DNA of 64,000 bases from Isurus oxyrinchus (taxonomy: Eukaryota). Of this stretch, positions 1 to 64,000 are shown piece after piece. The DNA is taken from positions 91,636,001 through 91,700,000 of the forward strand of contig JANJGN010000013.1 in NCBI GenBank assembly GCA_026770705.1, read 5' to 3'. Position 1 is the first letter of the stretch. Every line of letters begins with the position of its first letter. The position numbers were made by a program, and so were the translations under genes. The notes below the pieces were generated by a model. It had not been told where the DNA came from, made no database searches, and saw nothing but the letters and a program-made list of their open reading frames with translations.

Positions 1-99
1 TTGTGCCTGAAGCAGGAAACTAAACTGAGGGAAGGGGAAATGATGAGAGACATGCACCCAGGGACCCATAAAAGGAGTTGGATAATAGTCCAAACAGAG

Positions 100-720
100 C
101 CAATGAAATTTAATATATACACAAAAGTAATGGACAACACACTCTATGAATGGTGTAAAACTAGCCAGCATTAAAGGTTGAAAGCGATCTTGGGAGTGTT
201 AGCAGATTTGGTACTTAACATGTCAAGTCACTACAGAGAAGCAGTCATCGAAGCTGACAGAATGATGAACAATATTGCTAATTCAGTAGAGTGTAAGTCA
301 GGGGATATTATGCTGAAACTGTACAATGTTTTTGGTGACAATTGCATCTTGAGTACAATCACTGAGAGACCAATGAAATGTTCAAGCACTGGATCCATTC
401 CAGAGAACAGCCAGAATGAGGGGGGGATTGAGAGAAGCTGGTAATATTCAACCTTGAAAGATGGCAACAGAGAGGGGGCCTGAGAGAAGAATATATGAGA
501 TGAAGTGGTACTGGTAGGGCAAATCAGGGGAAACACTTCAAGATAAGGCAGCTGGAAAAGACCCACAAGTTCAAGCTGGCAAATTTAGGACTGTTGTTCA
601 GAAGAATTTTTCTATACAAGTAATCAACACTTGGAATAAACTTGCAAGTCGTGTAGTGGAGGATTTAGTTCTGGGTAATTTAAAAGCTAGTTAGGAGTTG
701 TAATGGGGAGGGGCAGAACA
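100..720 (+). mobile_element. Old CR1-like LINE 3' fragment
   Basis: Degenerate CR1 ORF2 C-terminus (178-444, ...IMLKLYNV...), then tttaggact...agaattttt...cttggaataaact typical of CR1 3' ends. Confidence 0.6.
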
Positions 721-734
721 TTTCATTTTTTAAA

Positions 735-1070
735 AATTAATTCTGGGGATATGGTGCTGTTAGCAGGAAGGGCATTTATTGTCCCACTCCTAGTTGCCCT
801 TGAGAAGATGGTGATGAACCACCTTCTTGAGCCCCTGCAGTCTGTGGAGTAAAGGTGCTGTAAATGTAAGTGGTTCCATGATTTTGACCAAGTGACGATG
901 AAGGAATAATGATAAGCATCCAAGTCAGGCAGTGTATGACTTGGAGGGGGGCTTGGAGGTGATCGGAGTTCCCATTCTGCTCATGCCATTGTTCTTCTAG
1001 GTGGTGGAGGTCAAGGTCTTGGGCGGTGCTGCTGAAAAAACTTTGTTAAATTGTTGCAGAGTTGCTGCCG
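735..1070 (-). mobile_element. 3' fragment of the LINE family at 49801-52880
   Basis: gcatttatt...ttgcccttgagaagatggtgatga...ttggagggg matches 49810-50130. Confidence 0.8.
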
Positions 1071-2369
1071 GTGAGGTAGATTGGTGGTGAGGAGGGCTGG
1101 ATGATGGGCAAAGCTAGCCTTCCTCACCTGTATTTTTCTTGTAATGTTAAGCATGAGTATAGGCAGCATTGGTGCTTATTCCAAGAAGGACTCATGCATC
1201 TTGAAGGTGGGACTATTGGATTATCACATCAAGATTTGGATTCAAATTTTTCCGCTTGTTAGGCTGGACTCAGATTGTGTTCATGAACTCCCTATGGTGT
1301 GGTTTCGGGTGTTGCAGAAGCTAGAACTGAGCTGTACAATTGAATTTGAAGTGTGCAGGTCAGACCCATTCTGGAATGATTTTACAGCTTATTGTGGAGT
1401 ATGTATTTTGGGGTCACAAAACATTTCCCAATGAAGAAACATGACCAAAAAAATCCTGAAAATGCCCTCTACCAATGTGGATCAGACAGCACCCAGATTC
1501 ATCATTCAGCTGAGGGGATCTTACACCTTACTTGGTAAACTGGGGTGATTAACTCCTAGGAACTGTAGCAACAGCAGTTGCTTGTAGATCAGCTTAAAGT
1601 GACAGATGATTAACACCACATGAGATGAAGTGAAGCGTTAATTATTGTTTTTCTGTATCTCTCCAGTTGAAAATGATGGTGCAATGCTGGAAGAAAGAAA
1701 ATTGAAAACATCTGGATGTTATCAAACAGTGTAAAGGATAAGGATTGAGGTGATATGGGACGTTACATTTTAAAATAAAAAAGTAAAACAACCTGGTTTT
1801 GAGCTTGTAGTTACCATCAAGCATAAAAATTTTTAATGAATTCATGGAACAAATTCATTAATAAATAACTAAGTGATCTACTTATGTTTCTACATTCATA
1901 AGTTTATTTAACTTCTAGAGTGGGAAGAAACGTTTGATATTATGCTAGCTTATCTGAAGCCAAAGAAGATGTAGAAATAGAATGGAGTCCAAACTCTTCG
2001 AGTGGCAGTGTTCACAGTTACGCCCAGACGCTGCAAGAGGTTTCCACATTCGCCTATTTAGAGGCAAAAACACATCATCTCACTGGGTGTATGGCCTCCA
2101 TTTTTACACTGAGCCCCAGCTGAACGACTGGAGCAGGAACTCCAATGTGGAGCAGACATTGAACATTGGCGACACAGTTGGAATTGCTGGCCCATTTTGG
2201 CCTGTACATGTAATGGTATTATCAACAGTAATATTAGGAAACATCAGAATGATTTGCAATGTGCGCCGGTCAAAGCAGAGGCTATAATATCATATAAAAG
2301 GGAATAAAGGGATACAATAAAAGGGCAGCAAAATAGAATTAGGGTAGTAGGCCTCATTAAGGAAATGAA

Positions 2370-2735
2370 TGACTTGCACACAGGGTCATTCATGACTTCA
2401 GGATGTCCCAAATTGCTTCATAACCAATGATAGGTCAGCAGGAAACAGCAGCTAACTTGTACGCTCACAAATAGTAATTAAATATTAAATTATCTGTCTT
2501 AACTGGAGGGTAAACATTGGCGAGGTCATCAGGGACAACTACCCTGCTGTTAGTTGTAGGCTGGGCATCTTGATTTAACATCTCATCCAAAAGATAGCAG
2601 CTCTGACAATGCAGCATTCCCTCAATACTGTATTGAACAGTCAAGAACTAGTCAAGTCCCTGGGATCGAGCTTAAAGTCATAACCTCCTGATTCAGAGGT
2701 TATTCTGCTACTCACTAAACCAAGGCTGATGCAAA
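2370..2735 (-). mobile_element. DeuSINE (SacSINE1-like) SINE, degenerate
   Basis: Reverse-complement similarity to the copy at 25305-25870 (aggatgtcccaaa..., catctcatccaaaagatagcagctctgacaatgcagcattccctca). Confidence 0.7.
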
Positions 2736-4649
2736 CTTGAAGAGCTAGTTTCTGCTGTAATACTATGCAGTTATCCCTTTCATTCTACGCAAAAGTACGT
2801 TAAAGATACTTCAATTTAACAGAATGACTGTTGGTCCTAAATTCAGTGTTAGCTCATCTCTCAGCTTTGACATTTTCAACGAAGAACAACAACCTTGAAA
2901 AGTAAATAATATTGGCACCCATTCTGGCAGACGCTGGCATAGCAGTGTCACGAGAAAAGATAAAGTGTCTCTCAGCATTTGAGTTGCTAAGCCACTTAAT
3001 CAGATGAGAAAGACCCACATTTTGTCCTGTCACTCGATATAGCAGAAAGCAACTGGGCACTAATTCAGGCAACCACTGTTGATACTATCAAGCTATAATA
3101 TGATTTCCATTCAACATTGTAGTGTACCTAGGCAGGAATCATGCACATAGTCAACTAATTAATGAAGCTGTGACAGTCTGAAATACAAACTGAGACGTTC
3201 CATCTTATATTTGCCACAGTTGTATAGCTTGCGAGTAACATGCAGCAATCAGCTGTATAACAATATCACTACAGCTTTCCATCCAGAGGAAGCTTCCCCT
3301 TTCTCTAGATACAGGCTTTAAAATTTCAAGCGTATTTTCCGCTTGACTAAGCTACGCTAATTAAATGGGAGTTGTCACACACTGTGGGTCCATCTGCCTA
3401 ATGATAGTGTCATCTGAGTGTTATAGTGAGAACGCCACACGTGCTGTGGCATGAGAAACCAATCTGATGCTTCTCTGAGAAGTATCTGATAAGACTGATC
3501 TCTTGCACAGCAGATGAAAACTAAGGAAAGCAGGAGGCAAATCACATTTCATTAATAGGTTGGCAATGTTCCATTATGCTCACCACACATGTGCTGGGTA
3601 AAACTGATAAAAGAGGCAGTTGTTTCAAGCTTGGTGCAGGCTGTGAAACATATGAAAATTTTTGCCCTTATCTTGGCAGCTTCAGTTTCTAGTCTATTGG
3701 GGCCCACGCTTATCCAGCTATGTTGTGTCAAAACTTGTTTATTGCCATAAAATATCATCCTGCTTGTATATTATAGTTCCCCTTCAGACGCAATACAAAA
3801 TCTACTTTGTCTGTATATACATCTGAAAGACAGCAATTAAAGTCATTACATTCTCACTCAACCTGGGTGTGAATTCCTGATCTATAAATCTTTTTTTTCC
3901 CCAATTCCTTTTCTGCCCACATACATTTTGAAACTTCATTCTTTCTAGGCAGTCAGCCCCTCCAGACCTGCTTCTCACTCGTAGCCTCCCAATATTTCTG
4001 CAATGCTTTCCTTCTCATTTTTCTACCTTACCACCCAGTCTCTTGAATATTAATTTAATTCCACTGGTTTATTCCAGGCACAGTTCCAATTCTCTTTTAC
4101 TGGATTCAAAAGGCTAATTTTTCACATTCCTTTTGCTCTTCCAGCATGAGCGAGATTATCAGTGTTGCTGTTCTGCACGTCATTGATGGAGATTCAAATG
4201 AAGCCAGTAAATTTTAGCAAGTAAGGTCTGAAAGAATTCAAACTCAAACCACCCCATCTGTCTACCTATCCAAAACACATCAATGTGCAATCAGTAATAT
4301 ATTTTGTGCATATTTTAATGTGACAAGATTAGTCATTGAATGTCAATCCAAGGACTCAATCTGCTTTCCAGGGCTGCATCAAGAGTTCCTCAATTAATTA
4401 CAAGTGATCCTCCATTGATGATCAGTGCAAATATATTCAGTATGTGCAACCTGCAAAACAAAACCTTTCTTGCATTCCCTCTCACACTCCTGGCCCCTCT
4501 CTTTCCCCTGCTCACACTCTCTCTTTCTTACACCCCTTGCACCCACTCCTATCCTCACCCTTATTCGCACTTTGCAGTACGCTGATTGGGCCACAGCTCG
4601 AATACTGTATCTGAGGAACACAAGAGACCTTCAAGCAATGGGGCTGATT

Positions 4650-4905
4650 ATATAGAATTGACAGCACAGAAACAATCCATTCAACCCTACTGGTCTGCTT
4701 GGTGTGTATGCTCCACATGGGCCTCCTCCAATCCCTGCATCTAACCCTACTTGCATATGCTCTATGCTCCCTCATGTGCTTATATCTTCCCCTTAAATGC
4801 ATCTGTGCCATTTGCCTCAACTGTTCCATGTGATAGTGAGCTCCCCTTTCTGGGCAAGGAAGTTTCATCAAAATCCCTTGTTAGATTTATTAGTGACTAT
4901 CTTAT
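4650..4905 (-). mobile_element. CR1 3' tail fragment
   Basis: Similar to 34493-34591 plus 36790-37010, and to the reverse complement of 57262-57500. Confidence 0.65.
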
Positions 4906-5639
4906 ATCTGCGGTGTTCAATTTTGAGTTACAAGGACCAAGCAGGGAGGTTTGGGCTTTTCAACATGGAAAGGAGATACCCAAGAGAAAAATCTAGGATT
5001 GATAACAGAAGGCTCTTCTTCAAACAGTGAATGAGTGGACTGTGAGCAGAGTGATGGAGGGAAAAAAACCCTGGGATCAATTCAAGAGTTCATAGGGATG
5101 GTGTGGATGGATTGATAGGTTAAAATGGGCTGAAAGGCCTTCCTCAGCCATTAAGTACCTTTTGATTACAAACTGTAAGAATCAACCCTAACTCCAGAAA
5201 AGTTCGGAAAATTCCCCCCCTTCTTTCCTGATGCCAGAGGTGAAGTAACTCCTGCCCACCGGCAATGCTAAATCCTCTCAATTTTCACAGTTAAATACAT
5301 CGAAATGTTGTATAGATTGCAGCAGGGTATAGAGGAAACAAATACTGACATGACCCTAGAACAATGTGAATGTCGTTTTCTCAGACGGTCTGCAACGGAT
5401 CTTTGATCTGTGTGGTTACAGATATCAGATCCACATTCTTTCAGCTGCTTCCCGTTTCTTTCTGCAATGGTTTCCCCCAAGATGTCATCAATGAGCCCAA
5501 CCGATGCTGGCAACATTTCAAAATGTCAATTCGTCTCACAAAAGTTGAACCCGACAAACGTTTTTGTCTTTCCATTTTAAAAAGAAGCGGCATTGCCATC
5601 AAGGATTTTTTAAAAAAAATTTAGCAAGCTGGAACTTGT

Positions 5640-5830
5640 TGCTCTAAACAAAACGTCCGCCACATATTTGGAAAATCTAAAAACTGAGATCGCTAGATTT
5701 TTGTTAGGCAGGGGTATTAACGGTTATGGAAAAGCGGTGGGCAAATGAAGCTAAGATACAGATCAGCCATGGTCTAGCTGAATGGTGGAACTAGCTTGAG
5801 AAGCTGCAAGGTTTCCTCCTATTATATTTG
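5640..5830 (+). mobile_element. CR1 3' tail fragment
   Basis: gagatcgctagatttttgttagg...gatcagccatggtctagctgaatggtggaac is a typical CR1 3' UTR. Confidence 0.6.
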
Positions 5831-6465
5831 CATCCTCCAAGTTCATCACAACCCTTATAATGCTGGTGTTCCTGAAGAGGTTATCTCCCCTAGAGTGATT
5901 TTCTCCTCATCTTCTTCACGTCCCCTCAATGAAGTGTTCTTCCAGTTCTTTATCCAAGCATTCATTCTTCTCTTGAACAACAAAGTGAGGCAGCTTACTT
6001 AGACAAGGAAGTGCCGTAACCAAGGCCAAATCTGCCCTTGGCCAGCACAGGCGCTGTCTCTATAGAGAGACCACTGGATAGTGATGGGAAGTGGGAACCT
6101 AGCTCAAAATTTTCCCAACTCTGAAACTTGGAATACCCTTCTCCGCCAGAAATCAGCTAACTCAAGGCAAACCAGGCATGGAATCCAGAGCCTCCTGGTC
6201 GAGAAAGCTCAGGATCATGTTGGCCAGTGAATCTCCCCATTATTGAGGAGGCCCACATGAGTTTCTTGAAAATATAGTGAGAGAAACGTCAAACTTTGTG
6301 GACACAGCTCCTGCCCCTGCCAATGAATCTCAACCTGATTTTCCTTCTCATTAATGCCAATGGAAGGAAATATTGAGCGGGGGATATAATGGGCAGCAGC
6401 TGATTCACTAGCATCTATTCTAACAAGCCTCCAAAGTAGAAAGGTCCAGCAACTGTTTCTAACAA

Positions 6466-8475
6466 ATGGCAATAGGCTTAGCAGCACTGGGCAGAGGCAT
6501 CGCAATCAGGTTCTTCTTGTCTCCTGTCACAAGGCTGTTCCCGTCACCGATCCTGTTCCCGTCGCCGCCCCAGCTCCCGTCACCGATACTGTTCCCATCA
6601 CCGCCCCAGCTCCCGTCACTCACCGATCCTGTTCCTGTCACCGCCCCAGCTCCCGTCACTCACCGATCCTGTTCCCGTCACCGCCCCAGCTCCCATCACC
6701 GATCCTGTTCCCGTCGCCGCCCCAGCTCCCATCACCGATCCTGCTCCCGTCACCAGGCTGCTCCCATCACCAATCCTGTTCCCGTCAACAATCCTGTTCC
6801 TGTCACCGATCCAGCTCCCATCACCGATCCAGCTCCCTTTACCGATCCAGCTCCTGTCACCGATCCAGCTCCCATCACCGATCCAGCTCCCTTTACCGAT
6901 CCAGCTCCCGTCTCCAGTCCAGCTCCCGTCACCCTGCCAGCTCCCGTCACCGATCCAGCTCCCATCACCGATCCAGCTCCCTTTACCGATCCAGCTCCCG
7001 TCTCCAATCCAGCTCCCGTCACCCTCCCAGCTCCCGTCACCGATCCAGCTCCCATCACTGGTCCAGCTCCCTTTACCGATCCAGCTCCCGTCTCCAATCC
7101 AGCTCCCGTCACCCTCCCAGCTCCCGTCTCCGATCCTGCTCCCATCACCCTCCCAGCTCCCGTCACCGATCCAGCTCCCATCACTGATCCTGCTCTCGTC
7201 ACCGATCCAGCTCCCGTCACCCTCCCAGCTCCCATCACCGATCCAGCTCCCTTTACCGATCCAGCTCCCGTCTCCAATCCAGCTCCCGTCTCCAATCCAG
7301 CTCCCGTCACCCTCCCAGCTTCCGTCTCCGATCCTGCTCCCGTCACCGATCCAGCTCCCGTCACTGATCCTGCTCTCGTCACCGATCCAGCTCCCGTCAC
7401 CCTCCCAGCTCCCGTCACCGATCCTGCTCCCGTCACTGATCCTGCTCCCATCACCGATCCAGCTCCCGTCACCCTCCCAGCTCCCGTCACCGATCCAGCT
7501 CCCGTCTCCAATCCAGCTCCCGTCTCCAATCCAGCTCCCGTCACCCTCCCAGCTTCCGTCTCCGATCCTGCTCCCGTCACCGATCCAGCTCCCGTCACTG
7601 ATCCTGCTCTCGTCACCGATCCAGCTCCCGTCACCCTCCCAGCTCCCGTCACCGATCCTGCTCCCGTCACTGATCCTGCTCCCATCACCGATCCAGCTCC
7701 CGTCACCCTCCCAGCTCCCGTCACCGATCCAGCTCCCGTCTCCAATCCAGCTCCCGTCACCCTCCCAGCTCCAGTCTCCGATCCTGCTCCCATCACCCTC
7801 CCAGCTCCCATCACCGATCCAGCTCCCGTCACTGATCCTGCTCTCATCACCGATCCAGCTCCCGTCACCCTCCCAGCTCCCGTCACCGATCCAGCTCCCG
7901 TCACTGATCCTGCTCCCGTCACCAATCCAGTTCCCGTCACCCTCCCAGCTCCCGTCACCGATCCAGTTCCCGTCACCCTCCCAGCTCCCGTCACCGATCC
8001 AGCTCCCATCACCCTCCCAGCTCCCGTCACCCTCCCAGCTCCCGTCACCGATCCAGCTCCCGTCACCCTCCCAGCTCCCGTCACCGATCCAGCTCCCGTC
8101 AGTGATCCAGCTCCCGTCACCCTCCCAGCTCCCGTCTCCAATCCTGCTCCCGTCACCCTCCCAGCTCTTGTCATCGATCCAGTTCCCGTCACCCTCCCAG
8201 CTCCCGTCACCGATCCAGCTCCCGTCACCCTCCCAGCTCCCGTCACCGATCCAGCTCCCGTCACTGATCCAGCTCCCGTCACCCTCCCAGCTCCCGTCTC
8301 CAATCCTGCTCCCGTCACCCTCCCAGCTCCCGTCACCCTTCCAGCTCCCGTCACCCTCCCAGCTCTCGTCACCCTCCCAGCTCCCGTCATCGATCCAGTT
8401 CCCGTCACCCTCCCAGCTCCCGTCACCGATCCAGCTCCCGTCACCCTCCCAGCTCCAGTCACTGTGCTGTTCTAA
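6466..8475 (+). CDS. Repeat-derived ORF (669 aa, PAPVTD/PAPVTL repeats); probably not a real gene
   Basis: ORF track. It changes repeat reading frame several times in the 5' part, has no recognisable domain, and the minus strand is also open (6750-8462). Confidence 0.12.
   Translation: MAIGLAALGRGIAIRFFLSPVTRLFPSPILFPSPPQLPSPILFPSPPQLPSLTDPVPVTAPAPVTHRSCSRHRPSSHHRSCSRRRPSSHHRSCSRHQAAPITNPVPVNNPVPVTDPAPITDPAPFTDPAPVTDPAPITDPAPFTDPAPVSSPAPVTLPAPVTDPAPITDPAPFTDPAPVSNPAPVTLPAPVTDPAPITGPAPFTDPAPVSNPAPVTLPAPVSDPAPITLPAPVTDPAPITDPALVTDPAPVTLPAPITDPAPFTDPAPVSNPAPVSNPAPVTLPASVSDPAPVTDPAPVTDPALVTDPAPVTLPAPVTDPAPVTDPAPITDPAPVTLPAPVTDPAPVSNPAPVSNPAPVTLPASVSDPAPVTDPAPVTDPALVTDPAPVTLPAPVTDPAPVTDPAPITDPAPVTLPAPVTDPAPVSNPAPVTLPAPVSDPAPITLPAPITDPAPVTDPALITDPAPVTLPAPVTDPAPVTDPAPVTNPVPVTLPAPVTDPVPVTLPAPVTDPAPITLPAPVTLPAPVTDPAPVTLPAPVTDPAPVSDPAPVTLPAPVSNPAPVTLPALVIDPVPVTLPAPVTDPAPVTLPAPVTDPAPVTDPAPVTLPAPVSNPAPVTLPAPVTLPAPVTLPALVTLPAPVIDPVPVTLPAPVTDPAPVTLPAPVTVLF
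6536..8463 (+). repeat. 18-bp minisatellite, roughly 105 units, consensus CCAGCTCCCGTCACC(GAT/CTC)
   Basis: Tandem units visible directly. Degenerate 5' part with occasional longer units. A 13-unit block is duplicated at 7261-7494 and 7495-7728. Confidence 0.98.
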
Positions 8476-9273
8476 TCATTTTCCGTTATCAATTCTTTCC
8501 TCTCTCTGTACTGACCCAATCAAAATAGTCTGATAAGATAATTGCCTTTGTATTTTTGTGACCATACTCATTCAGACTGAAGAATAAGAAATACTTACTT
8601 GTTACGCAAAGTCTATGGTAAAACATATCAGCACGTTTGGAATGCCATGGGTCAGATGCAAGGTTAATCCTCCCCTGAACGCAGATTTGGACAATACATT
8701 TTCACCCCCTCCCTCTCTCCGCCACTGCCCCCCACCCCTCACAGACCCACCTTACACACATCATGATTTGACAATGCTGAATGTAAATCGTAAGTGTTGA
8801 TGGTCTTGGATCGGGAAAGCTGACTTAAGCATTTAACTCATTATACAGCCAAGTCTCACTATCATTCTGTTCATAAGTGTTTAATGCAGCTCGATAATAT
8901 TGATTCTGAAACGTGCATGACAGAGAAAATTTGATAAAAATCTAGATGGAATGAGACATGATGGTTTTACATTGATAAAAGTGGTTTCACGAGTTTGTTC
9001 ATTAGAAAGGCCAATTCTTCATGTTTACCCCATATCCCATACCCCAACCGTAAAAGGAATTGCAACCATCATCTAAAATGCAATTAATCTGTAACATGAT
9101 TTGATTGCAAAATTATATGACGTCAACCACGTAACATTCAAAATTCAGAACTTTAAGAAGTGCAGGGTGATCTGTTGTATTTTACATTGTCTGCACATTT
9201 GATCTCATTGTTAATCACTTCTGACAACTCAAAAGATCCTTGAGTTTACTTGCAATAAGCACTGAATTGCATA

Positions 9274-9498
9274 AAAACAAAAAATGCGGATGCTGGAAAT
9301 CCAAAACAAAAACAGAATTACCTGGAAAAACTCAGCAGGTCTGGCAGCATCAGCGGAGAAGAAAAGAATTGACGTTTCGAGTCCTCATGACCCTTCAACA
9401 GAACAGAACCCTTCTGTGGAAGGATCATGAGGACTCGAAACGTCAACTCTTTTATTCTCCGCCGATGCTGCCAGACCTGCTGAGTTTTTCCAGGTAAT
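9274..9498. mobile_element. Palindromic Penelope-like (Neptune-type) terminal-repeat insertion with 13-bp TSD
   Basis: Inverted arms 9317-9403 and 9412-9498; direct repeat ACTGAATTGCATA at 9261-9273 and 9499-9511. Confidence 0.9.
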
Positions 9499-9534
9499 AC
9501 TGAATTGCATAGTTTAGCTTTAATAATTTGCTTC

Positions 9535-9778
9535 TAGGAGTTACCAATTTTGATTGAGTGGATTGTTGGACATTTGCGTCATCTGACCTACCGACTCCGA
9601 CCATCTCCAATATTCTTATAACTAATAGTCCAAAATGGTCAAAGACAATAAAACGAAAACATAATTTTATTCTAAGGCCCTTCCAACCTTTCTCCCGGGT
9701 TGCTTACTGCTGTGTCCAGAAGGTTAATCTTTAAATTGTGGAGACTCCAGGACGAACCTGGAAATGTTGGCAACCCTA
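9535..9778. mobile_element. Possible hAT-like MITE
   Basis: Right end TTGGCAACCCTA (reverse complement TAGGGTTGCCAA), left end degenerate TAGGAGTTACCAA; no clear TSD. Confidence 0.4.
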
Positions 9779-10179
9779 TTTTTATGCGCTAAAGTTACAC
9801 CTTGCTAAACAGTTTACATTTGCAGGCAGGAAAATGCTATCAACCCACAAGATAGATGCAAGAAATTAATGGGCCGGAAATGGACTAATACAAATGGTGT
9901 CCTGTACAAACAGACGCCTTCAGCTTTCAACCATTCCCTTTCAATACACGCCTCATTAACTCTTCCTATTAAACCTATTAGTATGTTACCACGAAGAATC
10001 TTTACACAGTGAAGCCTGAGTGCTGTTTACTATCACATGCCTACGGAAAGTTTTGAGAAAGTGATGCCTGGATCCTTGTAACATCTTCTCCGATATATGA
10101 TCATCAGATCGTTCATTTACTTTGTCTTGGACAAGCAGTTCATTAGAGCCAAAAACACACCTGACCAAATGGGTATTTT

Positions 10180-10385
10180 AGAATCATAGAATAATACTGC
10201 ACAGGAGGCCATTCGGCCCCCCCTTTGAAAGAGTCACATTTACTTGCCCTTTCCTCCATAGCCATGCAAGTATTTTCCTGTTCAAGTATTTATTTAATTC
10301 CCTATTGAATCTGCTTTCACCATCCTTCCAGGTAGTGTATCCCAGATCATCATAACTCGCAGTGTTAAGAAAAATCTCCTCAGCT
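10180..10385 (-). mobile_element. CR1 3' tail fragment
   Basis: tagaatcatagaa...ggaggccattcggccc...ttgaatctgctttcaccatccttccaggtagtgtatcccagatcat. Confidence 0.7.
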
Positions 10386-10704
10386 CATCGCGCGTTTCTT
10401 TTTCTCTATTTGTCCTCTATTTTCCTCAATTGAATGTTTTGGGAAAAAAATGGTTGAATAAAATGGTGGCAATACCTGTGTGTCACCAGTGGAAACTGCT
10501 AATACGAACATACACATTAACTAGGAGCAGGAGTTGGCAACCCAGCCCTCGAGCCTGCTCTGCCATTCAATAAAATCGTGGCTGATTTGACTGTAGCTTC
10601 GCGTCTACCCTGGTTTATGACATGCTTGCATTTGGAGCTTTTTTGACAATTTCTCTGACTCCAAAAAAGGCTTGGCAGCATTACCCAATCAAGAAAACAA
10701 GAAC

Positions 10705-11000
10705 GAACTTGCATTTATATGGCAGCATCTAACTCAGAGCATCCCAAGAGGACTTTTGAAGTGTAGCCATTCCGGGAAACACAGTGGCCAACTTGTGTGC
10801 CCATGAACAATGTGATAAATGAACAGATCATCTGTTCTCATGACTTTAGGTTGATGGATAAATATTGTCCAGGATACAGAGGAGAACTCCACTGCTCTAC
10901 TTTGAAATGTGGCAGTGGAGGGCAATCCATCTGTGATGCCAGGCGGTCCCTCAGGTTAACATCTCATCTGAAAGATTGCATTTCCAATGGTGCAGCACTC
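10705..11000 (-). mobile_element. DeuSINE (SacSINE1-like) SINE
   Basis: acttgcatttatat tail plus aacatctcatctgaaaga...gtgcagcactcc core, as in other copies. Confidence 0.7.
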
Positions 11001-11101
11001 CAATTCCATTTTCCTTGTTCATGTATAACTCCAGCTACTCCCTTGATCCCACCAATGTCAGTTGTACTAGGGTTCCTTGTTGTCACCATTACATTGCCCC
11101 T

Positions 11102-12020
11102 GATTGGTCAAACCATTGCCCTGAGAAATGAGTCAGCGAATGCCTGTCGATTATTTTGTTTAGCTGAAACAGGCACAATGTGTGTACGTGTTCTTTCTGT
11201 CTGCAATATGCCCAGTATACGTCAGATTACCCTGGAAGGATAAGGTATCTCAATAATTTGAGCAACAGGTGAAGCTAGCTGTTTTACGCTGCTACTATGC
11301 AGTAGCAACATGAATGATATTCACCACTAACGGGATGATGCCATCAAGCCAAAAAGACATTCTGCCTATCACACAAATAAGTAATGTGGTATATGAATTT
11401 CAATGCCAGTGTGATGTTAAGTATATAGGCTATATGTCCCAAAGACTGGTGGATTGTATCAAACAGCATGTCCCAGCCACTGTTCACAATGGGCAGGGTA
11501 TAGACTATACCCAACCAGCAGTGCTCTCAAAACTCAAAACTCAGTATTCGACATTAGATGTGATTCCGTGATTGGACAACATTTGTTAAATAATTCACAA
11601 TGCGTTAATTAGCACATTGAGGATCCAATTTAAGATTGTCAATCAGTCTCGCAGTGTGGTGCATTTGCATGTACTGGAAGCTACATATATTAATACACAG
11701 GGCCCTATTCTTTGCAAGCAGAAAGAGCATGTACACACATTGCGCCTGTTTCAGCTAAACAAAATAAGTGATAGCCATTTGCTGACTCATTCATCAGAGC
11801 AATGCATTGAACAATAAGGGTCAGCTGCCTGGTTTAGATTTCAAATAATGCTTGGCAGTTAACTGTCAGTCACCATCAGTGGTACATTCTCCAAGGCAAT
11901 GACACTTGCCAACCGATCAGCACCCTCTTCACAGTATAAATTGTTATTTGCCCCTTATTTTGGTATTCTTGCGAGTGTCCTGATGAGTGCAAGACGAAAA
12001 GCTTAGACAGTTTCTTCTGT
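11102..12020 (+). mobile_element. Penelope-like retroelement, 5'-truncated, with C-terminal GIY-YIG endonuclease and inverted 5' terminal segment
   Basis: Broken ORF SNVVYEFQCQCDVKYIGYMSQRLVDCIKQHVP...LEATYINTQGPILCKQKE. 11102-11206 is an inverted copy of 11712-11817. Hammerhead motif at the 3' end. Confidence 0.9.
11976..12009 (+). ncRNA. Minimal type I hammerhead ribozyme motif
   Basis: TGTC-CTGATGA-GT gcaag AC-GAAA-AGCT-TA-GACA: stem I TGTC/GACA, intact CUGAUGA and GAAA core, palindromic stem III, UA cleavage site. Confidence 0.8.
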
Positions 12021-12212
12021 TCCCATCTGGTTCACTAATGTCCTTTAGGGAAGGAAATCTGCTGTCCTTACCTGGTCTGCCCTACATGGGACTCTAGACC
12101 CACAGCAATTTGGCTGACTCTTAAATGCCCTCTAAACTAGGACAATTAGGGATGGGAAATAAATGCTGGCATAGCCAGTGACGCCCACATCCCATGAACA
12201 AATAATAAAAAA
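12020..12212 (+). mobile_element. tRNA-headed SINE, 3' half
   Basis: Matches 29522-29728 (cccatctggttcactaatgtcctttagggaaggaaatctgc...gacgcccacatcccatgaac) and ends in an A-rich tail. Confidence 0.85.
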
Positions 12213-14327
12213 ACTCTCACTTCTCTGGCATTCAGCTCTCCTGTTCTGGATTGAGAATGTAATAAAAGACTGGAGCCAAGTGTTTCTGGCAGAACCTAAA
12301 CTGAATATTAGTGATTATGTTATCGGTTGATGTTGCAATTGGTGACTCCTTCAATGTTGGGAGGCGATTGATTGGGCAGGAATTGATCAGATCAGATTAG
12401 TTTTGGCATTTTGTAGATAGGATATGCCTATCTTTTCTACCTTGTCCAGTAAATGCTGACGGAGGACAATTAGATCTGATTCAACACCACAGAACATGAT
12501 TAGTTAAGATTTGGCCTATCTGTATCTTTAAACATGGTGGCAGAGAGGCTTCAGATATACTTTTACAAAAAACAGTGCTAAGAAATTTTCTCTGAAATAC
12601 TATCACAATTACAGGGCAAGGCTAGGTTTTCAGTTGTTTAAACCAGTATCCCACCAGGTAGCATGCATACAAATTGAACCACAGGATTATTCTGAACCAT
12701 AACCATATGAAGCCATAAATGGATGCTTTGTAAACTGCAGGGACTGAACAAGAAACATCGAGTTGCACATCCAACCTAGATGCGAGTTTGAGTTTAATCG
12801 TATATATAATGAGTATACCTGACCTGCTTTTATTGTCAATCTAAGATGACCACTGTACCACAGCAGGAAAGGTAGAAGTTAAATATGTGGCACACATTTC
12901 CAAATGGTGCATGTTTCGAGAGTATGCTGTAAGTGGTATAAGTATTTATCTTTTAAAGTTTCAATTAATTATCCCCTTAGATGAATATAAAGCAGCTTTT
13001 ATTGATGATGCCTTATGAGGCACAAGTGGAATCAGAACATGTATGACTTTGAAAATATCATTTTGATTGTCAAAATACATTTATATTTCTGCACCAGACC
13101 TCATTACAGCTCTCTTACAGATCAAATTAAATGAAGCCTAATCTCAAGGCACCAAGCCATGCACGTAGCAAGCCTGCTAATTGAAACTATGACGTCATTG
13201 GGAATGATTTATGAACAACACAGTTTGTGTTTAGATAAAGGCACATTTATTAAAAGACATGTGGAATTCATTTTGGGTCTGGAAGTTTATGGAGCTGTCA
13301 TTTTAAACTCAGATAAAGTAAACGCAAAGACAGAAGGTGTCACTGTTAAAAAGGATGAAGCTCCAGCTGTCTTACGTAGCCCTGCCTGGCTGCAGTCATC
13401 CTTCCGACATTACTGTTCCAGTTTTCAGCAAGATACTCATTTGTGCTGTTCTCTACAATCCCCTAAAGATTTCAAGTTGCACTTACGGCCTGCTTATGAC
13501 AAAGGTTTAATGCAAAGTTCTGAATATTCGTGTAAGCTGTAAGTCACACAGCTGTGGCCTGTTTCGTGTCTTTTACTTCTAACATTTTTCTGTAGCTTCA
13601 CAAATGCAGAAATCGGTTAAATCACTATGAATGATTTTCATTCGTATTGATAACACACTATTTCACCCCAGTATATCCTCTTGCCCTGCTCCACTACAAA
13701 AACAAACTCATGTCACTGAAATAAACCTTTGCACCAATATCCTTAAAAAAGATCCTAGAACTGGTTTTCTGAAGGCCATAAACTGCTGTCTAAATTCTGC
13801 CTGAGCATTTAGTTATCAGTACTTAAATAAGTCATTTTCTATTGACAGAAGAAGCAATGGAGTTATCTTGAGATGATACAATGGCAGGTCACCAACATCT
13901 CCATACTTATAGCAAAATCCATAATTTATTCTTTTGCCCTCCTCCACTTTGAATGTTATTTCCCCACTTCCCTATATCCCCCCATTTCCCTATAGGCAAG
14001 CAGGCAATCTGTATCTTTGTGCGTCAACTCAGTTTAGTTGGTAGTTGGCAGTTAGTTATTTGGATCAGCCCTGAGGTTACAGTCCCATAGGTAGCTTTAA
14101 ATTTACTATATACTTCATTTATAATACAGTATTGGAAAAGTCTTGCATTGGCATTCGTTCATTCTTCAGATGAAATATTAAACTGAGCTCCTATCTGCAG
14201 GGAGTTCTCCTGAAGCCTTGGCCAATGTTTCTCCTTCAACTAAAAAAAAAATCCAAGTTAAAAAGCCCTTCAGATTTTGTTTCTTTACTTGCACTCAATG
14301 GCTGCTACCTGCTTGCCTACATTTCTT

Positions 14328-14555
14328 TTCATTCATTCTGGGGATATGGACATCACTGGCAAGCGCACTGCGTGTTGCCCAACCCTAGTTGCCTTTGAGG
14401 AGGTGGTGGTGAGTTACCTTCTCGAACTGCTGCAGTCCCTGTGGTATAGGTGCTCTGACAGTGTTGTTAGGTCAAGAGTTCGAGGATTTTGACCCAGCGA
14501 TGATGAAGGTACACCAATAATATCCAGCATGGGATGGTCTGTAACTTAGAGGGAA
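14328..14555 (-). mobile_element. 3' fragment of the LINE family at 49801-52880
   Basis: gggatatggacatcactggc...ttgacccagcgatgatgaagg. Confidence 0.8.
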
Positions 14556-16090
14556 TCTCCGACTACATAACAGTCACTGAACTTCGAAAGTAGTTTATCA
14601 TGCACTTTGGGGGCATTTTTAACCTGATAATGTGCTTCAGAAATGCAAATATAAATGTTTTTAAAATCATTTGCACCACTGGTGAAAAGTGAGAGGACAA
14701 TGGGAGTGGGATGGATTCTATTCTGTGCTCCTTGCCTGATGTTTGGAGTATTCCTACACCCTCTCTGTTTTGCACCAGCTAAGATTGCAGTCAGAAACTT
14801 GGTGTGTGGCCGATCACAGGCAGAGCTTACTCTCCTGCTGCTGGAAAAGCCAACCTGAAATCATAGTCCATTAAACAACCTTTTCAAAACACTGTGAACA
14901 GAATTCAAATCACAAATCAAAAATAACAGCACACTTAAAATAATGTTTAAAATAGTACAATATGTAGAATGCCAAGGTAAAAATATGAAGCAGTGAATTC
15001 TACACAAATGCTTCTTTTTTTGGTGTGGAACATTTATGGAGCACTGCACTTAAACAAGATTTTCTTCTCTGGATTCTTACTAGCTCTTGAGAACTTCCAA
15101 ATGTACGACTGAGTTGTGCTTTGGAACCTTGTGGAAGTCCTGGCACACTGACCTACATGAGAATTACAAAGGAATTGCCTGGGAAGTTTCAGCTGCTAAT
15201 AGGTAATTCCCATGCTCCCCGGACCCTCCATGAATATCTCCTACTGAGTTAGAGTTGGAGACTTGGTACAGTTCCGATGTACTTACCTGAATAGTTAGCC
15301 AGGCAATGTTAGACAGATTGAAACCTGGTCTAACTCCTGCGTAACTATAAAACTGACACCCCAAATTACCCCCAACCCATGGACTCCCCCATCAACTCTC
15401 TCCCCCAACCCCCCCGGCCAGACTACCCTACCCCACCTGACTTTCTGATCTCCACTGACCTGGCTACCCACCACCCTCCCCTCCACCACCAGACTATCAT
15501 CTTCACCTGCCTGCCATTCTACCCAAATGCCACCTCACCCATCTGCTACCTTACCCACCTGATCGTCCCTGCCCGTCTACTCAGTTACCTCACCTACCCT
15601 ACCCACTGCCCATTCACTCAATCATTCACTCACCCATCCATTCACTAACATTCAAACTGGACCTTTAAATTTACTATACAGCATGTTGTGTCGTAACAAA
15701 GGGGTGTGTCCAGTCCCCCCAATTCTACTCCACTGCAACGGAACTCTGCAAAAGATGCTGCGCTCGACATTTCTGGAAAAGCCGGGCTCAAAAGCTCCCA
15801 GAAGAAATGTGGAGCAGTGTTGAGTCAGGGAAACGTTCAAGTGGAGTGGCAATCCAACAGTGACTGTCACTCCTCAGCAGATTAGAGAAATCTGTCCCAT
15901 GTGGACTCAATGTTCACCAAGTACTCATTGAGCTGATATTAAGGGATGACCTATCATTACAACCACCTTCAACCTAATTCAAAGGAAGCCCCAATAATAG
16001 GCTCATTTAAACTCTGAACACCAGTGTTGGTTTTGAATCAGAGCTCCGTCAGTTGCACATAAGTTGTATGAACTAAAAACATACGATTAG

Positions 16091-16918
16091 CATGTCGGTG
16101 AGGGCCTCTTTTGTAAGTTACGAAAGGAAAACAACCTTTCAGCAATGATGTAAAAATGTTGAATGTGGCAGACTGATTAAGCCATGGATAAAAAAGGGAA
16201 TGTTGTATACATTATGTAGAGTGTATACCTACAAGATGTTACACTGCAGGAAATCTAAGGCGGGGTTAGCTTTATTCCTTCAAATATGTTTTTTTTTAAT
16301 ACACATTAATCTCCTGTGATTTTGCTCATGGGTAGCTGGAAGAAATGGTGGACTTGAAGCTTCTCATTGGGGCGGAGTGGTAACAAGGCAGGACTTCCAT
16401 TTTTCATTAAGGAGCATTTGGGCATGCGGGCAGGCTCCTTGGTGACATTCCCGCTGCCTAAAGAGAGCCAGAAAAACCGAAGAGAGGAATGGGGTGGAGA
16501 TGGAGTTGGGTCATCAAACAGCGAGAGATCTTAAAGAGGAAGATCAGCCCTGAAGAGGAAATAAGGAAGATGATGGAGACTGAGGCCTACAAAGGCCAGT
16601 GTATCAAAAGAAAAATCGCATTGAGGAATACAGCTAACCTCACCTTTCATTCCCTGCAGTGTAACATCTTGTTGGCATGTACTCTTTATAATGTATACAA
16701 CATTCCCTTTTTTATGCATGGTTTAATCAGTCAGCCTATCCCATTCACCTATGATATTTGACTCAGAGAGGGACCATACACTGTCAGTCATATTCAACAT
16801 TTTCACATCATAGCTTAAAGGTTGTTTTCCTTTCATAACTTACAAAAGTCACCGAAATGTTGATCTTTCCTGAAGAGAAAAGGAAGTTGATGGAGACTGA
16901 GGCCTATAAAGGCCAGTG
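16091..16918. repeat. Local inverted duplication with flanking direct repeat
   Basis: 16091-16279 is the reverse complement of 16624-16859; 16542-16601 is repeated at 16862-16918. Confidence 0.9.
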
Positions 16919-17195
16919 CTGGGGGCCAGACTACCGGGAAAGGAGACCCTTGTTAGTCCCTCTCCTTTCGTTAGCAGGAATCGGAGCCCGTGCCCTTGTT
17001 ACTCAGGGCCTTCCACCAAGCTGTGCTGGGAAGGGGCGGTAAAGCGAGTAGAGCTAAGGAAAATGCAATGGAAAACTGAGCCCCGTGTGCTGCCAGCACT
17101 GAGCAAGGATCAACTGGTCAGTCACGTTCCAACATTTTCAGAGGAAAATCCAGCTTGTAATGTGTTGTAACCTCGTTTATTCTAACAACCGCATG

Positions 17196-17580
17196 GGGAG
17201 GTGTTGGCATAGTGGTAATTCACTGGATTAGCATTCCAGGGAACAAGGATAATGCTCTGGAGACATAGGTTCAAATTCCACCATGGAAGCTGGTGAAATT
17301 TGAATTCAGTTAATAAACCTGGAATTAAATGGTAACTAGGAAACCATTGTCAATTGTCATAAAAACCCATCTGCTTCACTAATGCCCTTTATGGAAGGAA
17401 ATCTGCCGTCCTTATCTGGTCTGGCCTACATGTGACTCCAGACCCACAGCAATGTGGTTGACTCTTAACTGTCCTCTGAAAGGGCCTAGCAAACCACTCA
17501 TTTCAAGGGAAATTGGGAATGGGTAGCAAATTCTGACCTTGCCAGTGATGCCCATGTCCCATGAGAGAATGAAGGAAAAA
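17196..17580 (+). mobile_element. tRNA-headed SINE, full length
   Basis: A box TGGCATAGTGG, B box GGTTCAAATTC; body and tail match 29340-29728. Confidence 0.9.
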
Positions 17581-17749
17581 AAGGAAGAGGCTATTGTGAC
17601 ATGTCTGGTGGAACTAAGAACAGCAGCCAGAACAATTATCATTACATCATTTTGACTAATTTTAATGTATCCTTATTTTCATAGAAAAGAGTTCATATAC
17701 TATGCATTTTAAAAGAGTTGATTTTCAAGCTCACACATGCAGCAGAGTT

Positions 17750-17852
17750 AAAAGCAAAATATTGCAGATGCTGGAAATCTGAAAAAAAAAACAGAAAATG
17801 CTGGAAAAACTCAGCAGGTTTAACAGCATTGGTGGAGGAAAAAAACAGAGCC
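17750..17852 (-). mobile_element. Neptune-type Penelope terminal fragment
   Basis: Similar to 9274-9370 (gatgctggaaat...ctggaaaaactcagcaggt). Confidence 0.8.
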
Positions 17853-19469
17853 AGCAGAGTGTTGTGGTTGAAAATTGGCCCAATTACGAACTTCTTCAGT
17901 AAGTTAGGTCTACAAAAAATAATTGGCTAAAGGAATGAATGGAAACGTAGGGAGTTTATGACATGACCCATGGAAAATCCAGGGATGCAAAATGATCTTT
18001 CAAACAACCATTCACTGAACGACACTGCCAATTGCTAATTTCACTCTAAACATTTTGCAAAGAATTAAAATTGTCCCCAGTGGTAAGATGCAGAAATTTT
18101 GGAACAATAACAAAAGTCAAATCTGTAGAGAGGCAGAAAATAGCCAAAACATCAGCTTTTTCTCACAATGAGACATCATGTCCTGGGACGTACAGGATGG
18201 CAAGAAATGAATAAACGGTCAAAATTTATTAATTTGAGAACTTTGAAGCTTTCAATCAGAGCCAGCTCATCAGAGAGGAAGGATAATTTCTAAATGTGTC
18301 TCCTTTGCTTCAAGTGACCTTAAAAAGGATAAAAAAGCAAGATTGGAATGAAGATTAGGCATGGTGTAAAATATCACCTGCATTTGTTAGTGAATCAGTG
18401 ACAAGGGAGGAGGGACTGAGCAGTATCCAAGGACAAACAAAGGAGAAGGTTGGAAGAATTCTTTCACACAGAGGGTTTTTAGAATATGGACTGCTTTACC
18501 ATGTGTCGACTGGGATACAGACTGTAAGAGCAATTAAAGCGATTTTGGACGTGAATTCAAAAAGGAAGAAATTTGGAGCAATATGTAGAAATTGCAAGAA
18601 AATGGGATTTAGGAGAGCAGTTTCAGTGAAGAGCTAGGAGCAGTATGAGCTTGATGGATTGAACAGCCTTTTCCTGTGTCATAGTTTCTATAATTCTGTC
18701 ATTAATCATTTGAAACTAGTTGCTTTCAATGGTTTAACTGAACAGATTGTGCACCAGTTTAGTTATTTGAAGCATGGGATACAATCCTTAATCAATTATG
18801 AAGGTCTCACACGGTGGATTTTGGAAGAATGCTAAAGTTAGAGAATTCTTGAAGATCCAATATATAAGTGAATTTAAAAAACAAGCTAAGGCTGATTATG
18901 CTTAATGCTGTAAGTCACTAAGTAAAAGGGAATAAGCAGCAGTCAAATTCCACAAAGTGAACCCTTCCCTGCAACTGGGAAGGGACAACCGGCCTGATGT
19001 GTCCCTCCATTTAGCAAGAACATGTGGAAGATGTTTCTTTACAGTGAGGACCTGCCTAACAGTACGGTCACGCATCTGCTCCCCGCAAGGGCTTTTTATG
19101 CTGGTCGGAAGAATGAGGCTGAACTTTACAGACATAGAATATCTTCAGCCATGTTTATCACCCATAAGTGCAGAGTGCCAATTTTCCAGAAAACAAAAAT
19201 ACTAGCAGGCCATCTGTGGGTTTGCAATCCAAATAGAGCGCCTGGGCAGCTTGAGGAGGTGAAAGGAAAGTCGATCAGCGTGCCCGCAAACCCCACCAGC
19301 AGCTGGAATGTCCGTGTGCTGCTGAGGTGAAAGCCTCAAAGGAAGGTTCAAGTGAAATGGCTGCAAGGAAAGGCTGAAGGAACCAGCAGTCATCTCTGCG
19401 CCTCACGCACTGTCTGAGGGAGAGCAGCATGGCAGTTCTTGCAATGGCAAGTCTCTGATGAGGTTCTGT

Positions 19470-19686
19470 TGGCTCTGATGAGAGGTCATGTTGATCTCAG
19501 ACATTGGGCAGGATTTTCTGGTCCCGCTCAGAGTCAATGGGCCTCTTGCTGATCTGTCAAATTTTCCGTCCCACCCACGACTTGGCAGGTGGGACCGGAA
19601 AATCCCGCCCTTTAATTCTGTTTCAATTCTCGGATGCTACCTGACCTGCTGAGTGTTTCCAGCATTTTCTGGTTTTTTTTATTCTA
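19470..19686 (+). mobile_element. Neptune-type Penelope terminal fragment interrupted by a MITE
   Basis: ctgatgagaggtcatgttgatct, then the insert, then gatgctacctgacctgctgagtgtttccagcattttctg. Confidence 0.7.
19506..19610. mobile_element. 105-bp Harbinger-type MITE
   Basis: 20-bp TIRs GGGCAGGATTTTCTGGTCCC / GGGACCGGAAAATCCCGCCC (2 mismatches); central AGTCAATGG shared with 25376-25491. Confidence 0.85.
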
Positions 19687-20084
19687 ATAGCTAGCCTCTG
19701 TCTGCGGATACCCTCAGGCTCGCTGTTTGCAATATTCAACAGTTAGGTCGCATCTTATATCCGTGCTCCACCAAACTCCCGCAGTGGAGCCACCGCCTCT
19801 GAGTATCCTAACTTCTGACATAGCGTGGAGCCTGTGCGATGTTCTCAAAATTCCACTGCCCTTGGACATTTGTTGCTAATTGCCCATTCAACGAGCTTAG
19901 TTGGCTTCCCACCACTGCCAGGCATGTTGCCATCACACACAGAAGCCACCTCTGGGAGAAGCAGGAGGAGGCGGGAACACATCAGGGAACAGGCATTTTT
20001 CTCCAATTCTGCTAATTAACCCCACCTCCAAAGGCATGTGAAAATTCCTTGATCTTCCTTGTCACCTGTTCCTAGTGTTTTTTT

Positions 20085-20380
20085 AATTTATTCTTTCATG
20101 GGATGTGGGAATTTATTGCCCATTCCTAATTGCCCTTCAGAAGATGGTGGTGAGCTGCCTTCTTGAACCGCTGCAGTCCCTGTGGTGTAGGTACACCCTT
20201 AGTTGTTAGGGAGGGAGTTCCAAGATTTTAACCCAGCGACAGTGAAGGAGCGTCAAAATATTTCCAACTCAGGATGGTGAGTGGCTTGGAGGGGAACTTC
20301 CAGGTGGTGTTGTGCCCATGCACCTGCTGCTCTTGTCCTTCTAGGTGGTACAGGTTGCGGGTTCGAAAGGTGCTGTTAAA
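20085..20380 (-). mobile_element. 3' fragment of the LINE family at 49801-52880
   Basis: Colinear with 49805-50110. Confidence 0.9.
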
Positions 20381-21444
20381 TAGTAAGCTGGCACATCCCA
20401 TTAGATTGAGTCTGAACAATGAGAAATGGCAAAATCCTCAGTAGAAATGTGAAGGCAAGTATAAGCCGGCAATGAAGGTACGATTGCAAGAATTCTGAAC
20501 TTTAAATCTGACTTCTCTGAACTTAAATAAAAGCAAATGGTTCCAGACCAACAGCATTTACATGCACTTCAAAAGGTTTGCTTATACGTTATTGCAATTA
20601 CATGTACAATATGCAATCAAAAATATTGACAATTTTACATGCTCTAGAGAATAATCCAACACTCACCAAATTCTGTGGCGCCAGAAGCAATTTCAGATCA
20701 CTCTTGTATGGGGCAAAATATTACAGTTACCGTGGTCCAGTTCATGCAGAAAGGTGCATCTTTCCACATGGGAAATCCCATATTGATGTTCGTCAATACA
20801 CTTGGTCCCCAGCAGAGTATTTAACTGCAGAGATCAATATCTTTGCAGTCTGCTATTATCTGACCTATTTAGTAAGCTGAAACCAAAAACAAGTGTTGAA
20901 ATTACCAAATTATCTCTCGAGAATTCCCACTGTAGTGGATGAGAATTTTGTCTTGTGCACTGTCTGTCTGTTCTATTATCATTCTCTGATGCTTACTGCT
21001 TATCTGCAGTAGAAGTGTTATTTGTAGATTGAGAGACTGATTCCTAGTAGAAAAAAAATGGCAAATGCCAATCCACTGCTGACTGAACATCTTCATTTAC
21101 CACTAGCACCGACTGTATCAGGGAGTAGGACATAGGCACATTAGTGGGCACAAGTGTCTGAACACTGCAAAATGCCTTTTGGCTCCACATCTGTAAAGAT
21201 GTTTTTAAATCTGTGAAGTATCTGGAAAAATCAATTTCTCACTAAATACTTTGATGCCATTAATAGAAGAGAATCATAGCTAAAACTGCTTGATTTTTAA
21301 AAATTATGAGGTGCATTAATAACTCATCTATAGCAAGGGACCCACAATCATTTTTAACATTGCTATTTAAAAACAACTGCACAGTCATTCAAATGTTCAA
21401 TAAGAGTACTTTTCGGCAATAGAGCAACTGCAACATTTTTAAAA

Positions 21445-22026
21445 ATTCTTTCCTGGGACTTGAGCTTTGCCGGCTGGGCCAGCATTTTTATTGCCCATCC
21501 TTAATTGCCCTAGATAAGGTGGTGGTGAGCCGCCTCCTTGTACCGCTGCAGTCCATGTGGTATAGGCACACCTACAGTGCTGTTAGGGAGAGAGTTCCAG
21601 GATTTTGACCAGTGACAGTGAAGGAATGGTGATATAATTCCAGGTTAAGATGGTGTGTAGCTTGGAGGGGAACTTGGAGGCGGTGGTGTTCCCATCAATC
21701 TGCTGCTTTGTCCTTCTAGAAGGTAGAGTTTGTGGGTTTAGAAGGTGCTGTTGAAGGAGCCTTGGTGAGTTGCCGCAGTGAATCTTGCAGATGATACACA
21801 CTGCTGCTACTATGCGTCAATGGTGGAGGGAGTGGATGTTGAAGGTGGTGGATGGGGTGCCAATCAAGTAAGCTGCTTTGTTCTGGATGGTGTTGAGCTT
21901 CTTCAGTGTTGTGGGAACTGCCCACCCAAATGGAGAGTATTCCATCACACTCCTGACTTGTGCCTTTGAGGCGGCTCTGGGGAATTAGGAGGTGAGTTAC
22001 TCTACAGAATTCGCAGCCTCTGACCT
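21445..22026 (-). mobile_element. 3' fragment of the LINE family at 49801-52880
   Basis: Colinear with 49810-50392. Confidence 0.9.
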
Positions 22027-22069
22027 AAAACATTAAAGTATCATGTAGCATATCAATTTATTTCTGAAA

Positions 22070-22610
22070 TAGCACTGAATGTTACTTTAACAATGAAGTA
22101 ATAGAGTTGTTACTGTATAATCAAAGCGGTAATGTAACTGTAACAACTATTGATTTGTTGCTGAAACAACATTGACTGTTGCAGCCGTAAGAGTAGACTT
22201 ATTACAACAATCATTAATTGAATTGGTGCTGTAATAGTGAAACATTATCGTAATAGCTGCAACTTGAATTGATACTGTAATGGATTAAGTTGTTACTGTA
22301 ATAACAATGACTAATTTTGAATTGTTCCTGTAACAATTACTTATTTCAGTAACTAAGATTGAATTGTTACGGGAACAAATCAACATTAATAAACTGTAAT
22401 AAACTAAAACAACAAGCACTGCAATAACTAACTGTAATATTGAGCTGTCATTACTGATGCCAAAATTATAACAATTACTGAGTTGTTACTGTAATGACTG
22501 ACTAATGTTGTTGCTGTAAGGATGATGGCTGCATTTCTGTAATGTTACTACAATGTTACTGTAATAACTGGAATAACAATGACTCAAAATGCCATCATAT
22601 TAACAATGGC
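22070..22610. repeat. Degenerate AT-rich repeat tract, motif approx. TTGARTTGTTACTGTAATAACAAT
   Basis: Repeated gttactgtaa, aacaat and ttgaattg words with irregular spacing. Confidence 0.75.
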
Positions 22611-24379
22611 AGGCAAAAGCAATCGCAACAACTGATATTTGCACCCTATTTCATTACTGGAAAGTTTGTTTGAACTCGGTGTCAGCAGGCTTGCAAACAA
22701 CAACACTGCATTATTTTATGAGTGTAAGCTGAGCAAAGGAAGTATGTCAGAAAAGGAGCCTGTGTGTGTAAATTATATACAAGCATCTGTGGGAATGGCT
22801 GGTCTGACAAGAAATGAATAGTGTAACCTCAACTCATCCATTCTGTGATTGTGATATCACCTAATAAAGAAAGGAATTCCTCGCAGTCTGGAATGATACA
22901 TCTACAGAGAATTCTCACAGATGGGTCAGTTTTTGGCAAAGGTTGTTAATCCATCAACACGATGGCCAGCTTTAGATTCAGCTTTCTTTGTAGTTTTAAA
23001 ATCAACAGTATGTGTCTTCTGACTAGATAGTAAATAAGTGATGTAACCATTATTTTGACTGTGTCAATGTGACTGTATGGAACTCATCAAGATGAGATCA
23101 CTTTCCTCATTGAACCAACGCAATCTGTTCTAGCCCTAAGCATGTACAATAATGCAGAACACTTGCTTCAGATCAGATCCTGTTACATTTGCATATTAAT
23201 AAAAAATAATTCTTAGCTGCAGTGCACACCTATGAATGGTATATTCAGTATCAATTATCTTGCAACATGGCCATCTATATGACCATTCAGACTCACTTGT
23301 AAATGCAAATAAAATGTTTGCTCAGGGATAACACTATCGCTTTTCAAATTGAACCTCATTAAAAAAAAGTCATTGCTCTAATCTGTGGTGTATCTTGTGT
23401 GATTTGCATGCCCGAGCTCAAGTTTTTTTCAATATATATATGTCAACTCAGCTGAAAATGGCGTGCAGTGAAACATCTGTAAAAGTAACTCATAAATATA
23501 GTTCACATGTTGGTCCAGCAGAAATCACTAATAGGCACCAAAACACTGAGCAACTCAACTAAGATGATATCATTCTGGTACACAATAAAGAAATGCTAAA
23601 GGCTATTTTACAAATTTGCACACATTCTGGCAGATGATCCCCAGACCATACTGCCTATTATAATGGATGTTTGGAAAATCCTAAGAAGCATACGTCAGAA
23701 TTCCCAAATTGCACTCCCAGCAGATGAAGTTCTGTATCGGGAATGCAACCCATTAAATGACACTTTATCTTCCAACATTAAGAGCCAATCTCAACACCAG
23801 CAAACAGTTCAAAAGTAAGCATGCCTTTTCTTTTGCCTTGGTTTTTCCTTCTGATCTTCTCCTCTCATCCCCAAAGGTAGAAACTGATGCAGATCCTTGA
23901 TTCAAAAGCCCTGGCAGTCTTCCAGTGCCTCACTGAAGTGCCCATTCATGTGCAAGTCTGCTGAATAAAGTTAATAAAACAAAACTTCCGCTGAAAAAGA
24001 AGATCTTTCATTACAAGTTTTGGAAGATAGAAGGTCCCGAAAGATTAACCAAATCAGCAAATATTTAAACCCTCAGTACACAATTGCAGACCACGAACAG
24101 AGACATGAAGTACTCATTCAACTGAAAGTGAAATCTTTCTTATGAAAAGAAAACACTGCTCCATTTGCTCCTATTTTGATCCAATGGTACGTAATAAGAG
24201 CTAAGCCTGGCAAACGTCATTCTTAAATCACAAATCTGACACAAAGTTTTTATCAGAAATGGCATAATCTTTCAGATATAACCTGTGGGCTGCCATAGTT
24301 AGCACCTTAACCTGGACTTTCCTTCCAAAGGAACCAGCTTTTGCCTTCTGCTTATCTTAGGTCGTAGGACTTAAATCTT

Positions 24380-24632
24380 AGGTGGCTGACACTCCAGTGT
24401 AGTGCTGTAAATGCAAGTTCGTTTTTTCATTCTTACACTGTCAGATGTGCCATCATTCAGATGAGACATAAAACCATGGGCCCACCTGCCCTTTCCATGG
24501 CACTGCTCGAAGATCTGGGGAGTTCCCCCTGGGTCAATAGGCACCATTACTAAAACAGATTTGTGGTCATTATCATGCTGCTGTCTGTTGGACTTTGCTG
24601 TGTATAAATTGGCTGCTGTGATTTCCTACATG
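24380..24632 (+). mobile_element. DeuSINE-like fragment
   Basis: ggctgacactccagtgtagtgctg...gtggtcattatcatgctgctg...aaattggctgctg. Confidence 0.7.
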
Positions 24633-25304
24633 ATGCAATTTTTGACCCTATCTCAGCTCTGTCACTATAAAAGACTGCTCAAAGTGTTCATTTGAACTGG
24701 TACAATGATATTGAAAAATTTTTACTTACACAACAAATGCAAAGTATGGGATAAATTTAGTTTCCAAATATCACAACATGCACATGGGTTCACAGCCTAC
24801 TCTTCTACAAAGCCTCCGAGCTTTGAACTTCTTTCCTTACAGCTCTTGAAACATTGTACTCGATCAAATTAGATTTAATGGAGCTGGTTTAAATTTCCAG
24901 CTCCACAACTCAACACAGCTGTAAATATTACAAAAACCTAAATAGATTTTGACATAGCAGCATTACCTGCTCTGCATTTCAGTTCCAGATTCAACAGGTC
25001 AGGGAAGGGTGCCAAGGACGGAACTGAAGCAGGCAAGTGCGTCATTCCAACACCACTTAGTGGGAAGGTCGCTTTGGTAAAATGTATTTTTGTAACATTT
25101 ACCAATGAGTCATGGAGCTAGAAACTTCAACTTGCCCTTGATAATTGAATAAAATGATCTAATTTGGTTGGTGGAACTTAACATTAATTTGTGGCAGAGA
25201 CAATTTTCAAGATGGCGGCAAAAATATATTACTTCAACCTCTGACATCTCATACACGTTGGAATAAATAATCACCCTGGTATAATATTCTGAATAACAGA
25301 ATCT

Positions 25305-25870
25305 TAGCTCTCAGTTGGTAGCACTCTTGTTTGAGTCATAAATATGTAGGTTCATAGTCCCACACCAGAGACATACGGCAGCATTTTCCATACCCGCCCA
25401 CCACCACAATCTTCTGGTCCTGCCGCAAGAAGTCAATGGACTTCTGGCTGGGGTGCCACTTCACGCGTGGCAGGGTCGGAAAATCCGAACCATAATCTAG
25501 GCGGACATTCCAGTGTTGTGCTGAGGGAGTGCTGCACTGTCTCAGATGCCGTATTTTAGATGTATTTGAGATGTTAAACTGACCCATCTGCACCCTCTGG
25601 TGAATGCAAAATATGAGAGAGTACTATTTGAAGGACTGTTACTTCTAGGAGAAGCAGGATAACACTCTGGATAACACTTATCCATAAACTAACACCTAAC
25701 ACCAGCAAAATAGAGTTATCACATCACTGTTTTTGGGGCCTTGCTGCCCATAAATTGGCTGCCCCATTTCCCACATTACAAAAGTAACTACACTTCAGAA
25801 GTAATGCATTTGCTGTAAAGAACTTTGGGATGCCCTAAACTCTTGAAAGGTGCTACTGAAATGCAAGTTT
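25305..25870 (+). mobile_element. DeuSINE (SacSINE1-like), near full length, with nested MITE
   Basis: tRNA-like head (ctcagttggtagcactc...ggttcatagtcc), core ctgagggagtgctgcactgtc, tail ctttgggatg...gaaaggtgctac...aatgcaagt. Confidence 0.8.
25376..25491. mobile_element. 116-bp Harbinger-type MITE
   Basis: Degenerate TIRs (..GCATTTTCC / GGAAAATCC..), 3-bp TSD ATA on both sides, same family as 19506-19610. Confidence 0.75.
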
Positions 25871-26177
25871 GTCTTTCCTTCAATAGCAGAACCGCATACA
25901 CATTCACCTAACTCCTTCATCAGTTGCCAGAATAGGAGCCCCAGGATTCAGTATTTTAAATTAATATTGTGGATTAAACTTCTTTTTAAAATCAAACCAT
26001 TTTAAATAGGTTGAGGATGCATACACCAGTCTGTTATGTCAGTTTCCTTTTTACTAATTACTGCTAAGCTCACAATGGTGGGTAAGGCAGAGTAAGAAAA
26101 TACTGCTTCTGCACTTTCTGCCATTAAGTTAAATTTAAGTTAAATTTGCTCCCAAGCGGAAATGGAAAGCACATATT

Positions 26178-26572
26178 GTTTATTCTGGGAGCACACCTTC
26201 AGAAGGATGTGAAGGCTGTGGAGAGCGTACAGAGAGATTTACTAGAACGATTCCAGGGACAAGGGATTACAGTTGCATGAATAGACTAGAGAAACTGGGT
26301 TCTCTTCAGATAGGTGAAGAGATTGGATTGAGGTGTTTAAATTCATGACCAGTTTAGATAGAGCAAAAAAAGAGGTAACATGAGAAAAAGCATTTTTACA
26401 CAATGAGTGGTTAGAATTTGGAATACACTTCCTGGTAAACTGGTGGATACAGATTCAATAGATAAATACTTGGAGGAGAAAAATTGCAGGGATATGGGGA
26501 ATTGCTCTTTGAAAGAGCCAACACAAACTTGATGGGCTGAATGGCTCCTTCTGCACTGTACTATTCTGTGAT
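26178..26572 (+). mobile_element. CR1 3' fragment
   Basis: ttctggga...gaaggatgtgaaggctgtggagagcgtacagagagatttactaga...gatgggctgaatggctccttctgcactgta. Confidence 0.85.
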
Positions 26573-26779
26573 ATCAGGAGGAGACTGATGGATTACAAAT
26601 ATTGCTCCCTCAAAGCCGCAAAGCCAAACAGGAAACCGAACGGCAACTCCCTTAATTTATCGCACTCGCAAAGCTGTGTACAAAAATGTAAGGGCCCGTA
26701 CACTTAAACAAATCACCCCACACTCCAAACAAATTGACACAATATGTTGGTTACAAACAGAAATTCTTGCTCTTTTCTT

Positions 26780-27930
26780 TTCAATCCTTTAATAGCAGGG
26801 ATTCTACAAGACAAGAAAAATCTTGCAAATGGCTCAACTTAACTTTTCAGAACATGCTCAACAAAGTTCCTCCTGAGGAGGTTAATTTTCATGGAAGAGA
26901 TGTTAAGTGGACAGGATGGATTGTCAGTTGAACTAGTAACAGAAGAAGAGTGTGGTAACCAATGGATAAAGTAACCAGTGGTGTCTTAGACCCATTCTGG
27001 GCTATTCACAATATTTTTAAAAGATATGGGAGCCTCTAATAGTATTATATAAATTTGTTGATGACACAAAGGTATGTAAGTAGGAGCTGTTGCCTTTAGA
27101 CTCATGGAAACCTCCACATTGAGGGAGATTATTTAGCACAGGAGGCCTTTCGGCATTTTGTGCCTATGCCAGTATTAGCTACTTGAATCATTGGATTGGG
27201 TTCCTAGCTATTTATGGTAATGTATTCCATATTCTAACTGTTCATCGCAAAACATCTCTGTAACTGCTCTGTTGCTAACACTAAATGTAGTTTTGTAATC
27301 TTTGTTGCAGATTCATCAACCAGTGGAAATAATTTTTCACTATTTACCATCTCAAATCTTACCTCCTTCACTTGGAGAGAAATTTAAGCCTATTATGTAA
27401 ATGGTCAATAATCCAACAGATGGTAACATGAGCACGTTTTTGATTGATATCAAAGGCTCCTCATTGGAAGGCGAAGAAAAGTTTGAAGGGTGATTATTCT
27501 GAAAGCAATCAGGCAATGCAAAGTTGGTAATCAATAGGGCAAACTAGGCACTGGGATACAATAGAGGGCATGAGGTTACAAGTATCAATGGTTGGGCAAT
27601 CCAGTTTTAGTCAGCCTACCTCAAAACAGGATCAAAATTCATGAGGGTTGGTTCAGAGAAGTGCAGTCAGTATGATCCCACAGTTTAAGCAGCTACGTTT
27701 TGAAGAAAGAATCAGGCTACTGTATTTATTTTCACTGGAGTAAAATAAGACTGAGGCAAGTTATGAGACAGGTCTTCAAAACAATGAAAGGCAAGCATAA
27801 AGATAAAGTCAGCCAAGTAACTGGACATTGGCCGAAAAACATAGGTGGAGGGCGCAGGAGAGGAGAAATATTGCAAAACATGTATAGTTCCTATAGAGTT
27901 GTGAACATGAGGAACAGGCTTCCACAGAGA
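26780..27930 (+). mobile_element. Highly decayed CR1 ORF2 fragments with other inserts
   Basis: RT-like remnants (aaatttgttgatgacacaaag = KFVDDTK) and 3' ORF2-like sequence at 27560-27930. Confidence 0.55.
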
Positions 27931-28631
27931 AGACTTTCCTTACTTTGAACTTTCTTAGCTACTCAGGAAATTAGGAGCATGAACTGCATCGCAATGCTTC
28001 TGGTACAAAATCATAAAGATAATGTGGGAGAAATTAGATATGGCCCAATAACAGACATAGGGATCGTGACGTAGGATTAACCCATACCCTTTTGTTGCAA
28101 TGCACCTAATCTTCATACTGCCTGCTAATTTAAATGATAGTATCATGCGGCCCAGCACTAAATCTGCTACAGAGTGACTGCACGCCTCAGTAGGGAGCCC
28201 AAGCTTGTGTCAGGCTAGCACCACTTAAAGGATTGCACTATTTTACAGGATTCAGCACTCAAAAAATGCAGCTAGAATGTAAAAAAAATGCAGCCACTTA
28301 AAAGATAAGTGGTCACCTATGGGGGTAAACATTATTTCACTCTGGACATCCTTGCACAAAACATATGGAAGGACCACAGAATGATGAGACCATTCCCACT
28401 GGTCATTGCCAAAAATATGCGAAACCTGTTGATATATCGGTAGCATAATGAAGAAATGTGCGCAGAGTATAATGATCTCTCTGACATGCTTCCTTCCATT
28501 CTTGCTCAAGTTCCACCTTCTACCAAAGTATTTTGGACACTTTAACTTGAGCTGTTATTACATTAAGGTGGTATATAAATGTAATTTGTTGTTGTTGGCA
28601 ACCATGTTATTCTCTAGTTTTCATATAGATG

Positions 28632-28952
28632 ACATAAGAAACATAGAAAATAGGAGCAGGAGTAGGTCATCTGGCCCTTCAAATCTGCTCTGCCACTTAG
28701 TATGATCATGGCTGATCCTCTACTTCAACGCCATACTCCCACACTCTCCCCATACCCCTTGACACCTTTAGAGTGCAAAAATCTATCTATTTCCTTCTTA
28801 AATATATTCAGTGACTTGCTCTCCACAGCCTTCTGTGGTAGAGAATTCCACAGATTCACCAACCCCTGAGTGAAGAAGTTTTTCCTCATCTCAATCCTAA
28901 ATGGTCTACCCCGTATTCCGAGATTGTGGCTCCTTGTTCTAGACCCCCCAGC
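28632..28952 (-). mobile_element. CR1 3' end
   Basis: Translation SRTRSHNLGIRGRPFRIEMRKNFFTQGLVNLWNSLPQKAVE; cataagaaacatagaaa tail. Confidence 0.92.
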
Positions 28953-29335
28953 TAAGCCCCCTCGATTAAGAGTTTGTTTTAGGTCTTCTCCTTCACAACC
29001 CATCCCTTTTCTGTTTTTCATTTCTATTGATGCCTAAATACTTTAATTAGACTCAGTATTTCAATGAGCTGGAAGACATTTCGTTATTTTAGATTCTAAA
29101 TTACAAAGTAAAACTTTTAATTTTTGTGTTTCAAAAGCATAGATGAAATAAAACAAAATAAATGAAACTAATATTGACAAATGTACTAGAAAATAAAAAA
29201 AGGCTTAAAAGTCTCTGCCCCTTTAAGAGCTCTATCACAACATAAGCCCATTTCTATTGGGCAAACATTGCCCTATTGCTGTAGATGGAACTTTGGATGC
29301 CCACTGACCATGGTTTGCTAGCCCTTAATTTATGT

Positions 29336-29730
29336 AATGATGGCATAGTGGTAACGACACTGGACTAGTAATCCAGAGGTCCAGGCTAATACTCTGGGGA
29401 CATGGGTTCAAATCCCACCATGGCAGCTCGTGGAATTTATTTTCAATTAATTAATAAAATCTGGAATTAAAAACCAGTCTTAGTAATAATGACCATGAAA
29501 CCGCCGTCAATTGTTGTAAAAACCCATTTAGTTCATTCATATCCTGTAGGGAAGGAAATCTGCCGTCCTTACCTGGTTTGGCCTACATGTGACTCCATGC
29601 TCACAGCAGTGTGGTTGACTCTTGGTTGCCCTCAGAAATAGCCTAGCAAGCCACTCAAATCAAGGGCAATTAGGGATGGGCAACAAATGCTGGCCTTGTC
29701 AGTGACACCCACATCTCATGAAAGAATACA
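29336..29730 (+). mobile_element. tRNA-headed SINE, full length
   Basis: A box TGGCATAGTGG at 29341-29351, B box GGTTCAAATCC at 29405-29415, LINE-type tail caagggcaattagggatgggcaacaaatgctggcc. Confidence 0.92.
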
Positions 29731-29944
29731 TTTTTAAAAATATAATAAAATCACTCACTCCAGGAGGTCTGATCCATGCTGCCAGCAACTGAGACATCCT
29801 CAGGGAACACTAAGTCAAAAGCACTATCTTTGCATTCCACAAACAGTGTTTCTCAATTTGAAAAGGCAACAGGCCAAGCCTGCAACTCCAGTCAAGACTG
29901 CAACACCAAATACTTCAGCATTACAGGGGGCGGGAAATCAGATG

Positions 29945-30105
29945 ATTCAACATCTCATCTGAAAGACAGCACCTCCAATAGTGCAGCAATCCTCAGTAGT
30001 GCACTGAAGTGTCAGTCTAGGTTTTGTCCTCAAGTCTCTGAAATCGGACTTGAACCAGCAACCTCACTCAGAGGCAGGAGTGTTATTGACGGAGCCACAC
30101 CTGAT
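29945..30105 (-). mobile_element. DeuSINE-like 5' fragment
   Basis: aacatctcatctgaaagacagcacctcc...ggacttgaacc...actcagaggcaggagtg. Confidence 0.75.
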
Positions 30106-31192
30106 GCAGGGTTGAAATATTTAGTCCATTTTGTTATCAGCAAGTTAAATCTCTAAACAGGAATGGCTGTCACCTCACAGAGGAAATCACCAGGCTGCTG
30201 TCACACCCATGAGTGTCTGGTGTTTCCAGTCAATTGTGTTTTCCTCATTTTGCTTGTTGTGGAAGCAGGGGAACAAGGAAGAACATTACAATAATGAAAT
30301 AGGTACAGAACAACAGGGAAACAAGGCTCCACTTGAATTCCCATCCAGGATGAAGCATGTGTACTAGCTTGAAGTCAAAATGGGGAACATCCAAAGATCT
30401 TATCTATAATATTTTGCATACCTCAATTTACAGTTCTGGTCCAGGTAATTTTATTTGAATCCTATCATGACTGTGCTATTTCAAGCTGCTTCTATACTTT
30501 TTTAATGTTAACTTTCTTTTTTTTCAACAGCACAGATAAAATTCTCATGATTTTTTTTTTCTCCTGTAGCTTGATACCTTTGCACTTGGAATCTTCTTTC
30601 TGGCTTTCTGTCCACCCACTTTAATCCACATAATCTTTCAAATATCATAGTGCCTTAAAGTAATCATGAATTCCCAAGTGAGGCCTAACAAGGTGCACTG
30701 AAACATCAGTGAAAGATCTGCAGATCTGACTTGTGCCATCCATCCCAACATTCTAACAACTTCTTTGTAATTGTTTCGCCATTTTATTTAGATGTGGAAA
30801 ATGAAAGGTATATTATTCCCAAGTCTCATTCTAGAGGCAGGATTGCCCCAGGTTTGCACTAAGCACGGTAGCAGCCAGCCACAATGGTGGCTTTTCATGC
30901 TGTATTATCCCAAGCCTATCCCATTAATTATACTTTCCCGGGAAACACGCCAGTTCCACGGCAGGTGAATGACACCCACCGCTCTCAACTCACACACTCA
31001 CAAACCCATCACACATCCATAGGGCCCTCACTCACTCTCTGTGCAAGGGACATCATCATTCACTCTCTCACACACACCTTCCTTGTCCTCATCCCATCCA
31101 TGGGACCACTCACCACCTACAGATGCCAGGCATACTTATCATCTGGCCTGGCAGGCATCCTGCTTACAACCTCTCCCTCTCTATTCATGCAG

Positions 31193-32112
31193 GACAAGCT
31201 GGCACAGAACAACAGAGAGAGGTCACAGCCGAGTGGAGGAATGCATGAAACCAAGGTCCTCATGGACTTTGAAAACTGAGCCATCCAGCTGGCTGGTGAG
31301 GATCTGGACCATTCCTGTGCTGACGGTGAGGTTGGAGGTACTCTACCAAGTGAGGGTCCAGCAGTGCAACTTCCATCAGACAATCATGCTGTGAGTGATG
31401 TGTCCTGTTTTACAGGCCACAGCCATGCACTAATTATCTCCCCTTGCTTTCGCAAGCACATCTGGGAAACAGCCGACAGAGTCCATGACCCAGGGCCTGC
31501 AAACAAACCCAAAGAAACCTCTGAAGAGGAATCTGGAGGCACCCTCCCTGAAGTCCTGTCATAGCGCTCACCCTCCACCAGCGCAGACACACACACCTCG
31601 GTGGGACCTAGCTTTAGAGTAGCCTCAGGATCACAATTTGGTGAGCACACTGTACTGTCTGATCCACAGCAGGTGGGGGCAGGGACTTCCCAGGTGCCCG
31701 GCACTCGGAGGACTGCTGAAGGCCAGAAATTTGCTGACTCCAAGTCAGATGAAGAGCCTCTGGACTCGGTCATGTCACAGTCGCTGCAGCTGCAAAGGCA
31801 AGCTCGAGAACATCAGGAAGGGATATCTGCTGCACTCTTCAGATTGCAAGGCATGATGGAAGAGTCTGTCCACGTTCAGGTTGAGGTGATAGCGCCGGCA
31901 TGCCAATGCGCCGACGTCAACACTGGTAGGTTTGCAGACTCCATGGAGAACCTGATCCAGGACGTTGTTCCTGCACTGCTGCGCAGACTCAACTGGATCG
32001 CTGATGCCATAGTTGGCCTCCAACAGTGTCAACGTGAGAGGGGTGCCGGGCAGCTCGATCTCATTCCATCTTCCCCTTTTCCTCATGGAGTCAGCCAGGG
32101 GCCCCAAGGTAC
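31193..32112 (+). pseudogene. Harbinger accessory (Myb/SANT-like) gene remnant, spliced
   Basis: Acceptor ctctctattcatgcag then DKLAQNNRERSQPSGGMHETKVLMDFEN*AIQLAGED, resembling the post-SANT KTGGG motif; in-frame stop; coiled-coil-like tail in ORF 31601-32164. Confidence 0.65.
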
Positions 32113-32114
32113 CC

Positions 32115-32367
32115 ATATTGTAATTGTAACCCTAATTGTAACTACACAGTTGGACAGAGTATAACAGAAGAGATAATGAGAGCTTGCCAGAAAGGTACGG
32201 CAATAATCATGGGGGGTTTTAATGTACTTTTAGACTGAAAAAATCAGGTGGGCAAAGGTAGCATAGATGAGGGCGTTTTTGGGATAGTTTCTTAGAACAG
32301 CATGTTCTGGAGCCAACCAGAGAGCAGGCTATACTAGACCTAGTGTTGTGTAATGAGATAGGATTAA
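32115..32367 (+). mobile_element. CR1 endonuclease-region fragment
   Basis: ataatcatggggggttttaat (IIMGGFN, GDFN motif)...EQHVLEPTREQAILDLVLCNE. Confidence 0.85.
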
Positions 32368-32369
32368 CT

Positions 32370-33165
32370 TTCCCTCCGGGACACCCTGGTCCACTCCTCC
32401 ATCATCCCCTACGCCTCAACCCCCTCCCACAGCACCTTCCTATACAACCGCAGAAGGTGCAACACCTGCCCCTTTACTTCCCCTCTCCTCACCGTCCAAG
32501 GGCCCAAACACTCCATTCAAGTGAAGCAGCACTTCACTTGTACTTCCCTTAATTTAGACTACTGCATTCGTTGCTCCCAATGCAGTTTCCTTTACGTTGG
32601 AGAGACCAAACACAGACTGGGTGACCGCTTTGCAGAATACCTGCGGTCTGTCCAGAAGCATCACCCAGACCACCCTGTCGCTTGCCATTTCAACACTCCA
32701 CCCTGCTCTCATGCCCACATGTCTGTCCATGGCCTGCTGCATTGTTTCAGTGAAGCTCAATACAAACTGGAGGAACAGCACCTCATCTTCCAACTAGGCA
32801 CTTTATAGTCTTCCAGTCTGAATATTGAGTTCAACAATTTTAGATCATGAACTCTCTCCTCCATCCCCACCCCTTTTCTTTTCCAATAATTTATATAGAT
32901 TTTTCTTTTCCCACCTATTTCCATTATTTTTAAATGTATTTCCATCCATTGTTTTATCTCTGCCTTTTAGCCTTTTTCGATTCCTTTACCCCACCCCAGC
33001 CCCACTAGGGCTATCTGTACCTTGCTTGTCCTGCTTTCTACCCTTAATTAGCACATTCCTTAGATAATATCACCACCTTCAACACCTCTTTGTCCTTTTG
33101 TCTGTGACATCTTTTGGCTATCTCCACCTATCACTGGCCCTTTATCCAGCTCTACTTGTTCCCCC
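32370..33165 (+). mobile_element. Neptune-type Penelope-like retroelement 3' part (GIY-YIG)
   Basis: NRRRCNTCPF linker, then YCIRCSQCSFLYVGETKHRLGDRFAEYLRSV...PVACHFN...KLEEQHLIFQLGTL, followed by a pyrimidine-rich UTR. Confidence 0.9.
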
Positions 33166-33169
33166 TCCC

Positions 33170-33458
33170 CGCAATCGGTGTCCTCCTCATCAGAGCAGAC
33201 CTCCAGCTCTTCTACCTTCTCCTCAGCCAGCTCCTCTCCCCATTGCAGTGTCAAGTTGTAAAGGGCGCAGCAGATAATGATGATACGTGACTCCCTCTGC
33301 CGACTGTATTGCAGGGCTCCACCAGACCAGTCTAGGCACCGGAACCTCATTTTCAGCATCCCGATGGTTTGCTCCACTAAGTTACAAGTTGCAGCATGAG
33401 CCTCGTTATAGCGTCACTCTGCTGCAGTCTGAGGCTGCCGCACGGGCATCATCAGCCA
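33170..33458 (-). pseudogene. Harbinger (HARBI1-like DDE) transposase C-terminal remnant
   Basis: WLMMPVRQPQTAAE*RYNEAHAATCNLVEQTIGMLKMRFRCLDWSGGALQYS...IIICCALYNL; contains a stop. Confidence 0.9.
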
Positions 33459-34591
33459 TGTCCTTTGCTCATGCCACCGAACATGCAGGACGTCAGTGGG
33501 CACAGAAAATCACAGACCAAATTTCCCTTTGCTATTTTTATACCATTCATACATATATAAACTGAACCTTTTCTTTTGGCCCAATCTGCAGTGTTTTATA
33601 TTTGTGAGTAATTAATGTAATTTGAAGAACATGAAGCCCTACAGATTCAAACTGATGGTGAATGAGTATGAGTGCAGAGTTGATATTATTATTAAGTCAT
33701 CTCTACTGCAAGGAATATTGAAATTGACATTGTTGCAACTGACAAGTCAGAGGCCTATTCACTGACTGGCCAGTCTAGAAGAGTATTCTGTTCAATAGCA
33801 CACTGCACTCCAATGGATCTTGAACTTAATGCACAGATTGAGAACACGATAGTATATTACATTGACTGATTTATAATGCTATATTTTAACATTCATCTCT
33901 TAACCCTGGTACATCAATATGCCATTCACACTATCTTTTTCAATCAGTTACCTCCACTTCATGCTTCACATCTCCTGTTTTGCATTGGAGACAAAGCTCT
34001 TCCCCATAATTTTCTATTCCATACCACATCTTTGCTTCAGTTCCTTTCATTTCGTCTCTTTTTTTTGTAATGTACTTCCATTCATTGACTTCAGTTAGTG
34101 AATTGAATATTATTTAATAAGACCGGGCAAATGTACATCAACTTTTTAAAAAATATATCCTTTTTGTTTGAAGTATAAATAAAGGTTGCGTCAATCATCT
34201 TGGAACAAATGAAGTATATAATGGCTTGTATTAGGCCAGGCTTTTTGTAGTAATGATCGGATCCAAGCTCTATGGCTTGTGCCACATTCTACAGAATGTC
34301 CACAGAAGACAGCGAGAATGACTTTGATGCGCAGCGACAGAGTCAATTATCTGTTGCCTTGCCTTTGGAAATGAGAAATAAAGAGCAACAGAAAAGCATG
34401 GCAGCTTGGAAATGTGTTGAAGTGTGTGTGAGAATGATAAAGGGTTTTGACTATGTTTTCAGCAATGACTGGGAAAGAATCTTGTGCGTTTTACATAGAA
34501 TTACAGAGAGTCTGTAGCAAAGAAACGGATTGTGTAGCCCAGCAGGCCTATGCTCCACATGAGCCTCCTCTCATCCCCACTTCATCCAACC

Positions 34592-36085
34592 CTGGGAGGA
34601 GATAGCAGGGGCCCTGACATTAATTTTCAAATCCTCACTGGCCACAGGAGAGGTGCCAGAGGACTGGAGGACATCGAATGTGGTGCCATTATTCAAGAAG
34701 GGTTGGAGGGATAAACCAGGAAACTATAGTCCAGTGAGACTAACATCAGTGGTAGGGAAACTTTTGGAAAAAATTCTGAGGGACAGAATTAACCTCTACT
34801 TGGAGAGGCAGGGATTAATAAGGGATAGTCAGCATGGCTTGGTCAGGGGGAGGTCATGTCTAACAAATTTGATTGAATTTTTCAAGGAGGTGACTAGGTG
34901 TATAGATGAGAGTAATGCAGTTGATGTGGTCTGCATGGACTTCAGTAAGGCTTCTGACAAGGTCTCACATAGGAGTCTGGTCGAGAAGGTAAGAGCCCAT
35001 GGGATCCAGGGCAATTTGGCACATTGGATCCAAAATTGGCATCGTGGAGGAGGCAGAGTGTGATGAATGTTGTTTTTGTGACTGGAAACCTGTGTTCAGT
35101 GGCATACCACAGGGTTCGGTGCTGGGTCCCTTGCTGTTCATAGTGTACATTAATGATCTAGACCTGAATGTAGTAGGCATGATCAGTGAGTTCGGAGATG
35201 ACATGAAAATTGGCAAATAGCAAGGAGGAAAGCCTTAGACTACAGGATGATATAGATGGGCTGGTCAGATGGGCAGAACAGTGGCAAATGGAATTTAATC
35301 CTGAAAAGTGTGAGGTGATGCATTTCGGGAGGACTAACAAGGTGAGGGGGTACACGATGAATGGTAGAACCCTAGAAAGTATTGAGGATCAGGGGAATTG
35401 GTGTGCAAGTCCATAGATCCTTGAAGGCAGCAGGACAGGTAGGTAGATAGTTAAGAAGGCATATGGGGTACCTGCCTTTATTAGTCGAGGCACTGAATAC
35501 AAGAGCAGAGAGGTTATGATGAAGCTGTATAGAATGGTGGTTAGGGCATAACTGGAGTACTGTGTACAGTTCTGGTCACCACACTTTAGGAAGATGCAAT
35601 TTCACTACAGGGAGTGCAGAGGAGGTTCACCAGGATGTTGTGTGGGTTGGAGCATTTCAGCTATGAAAAGAGACTAGATAGGCTGGGGTTGTTTTCTTTA
35701 GAGCAGAGAAGACTGAGGGGGACTTGATTGAGGTGTACAAAATTATGAGGGGCATAGATAGAGTAGATAGGAAGAAACATTTTCCCTTAATGTTGGGGTA
35801 AGCAACTAGGGGCCATAGATTTAAGGTAAGTGGCAGGAGGTTTAGAAGCGATTTAAGGAAATACTTTTTCACCCAGAGGGCAGGGGGTATAAAGAACTCA
35901 CTGCCTGAAAGGTGGTAGAGGTGGGAAACCTAACTACATTTAAGAAGTATTTAGATGAACACTTGAAACATACACAACATTCAAGGCTATGGGCCAAGTG
36001 CTGGATAATGTGATTAGAGTAGATGGGGGCTTGACATAATAGGCCGAAGGGCCTCTTAACATGCTGTAAAACTCTATGACCCTAT
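34592..36085 (+). mobile_element. CR1 LINE, 5'-truncated (RT domain to 3' tail)
   Basis: PEDWRTSNVVPLFKKG...PGNYSPVRLTSVVGKLLE...GIPQGSVLGPLLFIVYINDL...WQMEFNPEKCEVMHFG; frameshifts; ctctatga tail. Confidence 0.97.
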
Positions 36086-36780
36086 GGGGAGGATTTTCCC
36101 CTTGTTGGGCAGGCATGGTTGGCGGACCTGGGAGCAGCTGCGCAATAATCCACCGCCCGTGTTGGGCCCTGACCGCAATTTCAAGCTGGCTGGCCAATTA
36201 ACCGCCAGTCAGCATGAATCACTCGCTAAAATGCTCAGCATTGCCTGGGTGGGGGGTAGGGGGCGGTGATGGGCGAACACGGAAGTCAGCGCATGTGCGC
36301 AGGTGCACTCACAGAAAAATCCTTGAAGGCACAGAGTTGCCTCAGGGAGCTGAAGATATTTCACATTAAACATACAGTTTTCAACAAAAAGGAAAACATG
36401 TCCATTCATGTGACTCTGTCATATGAGCAGGGACATATTGAAAATGAGTTCTAAACACTTTTATGTAATTTTTAATTAACATCGGAAACCTCAACCTGCC
36501 TGTGGATGAGGTTTCCTCAAAATTCCAAAGGCCACTTGGGCCTGTTCACCTGCCCAGCAACCATGAGGCAGGGAAAAATTCTATTTAATTAGTTGATTAA
36601 TGGGGTTAACAGCCCTCTTAATTGTCGGTAGGCACGCTGCTGACTCCCGCACACACTCGCCGACCAAAATATCGCGCAAGTATGCGATGACGTCTGGACC
36701 CTCACCCAATGTCACTGTGCATTATTTCACGCTCGTGTGTGTCAGGCGCATGCCCGCACACCGAGCTGAAAATCCAGCCC
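36086..36780 (+). mobile_element. ~700-bp GC-rich Harbinger-type non-autonomous element
   Basis: TIRs GGGGAGGATTTTC / GAAAATCCAGCCC; colinear with 63419-64000. Confidence 0.85.
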
Positions 36781-37284
36781 CAGGACTCCTATCACCATAT
36801 CCTTCCATTCTTCCCTCACCCGTGCTTATCTAGCTTTTCCTTAAATGCACGCATTCTATCTTCCTTAACCACTCCATGTGGTAGCGAGTTTCACATTCTG
36901 ACCACTCTCTGCACAAAGGAGGTTCCCCTGGACTCCCTATCATATTTATTGGCTACTATCTAATATTTCTGGCTTCTAGTTTTGGTCTCCATTACAAGTG
37001 AATACATCTTTTTAGTTTTATGTGGCCTTTCAGGGTATAAAAGCGAATAAAGGCTTATATACACATTTTTGTTTGGTTTGTTAGCGATATGCACAATTCA
37101 AATGAGACTGAAGTCTGTAATGAAGTTGAGATGGGAACTTGGCAGTAAAAGCTTCCTTTGGAAGGCTGAAGTATTCTTTGTTGCAGTGTTTCAGGCTTGG
37201 CTTGTAGTCTTTTCAAGTTGAGCAATGCTGTTTGTGGAGCATAAGAATAATTTTTCTGCCTTTATATTCGTAGTGGGAAGTCTC

Positions 37285-37525
37285 AATTGCTGGCAGCAGG
37301 ATCGAGGCACCCACCTCTCATACCCTCTGCCCTCTCAGGTGGTTGTAAAAGATCCAAGGCACTATTTCAAAAAAGAGGGGAGTTCTGCCTGGCATCCGGA
37401 CAACTATTCACCCCTTAACTGATGGACCTTTACCCATCGCAATTAGAATCTTCCTGTGTGCAAAGCTGTCTTGTTTCCTACATTAAAAGAGTGACTACTC
37501 TTCAAGAGTGCTAAATGAAGCTCTT
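37285..37525 (+). mobile_element. DeuSINE-like fragment
   Basis: ctgccctctcaggtggttgtaaaagatccaaggcactattt...tttcctacatta. Confidence 0.7.
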
Positions 37526-39415
37526 TCTTCTGTGATACTTCACACGAATCCTAGGTACAGTACAGGGCATGCAAAGTGAATAAATTTTGAGGTAAAATAC
37601 AACTTGCACCTCAGCTATGACAACAGCAGACATTTAAACAGCACCTCTCACATAACAAATCAGGGGCTTCACATGAAAGCTATCAGGCAAAAATTGGCAC
37701 TAATCTGAAGAGTAATTAATTTAATAAAAAGTGCATTTAATACAAATATAGAGAGATGTTTCTCTCCACGGGTGATAAATGTTTCGAATATTCTGTGAGC
37801 CACAGTAGAGGAGTCAAAAAGGTAATTATCTGCTATTTTCCAAAATTGGCCAAAGATTAATGAATTTCAAGTGCAACTGACATACAGTGTCAATCAACTT
37901 AGCACAATCTTTGGCACAAGTTTAAAAAAGGTTATGCTGGAAGCTGACTCCTTGTACAAATCTAGCCATGCCCCAAGATCAAATTAATCACCATGGCAAG
38001 TTTCCATTTCCAGCCCTTCAAGAAGACTCTTCAAGTTTAGCTTTCACTTGGGTGCAAAAGCATTAATTTACTCAGAATCTGACACCAATGAAAGTTGTAA
38101 ATGCATCTGTATAGTTTTTTGAAGTCATTTTCAGTGACTTAAAATTGATTACTCACAGGTGGCTGACCAGACACCGATTTTAAAATGTTTATACTTTTGT
38201 GGACAACTCATTTTTAAGTGTTAAGACTGCAGGAGGTTACCACTCTTACATATAGCAAAGGGATGTTGTTTATCGCAAGGGGAAAAAATTTTTAAATTGT
38301 ATACTAAATTCTTCGACAGCTGTACTTGTTCATGAAAGATTTTACGTTTGTGTTTGCACAAATCCGTCTGAGTAGAACTGTGAACCAAAACTTCGCTTCG
38401 GAAAATGGGTGCAATTCTGAGCACAATTTGCACGTAGATTGCTGATTGTGCCCAAAGTGGAAACTTCATCCCATAGATCGTGTGGGCACTCAGAATCCAG
38501 TTGAGTGAGTGAGAGTGTTAGAGGAATGGGAAGAATGATATTTTTTCTCCTAGACGGTTCTAAACTACAAGATCCAAGCTATTCAATTTGTGGCTTGTGC
38601 TCTGGAGCCTCAAAACCATACATAAGCTTCAAATCACAGGATGGATTCCCAGATTTAGTGCTCCATATGAGAAGCCCTGATTAGGAAATCATAGTCTATT
38701 CATTTAAATGGAGAGAAAATCATGGACCAAGGGCCAATAATTTCCCAACCAACATTCCCATCAATCCATATATGTGATGGATGTGTTGTTGACTCCGGTG
38801 TTTTCCTTAGACTTTATAATCTGATGTAACAACAGTACGAAAAAAAAGCCCTTTCCAAACTTCAGGACCACTTATTTCAAACAGCTTAACCAAGGAAATG
38901 AGCAATTTTAGTATGACTAGGCCCAGTCTTTGAAGGCTAATTAGAGGTTGCATGTGGCACGCAAGCAATAGTATGGGCACCTCTATTTAAACTCTATTAC
39001 ATATTTCTTCTGCACAGCCCATATACTAACATGGGCATAATTGAATCTAGAATTGGGACCACTAGACTGAGATTAACAGCTTTTATTCCATTCAGAGACC
39101 ACTAAATTTATATGATGGTGTAGTATTAGTCATCTACAAGTCAACAAAAGGCTTATGTTCAATGAGTGGTCAAATGTGCAAGTCCAGTTTTAAGCCAAGT
39201 TCAACAGTTCTCCTGGGCCTAAGCTAAAAGGTTGAGAGCAATTAGTACTTCAAGAAAATAATCACCAAAGAGTGGCTACTGTAGTGCAGTAGTTAAATGA
39301 CTGGAGTACTGATATAAAGGCCTGGACTCACAATTCAGGAGAACCTCATTGCGAATCCCACTATGTTAAACTGCAAATTTGAATTGAGTTCAAAAAAGCT
39401 GGGAGTAAAAAGCTG

Positions 39416-39999
39416 GGGCAAGATTTTGACCCACCAGCTCGGGGCGAGTACGTAGGCAGGTGGGCACAAAAATTTGCACCATCAACCAGTGTGCCAGTTT
39501 ACAGGCACAATCCCACCCTCTGATCTTTTTCCTGAAAATGGCATTGAAGTTGGCAGGGTTGACTGTCCACAAGCAAAATGTATCCAATTGAGGAGAGTAA
39601 CAGGCCTATTGTCAGGGGTCGACTGGAATTCTCCAGCATGCCTCGAGGGCCGCCCTTAGGCATTGGGTCTAGGCCAGCTTCTGAGGCCTCCCTGATCACA
39701 GCATTCCCCCCTCACAATGGTGGCCCAACTGCTGATCAAGGGCATTTTTAAATTTAAAAGTTTATTGAAGAAAGGGCACCTCAAGATGAGGGTGTGTGTT
39801 CTCTCTCTTTTACCTGAACTCCAGACTGCAGCTTCTATCAAACTGCTGGCCTCCAAGGATGGTGTGCCCGCCTTCTGGCTACTAATTGGCCAATGTGGGG
39901 AAAACCACTGCTGGGTGACTGCCCTCCACACAATGAAGGGTTGTGACCCTCATTTGACCCCAACGTCAGGATCCCAACCCAAAGGGCAAAATCTCACCC
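39416..39999. mobile_element. Harbinger-type MITE inserted after a SINE head (39275-39412)
   Basis: TIRs GGGCAAGATTTTGACCC / GGGCAAAATCTCACCC, flanks CTG and CAG. Confidence 0.8.
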
Positions 40000-41457
40000 C
40001 AGGTGTCAGTAAAAATGACAATGATGCTGTCAGATTACCCAACTGCTGCATATAACATGGCCAGAAAGAGCAAAATTCCCAATTAAAAGTGTTTCCAGTG
40101 CTCTCCCAAATTTTGCAGGTCATCATCTCTGGAAACACCAGTAGCGGCAACATTAAAACAAAGGTCCTGATGCAGCACTCATTTCAGTTACATTTACATT
40201 AATTCAGGCCACAGTGACTTCCTGGGCTAGTTTAGTTCAGCTAAGGAGGTAGGAGAGAAGTTTTCCAGGATTTTTCCCCCCCAAATTGGTCTGGGTTTTT
40301 ATCTAATTTTCTGCAAATCCCAGGAGATTATTACATGGTTTCTGTTCTGTGATGCAAGGAGCACAAAACAAGACACATCAGTGGGTATTTTCCTATATGG
40401 CATTGTAGGTATGGACATACAAATCATGCCCCTTAAAAAATCTAGGCTTATATATTTTATTAAGATGGGAGTCACTCAATTTTGCCTACCCTGGGGTCTT
40501 TCAAGTGTTTGCAAATTGTACCTGAAGGAACATTAAAATTATTATTTAAAAAAAAACAAAGGAGACTTCAATTGGAGGTAAAAGGTATATTTGTATCAAA
40601 TAAATGCTTAATCGGTGGAGGGTTTTTGAATTGCAAGTCATTTAGATTAACATTGTTATTGATAGCCTGGCAGGCTTGCAGTGAGCTAGAAATGTCACTT
40701 CAGCACTTTGAATCGCAAGAAAACTACTGACTGTAATCAGTGTGACTCGGATAAAATGAGGTGGGATAAACTATCACAATAGCACAGCATGTTATTCAGA
40801 GCATGGTTAATGTGCAAAGAGGGTAATGAGACATAACCTTTCAGACAGGGAAGACACATGTCATGTTTTCACACAAGCTCCAGCAACTACATTAGGGGGA
40901 ATGGTATAAAACACATTGCCATTCTGTTCGTTTTCTTGCCGCTCGCATGAAACAAAGGAGAACTTTAATGTATGCTTCCCCCGGAAAATAACCAAGGGCA
41001 GTCAATCAGATTAGATGACTAACGCTACACGCCAGTCTGGTCTGCAGACCCCCACAACTGCTGAAGAAATGTCATCTATCTGTGCGAAGCGCTCGACAGG
41101 CTCATCATCTTGTTATGGTGACGCACAAGAGATTTTCAGAGAGGCTTGTTCATGCGTTATTTATTCAGGTCATTAAGAGCCTAAAATCTATTTGCAAAAT
41201 GCAAGTTTCTTCAGTGCCATTTTGCCATTGTTTTTTTCCTCTCAATCCCATAGACTTTCAACTAAAAACAGTTAATAGGGGCTGCTAATTGCCAGTTAAA
41301 TGATGTCAATACATTAATCCCAAGGCAGAGATGAAATATTAAAATAGTAAAGAAAAATAGTTAGCATTCTATGGCTGTTCATGAACAAAATTCCCCTCTT
41401 AGGGGAAGAATAAATATCATCTTCCATAAATCTTGCTGAAACTTGCAATTAATCTTC

Positions 41458-41660
41458 TTCTCACCTACTATAACAATCGATGACACAACCCTGAGGGCTG
41501 TAGATAGCTTCACCTATCTGAGGAGCACAAATGTCTGCATTGACAGCGAGGAGGCAAATAGAGTTGCCAGAGCAAGCTCAACATTTGCCTGTTTACACAA
41601 GAGACTGTGGAGGAAACGAGGTATCAAACTTTCAATAACACTTGCTGTGTACATAACTTA
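41458..41660 (+). mobile_element. RTE-clade LINE fragment (post-RT region)
   Basis: PTITIDDTTLRAVDSFTYLRST...IDSEEANRVARASSTFACLHKRLWRKRGIKLSITLAVY resembles the RTE FxYLGS...ASxAFGRL motif. Confidence 0.8.
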
Positions 41661-42789
41661 AAGATATTCCTCCTGTGTTTCAGGAGGAGGCTCACCCGAT
41701 TTCTGCAATTACCAAGGTTTCTTGCTCTACAGTTCAGTTCATTGACAGAAAAACCATCCCCCAACACAGTAGTTTGACTCTCAGCAAAGCTTTCCAAATG
41801 CCCCAATAATTTTGCACAATAACTGGGAAACATTCAACAAAAAAATGCACAGACTTACAAAGTGTTACTAAACAAAACTTTGCCTTGTGTTGAAATGAAC
41901 TCGGTTGAGCTAAGGCATACACCAGCCACAAACATCCAAGGATTAGCACAATGACCTCAAGTCAAGTAAAACCAAACATATAATTCACAATATTTAAGAA
42001 ATGGGTTATGTAGGATCATCTACCAGTTCTTTTAGCAATGGTTTAAACAAGACAGAGGGAAAGTAGCAGAAAAGAAGGAAAGAATAACAGAGTGCACATA
42101 AAAAATGTACGAGTTAAATTTCTACAGAGGTTCTCCCAGCATAACTTAAGTGGAGTTTAAGCAGGAATTCCAGAAAAGAGGTTTCTGCCTATTTTCTACT
42201 GTGATTGCAGGAAGACACTGGCAGAAACACCAATGATATTCTACGCAGTTAAATTCATCAAAGGGTAGCTCGGATGTGGCCTATGGAAGGACGACTTGAA
42301 GCAAGAATTCTTGGTAATTACAGTAATTGGGCGGCCCTCCTTAGGAAACGCAGGAGGAATAGCTTTAATCTATGTAGCCATTTTTGTTGTAAGTTTCATA
42401 CCTCGTTTACTCCACAGACTCTACACATTTTTTAGGTTTGTAAAAGGCCTTAGTGTCTCTGAATTTATGGCATGGTATAAACCTCTTAAAATTATTTTGT
42501 AAAGTATTCCCTCTGTCTATTTTTAGAATAACATTTTGGGAGTAGTAGTCTCAGTTTGCTCTCCAGATAAGCATGGCTTCTTCCCAGCAACTTGACCTCC
42601 AAAATTCAACCCTTGTGTTACTTCCAGTGGAAACACATCTGATATTCATGTTTTTAGTGGACAGTTCTCCTCTGCAGGGTCTCATATGTTGTACTCTTGT
42701 GCCTTTCTTTTGTCTGAAGTTTTGAGTGAGCACCAAATGAGCAGCCAACTGGAGCAGTGAATCTGAAAATGCTAATTGTTCAATGACCT

Positions 42790-43630
42790 TGGAGGGAATA
42801 CAGCCCAGGTGCACCAGAGAGATGCCATGGCTTTATGAGTTAAATTATGAGGGGGGACACATTGTTCTTCCTTGAATTTAGAAGTTTTAAGAGTGATCTC
42901 ATCAAGGTCTTTAGTATAATAGATTCGGTAGGGTGGTTACAGAGAAACTACTTCCTCTGTTGGGAAAGTCCAGAATAAGGGGCATAATCTTAAAATTAGA
43001 ATGAGGACTTTAAGAAGTGAAATCAGATAACAATTTCTCACAGAAAGGATAGTGGAAATCTGGAAATCACTTCCCCTAGAGGTTGGGGATGCTGGATCAA
43101 TTAACATTTTCAAGAGAGACGAGTCATATCGGAATCGAGCGGTTAATGCTATTTTTCTCTCTCCACAGATACTGCCAAACCTGCTGAGTATTTCCAACAC
43201 TTTGTTTTTATTTCAATTTTCCAGCATCTGCAGTATTTTGCTTTTATTGCTTGATCTTTTGTTAGGTTAACAGACAGGCTTGTATTTATATAGTGCTATT
43301 CTTGACCCCAGGATGTCCTTTACAGCCAATGAAGTACTTTTGAAATCTAGTCACTGCTGTAATGTAGAAAACAGAGTAGCCAATTTGCATACAATCACCC
43401 ATGTGATAATGACCAGATAATCTGTGTGATGTTGATTGAAATATAGGCATTGGTCAGGACACCGGGGATAACTGTCCAGTTCTTCTTCAAAATAGTGCCA
43501 TGAGATCTTTTACGTCCACCGGAAAGGGCAGATAGGGCTGATAAATTGAGCTGATGTGCAGATCAGCCACGATCAAAAAGAATGATAAAACAAGCTCTTG
43601 GGCTGAATGACCTACCCTTGTTCTTATGTT
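42790..43630 (+). mobile_element. CR1 3' end interrupted by a Neptune terminus (43118-43248, +) and a DeuSINE fragment (43280-43540, -)
   Basis: CR1 sequence stops at ttttcaag, resumes briefly at gatctttttgttagg and again at 43540-43630. Confidence 0.75.
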
Positions 43631-44176
43631 AAAAATGTATGAGTATCATTTTACACAACAGCTCCTGTAAGTCACCAGCAAAGGACAACCATGCGCTGAG
43701 CCCATAGACTAAAGCCAGATCTGCCAAGTTCCTGCATGGTCCGTCCAACATATCATTGTTTTTTGTCTCTCTAAAAGTACTCTCATGGTTGAGAGTGTTG
43801 CTCAAGTTTCTGTTAGGCCAGATGGCCTCATCAGGATGGTAAAAAATATCCTTATACTCATAAAAGAGTAATGATGTCTCACACCTCATCATATGACCCA
43901 ATTTGAGAAGAAAATATTAATACCGATCTCATACCAGAGGATAAGGGAGTTGCGCAGTTGAACATTAACTCTTCATGTGCCAGTCCATCTTAGCTATGAC
44001 ATGTGCTTCACATAGCATGTGACTTCTGATAGGGGCAATTAAAATAAAAAATTGCAGAATGCATCTCTTGAAACACCATCTATGGTTTGTGAGAGAGGAA
44101 TGCCAAAGTCAACGGAAAACAGCAGCATTTCCATAACCAAGGTAAAATGTAACAAGATTACATATTTTTTTAAAAT

Positions 44177-45144
44177 TGTGATGACCCATGCACTTTGGGA
44201 AAAGATCTTATTTTCTTTTTGCGCAATGCCCCTTTAAAGACCAAAATGGGTTGGGGAGTATTCTGAAAGAGGGTTAATTGGTTTCCTTATTATGACATCA
44301 TTGGTTTCCAATAAATATCCAAGTGTTCTGAGGTTGCCATGGAGATGAACAGCTAAGAAACAAAGGTTAAATAGAAAGTTAATGGCAGTGGGGCTGAGTT
44401 TCAGATCATGTTTTCTGTTTGGCGGTTCAGAACACACAGAATTTGGATGAGAGAAAATAAACAAGATTCTCTTCATATGCAGCAGTTTTCTGTTTGGTCA
44501 GTTTTTGGACAGGTCCTGGTATTGAAGCAGGCCTCTGGGAATAGAATAAAGGCTCTGTTACTGTGTATGGAAAGCGCAGAGAGCTGAAGACAGGAAGGAC
44601 AACAGTTTGTTGATTAGCTAAGACCCATTGCTGCTGTTTCAGTGTTGCAGCCTACCCGACCGTTTAAAGGGGGCAGAGAAAGGAATCTCTGGGGATTCTG
44701 TGCCATCAAGGCAGTCATGGCCTGAGTGAGAGAGGGTTCATAGACATGCATCTTGTTGGTGGTAACAACATCCGGAGAATCGAGATGGAATATAGCTGGT
44801 GGTGAATGCGACTCAAAAAACAAAATGATTAAGTGGGAAGTGAGAGATCCTACAAAGCTAAGGCTGAGTTGGAAAGACTGAGATTGCACCTGCTGCTTCA
44901 TTTTTCGGGAAATAATGCAAGTGCTTGTAACAATGTGAGGTGTACCTTTGATGTGTCAGCTGTTTAAATTAAAATTTACCACTTTGTTTCAAATATCCTT
45001 TGCCTGTTAATTAATGTTTGAATTATGTTGGCTTTAGTTGTAGTAAAAGTTTTAAAAATCACAAAGTTCATCAGTTTTCTTTCCATTGACTTTGTGGGGA
45101 ATTCCTTCTTTTAAAAGTTATCAATCTCAATGGGGATCATAACA
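44177..45144 (+). mobile_element. Solo LTR, Gypsy-like
   Basis: Termini TGTGATGACCC...GGGATCATAACA (TG...CA with inverted repeat), flanks AAAT/ATAT as a 4-bp TSD with one mismatch, AGTAAA near the 3' end. Confidence 0.7.
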
Positions 45145-45348
45145 ATATGTATACTTTACCTCAACCCCCAGTGTTTGCTCCCAACTTGAATTAGACACTG
45201 ACTGATTGAAATGGCATTACATTATGTGGCTTTATGTAGAAAAGTTGGCACTGAGCTAGAGACTAGTCCCATTTCCAGCTTGATCCAAATTAGCTGATTA
45301 CAGCACCAGAAGTGGTAGGAAACACTACAATCATCCTCAGAATTCCCT

Positions 45349-45976
45349 GGGCAGAATTTTGCTGTTGGCAAGCAGGGGGCGGGGCCCGCTCACCGACATG
45401 TAAAATGCCGCGGGATGATGTTGGTTGGAACCCCTGATGTCATCCTGCCCCATTTAAATTTTCAGGAAGGTGGGGGCGCAGCAAAATCAGCTGCAGGCCC
45501 ACCGACATGTCAATGGCCACTTGAAGCCATTGGCAGGATCATTTAACCAATTAAAGGACCCGCCCATCCAACCTTAAGGTTGGCCAACAGGCCAGGAGCC
45601 CTGGTGGCAAATAGATAAAACATGAAACCTCATCCAGCGGCACATGAAGGGACATGTAAGGGAATTTTTTTTTCTATTTTTAATATTTTTCAAAGTCCAG
45701 GCAATCTCCCTGAGGCTGCACTTAGCCTTAGGAAGATGTGCGCTCTTTCGTATATACACAAAAGAGCGCACTCTCGATTTCAGGGATTTCCACCGCACAC
45801 CACCCCCCGCACCCGCAGAGGGAGCGCATAGCGCTTCCTGCCAGATGTCACACTGGGTGGGCCTTATTTAGCCCACCCATGTAAAATGGTGGTGCGGCCC
45901 GCTCCACTGGCAGCGATCGGCTCCACGCCCACCTGCAATTGGGTCAAGCCCGCCCGCCAGGCAGAACATTCTGCCC
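45349..45976 (-). mobile_element. GC-rich Harbinger-type non-autonomous element
   Basis: TIRs GGGCAGAA / TTCTGCCC with 3-bp TSD CCT; partial reverse similarity to 36086-36780 (ctccctgaggc). Confidence 0.85.
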
Positions 45977-46243
45977 CCTGTTAAGTTGCCAACTCTGATT
46001 GCCATATTGTAGACTCTCTAGAAAATGTATGCATATAAGTACCCTGTACAACTACCTTTCTGTGGGCTTGGTTGTGATTGTGTAATCAGTCACGAGGCTT
46101 GCTAAGATTCGAGTTGATTGAATTAGTAGAGGGTAAGACTTGATATTGTTTTAAAATAAACAATAAAAAGGGTTGGCTATTTTTATGTAATTCCTTCAAT
46201 AGGCCCTGCATAATAAGAGAAGTCCAATTCATATTAGGCCATA

Positions 46244-46662
46244 TGATTGCCACTTGACTGACACCCCATCCACAAACATTTGCTCCCTCTATCACCGATG
46301 CACAGTGACAGCAGTGTGTACCATCTACAAGATGCAATGCAGAAACTCACCAAGGCTCCTTAGGCAGCACCTTCCAATCCCACGACTACTACCATCTAGA
46401 AGGACAAAGGCAGCAGATACATGGGAGCACCATCACCTGCAAGTTTCTCTCCAAGTCACTCACCATCCTGACTTGGAAATATATTGGCGTTCCTTCACTG
46501 TTGCTGGGTCAAAATCCTGGAACTCTCTTCCTAAAAGCACTCTTCCTACACCACATGGATTGCAGCAATTCAAGAATGCAGCTCACCACCAACTTCTCAA
46601 GGGCAACTAGGGATGGGCAATAAATGCTGGCCCAGCCAGCGATACCCACATCCTGTAAATTA
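46244..46662 (+). mobile_element. 3' fragment of the LINE family at 49801-52880
   Basis: Reverse complement of 49810-50220; ends gggcaataaatgctggcccagccagcgatacccacatcc. Confidence 0.92.
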
Positions 46663-47119
46663 ATTTTTAAAATGTTGCTTTGGCCTCTAAGAAGTGTCCA
46701 AGATCAACCTGGAGTGATCTTTCCTTCACTTAACATCTTAGCACATTGACACCACTGAGATTACAATCCCACCCTGTACAGGAATCAAGGCAAGAAAATG
46801 ACACTCCACTTCAAAGCAGGAGACTGAGACATTGCAGTGAGATCTATACCACGTCCTTCCACAGGCAAAGGCGAGTGGCACATCAAAGCTTTTACAGAGT
46901 AAAATCTGAAACAGATTTAGTCTGATGATGTCAGGATGAGCAATAAATGTGAATTTGTTAGCAATGCCCAGAGCTTGAATACAAACACAAATGAGGGAAA
47001 TTTCTACTCGAGTGCTAAAGTATTCTAGCACAAGAATATTGACGAGGGTCATAATTATCATTAAATAAACTAGAACTGGGTTTTTGGCCTTGCTAAATTA
47101 CGAATAAGATTAATGATTA

Positions 47120-47480
47120 ACATAGGAATAGGAGTAGACAATTTAGTTCCTCAAGTCTGTTCCACCATGAGATCTTGGCTGATTTGTAACTACCCACCTT
47201 TGCTCCTTGACACCCTGGCCTCACATAAATCTATTGATATCAGTTTTGAAAATTTTATTTGACCCCAGCAACCACAATATTTGGTGAGGGAGGGAGGGAG
47301 GGGAGGGTTATAGTTCCAAATTTCCACCAACGTTTGCGTGAAGAGGTGCTTCCTGATTCCGCCCTTGAATTGCCTAGATTGAATTTTAAGATTTTACCCT
47401 CTTGTTCTGGGTTTGCCCACCAGAGGACATAGTTGCTCTCTACCTGCCCTATTGAACCCCTTTGTCATTTTCAACACGAG
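47120..47480 (-). mobile_element. CR1 3' tail fragment
   Basis: acataggaataggagtagac...gaagaggtgcttcctga...ttgttctgg. Confidence 0.7.
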
Positions 47481-48018
47481 TAAGTTCAAGTTATGTAAAC
47501 ACCACTCCCATTTGGATACAACCAAACAGTACTGCACATTTCCCACCAAAAGATGCATAAGGATTCTGCCAGCCTGTCTTTATTAGCCACAAATAAAACT
47601 GTATATCCCAGAATCTATGCAGCTACTTTAATTTTAAATCCCAGTAACTTTGGATTTACAATGCAATAAAAATCAAATAAACTCAATCTTCCTACGCACA
47701 CACTTTTAATTGCTAACAACATGCTATAAATCCTGCTGACAGTCTCACTTTCATAAAAGTAATCACAGTTTATCTTCCCCTTCATTTGTAGCACAACAAG
47801 AAATTGAAAAGGGAACATGAGCGTTCCTTTAGCAGTGCAATAATCTCAAAGCAAATCCTTTCAATCCCGCTTTTTAATGGTGATTGGGTGATTCCTAGGT
47901 CCTTTACAATTGCTGTGAGCTTGCCGTTTTGAGCCAATTCAGACCCAAAGGAACATAGGAACAAGTTCTTCAATCTGTTGAACATTTTCCACCATTGAAT
48001 TGGGCTATAGCTGATCCA

Positions 48019-48565
48019 TTGTGTGCAGTTCTGGTCACCACATTACAGGAAGGACGTAATAGCTCTGGAGAGAGTGCAGAGGAGGTTTACAAGAATGTTG
48101 CCAGGGTTAGAAAAGTGTTGCTATGAGGAGAGATTAGATAGGTTGGAATTATTTTCCTTAGAACAAAGAAGGCTGAAAGGTGACTTGATTTAGGTGTACA
48201 AAAATATGAGGGGAATAGATAGAGTGGACAGGAAAAAATTGTTTCCCTTGGTGGAGAATTCTAGAACCAGGGGACATAGATTCAAGATAAGTGGCAGAAG
48301 GTGTAGTGGGGGGACATGAGGAAGAACTTTTTTATGCAGAGGGTGGTGGGTGTCTGGAATTCACTGCCCAAGATGGTGATAGAGGCAGAAGCTCTAAACT
48401 CTTTTAAAAAGTACCTGGATCTGCACCTAAAGTGCTGTAAGCTGCAGGGCTATGGTTCAGGTGCAGGAAGGTCGGATTAGAAAGGGCACCTGGGTGTCCT
48501 CGGGCTGGCATGGACAAGATGGGCCAAATGGCCTCCTTCTGTGCTGTAACTTTTCTATGGTTCTA
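48019..48565 (+). mobile_element. CR1 3' end, inserted in an older minus-strand CR1 tail (47950-48018 and 48566-48786)
   Basis: [29 protein letters not shown]; ttctatggttcta tail. Confidence 0.92.
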
Positions 48566-49800
48566 TATCCTGCCTCCATCTATCCGTTTTAGTTCCATAA
48601 TCCTCGCTACCCTTTTCCTAGCAAAAATCTTTTAATTTAAATCTTCGATTTTTCAGTTGATCTGGCCTCAAAAGTTTTTCGGGGGGAGAGTTCCAGATTT
48701 TATGTGTGTGAAGAAGTGCTTCCTGATATCACTTCTCAATTACCTAGCTTTAATTTTAAGGTTTTTCTCCTTGTTCTGGGCTGTCCCATAAGAATATAAG
48801 AAATAGGGTAGCAATTGGCCATTCAGCACCTCGTGCCTGCTCCACCATTCAATAAGATCATGGCTGATCTGATTGTGACCTTAAATCCACTCTCCAGCCT
48901 GTCCCCCATAACTCTCGACTCCCTCGTCAATCAAAAATATGTCTAACTCAGCCCTCAATATAGTCAATAACCCAGCCTTCACGGCTCATTGGGCAAGGGA
49001 GTTCCAAATACTAACAACCCTCTGAGAGAAGAAATTCCTCTCGGTATCCATCTTAAGTGGGAGAGGCCTCATTTTTAAACTGTGTCCCTTTGCTCTAGAT
49101 TCCCCCACGAAGGGAAAAATCCACTCAGCATTTCCCTTATCTAGCTACATCAGAATTTCATATGTTTCAATAAGATCACCTCCCATTCTTCTAAATTAGT
49201 ACAACACAATCTGCTCAACCATTCCTCGTTAAGAAAAAGCCCTCATCCGAGGAATTAGCCTAGTGAACCTTCTCTGAACTGTTTCCAATGCAAGTTTATC
49301 CTTCCAAAGCAAGGCGACCAAAACTATACACAGTACTCTAGGTGTGGTCCCACCAATGCTCTCTACAGTTGTAGCAAGGCTTCCCCCTACTTTTATACTC
49401 GATCCCCCTTGCAATAAAGGCAAACATTCCGACTGCCTTCCTAAGTATTTGCTGTACCTGCATGCTGACTTTTTGTGATTCACTGATGCCTCTATACCGC
49501 AGTATTCGATAGCCTCTCTCCATTGAAATAATATTCTGCTTTTCCATTTTTCCTGCCAAAGTGAAAAGCCTCACATATTCCCACATTATACTTCATCTGC
49601 CAAATTTTTGTCCAAACCTATCTATATCCCTTTGCACATTCCTTATATCCTCGTCACAACTTGTTTTCCTACTTATCTTTGTATCATCAGCTGCAACACA
49701 GTTGGTCCCTTCATCCAAGTCATTAATATAAATCGTAAATAGTTGAGGTCCCAGCACCGATCCCTGTGGCACTCCCTAAGTTACAGTTTGCCATCCTGAG

Positions 49801-52239
49801 ATTTTTTAATATTCGTTCATGGGATGTGGACGTCACTAGTTAGGCCAGCATTTATTGCCAATCGCTAACTGCCCTTGGAAAGGTGGGGGTGAGCTGCCTT
49901 CTTGAACTGCTGCAGTGTAGGTACACCCACAGTGCTGTTAGGAAGGGAGTTCAAGGATTTTGACACAATGACAGTGAAGGAAGGGCGAAATATTTTCAGT
50001 CAGGCTGATGAGCGACTTGGAGGGGAACTTGCAGGTGGTGTTGTTCCCATCTATCTGCTGCCCTTGTCTTTCTAGATGGTAACAGTCATGGGTTTGGAAG
50101 ATGATGTCTAAGGAGCCTTGGTGAATTCCTGCAGCACATCTTGTAGATGGTACACACTGCTGCCACTATGTGTCAGTGGTAGAAGGAGTGAATGTTTATG
50201 GATGGGGTGCCAATCAAGCAGACTGCTTTGTCCTGGATGGTGTCAAGCTTCTTGAGTGTTGTAGGGACCACACTCATCTAGGCAAGTGCAAAGTATTCCA
50301 TTGCATTCCTGACTTGTGCCTTGTAGATGGTGGACAGGCTTTGGGAAGTCAGGACATGAGTTACTCATCACGGGATTCCTAGCCTCTGACCTGCCTTTGT
50401 AGCCACAGTATTTATATGGCTGGTCCAGTTCAGTTTCTGGTCAACGGTAACCCCCAGGATGTTGATAGTCAGGGATTCAGTAATGGTAACACCATTGAAT
50501 GTCAAGGGGCAATGGTTGGATTCTCTTTTGTTAGAGATGGTCATTGGCTGGCATTTGTGTGGCATGAATGTTACTTACCATTCGTCAGCCCAAGTCTGGA
50601 TATTGTCTGGGACTTGCTGCATTTGTACATGGACTGCTTCACTTTCTGAGGAGTCGTGAATGCTGCTGAACATTGTGCAATCATTAGTGAACATCCCCAC
50701 TTCTGACCTTATGATGGAAGGAAGGTCATTGATGAAGCAGCTGAAGGTGGTTGGGCCTAGGACTCTACCGGAGGTAGTGATATTCTGGAACTGAGATGAT
50801 TGACCTCCAACAACCACAACCATCTTCCTTTGTGCTAGGTATGACTCCAACCAGCAGATTCCAGTTTTGCCAAGGCTCTTGATGCCACACAGTCAAATGC
50901 TGCTTTGATGTCAAGGGCAATGACTCTCACCTCACCACGGGAGTTCAGCTCTTTTGTACATGTTTGAACCAAGGCTGTGAGGAGGTCAGGAGCTACGTGG
51001 CCCTGGCAGAACACAAACTGAGCATCAGTGAGCAGGTTATTGCTAATCAAGTGCCACTTGATAGCAATGTTGATGACCCTTTCCATCATCTTACTGATGA
51101 TCACGAGTAGACTGATGGGCAGTAATTAGATCGGCTGGATTTGTCCTGCTTCTTGTGTACAGGACATACCTGGGCAATTTTCCACACAGCCGGGTAGATG
51201 CCAGTGTTGTAGCTCTACTGGAACAGCTTGGCTAGGGGTGTGGTAAGTTCTGGAGCACAAGTCTTCAGTACTATTGCCAGAATATTGTCAGGGCCCATAG
51301 CCTTTGCAATATTCAGTGCCTTCAGTCATTTCTTGATATCACGTGGAGTAAATCGAATTGGCTGAAGACTGGCAACTGTGATGCTGGGGACCTCCGGAGG
51401 AGGCCATGATGGATCATCCGCTCAACATGTCTAGCTGAAGATTGTAGCAAATGCTTCAGCCTTATCTTTTGCACTGACGTTCTGGGCTCCTCCATTATTG
51501 AGGATGGGAATATTTGTGGAGCCTCCTTCTCCAGTGAGTTGTTTAAATGTCCAACACCATTCACGACTGGATATGGCAGGACTGCAGAGCTTAGATATGA
51601 ACTGCTGCTTGTGGAATCGCTCACTTCTGTCTATCACTTGCTGCTTATGCTGTTTGGCATGCAAGTAGTCCTGTGTCACCAAATTAACACCTCACATTTT
51701 AGGTATGCCTGGGGCTGCTCCTGGCATGCCCTCCTGCACTCTTCATTGAACCAGGGTTGATCCCCTGGCTTGGTAGTAAGGGCAACATGGAGGATATGCC
51801 AGGCCATGAAATTACAGATTGTGGTTGAGTACAATTTTTCTGTACAATTTTTGAGTACAAATTTTCAGCGCCTCATGGTTGCCCAGCCTTGAGTTGCTAG
51901 CTCTGTTCAAAATCTATCCCAGGTAGTAGTGCCATACAACGCGATGAAGAGTATCCTCAATGTGAAGAAGGGACTTCATCTCCGCAAAGACTGTGCGGTG
52001 GTCACTCTTTCATGTACTGTCATGGGCAGACGCATCTGCGGTGAGGATAATGTCCAGTATATTTTTTCCTCTTGTTGGTTTCCTCACAACCTACTGCAGA
52101 CCCACTCGGCCAGCTCGGTCTGTATTGATGCTTCTGAGCCACTCTTGGTGATGGATCTTGAAGTCCCCCACCCAGAGTCCATTGTGTGCCCTTGCCACCC
52201 TCAGTCCTTCCTCCAAGTGATTCACTAGCTGAAGTGAGG

Positions 52240-52273
<34 letters not shown>

Positions 52274-52880
52274 CGGTGGGGGTGTGGTGGTGGTGGTGGT
52301 GTAGGGTGGAGGTGGGGGGGCAGAAGGTTTCCTTGCCCATGTTTGACCTGATGCCACAAGACATCATGGGGTTCAGAGTTAATCTTGAGGTCTCCTAGGA
52401 CAACTTCCTCCTGACTGTATGCCACCACATTGGTGTCTGCGCCATTTTCTGTAAGGTATGATTCCATGAGTATGACCATGTCAGGATGTTGCTTGACTAG
52501 TCTGTGAGACAGCTCTCCCAATCTTGGCACTTGACCCCAGATGTCAGCAAGGAGGGCTTTGCAGGGCCAACAGGGCTGAGTTTGCCATTGTCGTTTCTGA
52601 GGTCTGTCCGCTTCCAGTCCTTTTTGACTTTTTAGCGATTTGGTGCAACTGAGTGGCTTACTAGGCCATTTCAGAGGGGATTTAAGAGAAAAACCACATT
52701 GTTGTGGATTTGGAGTCAAATGTAAGCCAGACCAAGCAAGGCTGACATATTAGTGAACCAGACTTTTAATTCCAGGTATTTATGAAATTTAACTTTCAGC
52801 ATCTGCCTGTGGCGGGATTCGAACCCAGGTTCCCAGAGAATCACCTTGGATCTCTAGTCCAGTGTGCCATCGCCTCCTAC
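49801..52880 (-). mobile_element. Near full-length single-ORF LINE (CR1/L2 group) with tRNA-like 5' head
   Basis: APE motifs (PDMVILMESYL, LWVGDFK), RT motifs (ALDIKAAFD, VLGPTTFSCFINDLP, MFTNDCT); B box GGTTCGAATCC at 52815-52825; many frameshifts. Confidence 0.9.
52238..52320 (+). repeat. Poly-G (33 nt, 52241-52273) plus (GGT)n tract
   Basis: Directly visible. Confidence 0.95.
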
Positions 52881-53687
52881 TCATTTATTCTTACTCTTTA
52901 TGTCCTGTTAGTTAGCCAGTCCTCTATCCATGCCAATATACCACTCCCAACACCGTAAACTCTAATCTCATGTAGTAACCTTTTACATGGCACCTTATCA
53001 AATACCTTTTGGAAATCCAAAAATGCTGCATCTACCAGCTCCCCTTTATTCACCCCGTCAGTTGCATCCTCAAAGAACTCTAATAAATTTGTCAAACACA
53101 AATTTCTTTTCACAAAACCACATTGTCTCTGTCTGTTTGTATTATGTCCCACTATTACCTCCTTAACAATGGATTCTAGCATTTGCCCAAAGACAGATGT
53201 ATGGCTAATTGGCCTATAGTTTCCTGCTTTCTGTCTCCTTCCTTTTTTGAATAGAGGTATTACATTTGTGACTTTTCAATCTGTTGAGACCTTTGCAGAA
53301 TCTGGGGAATTTTGGAAAATTACATCCAATGCATTCATTATCTCTACAGCCACTTCTTGTAAGACCCAAGGTGCAGGCCGTCAGGTCCAAGGGACCAGTC
53401 AGGCTTCATTCCATTACTTTTCTCAATTACTTTTTCTCTAGTGATAGTGCTTTGTTTTAAATTCCTCCCCCACTTTTGCTTCTTGATTTTTCTACAATTC
53501 TCGAGGTGTTTTTGTGTCTTCTACTGTGAAGACAGATACAAAATACTTTTTCAAAATCTCTGCCATTTCTTTCTTTCCCATTATTAATTCCGCAGTCTCA
53601 CCCTCTAAGGGACTATGCTCACTTTAGCTACTCTGTTCCTTTTCATATACTTGTGGAAACTTTTATTAGCTGTTTTTATACTTGTTT

Positions 53688-54796
53688 TGTGAAGGAATAA
53701 AGCTATAAATACAGAGCTATAAGATTGAAAAGAGTTGAAAAGTTAAAGGCAGAATTCATCTGCTGGGCACAGATTCAGAAGTTTAGAAACATGCCTGGAC
53801 ATAACTATGTGCTCAAGGACACCAACATCCTATGACATAGGAGATAGTACATCCTCTAACGCAAGGCAGTTCCTGGAAAAACAGGAACTAACCTCTACAT
53901 CACCTCAGCTAGTCACTGATAAATCATAAAATACTATAATCTAACAATGTATAACCTTAAGGATAGCCGTAAATTACTTGTCAACTAAATGCTGGAAAAT
54001 GAGTGTAGCAAGGAAGTGACCACCATCTGCACCTCTCAGTATCCTGTTAACGAAAATGAAGCATGTTGACTAAAACAAAGGATTCTGTCTAGCATGTGTG
54101 CACAACATGTTTCCTGCTGGTTCAGTTCTTTTATGGTATGGATATTGGAACCATACAGTGGAATTTTTAGATTTGTTAGATTCACTCCAGTGTCTCTCAC
54201 AGTAAAGGCGTAGCTACTGTAGTGTAGAGACGATAGTTCTCCCCTTAATTGGGATAGAGGTCCCTCATTAGATTCTGTAGATTTCTACTCAGGTAAATAC
54301 TACTTTAAATATCGATGGATATCTTAAATACATCTCTGTAACATTATTCAAACCTGGATTCTCTAATAGCAACAAGATTTTACTTTATTTTCCTAGAACT
54401 ATCAATGTTGCGTTTAATTTACCATCAAATGTGAATTGCATATTCAGTTCTTTAATAAAATTTTATATAATTTAGAAAGTATATTGTCTCATATAGTCTT
54501 CTGTATCCAAACTCGAGAACCAATCTCCATACACTCTTCTGTGTAGAGATACATTATTGATGAAAAATGCCCAGGCCTTCATAATATCCGGATTGTTATA
54601 ATCTGGCTAAAACTTGTTTAAAAGGCTATCTGGAGGGCAGTAATATTTTCTGCTGGCTTTTTTCCTCCAGGGAGAGTTCTTCAGACCCATTTAAGTGTCT
54701 GTGAGGTCTGTCTTTCTCAACCTTAAGTGAATGTGATCTTTCAAGGAATATGCTTAATCCAGAATAATCCCAAAAAGGGATAGGATTGTAATCCAC
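53688..54796. mobile_element. Unclassified 1.1-kb insertion, candidate LTR
   Basis: Interrupts CR1; begins TGTGAAGG, inverted match CCTTCATA at 54576-54583, AATAAA near 54455; no clean TSD. Confidence 0.45.
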
Positions 54797-57261
54797 TTTA
54801 TTTGTTAGTTTTCTCTTATATTCCAATTTCTCCCTCTTTATAATTCTTTTAGTCATTATTTATTGGTCTGTAAAGCTTTTCTCATCTTCTGGCCCACCAC
54901 TAATCTCTGCAGCATTATACTATTTTTCTTTCAATTTGATACCACCTTTAACTTCCTTAGTTAGCCACAGATGGTGCATCCTTTTCATATTGTCTTTCTT
55001 TCTCAATGGAATGTATCTTTGTTGAGAGTTATGAAATATCTCTTTAAATGTCTGCCACTACTACCTTACTGTTTAACCTATTTACCCAGTCCACTTTAGC
55101 CCACTTGTTTTGTACCCTTGTAACTGCCTTTGTTTAAGTTTAGAATGCTAGTTTATGGACCCACATTTCCCACTCTCAAATTGAATGCAAAATTTCATCA
55201 GGTTATGATCACTCTTGCCTACAGGGTCTTTTACTATGAGGTCGTTAATTAATCCTGTCTCATTACACATTACTGAGTCCAAAATAGCCTGAGGAAATAG
55301 TTTATTTCTATCTACCCTATTAAAATCTTTAATCACGCTAAACATCTCAATCAGATCACTCTTAATCTTCTATACTCACAGAAATACAAACCATTGTATG
55401 CAACTTGTTCTCAGAATTTAACCCTTTTTTTAGCCTTGGTATTATTCTGACAGATCACAGCCAGTGTGCTTTGTGGATCTGTGTCCATCCAAGACTAACA
55501 GCAGTATAAGGTAAATGCAGAGAAGCAAATTCCACCAAGGAGAATAGTTCCTATGCCTTTTTATTGGAGGATGTAACCCCTCTTTCAACATGGGTGACAT
55601 CACATAAATAGGCTAAGGGTCCCTTTAAAAAGGGTCTGAATGCTCGTCCATGATTCTTTGCATCCGGCATTTACTGGTACACAATTAATCCTGAATTTTC
55701 CTTCCCAAATAAAAATACAAGTTACTGAACAAGAAGCATTTTGGGAAAATTCAGTTAGTTGTGGTTTCAATTCCAAAATAATGTGATAAAGGCCATTGTA
55801 AGTCTTTTTTAAGTAAGAAAGCAGACTAGCAGGTCTAATCGTTTCAAGTAAGCAATAGTCTCAGGTCAATCAGAGGTTAACTGCATTTGGGTAGTGAAGT
55901 TTGCAGAACCAGGTGCTTGTAAATTTTCAGCTCCAGTTCAGATTGCAACCTCCCTTGGCGACAGCAATCGACCTCAGCATGAAATGGCTGCCTTTTCCTT
56001 GCCCATTTTGTAATATATATTTTTAAATTGTTCACTTAGGATTTGTTGGGGCCAATGTCAATGTCGCTGATAGTCACTCTCAAGACTTCTACATAAATAG
56101 ACTGATAGACTGCGCTGGGCAAGATTTGTACAATCAACCATCCTACCTCTAGCTGTTCAAGTTGTCTTGATGGTAAATGTCAGGTATTTACTGCCAGACT
56201 ACAAATGTTCAATTTACTACATTTATGAGTTTTAATTTACTGCCCTCAGTAATTAAGCTATTAAATAGTGACCTTCCCATTACTTGTTATGAAGCAGAAG
56301 TACAAGATAAAGAACTTCCTCCAATGCACTGGCAAAAGAAAATTGTCTGGTTGAAGATCGTTGTTTTTCCACATCGTAAAGCTCCACAATCTTAGTGTTC
56401 CAATTGCACCACTGATATTGTTGAGGACACATCAGACAATATCACCACAGAGAATCCTGCAGAACTGCATCCAGGATTGGTCATGGTGCCAACTGGGAAG
56501 CGTCCAAATCAGGAAAAGATGGATCTGACCACACAGTACTATCGAACAATATAAACTCTCCACAATTCATCATTTGCTTTAACTCTTAGCTTACTCAAAC
56601 TCACTAACATTCCTTCGGTTAGAGGCTGGCATGTCTACTTACCTTTCTGCTTAATGGGGCAAAACATCTACAGAAGTGGCACGGTCAAATTCACAACTCC
56701 ACCATGTCAACCTTGAGCCCTCGACATTTTACAGGCTGAAAAAATTCTTTTGTAATCACTATTTAACCAATCAAGTATGTCTTTTTTATAAAAATTACTC
56801 CCAGCTCTGAAATGGTCATCAGAAACAGTGGAGGCAGGAGAAAAGTTGAAGTTACTAAAACTAGAAAATAAATGTTTAAAAAAGGTTGAGCAGAAGGTAT
56901 TAAAGAAAATTGAGTACAATAAGAAGGAGTGAAACAGAAAAAATAGGGAAGAGAGATTAGAGAAAATAATAGGGTGAGCAGAAAGAAAGTGTATTTATCA
57001 TTTTAAATTGCTTTTAGTATTTACTATATTAAGAATAAAGCTATTGAGTAACTATTACTGAGTTTTCAGGATTGCATTACTGTAACTATGAATATTTTAC
57101 ATCAATTACTGTTTTATTATAGCTATTCAATGTTTTATTATTATTATTGGCTATTCAGTATATCGTTATACTTCCCGTAATATTGTGCTAATTCTGCTTT
57201 TTAGCATTTTATGATTGTATTTTATCAGCATTCTATAATTGCTGCTCTTCTTTAAAGCATC

Positions 57262-57500
57262 AGTTCTTTACCCAGAGAGCGGTGGGAGAATGCAAAAATT
57301 GGTGCCATATGCAGTGGCTGAAGCGAATAGCATAGACATGTTTAAGGAGAGGCTTCAAAAATATATGATGGGGGAGGAATAGAAGGTTATGTTGAGAGGG
57401 TTGGTTAAAGCAAAGAGTGGGAGGAGACTCATGTGGAGGATAAACACTGGCAGAGACCTGTTGGGCCAAATGGTCCGATTCTGTGCTGTAAGTTCTATGC
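57262..57500 (+). mobile_element. CR1 3' tail
   Basis: ttctttacccagagagcggtgggagaatg...gggccaaatggtccgattctgtgctgtaagttctatg. Confidence 0.85.
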
Positions 57501-57808
57501 AGTCGCAATAGAATGATTTTGCCCTGCATCATGAATGTCTTGATGCTCTGTGACACACTGACAGTTCTTAAAACATTTTAAATCGTGTAATGTTTTCTTT
57601 TAAAATAGAAGGGATGTTATTTTTCCTTTTGTGTACATTGGATTCTGATGATATGGTGCAACAGTGCTCTTTAGTTCCCTTCACAGAATGAATAGATTTT
57701 CTTCACATGCAGTGAGGTGCAATGTTATGCTGAACATTACAGAGTGACCACAAATGACGTCACCTCATCCCGGATACAGGGAGAAGTAATGACCGCTTCC
57801 CATGATTG

Positions 57809-57937
57809 TGAGTCATAACGGACTCGAAACATTAACTGTTTCTCTCTCCACGGAGGCTGCCAGATCTGCTGAGTTTTTCCAGCACTTTTTTGCCTTTGTT
57901 TTAAGATTTCCAGCATCCACAGCATTTTTCTTTTATT
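57809..57937 (+). mobile_element. Neptune-type Penelope terminal fragment
   Basis: gagtcataacggactcgaaacattaact...ctgctgagtttttccagc...gatttccagcatcc; similar to 9420-9498. Confidence 0.85.
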
Positions 57938-58624
57938 CCCTGACTAGTGAGATGATTTCATGCCCCAAGTTGTATTGCAGTGACATCTGGGCACACTCTG
58001 AAAGGGGAGCGGAGGCCCTCCTTTTAAATAAGGTTTCATTGGGCAGGTCTTTGAAAGATGGCAGGAGAGTTACAAGGCTGTCTAAAGTTGTACCATAGCT
58101 GGTGACTGGACAACAGAGATAGAAGTAGATTTTAAACTTTCTGCATTCGTAACTGCCTAAATTTATTTCCACAGACGTCAACACAAAGGGTGGTTTCTAC
58201 AGCAGGGTGGGCAGGGTTGGCTGGGGGAGGGGTGGAAACGCCTGATCTACAATGGCAGGTTTACACCCAGCCAGCAATTTGTCAATCGGTCAGATGGTTG
58301 GTTAAACTAAAGGAGGATAAAGAGGCACAAGAACAGATCAAGCACATGGGATTAGTTCTACTGCTGGTGGAGGGTAAAGATCAACACAAACTGGCTGGGC
58401 CGAATGCCTGTTGTCCATGCTGCATTTTCCGAGGTAAAGTAGAACCACATGCCAATAAAGCAAAAGGTATGATTATTTTGAGAAGAGTAAGAGCTCAGAG
58501 GAGTCATTTTTCTCACTCCACTGTCAAATAGATGCAACATTGCAATGTTTCAATGTTTTCATTTGTGTTGTGATGACTTTGCACACTCCGCCATTCAACA
58601 AGAGTTTCATCACTGAACCACAAT

Positions 58625-58745
58625 GTGGCTTTATCATTGTGTTTCCTACGTTAAACAGTGGCTATACTTAAAAAATACTTCATTGGCTGTAAAGCGCTTT
58701 GGGACATCCTGAGATCATGAAAGGCACTATGTAAATGAAAGCACT
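58625..58745 (+). mobile_element. DeuSINE-like 3' tail
   Basis: cattggctgtaaagcgctttgggacatcctgagatcatgaaaggcactatgtaaatg. Confidence 0.8.
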
Positions 58746-59291
58746 TCCATTCTTTCTTTCCCTACATGACCATCAAGATAGTCCCAGGACAGAACTGGCA
58801 GTGTTGTCGTCCTCTAAGAAATGTGAAATTCATTATGATTTTACCGTATTTTGAAGCAAATATGCCAAACTGGGTTCATTAACATAAGTGAGCTCAGATG
58901 AAAACCCTCTTCACCACTTCAGCGCTCATCAAAATGTTACCACATTGGTACAAAAATACCCCCCAGTAAGATGGTAGAGATATAACCAGTCTGAATAGAA
59001 CACAAGTTAATGTAAGGTTTGTACACTGATAAGTGAGGTGGAAAGCTTTCCTGACTAGCATAAACAGCCAACAGCATGAATCCAAACTTGCGGAGCTATG
59101 AGCTGACCAAACCTTCAGTAAGGCACTGGACCAGATCTTCAGATTCGGGCCAGTTTTGGAGGCCTTTAAAAATGGCTGGTGGGACCTGATTACAGGATTC
59201 CCACTGCCAGTGGGGGATAAGGGTGCAAGTAGCAAGCCCACACCTTGCATTTCTGACCTCGCTGGTTCCATTGTGGGGCTAGGTATCTTCA

Positions 59292-59384
59292 CAAGTATTC
59301 ATAATGAGACCATCTAAAGGAACAGATGTATGGCCATCTGTTTCAGTTGATACAGTTCACAGATGGCCTCATTATGAATGCTTG
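59292..59384. other. 93-nt hairpin / palindrome
   Basis: 24-bp arms 59292-59315 and 59361-59384 (2 differences). Confidence 0.85.
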
Positions 59385-60214
59385 GCTAAACTCCAAGGTT
59401 TATTAATGAGTTAGCTCAGCAGGGGTCTGCTATCACAGGTGGCAGTAGAGTGTTTGCTTTGATCAATTGGAATCTTTATATGGTTATAATAAGTTATTCT
59501 TTCTTTGAACTGTTTCTTTCCATGTCTGTATGTTTATTAGGCTAAGACTAAGAAGTGTTAAGTGAGGTTAAAGCTTCCATTATTGATACTGCAATGGGTC
59601 CATCTGATTAACACTTTTATAAGGTTGTAATAGTGGTAGTTATTTTCAAAGGAGATTTTTGAATTGGTGTTTTTAAGTGCATTTCAAGATTTATCGTTGT
59701 CAATATATAGCTCATTGGTTCTATAGTGCATACTGGGTGAGAGGCCATGGAGGTGGCAAGAAGAGGTGATGGGGGAGGGGGATAAGGGGAAGATGGCTAG
59801 AGGGCCAAACAGACTTTAATAGAACTGGGACAAAGTCTCAGCGAACCAAGACGGAACTTCTAACCAGCCCGTCTCAGCACCCGCCCTCCTCTGTGGCCAC
59901 GTCCAAGCTTCCAGGGTAGGCAGGCATGACTCTCTCCTTCCCACTACTTCTCCAAAGTGGAAATAATACATGCAGGGGCTAGCTGTCTGGTGACAGGTCT
60001 GCCTTGTTGGGAAATTTCCTGGCTTGAGCTTCCTGCCTCATAAGGGAAAATCCAGCTGACTGTCTCAATCACCAATCCCAGGCGTTTCCAACACAACACA
60101 TCATCGCACCAAATCTTTAAAAGTGCTGTGTAAAGACCCGTTTACTCATAGATTTTCCCAAGGTGCATTCAACTCTCCAGAGAAAAGTCATAATAAACAA
60201 TAAACACAAATTGA

Positions 60215-60620
60215 GAAACAATTTGCATTTTTATCACACATTTCATAATCTGATGATGTCTCAAAGCACTTTTCAGCCAATTAAGTGCAGTTTGAAGTGT
60301 AGTCACTGCTGTACTGTAGGAAACAGGATAGCCAATTTGCACACAGCAAGATCCTATAAACAGCAACTCGCTTTAAACAAGTTGATTGAGGGATAAATGT
60401 TGGCTGAGACACAGGAGAGAAATACCTCTGCTCTTCTTCAAGTAGTACCATGAAATCTTTTACATTCACAAGAACCCATCTGAAAGATACCCGCCCTCAG
60501 TAGTGCATTGAACTGTCAGCCTATTTTATAGACTCAGGACTCTGAAATGAGACTTGAACCCATAACTTTCTGACCCAGAGGCGAGAGTAGTACTACCAAA
60601 CAGGCCATGGCTGACACTGT
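60215..60620 (-). mobile_element. DeuSINE-like SINE
   Basis: Reverse complement of the 25305-25870 family from tail (ttgcatttttat) to head (gacttgaacccataactttctgacccagagg). Confidence 0.8.
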
Positions 60621-61384
60621 ATTCCAAACCTGACTACATTCAAATAACATAGGCAGGAATCTAATGCCTTGCCTTAAGCAAACATACTAAAAAAACCTTC
60701 AGTGGAACTATTTCCTCTTTAAATCATTTTAATGAGCTACTACACCAGCAATTGTGTGTTATCTTGTGAGGAGATAATCTCTATCTACCTCAAGAAAGGC
60801 CATTGGAGTAAGGGTCAGAGACCCAGGGACTCGCAACACAAGTCCACATGCCTTAGCGAGACCTGGTATAAAGTGGGCAGAGGTATACTTGGTACTAATC
60901 TGCCAAAGGATGCAAATAGGGATTGCCTCTTGGTCTAGCTAGAGAGAAAAATACCAAATTTTGTTTAATATTTTCAAAGCATCCTTCCTTGTAATGAGGC
61001 CATGCAAGAGCGGTGGGGTGGGGTGGGATGGAATGGCCAGGGTGAGGTTGGTAGGAGCTGTTACTGTGTTTGAGTTGAGGACTCGATACTTCACTCCCAA
61101 AGGGGCATTGGGATGTTTTGTTTCAAAAATGGTTCAGAGTTTAGAAAACAAATAACCTATTTTGCTGTAGGGGAAAATGTGGTTTAAGCCAGTTTTGGAC
61201 ATGCAGATGAGGTCAGATCTGTAAAGTGTGCGCATTCCTATGATCTGACCATAAATATGCTGAGGTAAAATAAAGAGAGGGAGGGTTTTCCTGCTATAAA
61301 ATTGGCATAAATAAGTTTATGATGTGGAAAAACTGTTTCTTACTCTAAGTGTGACTGTATCTCAGTGGTAGCCCTTACAAACAG

Positions 61385-61972
61385 GAGCTTGAGCTTATAT
61401 AAGACAATAGTTAGACCTCAGCTAGAGTACTGTGTGCAATTCTGGGTGCCACACTATAGGAAGGACGTGAACGCATTGGAGATGGTGCAGAAGAGGTTTA
61501 AGAGAACGCTTCCAGGGATGAGAGACTTCGGTTATGAAGATGGATTGGAGAGGTTGAGACTGTTCTCCTTGGAGAGGAGAAAGCTAAGAGGAGATTTGGT
61601 AAAGGTTTTCAAAATCATGAGGGGGCTGGATAGAGTGGCCAGGGAGAAACTGCTCCTGCTCTTAAAAGGGTCAAGAATGAAAGGGCACAGAGTTAAAGAG
61701 TTTTGCAAAAGAAGTAAATGTGATGTTAGAAAAAACTTTTTCACACAGTGAATGGTTTGAGTCTTTAATGCACTGCCTGGAAGTGTGGTGGAGGCAGGTT
61801 CAATCAAAGCATTCAAGAGGGCATTGGATGATTATTTAACTAAAAACAATGTGCAAGGGTACGAGGTAAAGGTAGGAGAATGGCACTAAGTCATAATGCT
61901 CATTCAGAGAGCCGGTGCAGAAGTAATGGGCCAATTGGCCTTCTTCTGCACTGTAACAGTTCTTTGAGTCTG
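61385..61972 (+). mobile_element. CR1 3' end
   Basis: LYKTIVRPQLEYCVQFWVPHYRKDVNALEMVQKRF...LFSLERRKLRGDL...RKNFFTQ. Confidence 0.95.
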
Positions 61973-62255
61973 TAATCTAAGCTGACACATCAGTGCAGTA
62001 TTGAGGTAGTGCCATGCTATTAGAGGTTCCATGGTATAGATGCTTAGATAACCTATGATCCTACTCTACCTATTCAGGTAGATATAAAAGATCCTCAAGG
62101 AGCTACTTTGAAAAAAGAGCAGAGAATTTTCTTGGAACCATCTTCATTCCTGAACTTGCATCACCAAAAACTGTTAAACTGGTTATCCATCTCATTTTCT
62201 ATTTGTGGGACCCTGCCATATGCAAAATAACTGTACATTTGCTTAATGAACAACA
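61973..62255 (+). mobile_element. DeuSINE-like fragment, degenerate
   Basis: taatctaagctgacacatcagtgcagtattgagg...aaaagatcc...tttgtggga. Confidence 0.6.
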
Positions 62256-62599
62256 AATGACTGACCTATCACTTTCTCTGCCTTCCTTTATCTAAGGTTC
62301 TATTTATCTTGCTGTAAATCAGCACATTAAAGGATTCTTGCTTAAAATCACATTAAATAGAAACTGAAATTCAAACAAAATATGTTTCTTAAACAGAAAC
62401 TGAAGCATGTTAAAATTTAGGAAAAATGTTCACTTCTCATTTTAAATATAGAATCAGTGGACAAATTTACAGACCAATTAAGGTAGTCCCAATTTGACGC
62501 ATTTCACATCTGCTGATAGACTGATTATTTTGCCACCTGTACAAAGTATATCTTCAATTCAACATTACAATGAGTTTAATGGGCAATGGTCCTCCAGCT

Positions 62600-63030
62600 A
62601 TTTCATAAGCTTAATAGGCCATCCAGTCTGCTTATCAGCCTGAAATATTCATTCCCTTCACCACTGGCGTGTCATTGTTGCTGTGCACACCATCCACAGG
62701 ATGCAACTCGCTTAAGGCTTCTTAGACTGTACTCTCCCGCAAAATCCCAATCTTAACCATCTAGGAGATGATTGAAAGGCAACTGTATTGGAATATCATC
62801 ACCTCCAAGTTACCCCCTAAGGCACGTACTATCCCAACTTGGACATGTATCATCATTTCTTCACTGACGCTTTGTCAAAATTCTGGAATTTGATATCCAA
62901 CAGGACTGCGGGAATATCTTCACCACACGGATTACATTGATTCAATAAGACATCTCACAACCATCACCTTCCCAACAACAATTTGGAATGGGCAATAATT
63001 GCTGACCTTGTTAACCTATTCTTCCAAGAC
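62600..63030 (+). mobile_element. Old 3' fragment related to the LINE family at 49801-52880
   Basis: Degenerate match to 46244-46662 (ccatctagga...catcacctccaagtt...gtcaaaattctggaat...gggcaataattgctg). Confidence 0.65.
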
Positions 63031-63418
63031 TGAATTTTTTTTAAATTAGGCAATGGATGAATGCTCAGTACAACTCCTATCTCATCTCAAGATTTTTGTA
63101 AATTTCATTGAAAATAAATAATTCCAAACTCCTTTAGAGCACACACACACACGGTACAAGAATCAAATCAGTGATCCAGCCAGTAATGCAGTTCACAGCC
63201 TGCATGGCTTTTTATCCATTAAAACATGTGGCTAGGAAGGAATACTGGTAGGATGTGTTGACTCTATTGTAAAATCTATTTCATTCTTTTTACTAGACTG
63301 CACTGAACCTTGAAGAACACATGGGGACAAGGAGTGAGATGGGATTAGATTAGATCACTCCAGTGCATAGCTGCAAAAGCTGTCATCTCTTTGACTCTGT
63401 GACATTTGGTAAATCTAT

Positions 63419-64000
63419 GAGCAGGATTTTCAGGGTGTCAGGCAGGCGTGGTGGGTGGGCCCGGGAGTGGCCGGGAAACAGTCCACCACTTACAATCAGC
63501 CCCCGACCGCGATTTCACGCTGACTGGCCAATTAACGGCCTGCCAGGGTGAAAGGCGCACTGAAATGCTCAGCACTTCCGGGGTGGAGGTGGGAGGAGGG
63601 CGAGTGCTGAAGTCCGCGCATGCGCTGCGGAGTGGGCAACGAAAGCTCCCCAAAGGCAGAGAGCTGACTCAGGGAGCTGAAGAACTTTAAAACCAGAAAT
63701 AAAGTTGATGAAAGTCTGAAAAAACTGTCCCCACATAGGACTCACTCACATGCACATATACATAATAAAATTTATGTCAAAACATTTTAATTTAAAAAAA
63801 GATTAATGTCGGAAACCTAATCCCGCCCGTGGATGTGGCTTCCACAAAAATGCAAAGACAGCCTGGCCCATTTGCCAGCCCACCAACAGCACGTTGGACA
63901 GGCAGCGAAAAAGTGACACTTAATTAATAAATTAATGGCCTCAATAGGCCTCTTAATTGTTGGCAGGCGCACTGACTCTCGTACGTACCCGCCGACTGAA
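63419..64000 (+). mobile_element. GC-rich Harbinger-type non-autonomous element (runs off the window)
   Basis: Starts GAGCAGGATTTTC; colinear with 36086-36670. Confidence 0.85.

Follow-up and report, generated by a model that had tools for sequence, protein, structure and literature searches.

A tRNA-headed Zenon LINE in a shark genome, possibly transcribed by RNA polymerase III, and its bipartite partner SINEs

As a working rule LINEs are Pol II units and SINEs are Pol III units, the weakly processive Pol III limiting its elements to a few hundred bases, with SINEs measuring 100–700 bp (PMC10886601). Non-SINE retroelements with small-RNA-derived Pol III promoters, as proposed here for a LINE, are known in the form of Cassandra, Helenus and Ajax (TRIMp3; PMC10886601), but these are short, non-coding LTR elements, unlike Zenon. 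Elasmobranch Zenon is described in the consulted portions of Stuart et al. 2026 (PMC13343379) as a LINE of ~3.3 kb that lacks ORF1 and ends in a poly-A tail, and the element reported in this study likewise has this length, no ORF1 and an A tail. The terms 'tRNA' and 'polymerase III' do not occur in the main text of that paper, nor 'tRNA' in its supplement, and partner SINEs are undescribed in these portions. A lepidopteran Zenon-clade LINE is known to yield abundant 5′+3′ internal-deletion elements, namely Persaeus SIDE (Wang et al. 2019, PMC6740152), as is found here; Persaeus, however, is not homologous to a tRNA and lacks a Pol III promoter, whereas in the shark both parent and derivative carry a tRNA-like head. 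The plan of the SINEs described below, a tRNA head followed by a LINE 5′ part and a LINE 3′ part, is that of Bov-tA, AfroSINE and SINE2_Gav (Kojima 2018, PMC5786205). In the sections of that survey considered here it is the deletion product that acquires the head, and the donors are RTE and Vingi LINEs only, whereas in the present case the coding LINE itself is headed and belongs to the CR1 group. The same sections contain LINEs with tRNA-like sequence, RTE-1_DAn and relatives, which are of a different clade from Zenon.

Among elasmobranch SINEs, HE1 (V domain, HER1 partner) and SacSINE1 (Deu domain, L2 partner) are, in the excerpts considered, tRNA-derived with a LINE-derived tail, as here. 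We take the SINE body of the present elements to differ from the V domain and from HE1. SINE-derived 5′ ends on BovB have reportedly been seen and would be a precedent. Identity of the SINE body with Deu, Meta or UCON3 was considered and rejected, as by eye it does not resemble the domain alignments in the consulted part of the PMC7245038 supplement; motif searches of the MetaSINE supplements, as far as these were covered, gave no match either. No description of a tRNA head on Zenon or of a Pol III-transcribed coding LINE was found in the literature searched; Repbase, Dfam and most subscription journals, which may annotate the SINEs and the head, lie outside this scope.

The window analysed, i.e. 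the whole stretch of 64,000 nucleotides from Isurus oxyrinchus (contig JANJGN010000013.1, positions 91,636,001 to 91,700,000), harbors on its minus strand at 52878-49801 a full-length but decayed copy of the single-ORF elasmobranch Zenon LINE. At the level of sequence its identity as elasmobranch Zenon, the published ORF1-less CR1-group LINE, is confirmed. The copy is dead; its tRNA-like head is, on a slight balance of the evidence, likely of a kind that drives Pol III over the whole 3.3 kb, and on the same balance the neighbouring SINEs are likely internal-deletion derivatives. The motifs quoted in the preliminary description were located by direct inspection at 52878-52647 on the minus strand, and the parts of the element and its surroundings are as follows.

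52790..52878, minus strand: Zenon LINE head resembling a tRNA, with part of the A box deleted and with erosion of the anticodon-like arm and the long variable arm (based on sequence and on ARAGORN applied to the family head at a relaxed threshold, with tRNA-Ser(AGA) the best of 6 isotypes)
52815..52825, minus strand: B box (GGTTCGAATCC), intact, read directly
52647..52789, minus strand: body common to the LINE and the SINEs, its end being the type A SINE junction (from alignment)
52546..52646, minus strand: LINE-only leader, with an A-rich linker, a conserved out-of-frame AUG site (mutated here, ~52617) and, in frame with the endonuclease, a stretch rich in Arg
49865..52545, minus strand: single endonuclease and reverse transcriptase ORF, in which stops and frameshifts occur together with a C-rich insertion near 52320-52240
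49801..49877, minus strand: 3′ tail common to both SINE types, with the last codons, a predicted stem-loop and a short A tail
52879..53606, minus strand: host CR1 LINE, portion upstream of the insertion
49178..49800, minus strand: host CR1 LINE, portion downstream of the insertion

Compared with the family majority the copy is 88.7% identical (2657/2995 aligned bases). Its ORF is interrupted by many stops and frameshifts, ~44 nt of the body and 8 nt around the anticodon and variable arm are missing, and the loss of 12 nt from the A box agrees with the partial deletion noticed in the preliminary description. The whole element splits one CR1 copy, which is picked up again at 49799 with at most 5 nt lost. 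Since a single CR1 copy is interrupted by the whole element, head and ORF arrived in one insertion event, and since the locus contains only one tail, it is not a LINE nested in a SINE. No target-site duplication is found at the CR1 insertion point, nor are consistent target-site duplications present in 21 Zenon copies with both ends. That two elements were inserted side by side or one within the other at this one locus, a reading for which only the decayed state of the copy can be adduced, is ruled out for practical purposes by the clean single-tail insertion into CR1 and by the fact that dozens of loci, as well as the published consensuses, show the same join. Elsewhere in the window, six 5′-truncated 3′ fragments of Zenon are found, at 772-1059, 14327-14553, 20111-20376 and 21445-22026 on the minus strand and at 46250-46664 and 62787-63007 on the plus strand.

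Attachment of the head was followed through the family with differently chosen queries. With a query devoid of the head, 40 of 6025 candidates were scored and 30 kept as loci, 29 of which are non-self (two of the 29 being duplicates). Full-length copies without the head, by which the preliminary description would have been reduced to a one-off chimera, were looked for among them; instead, head or body is found in register at 26 of the 29 loci, 14 of which reach the first 60 nt, 6 the head and 6 the body, while 3 stop earlier. No other family-specific 5′ end occurs in these 29 loci, and an upstream match of L034 to L053 and L055 looks like a separate CR1-type repeat. A query containing the head gave SINE-like sequence ahead of the LINE part in 29/29 other loci, a count biased by the choice of query. 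An outgroup-protein query returned 30 loci, all belonging to the Zenon family (30/30); when 20 of these were extended, 10 were found to begin in the head (first 70 nt) and an eleventh to carry it behind a tandem duplication, other upstream sequence being common to one near-duplicate pair only. Five copies obtained by a Pfam endonuclease search start in the head (two), in the body (two) and in the ORF (one). Thus, by the head-free and the outgroup-protein query alike, the tRNA-like head on a coding LINE that had been proposed from the single copy is a stable property of the family.

In an alignment of 14 Zenon copies column agreement rises from ~0.45 to 0.8–0.9 at the head and falls after the A tail. 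The copies have sharp ends and unrelated flanks, and their exact 5′ edge is the head. What is repeated is a single unit of head, body, ORF and tail, and the head is a family-wide feature. The published consensuses CarCar_Zenon-1, ScyCan_Zenon-1, RhiTyp_Zenon-1, HypSab_Zenon-1 and SquAca_Zenon-1 to -3 (PMC13343379) belong to the same family, their first 400 letters matching head, body and leader by eye. All seven, from four sharks and one ray, begin with the head. Hagfish and coelacanth Zenon, in contrast, show by eye no such head in the 400 letters given and contain TTTT runs, the start of the coelacanth sequence being of low confidence. Whether the family had already been described had been left open in the preliminary description: judged by these sequences the LINE is a known one, and its head is a feature common to sharks and a ray that is unremarked in the consulted portions of PMC13343379. 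As a side observation, short pieces of the Zenon ORF are expanded as tandem arrays on small contigs (~61 bp in L205/L215 and ~56 bp in L193).

At relaxed thresholds ARAGORN recognises the family head as a tRNA whose anticodon loop is AGT and whose variable arm is long. None of 300 shuffled heads is called (0/300), and the tRNA likeness is therefore not a matter of chance. An Rfam scan of single decayed copies (10 loci) gave no tRNA match. Among six isotypes taken from this genome tRNA-Ser(AGA) aligns best, with z of 6.3 for the LINE head and 7.8 for SINE A. Motifs resembling the A and B boxes are retained about as frequently in LINE heads (26/42 and 27/42, respectively) as in SINE heads (12/19 and 13/19 in one set, 10/20 and 15/20 in another).

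Two types of SINE, denoted A and B, are represented in the window.

17195..17580, plus strand: type A SINE (head, body to LINE position ~313, tail)
29338..29735, plus strand: type A SINE
12022..12212, plus strand: type B SINE, 5′-truncated (body to LINE position ~291, tail)

With a tRNA-related head bearing A and B boxes, the 3′ tail of a partner LINE and no coding capacity, these elements classify as tRNA-derived SINEs (SINE2). The colinearity of the LINE 5′ end with SINEs near 17196-17580 and 29336-29730, as stated in the preliminary description, is borne out up to the junction: the LINE and the SINEs at 17195-17580 and 29338-29735 align as far as GCCACTCAGT(T) at 52648, where the LINE runs on into endonuclease and reverse transcriptase. 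The equation of the SINE tail with the last ~70 nt of the LINE holds equally, with 82% over 68 nt (49877-49810). The SINEs are composed of the first 291 (type B) or 313 (type A) nt of the LINE joined to its last ~70 nt, and the common 5′ part ends exactly where the tail starts, as a deletion predicts. The type B junction lies 23 nt earlier than that of type A; the 3′ join points agree to within 1 nt. This suggests a single tail junction followed by the loss of 23 nt rather than two independent deletions; type B may be a later shortening by 23 nt and not a second deletion from the LINE.

Between the majority heads, the LINE is identical to type B at 283 of 289 positions (98%) and to type A at 265 of 287. 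The two SINEs cited in the preliminary description are both of the type A variant, type B being nearer to the usual LINE head. In best-hit samples the median divergence is 0.10 for the LINE, 0.10 for type B and 0.125 for type A. The type B sample is slightly inflated by L225-L228 and L233 (G000:C3:2.54-2.85 Mb), five near-identical adjacent loci that are probably segmental duplicates. Although a type A head is rare among the LINE copies of this genome, dogfish LINE consensuses show type A diagnostics by eye in the letters given, so that both SINE types are matched by a LINE. No sign was found that the type A LINE copies of this genome form a subfamily of their own (1 diagnostic site against 0.94 in permutations, with five type A rows scattered in a poorly resolved tree).

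Typing of the LINE heads bears on how they were acquired. One type accounts for 48 of the 54 typed heads, though both SINE types occurred in the flanks; the other 6 are mosaics of type A or A/B, and their ORFs do not group together; 10 further heads are untyped. The mosaics could be taken to mean that the master LINE is headless and that each headed copy is a separate chimera, the reverse transcriptase having jumped to abundant SINE RNA at insertion. Against this stand the uniformity of the remaining heads, the lack of an alternative 5′ end in three differently chosen samples and a T-run signature (see below) that lies in the ORF itself, and such serial chimerism is considered very improbable. 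L213 and L191 have closely related ORFs (support 100/99) and different head types, likely a recent head swap.

Some type A SINEs have B-like 5′ parts. Together with the mosaic heads this points to template switching in both directions, which keeps a deletion-first route (PMC5786205, sections considered) viable, if tentatively so. In this reverse order a headless Zenon would have given rise to a 5′+3′ deletion product, which would have gained a tRNA head as a SINE and passed it back to the LINE by template switching within the common body. The order would follow the route published for SINEs of this plan; moths have headless deletion products of Zenon in the form of Persaeus (PMC6740152), the mosaic heads indicate that SINE-to-LINE transfer occurs, and the exact junction would be explained as well. 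However, neither a headless LINE nor a headless deletion product was encountered among the loci examined, and with the head present on 7/7 shark and ray consensuses, in the portions given, any transfer would predate the split of these lineages. We regard this history as rather unlikely; it concerns the past only and would be compatible with Pol III transcription today. Of the scheme in the preliminary description, according to which a LINE captured a tRNA promoter and then spawned the SINE by deletion, the bipartite 5′+3′ nature of the SINEs thus stands, whereas the LINE-first order is putative, as the mosaic heads indicate exchange in both directions. Head and tail are also retained in additional forms with internal deletions at other breakpoints, seen in L003, L064 and L073, and as joints in Logan contigs on L074 (1125-4039, 1160-4049 and 1194-4032).

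The sense strand of the LINE is depleted of T-runs, as the preliminary description had proposed to check. In the 14-copy majority (3258 nt) no TTTT and 6 TTT are found, compared to 4.8 and 23.1 expected from base content, while runs of at least 3 A, C or G are near expectation. A 24-copy set likewise gives no TTTT and 6 TTT in 3285 nt, and a 5-copy set no TTTT and 4 TTT in 1800 nt (expected 3.0 and 13.8). In raw copies TTTT amounts to 0.71/kb for Zenon against 2.87/kb for CR1. The host CR1 family, taken as a control, has 4 TTTT and 19 TTT (expected 3.8 and 15.4), and two other LINE families have TTTT/TTT of 8/26 (expected 4.7/20.8) and 6/20 (expected 4.8/20.5). At synonymous sites, those before G being excluded, the T:C ratio changes with run length from 72:146 at run 1 to 23:85 at run 2 and 1:30 at run 3+ (p=2e-4); the same test gives p=0.36, 0.85 and 0.12 in three other LINE families of this genome, none of which is of the Zenon clade (L276 and the singleton L267 were left out). 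This is not a UA effect, since T before A is not much rarer than before C (37:84 vs 35:62).

The zero count of TTTT alone is not significant (dinucleotide shuffles P 0.17–0.21, own-codon shuffles P 0.056), the significance of the signal being carried by TT and TTT. The usual Pol III terminator is a run of four Ts and thus longer than these. Runs of at least 4 C are also slightly low (P 0.03 and 0.07), the non-canonical terminators TTTVTT and TTVTT are low without reaching significance, and Phe codons are scarce in close relatives too (2.2–6.7% vs 2.0% in Zenon). Taking promoter position and strand-specific T avoidance together, Pol III transcription of the LINE is about an even bet.

Alternatively, the head may be fixed on the LINE while Pol II transcribes the coding RNA, starting in the leader or reading through from the host; the tRNA boxes would then mainly serve the SINEs, and the T-poor strand would have some other cause, for instance inherited composition or the avoidance of splicing or decay signals. 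Transcription of LINEs is described as a Pol II process (PMC10886601; also PMC5786205, sections considered), a capped RNA is easier to translate, and the non-significance of the missing TTTT fits this explanation too. On the other hand, the avoidance rises with run length, affects T on the sense strand only and is absent from the three other LINE families; the box-like motifs are as frequent in LINE heads as in SINE heads, and the exact 5′ edge of the copies is the head. Transcription by Pol II is accordingly held to be the less probable explanation, by a clear measure. If Zenon RNA is a Pol II product, the finding reduces to a feature of a known family that has gone unannotated.

The coding region poses a problem of its own. 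Only ~120 nt separate the common body from the endonuclease motif and there is a single long frame, which bears out the absence of ORF1 noted in the preliminary description. The endonuclease frame opens just inside the body, and its first in-frame Met is located ~290 residues in. No in-frame AUG precedes the endonuclease, and none of the 12 upstream AUGs is connected to the ORF by open frame. Of 60 copies, 46 have an AUG at position 345, out of frame and most commonly at a distance of 92 nt from the endonuclease Asn codon (19/60); it is visible by eye in 6 of the 7 published consensuses, in the letters given. The in-frame stretch ahead of the endonuclease is Arg-rich, as are the N-termini of several relatives. 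Zenon copies match RVT_1, five of them match PF14529, and the copies end in ATGAATGAAT followed by a short A run (poly-A tail). The reverse transcriptase is 29% identical to the CR1 reverse transcriptase region of this genome and 38–46% identical to non-shark relatives without a clade label, which make up most of what the protein searches returned; metagenome relatives (5 loci, 30–37% identity) have no long ORFs. Judging from these reading frames, a non-AUG start or a frameshift is needed for translation of Zenon.

In the Pol III explanation preferred here, to which we give roughly even chances as a whole, Zenon would be an autonomous coding retrotransposon transcribed end to end by Pol III from a captured tRNA-Ser promoter. 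Its ORF would have been cleared of U-runs and would be translated with neither cap nor in-frame AUG. Such an element would be LINE and SINE at once, giving off SINEs in a single step. Pol III would be recruited by the A and B boxes of the head, and T-runs would be selected against, as they would terminate this polymerase. Translation of the uncapped RNA would begin in a non-standard way, either at a non-AUG codon or at the conserved out-of-frame AUG followed by a shift of frame. The protein would bind the 3′ stem-loop and insert a copy by target-primed reverse transcription. Loss of the middle of the LINE would leave promoter and tail as a ready-made SINE, and the reverse transcriptase would later exchange heads between LINE and SINE RNAs within the common body. 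The Pol III model is strained by the need to translate an uncapped RNA with 12 upstream AUGs.

If true, a coding element of 3.3 kb would have used a tRNA promoter to spread in shark and ray genomes, contrary to the Pol II/Pol III rule, and an unusual mode of translation would be needed. Furthermore, the SINEs would have a one-step origin, and their body would have a LINE source outside the RTE and Vingi clades, such as was not found in the consulted sections of the Repbase-wide survey (PMC5786205).

Logan contigs of four runs, three of them presumed RNA, cover the Zenon element as assembled contigs. Separately, the run X20, labelled coral metagenome RNA, has 3517 contigs on Zenon, for which contamination or mixed material is likely. 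Apart from the Zenon elements, the window contains a tandem repeat at 6539-8445 (18-bp unit, ~105 copies, 79% matches), a 190-bp near-perfect palindrome at 9313-9502 and a pair of long inverted repeats at 16085-16918, each of the latter two possibly being a non-autonomous DNA transposon.
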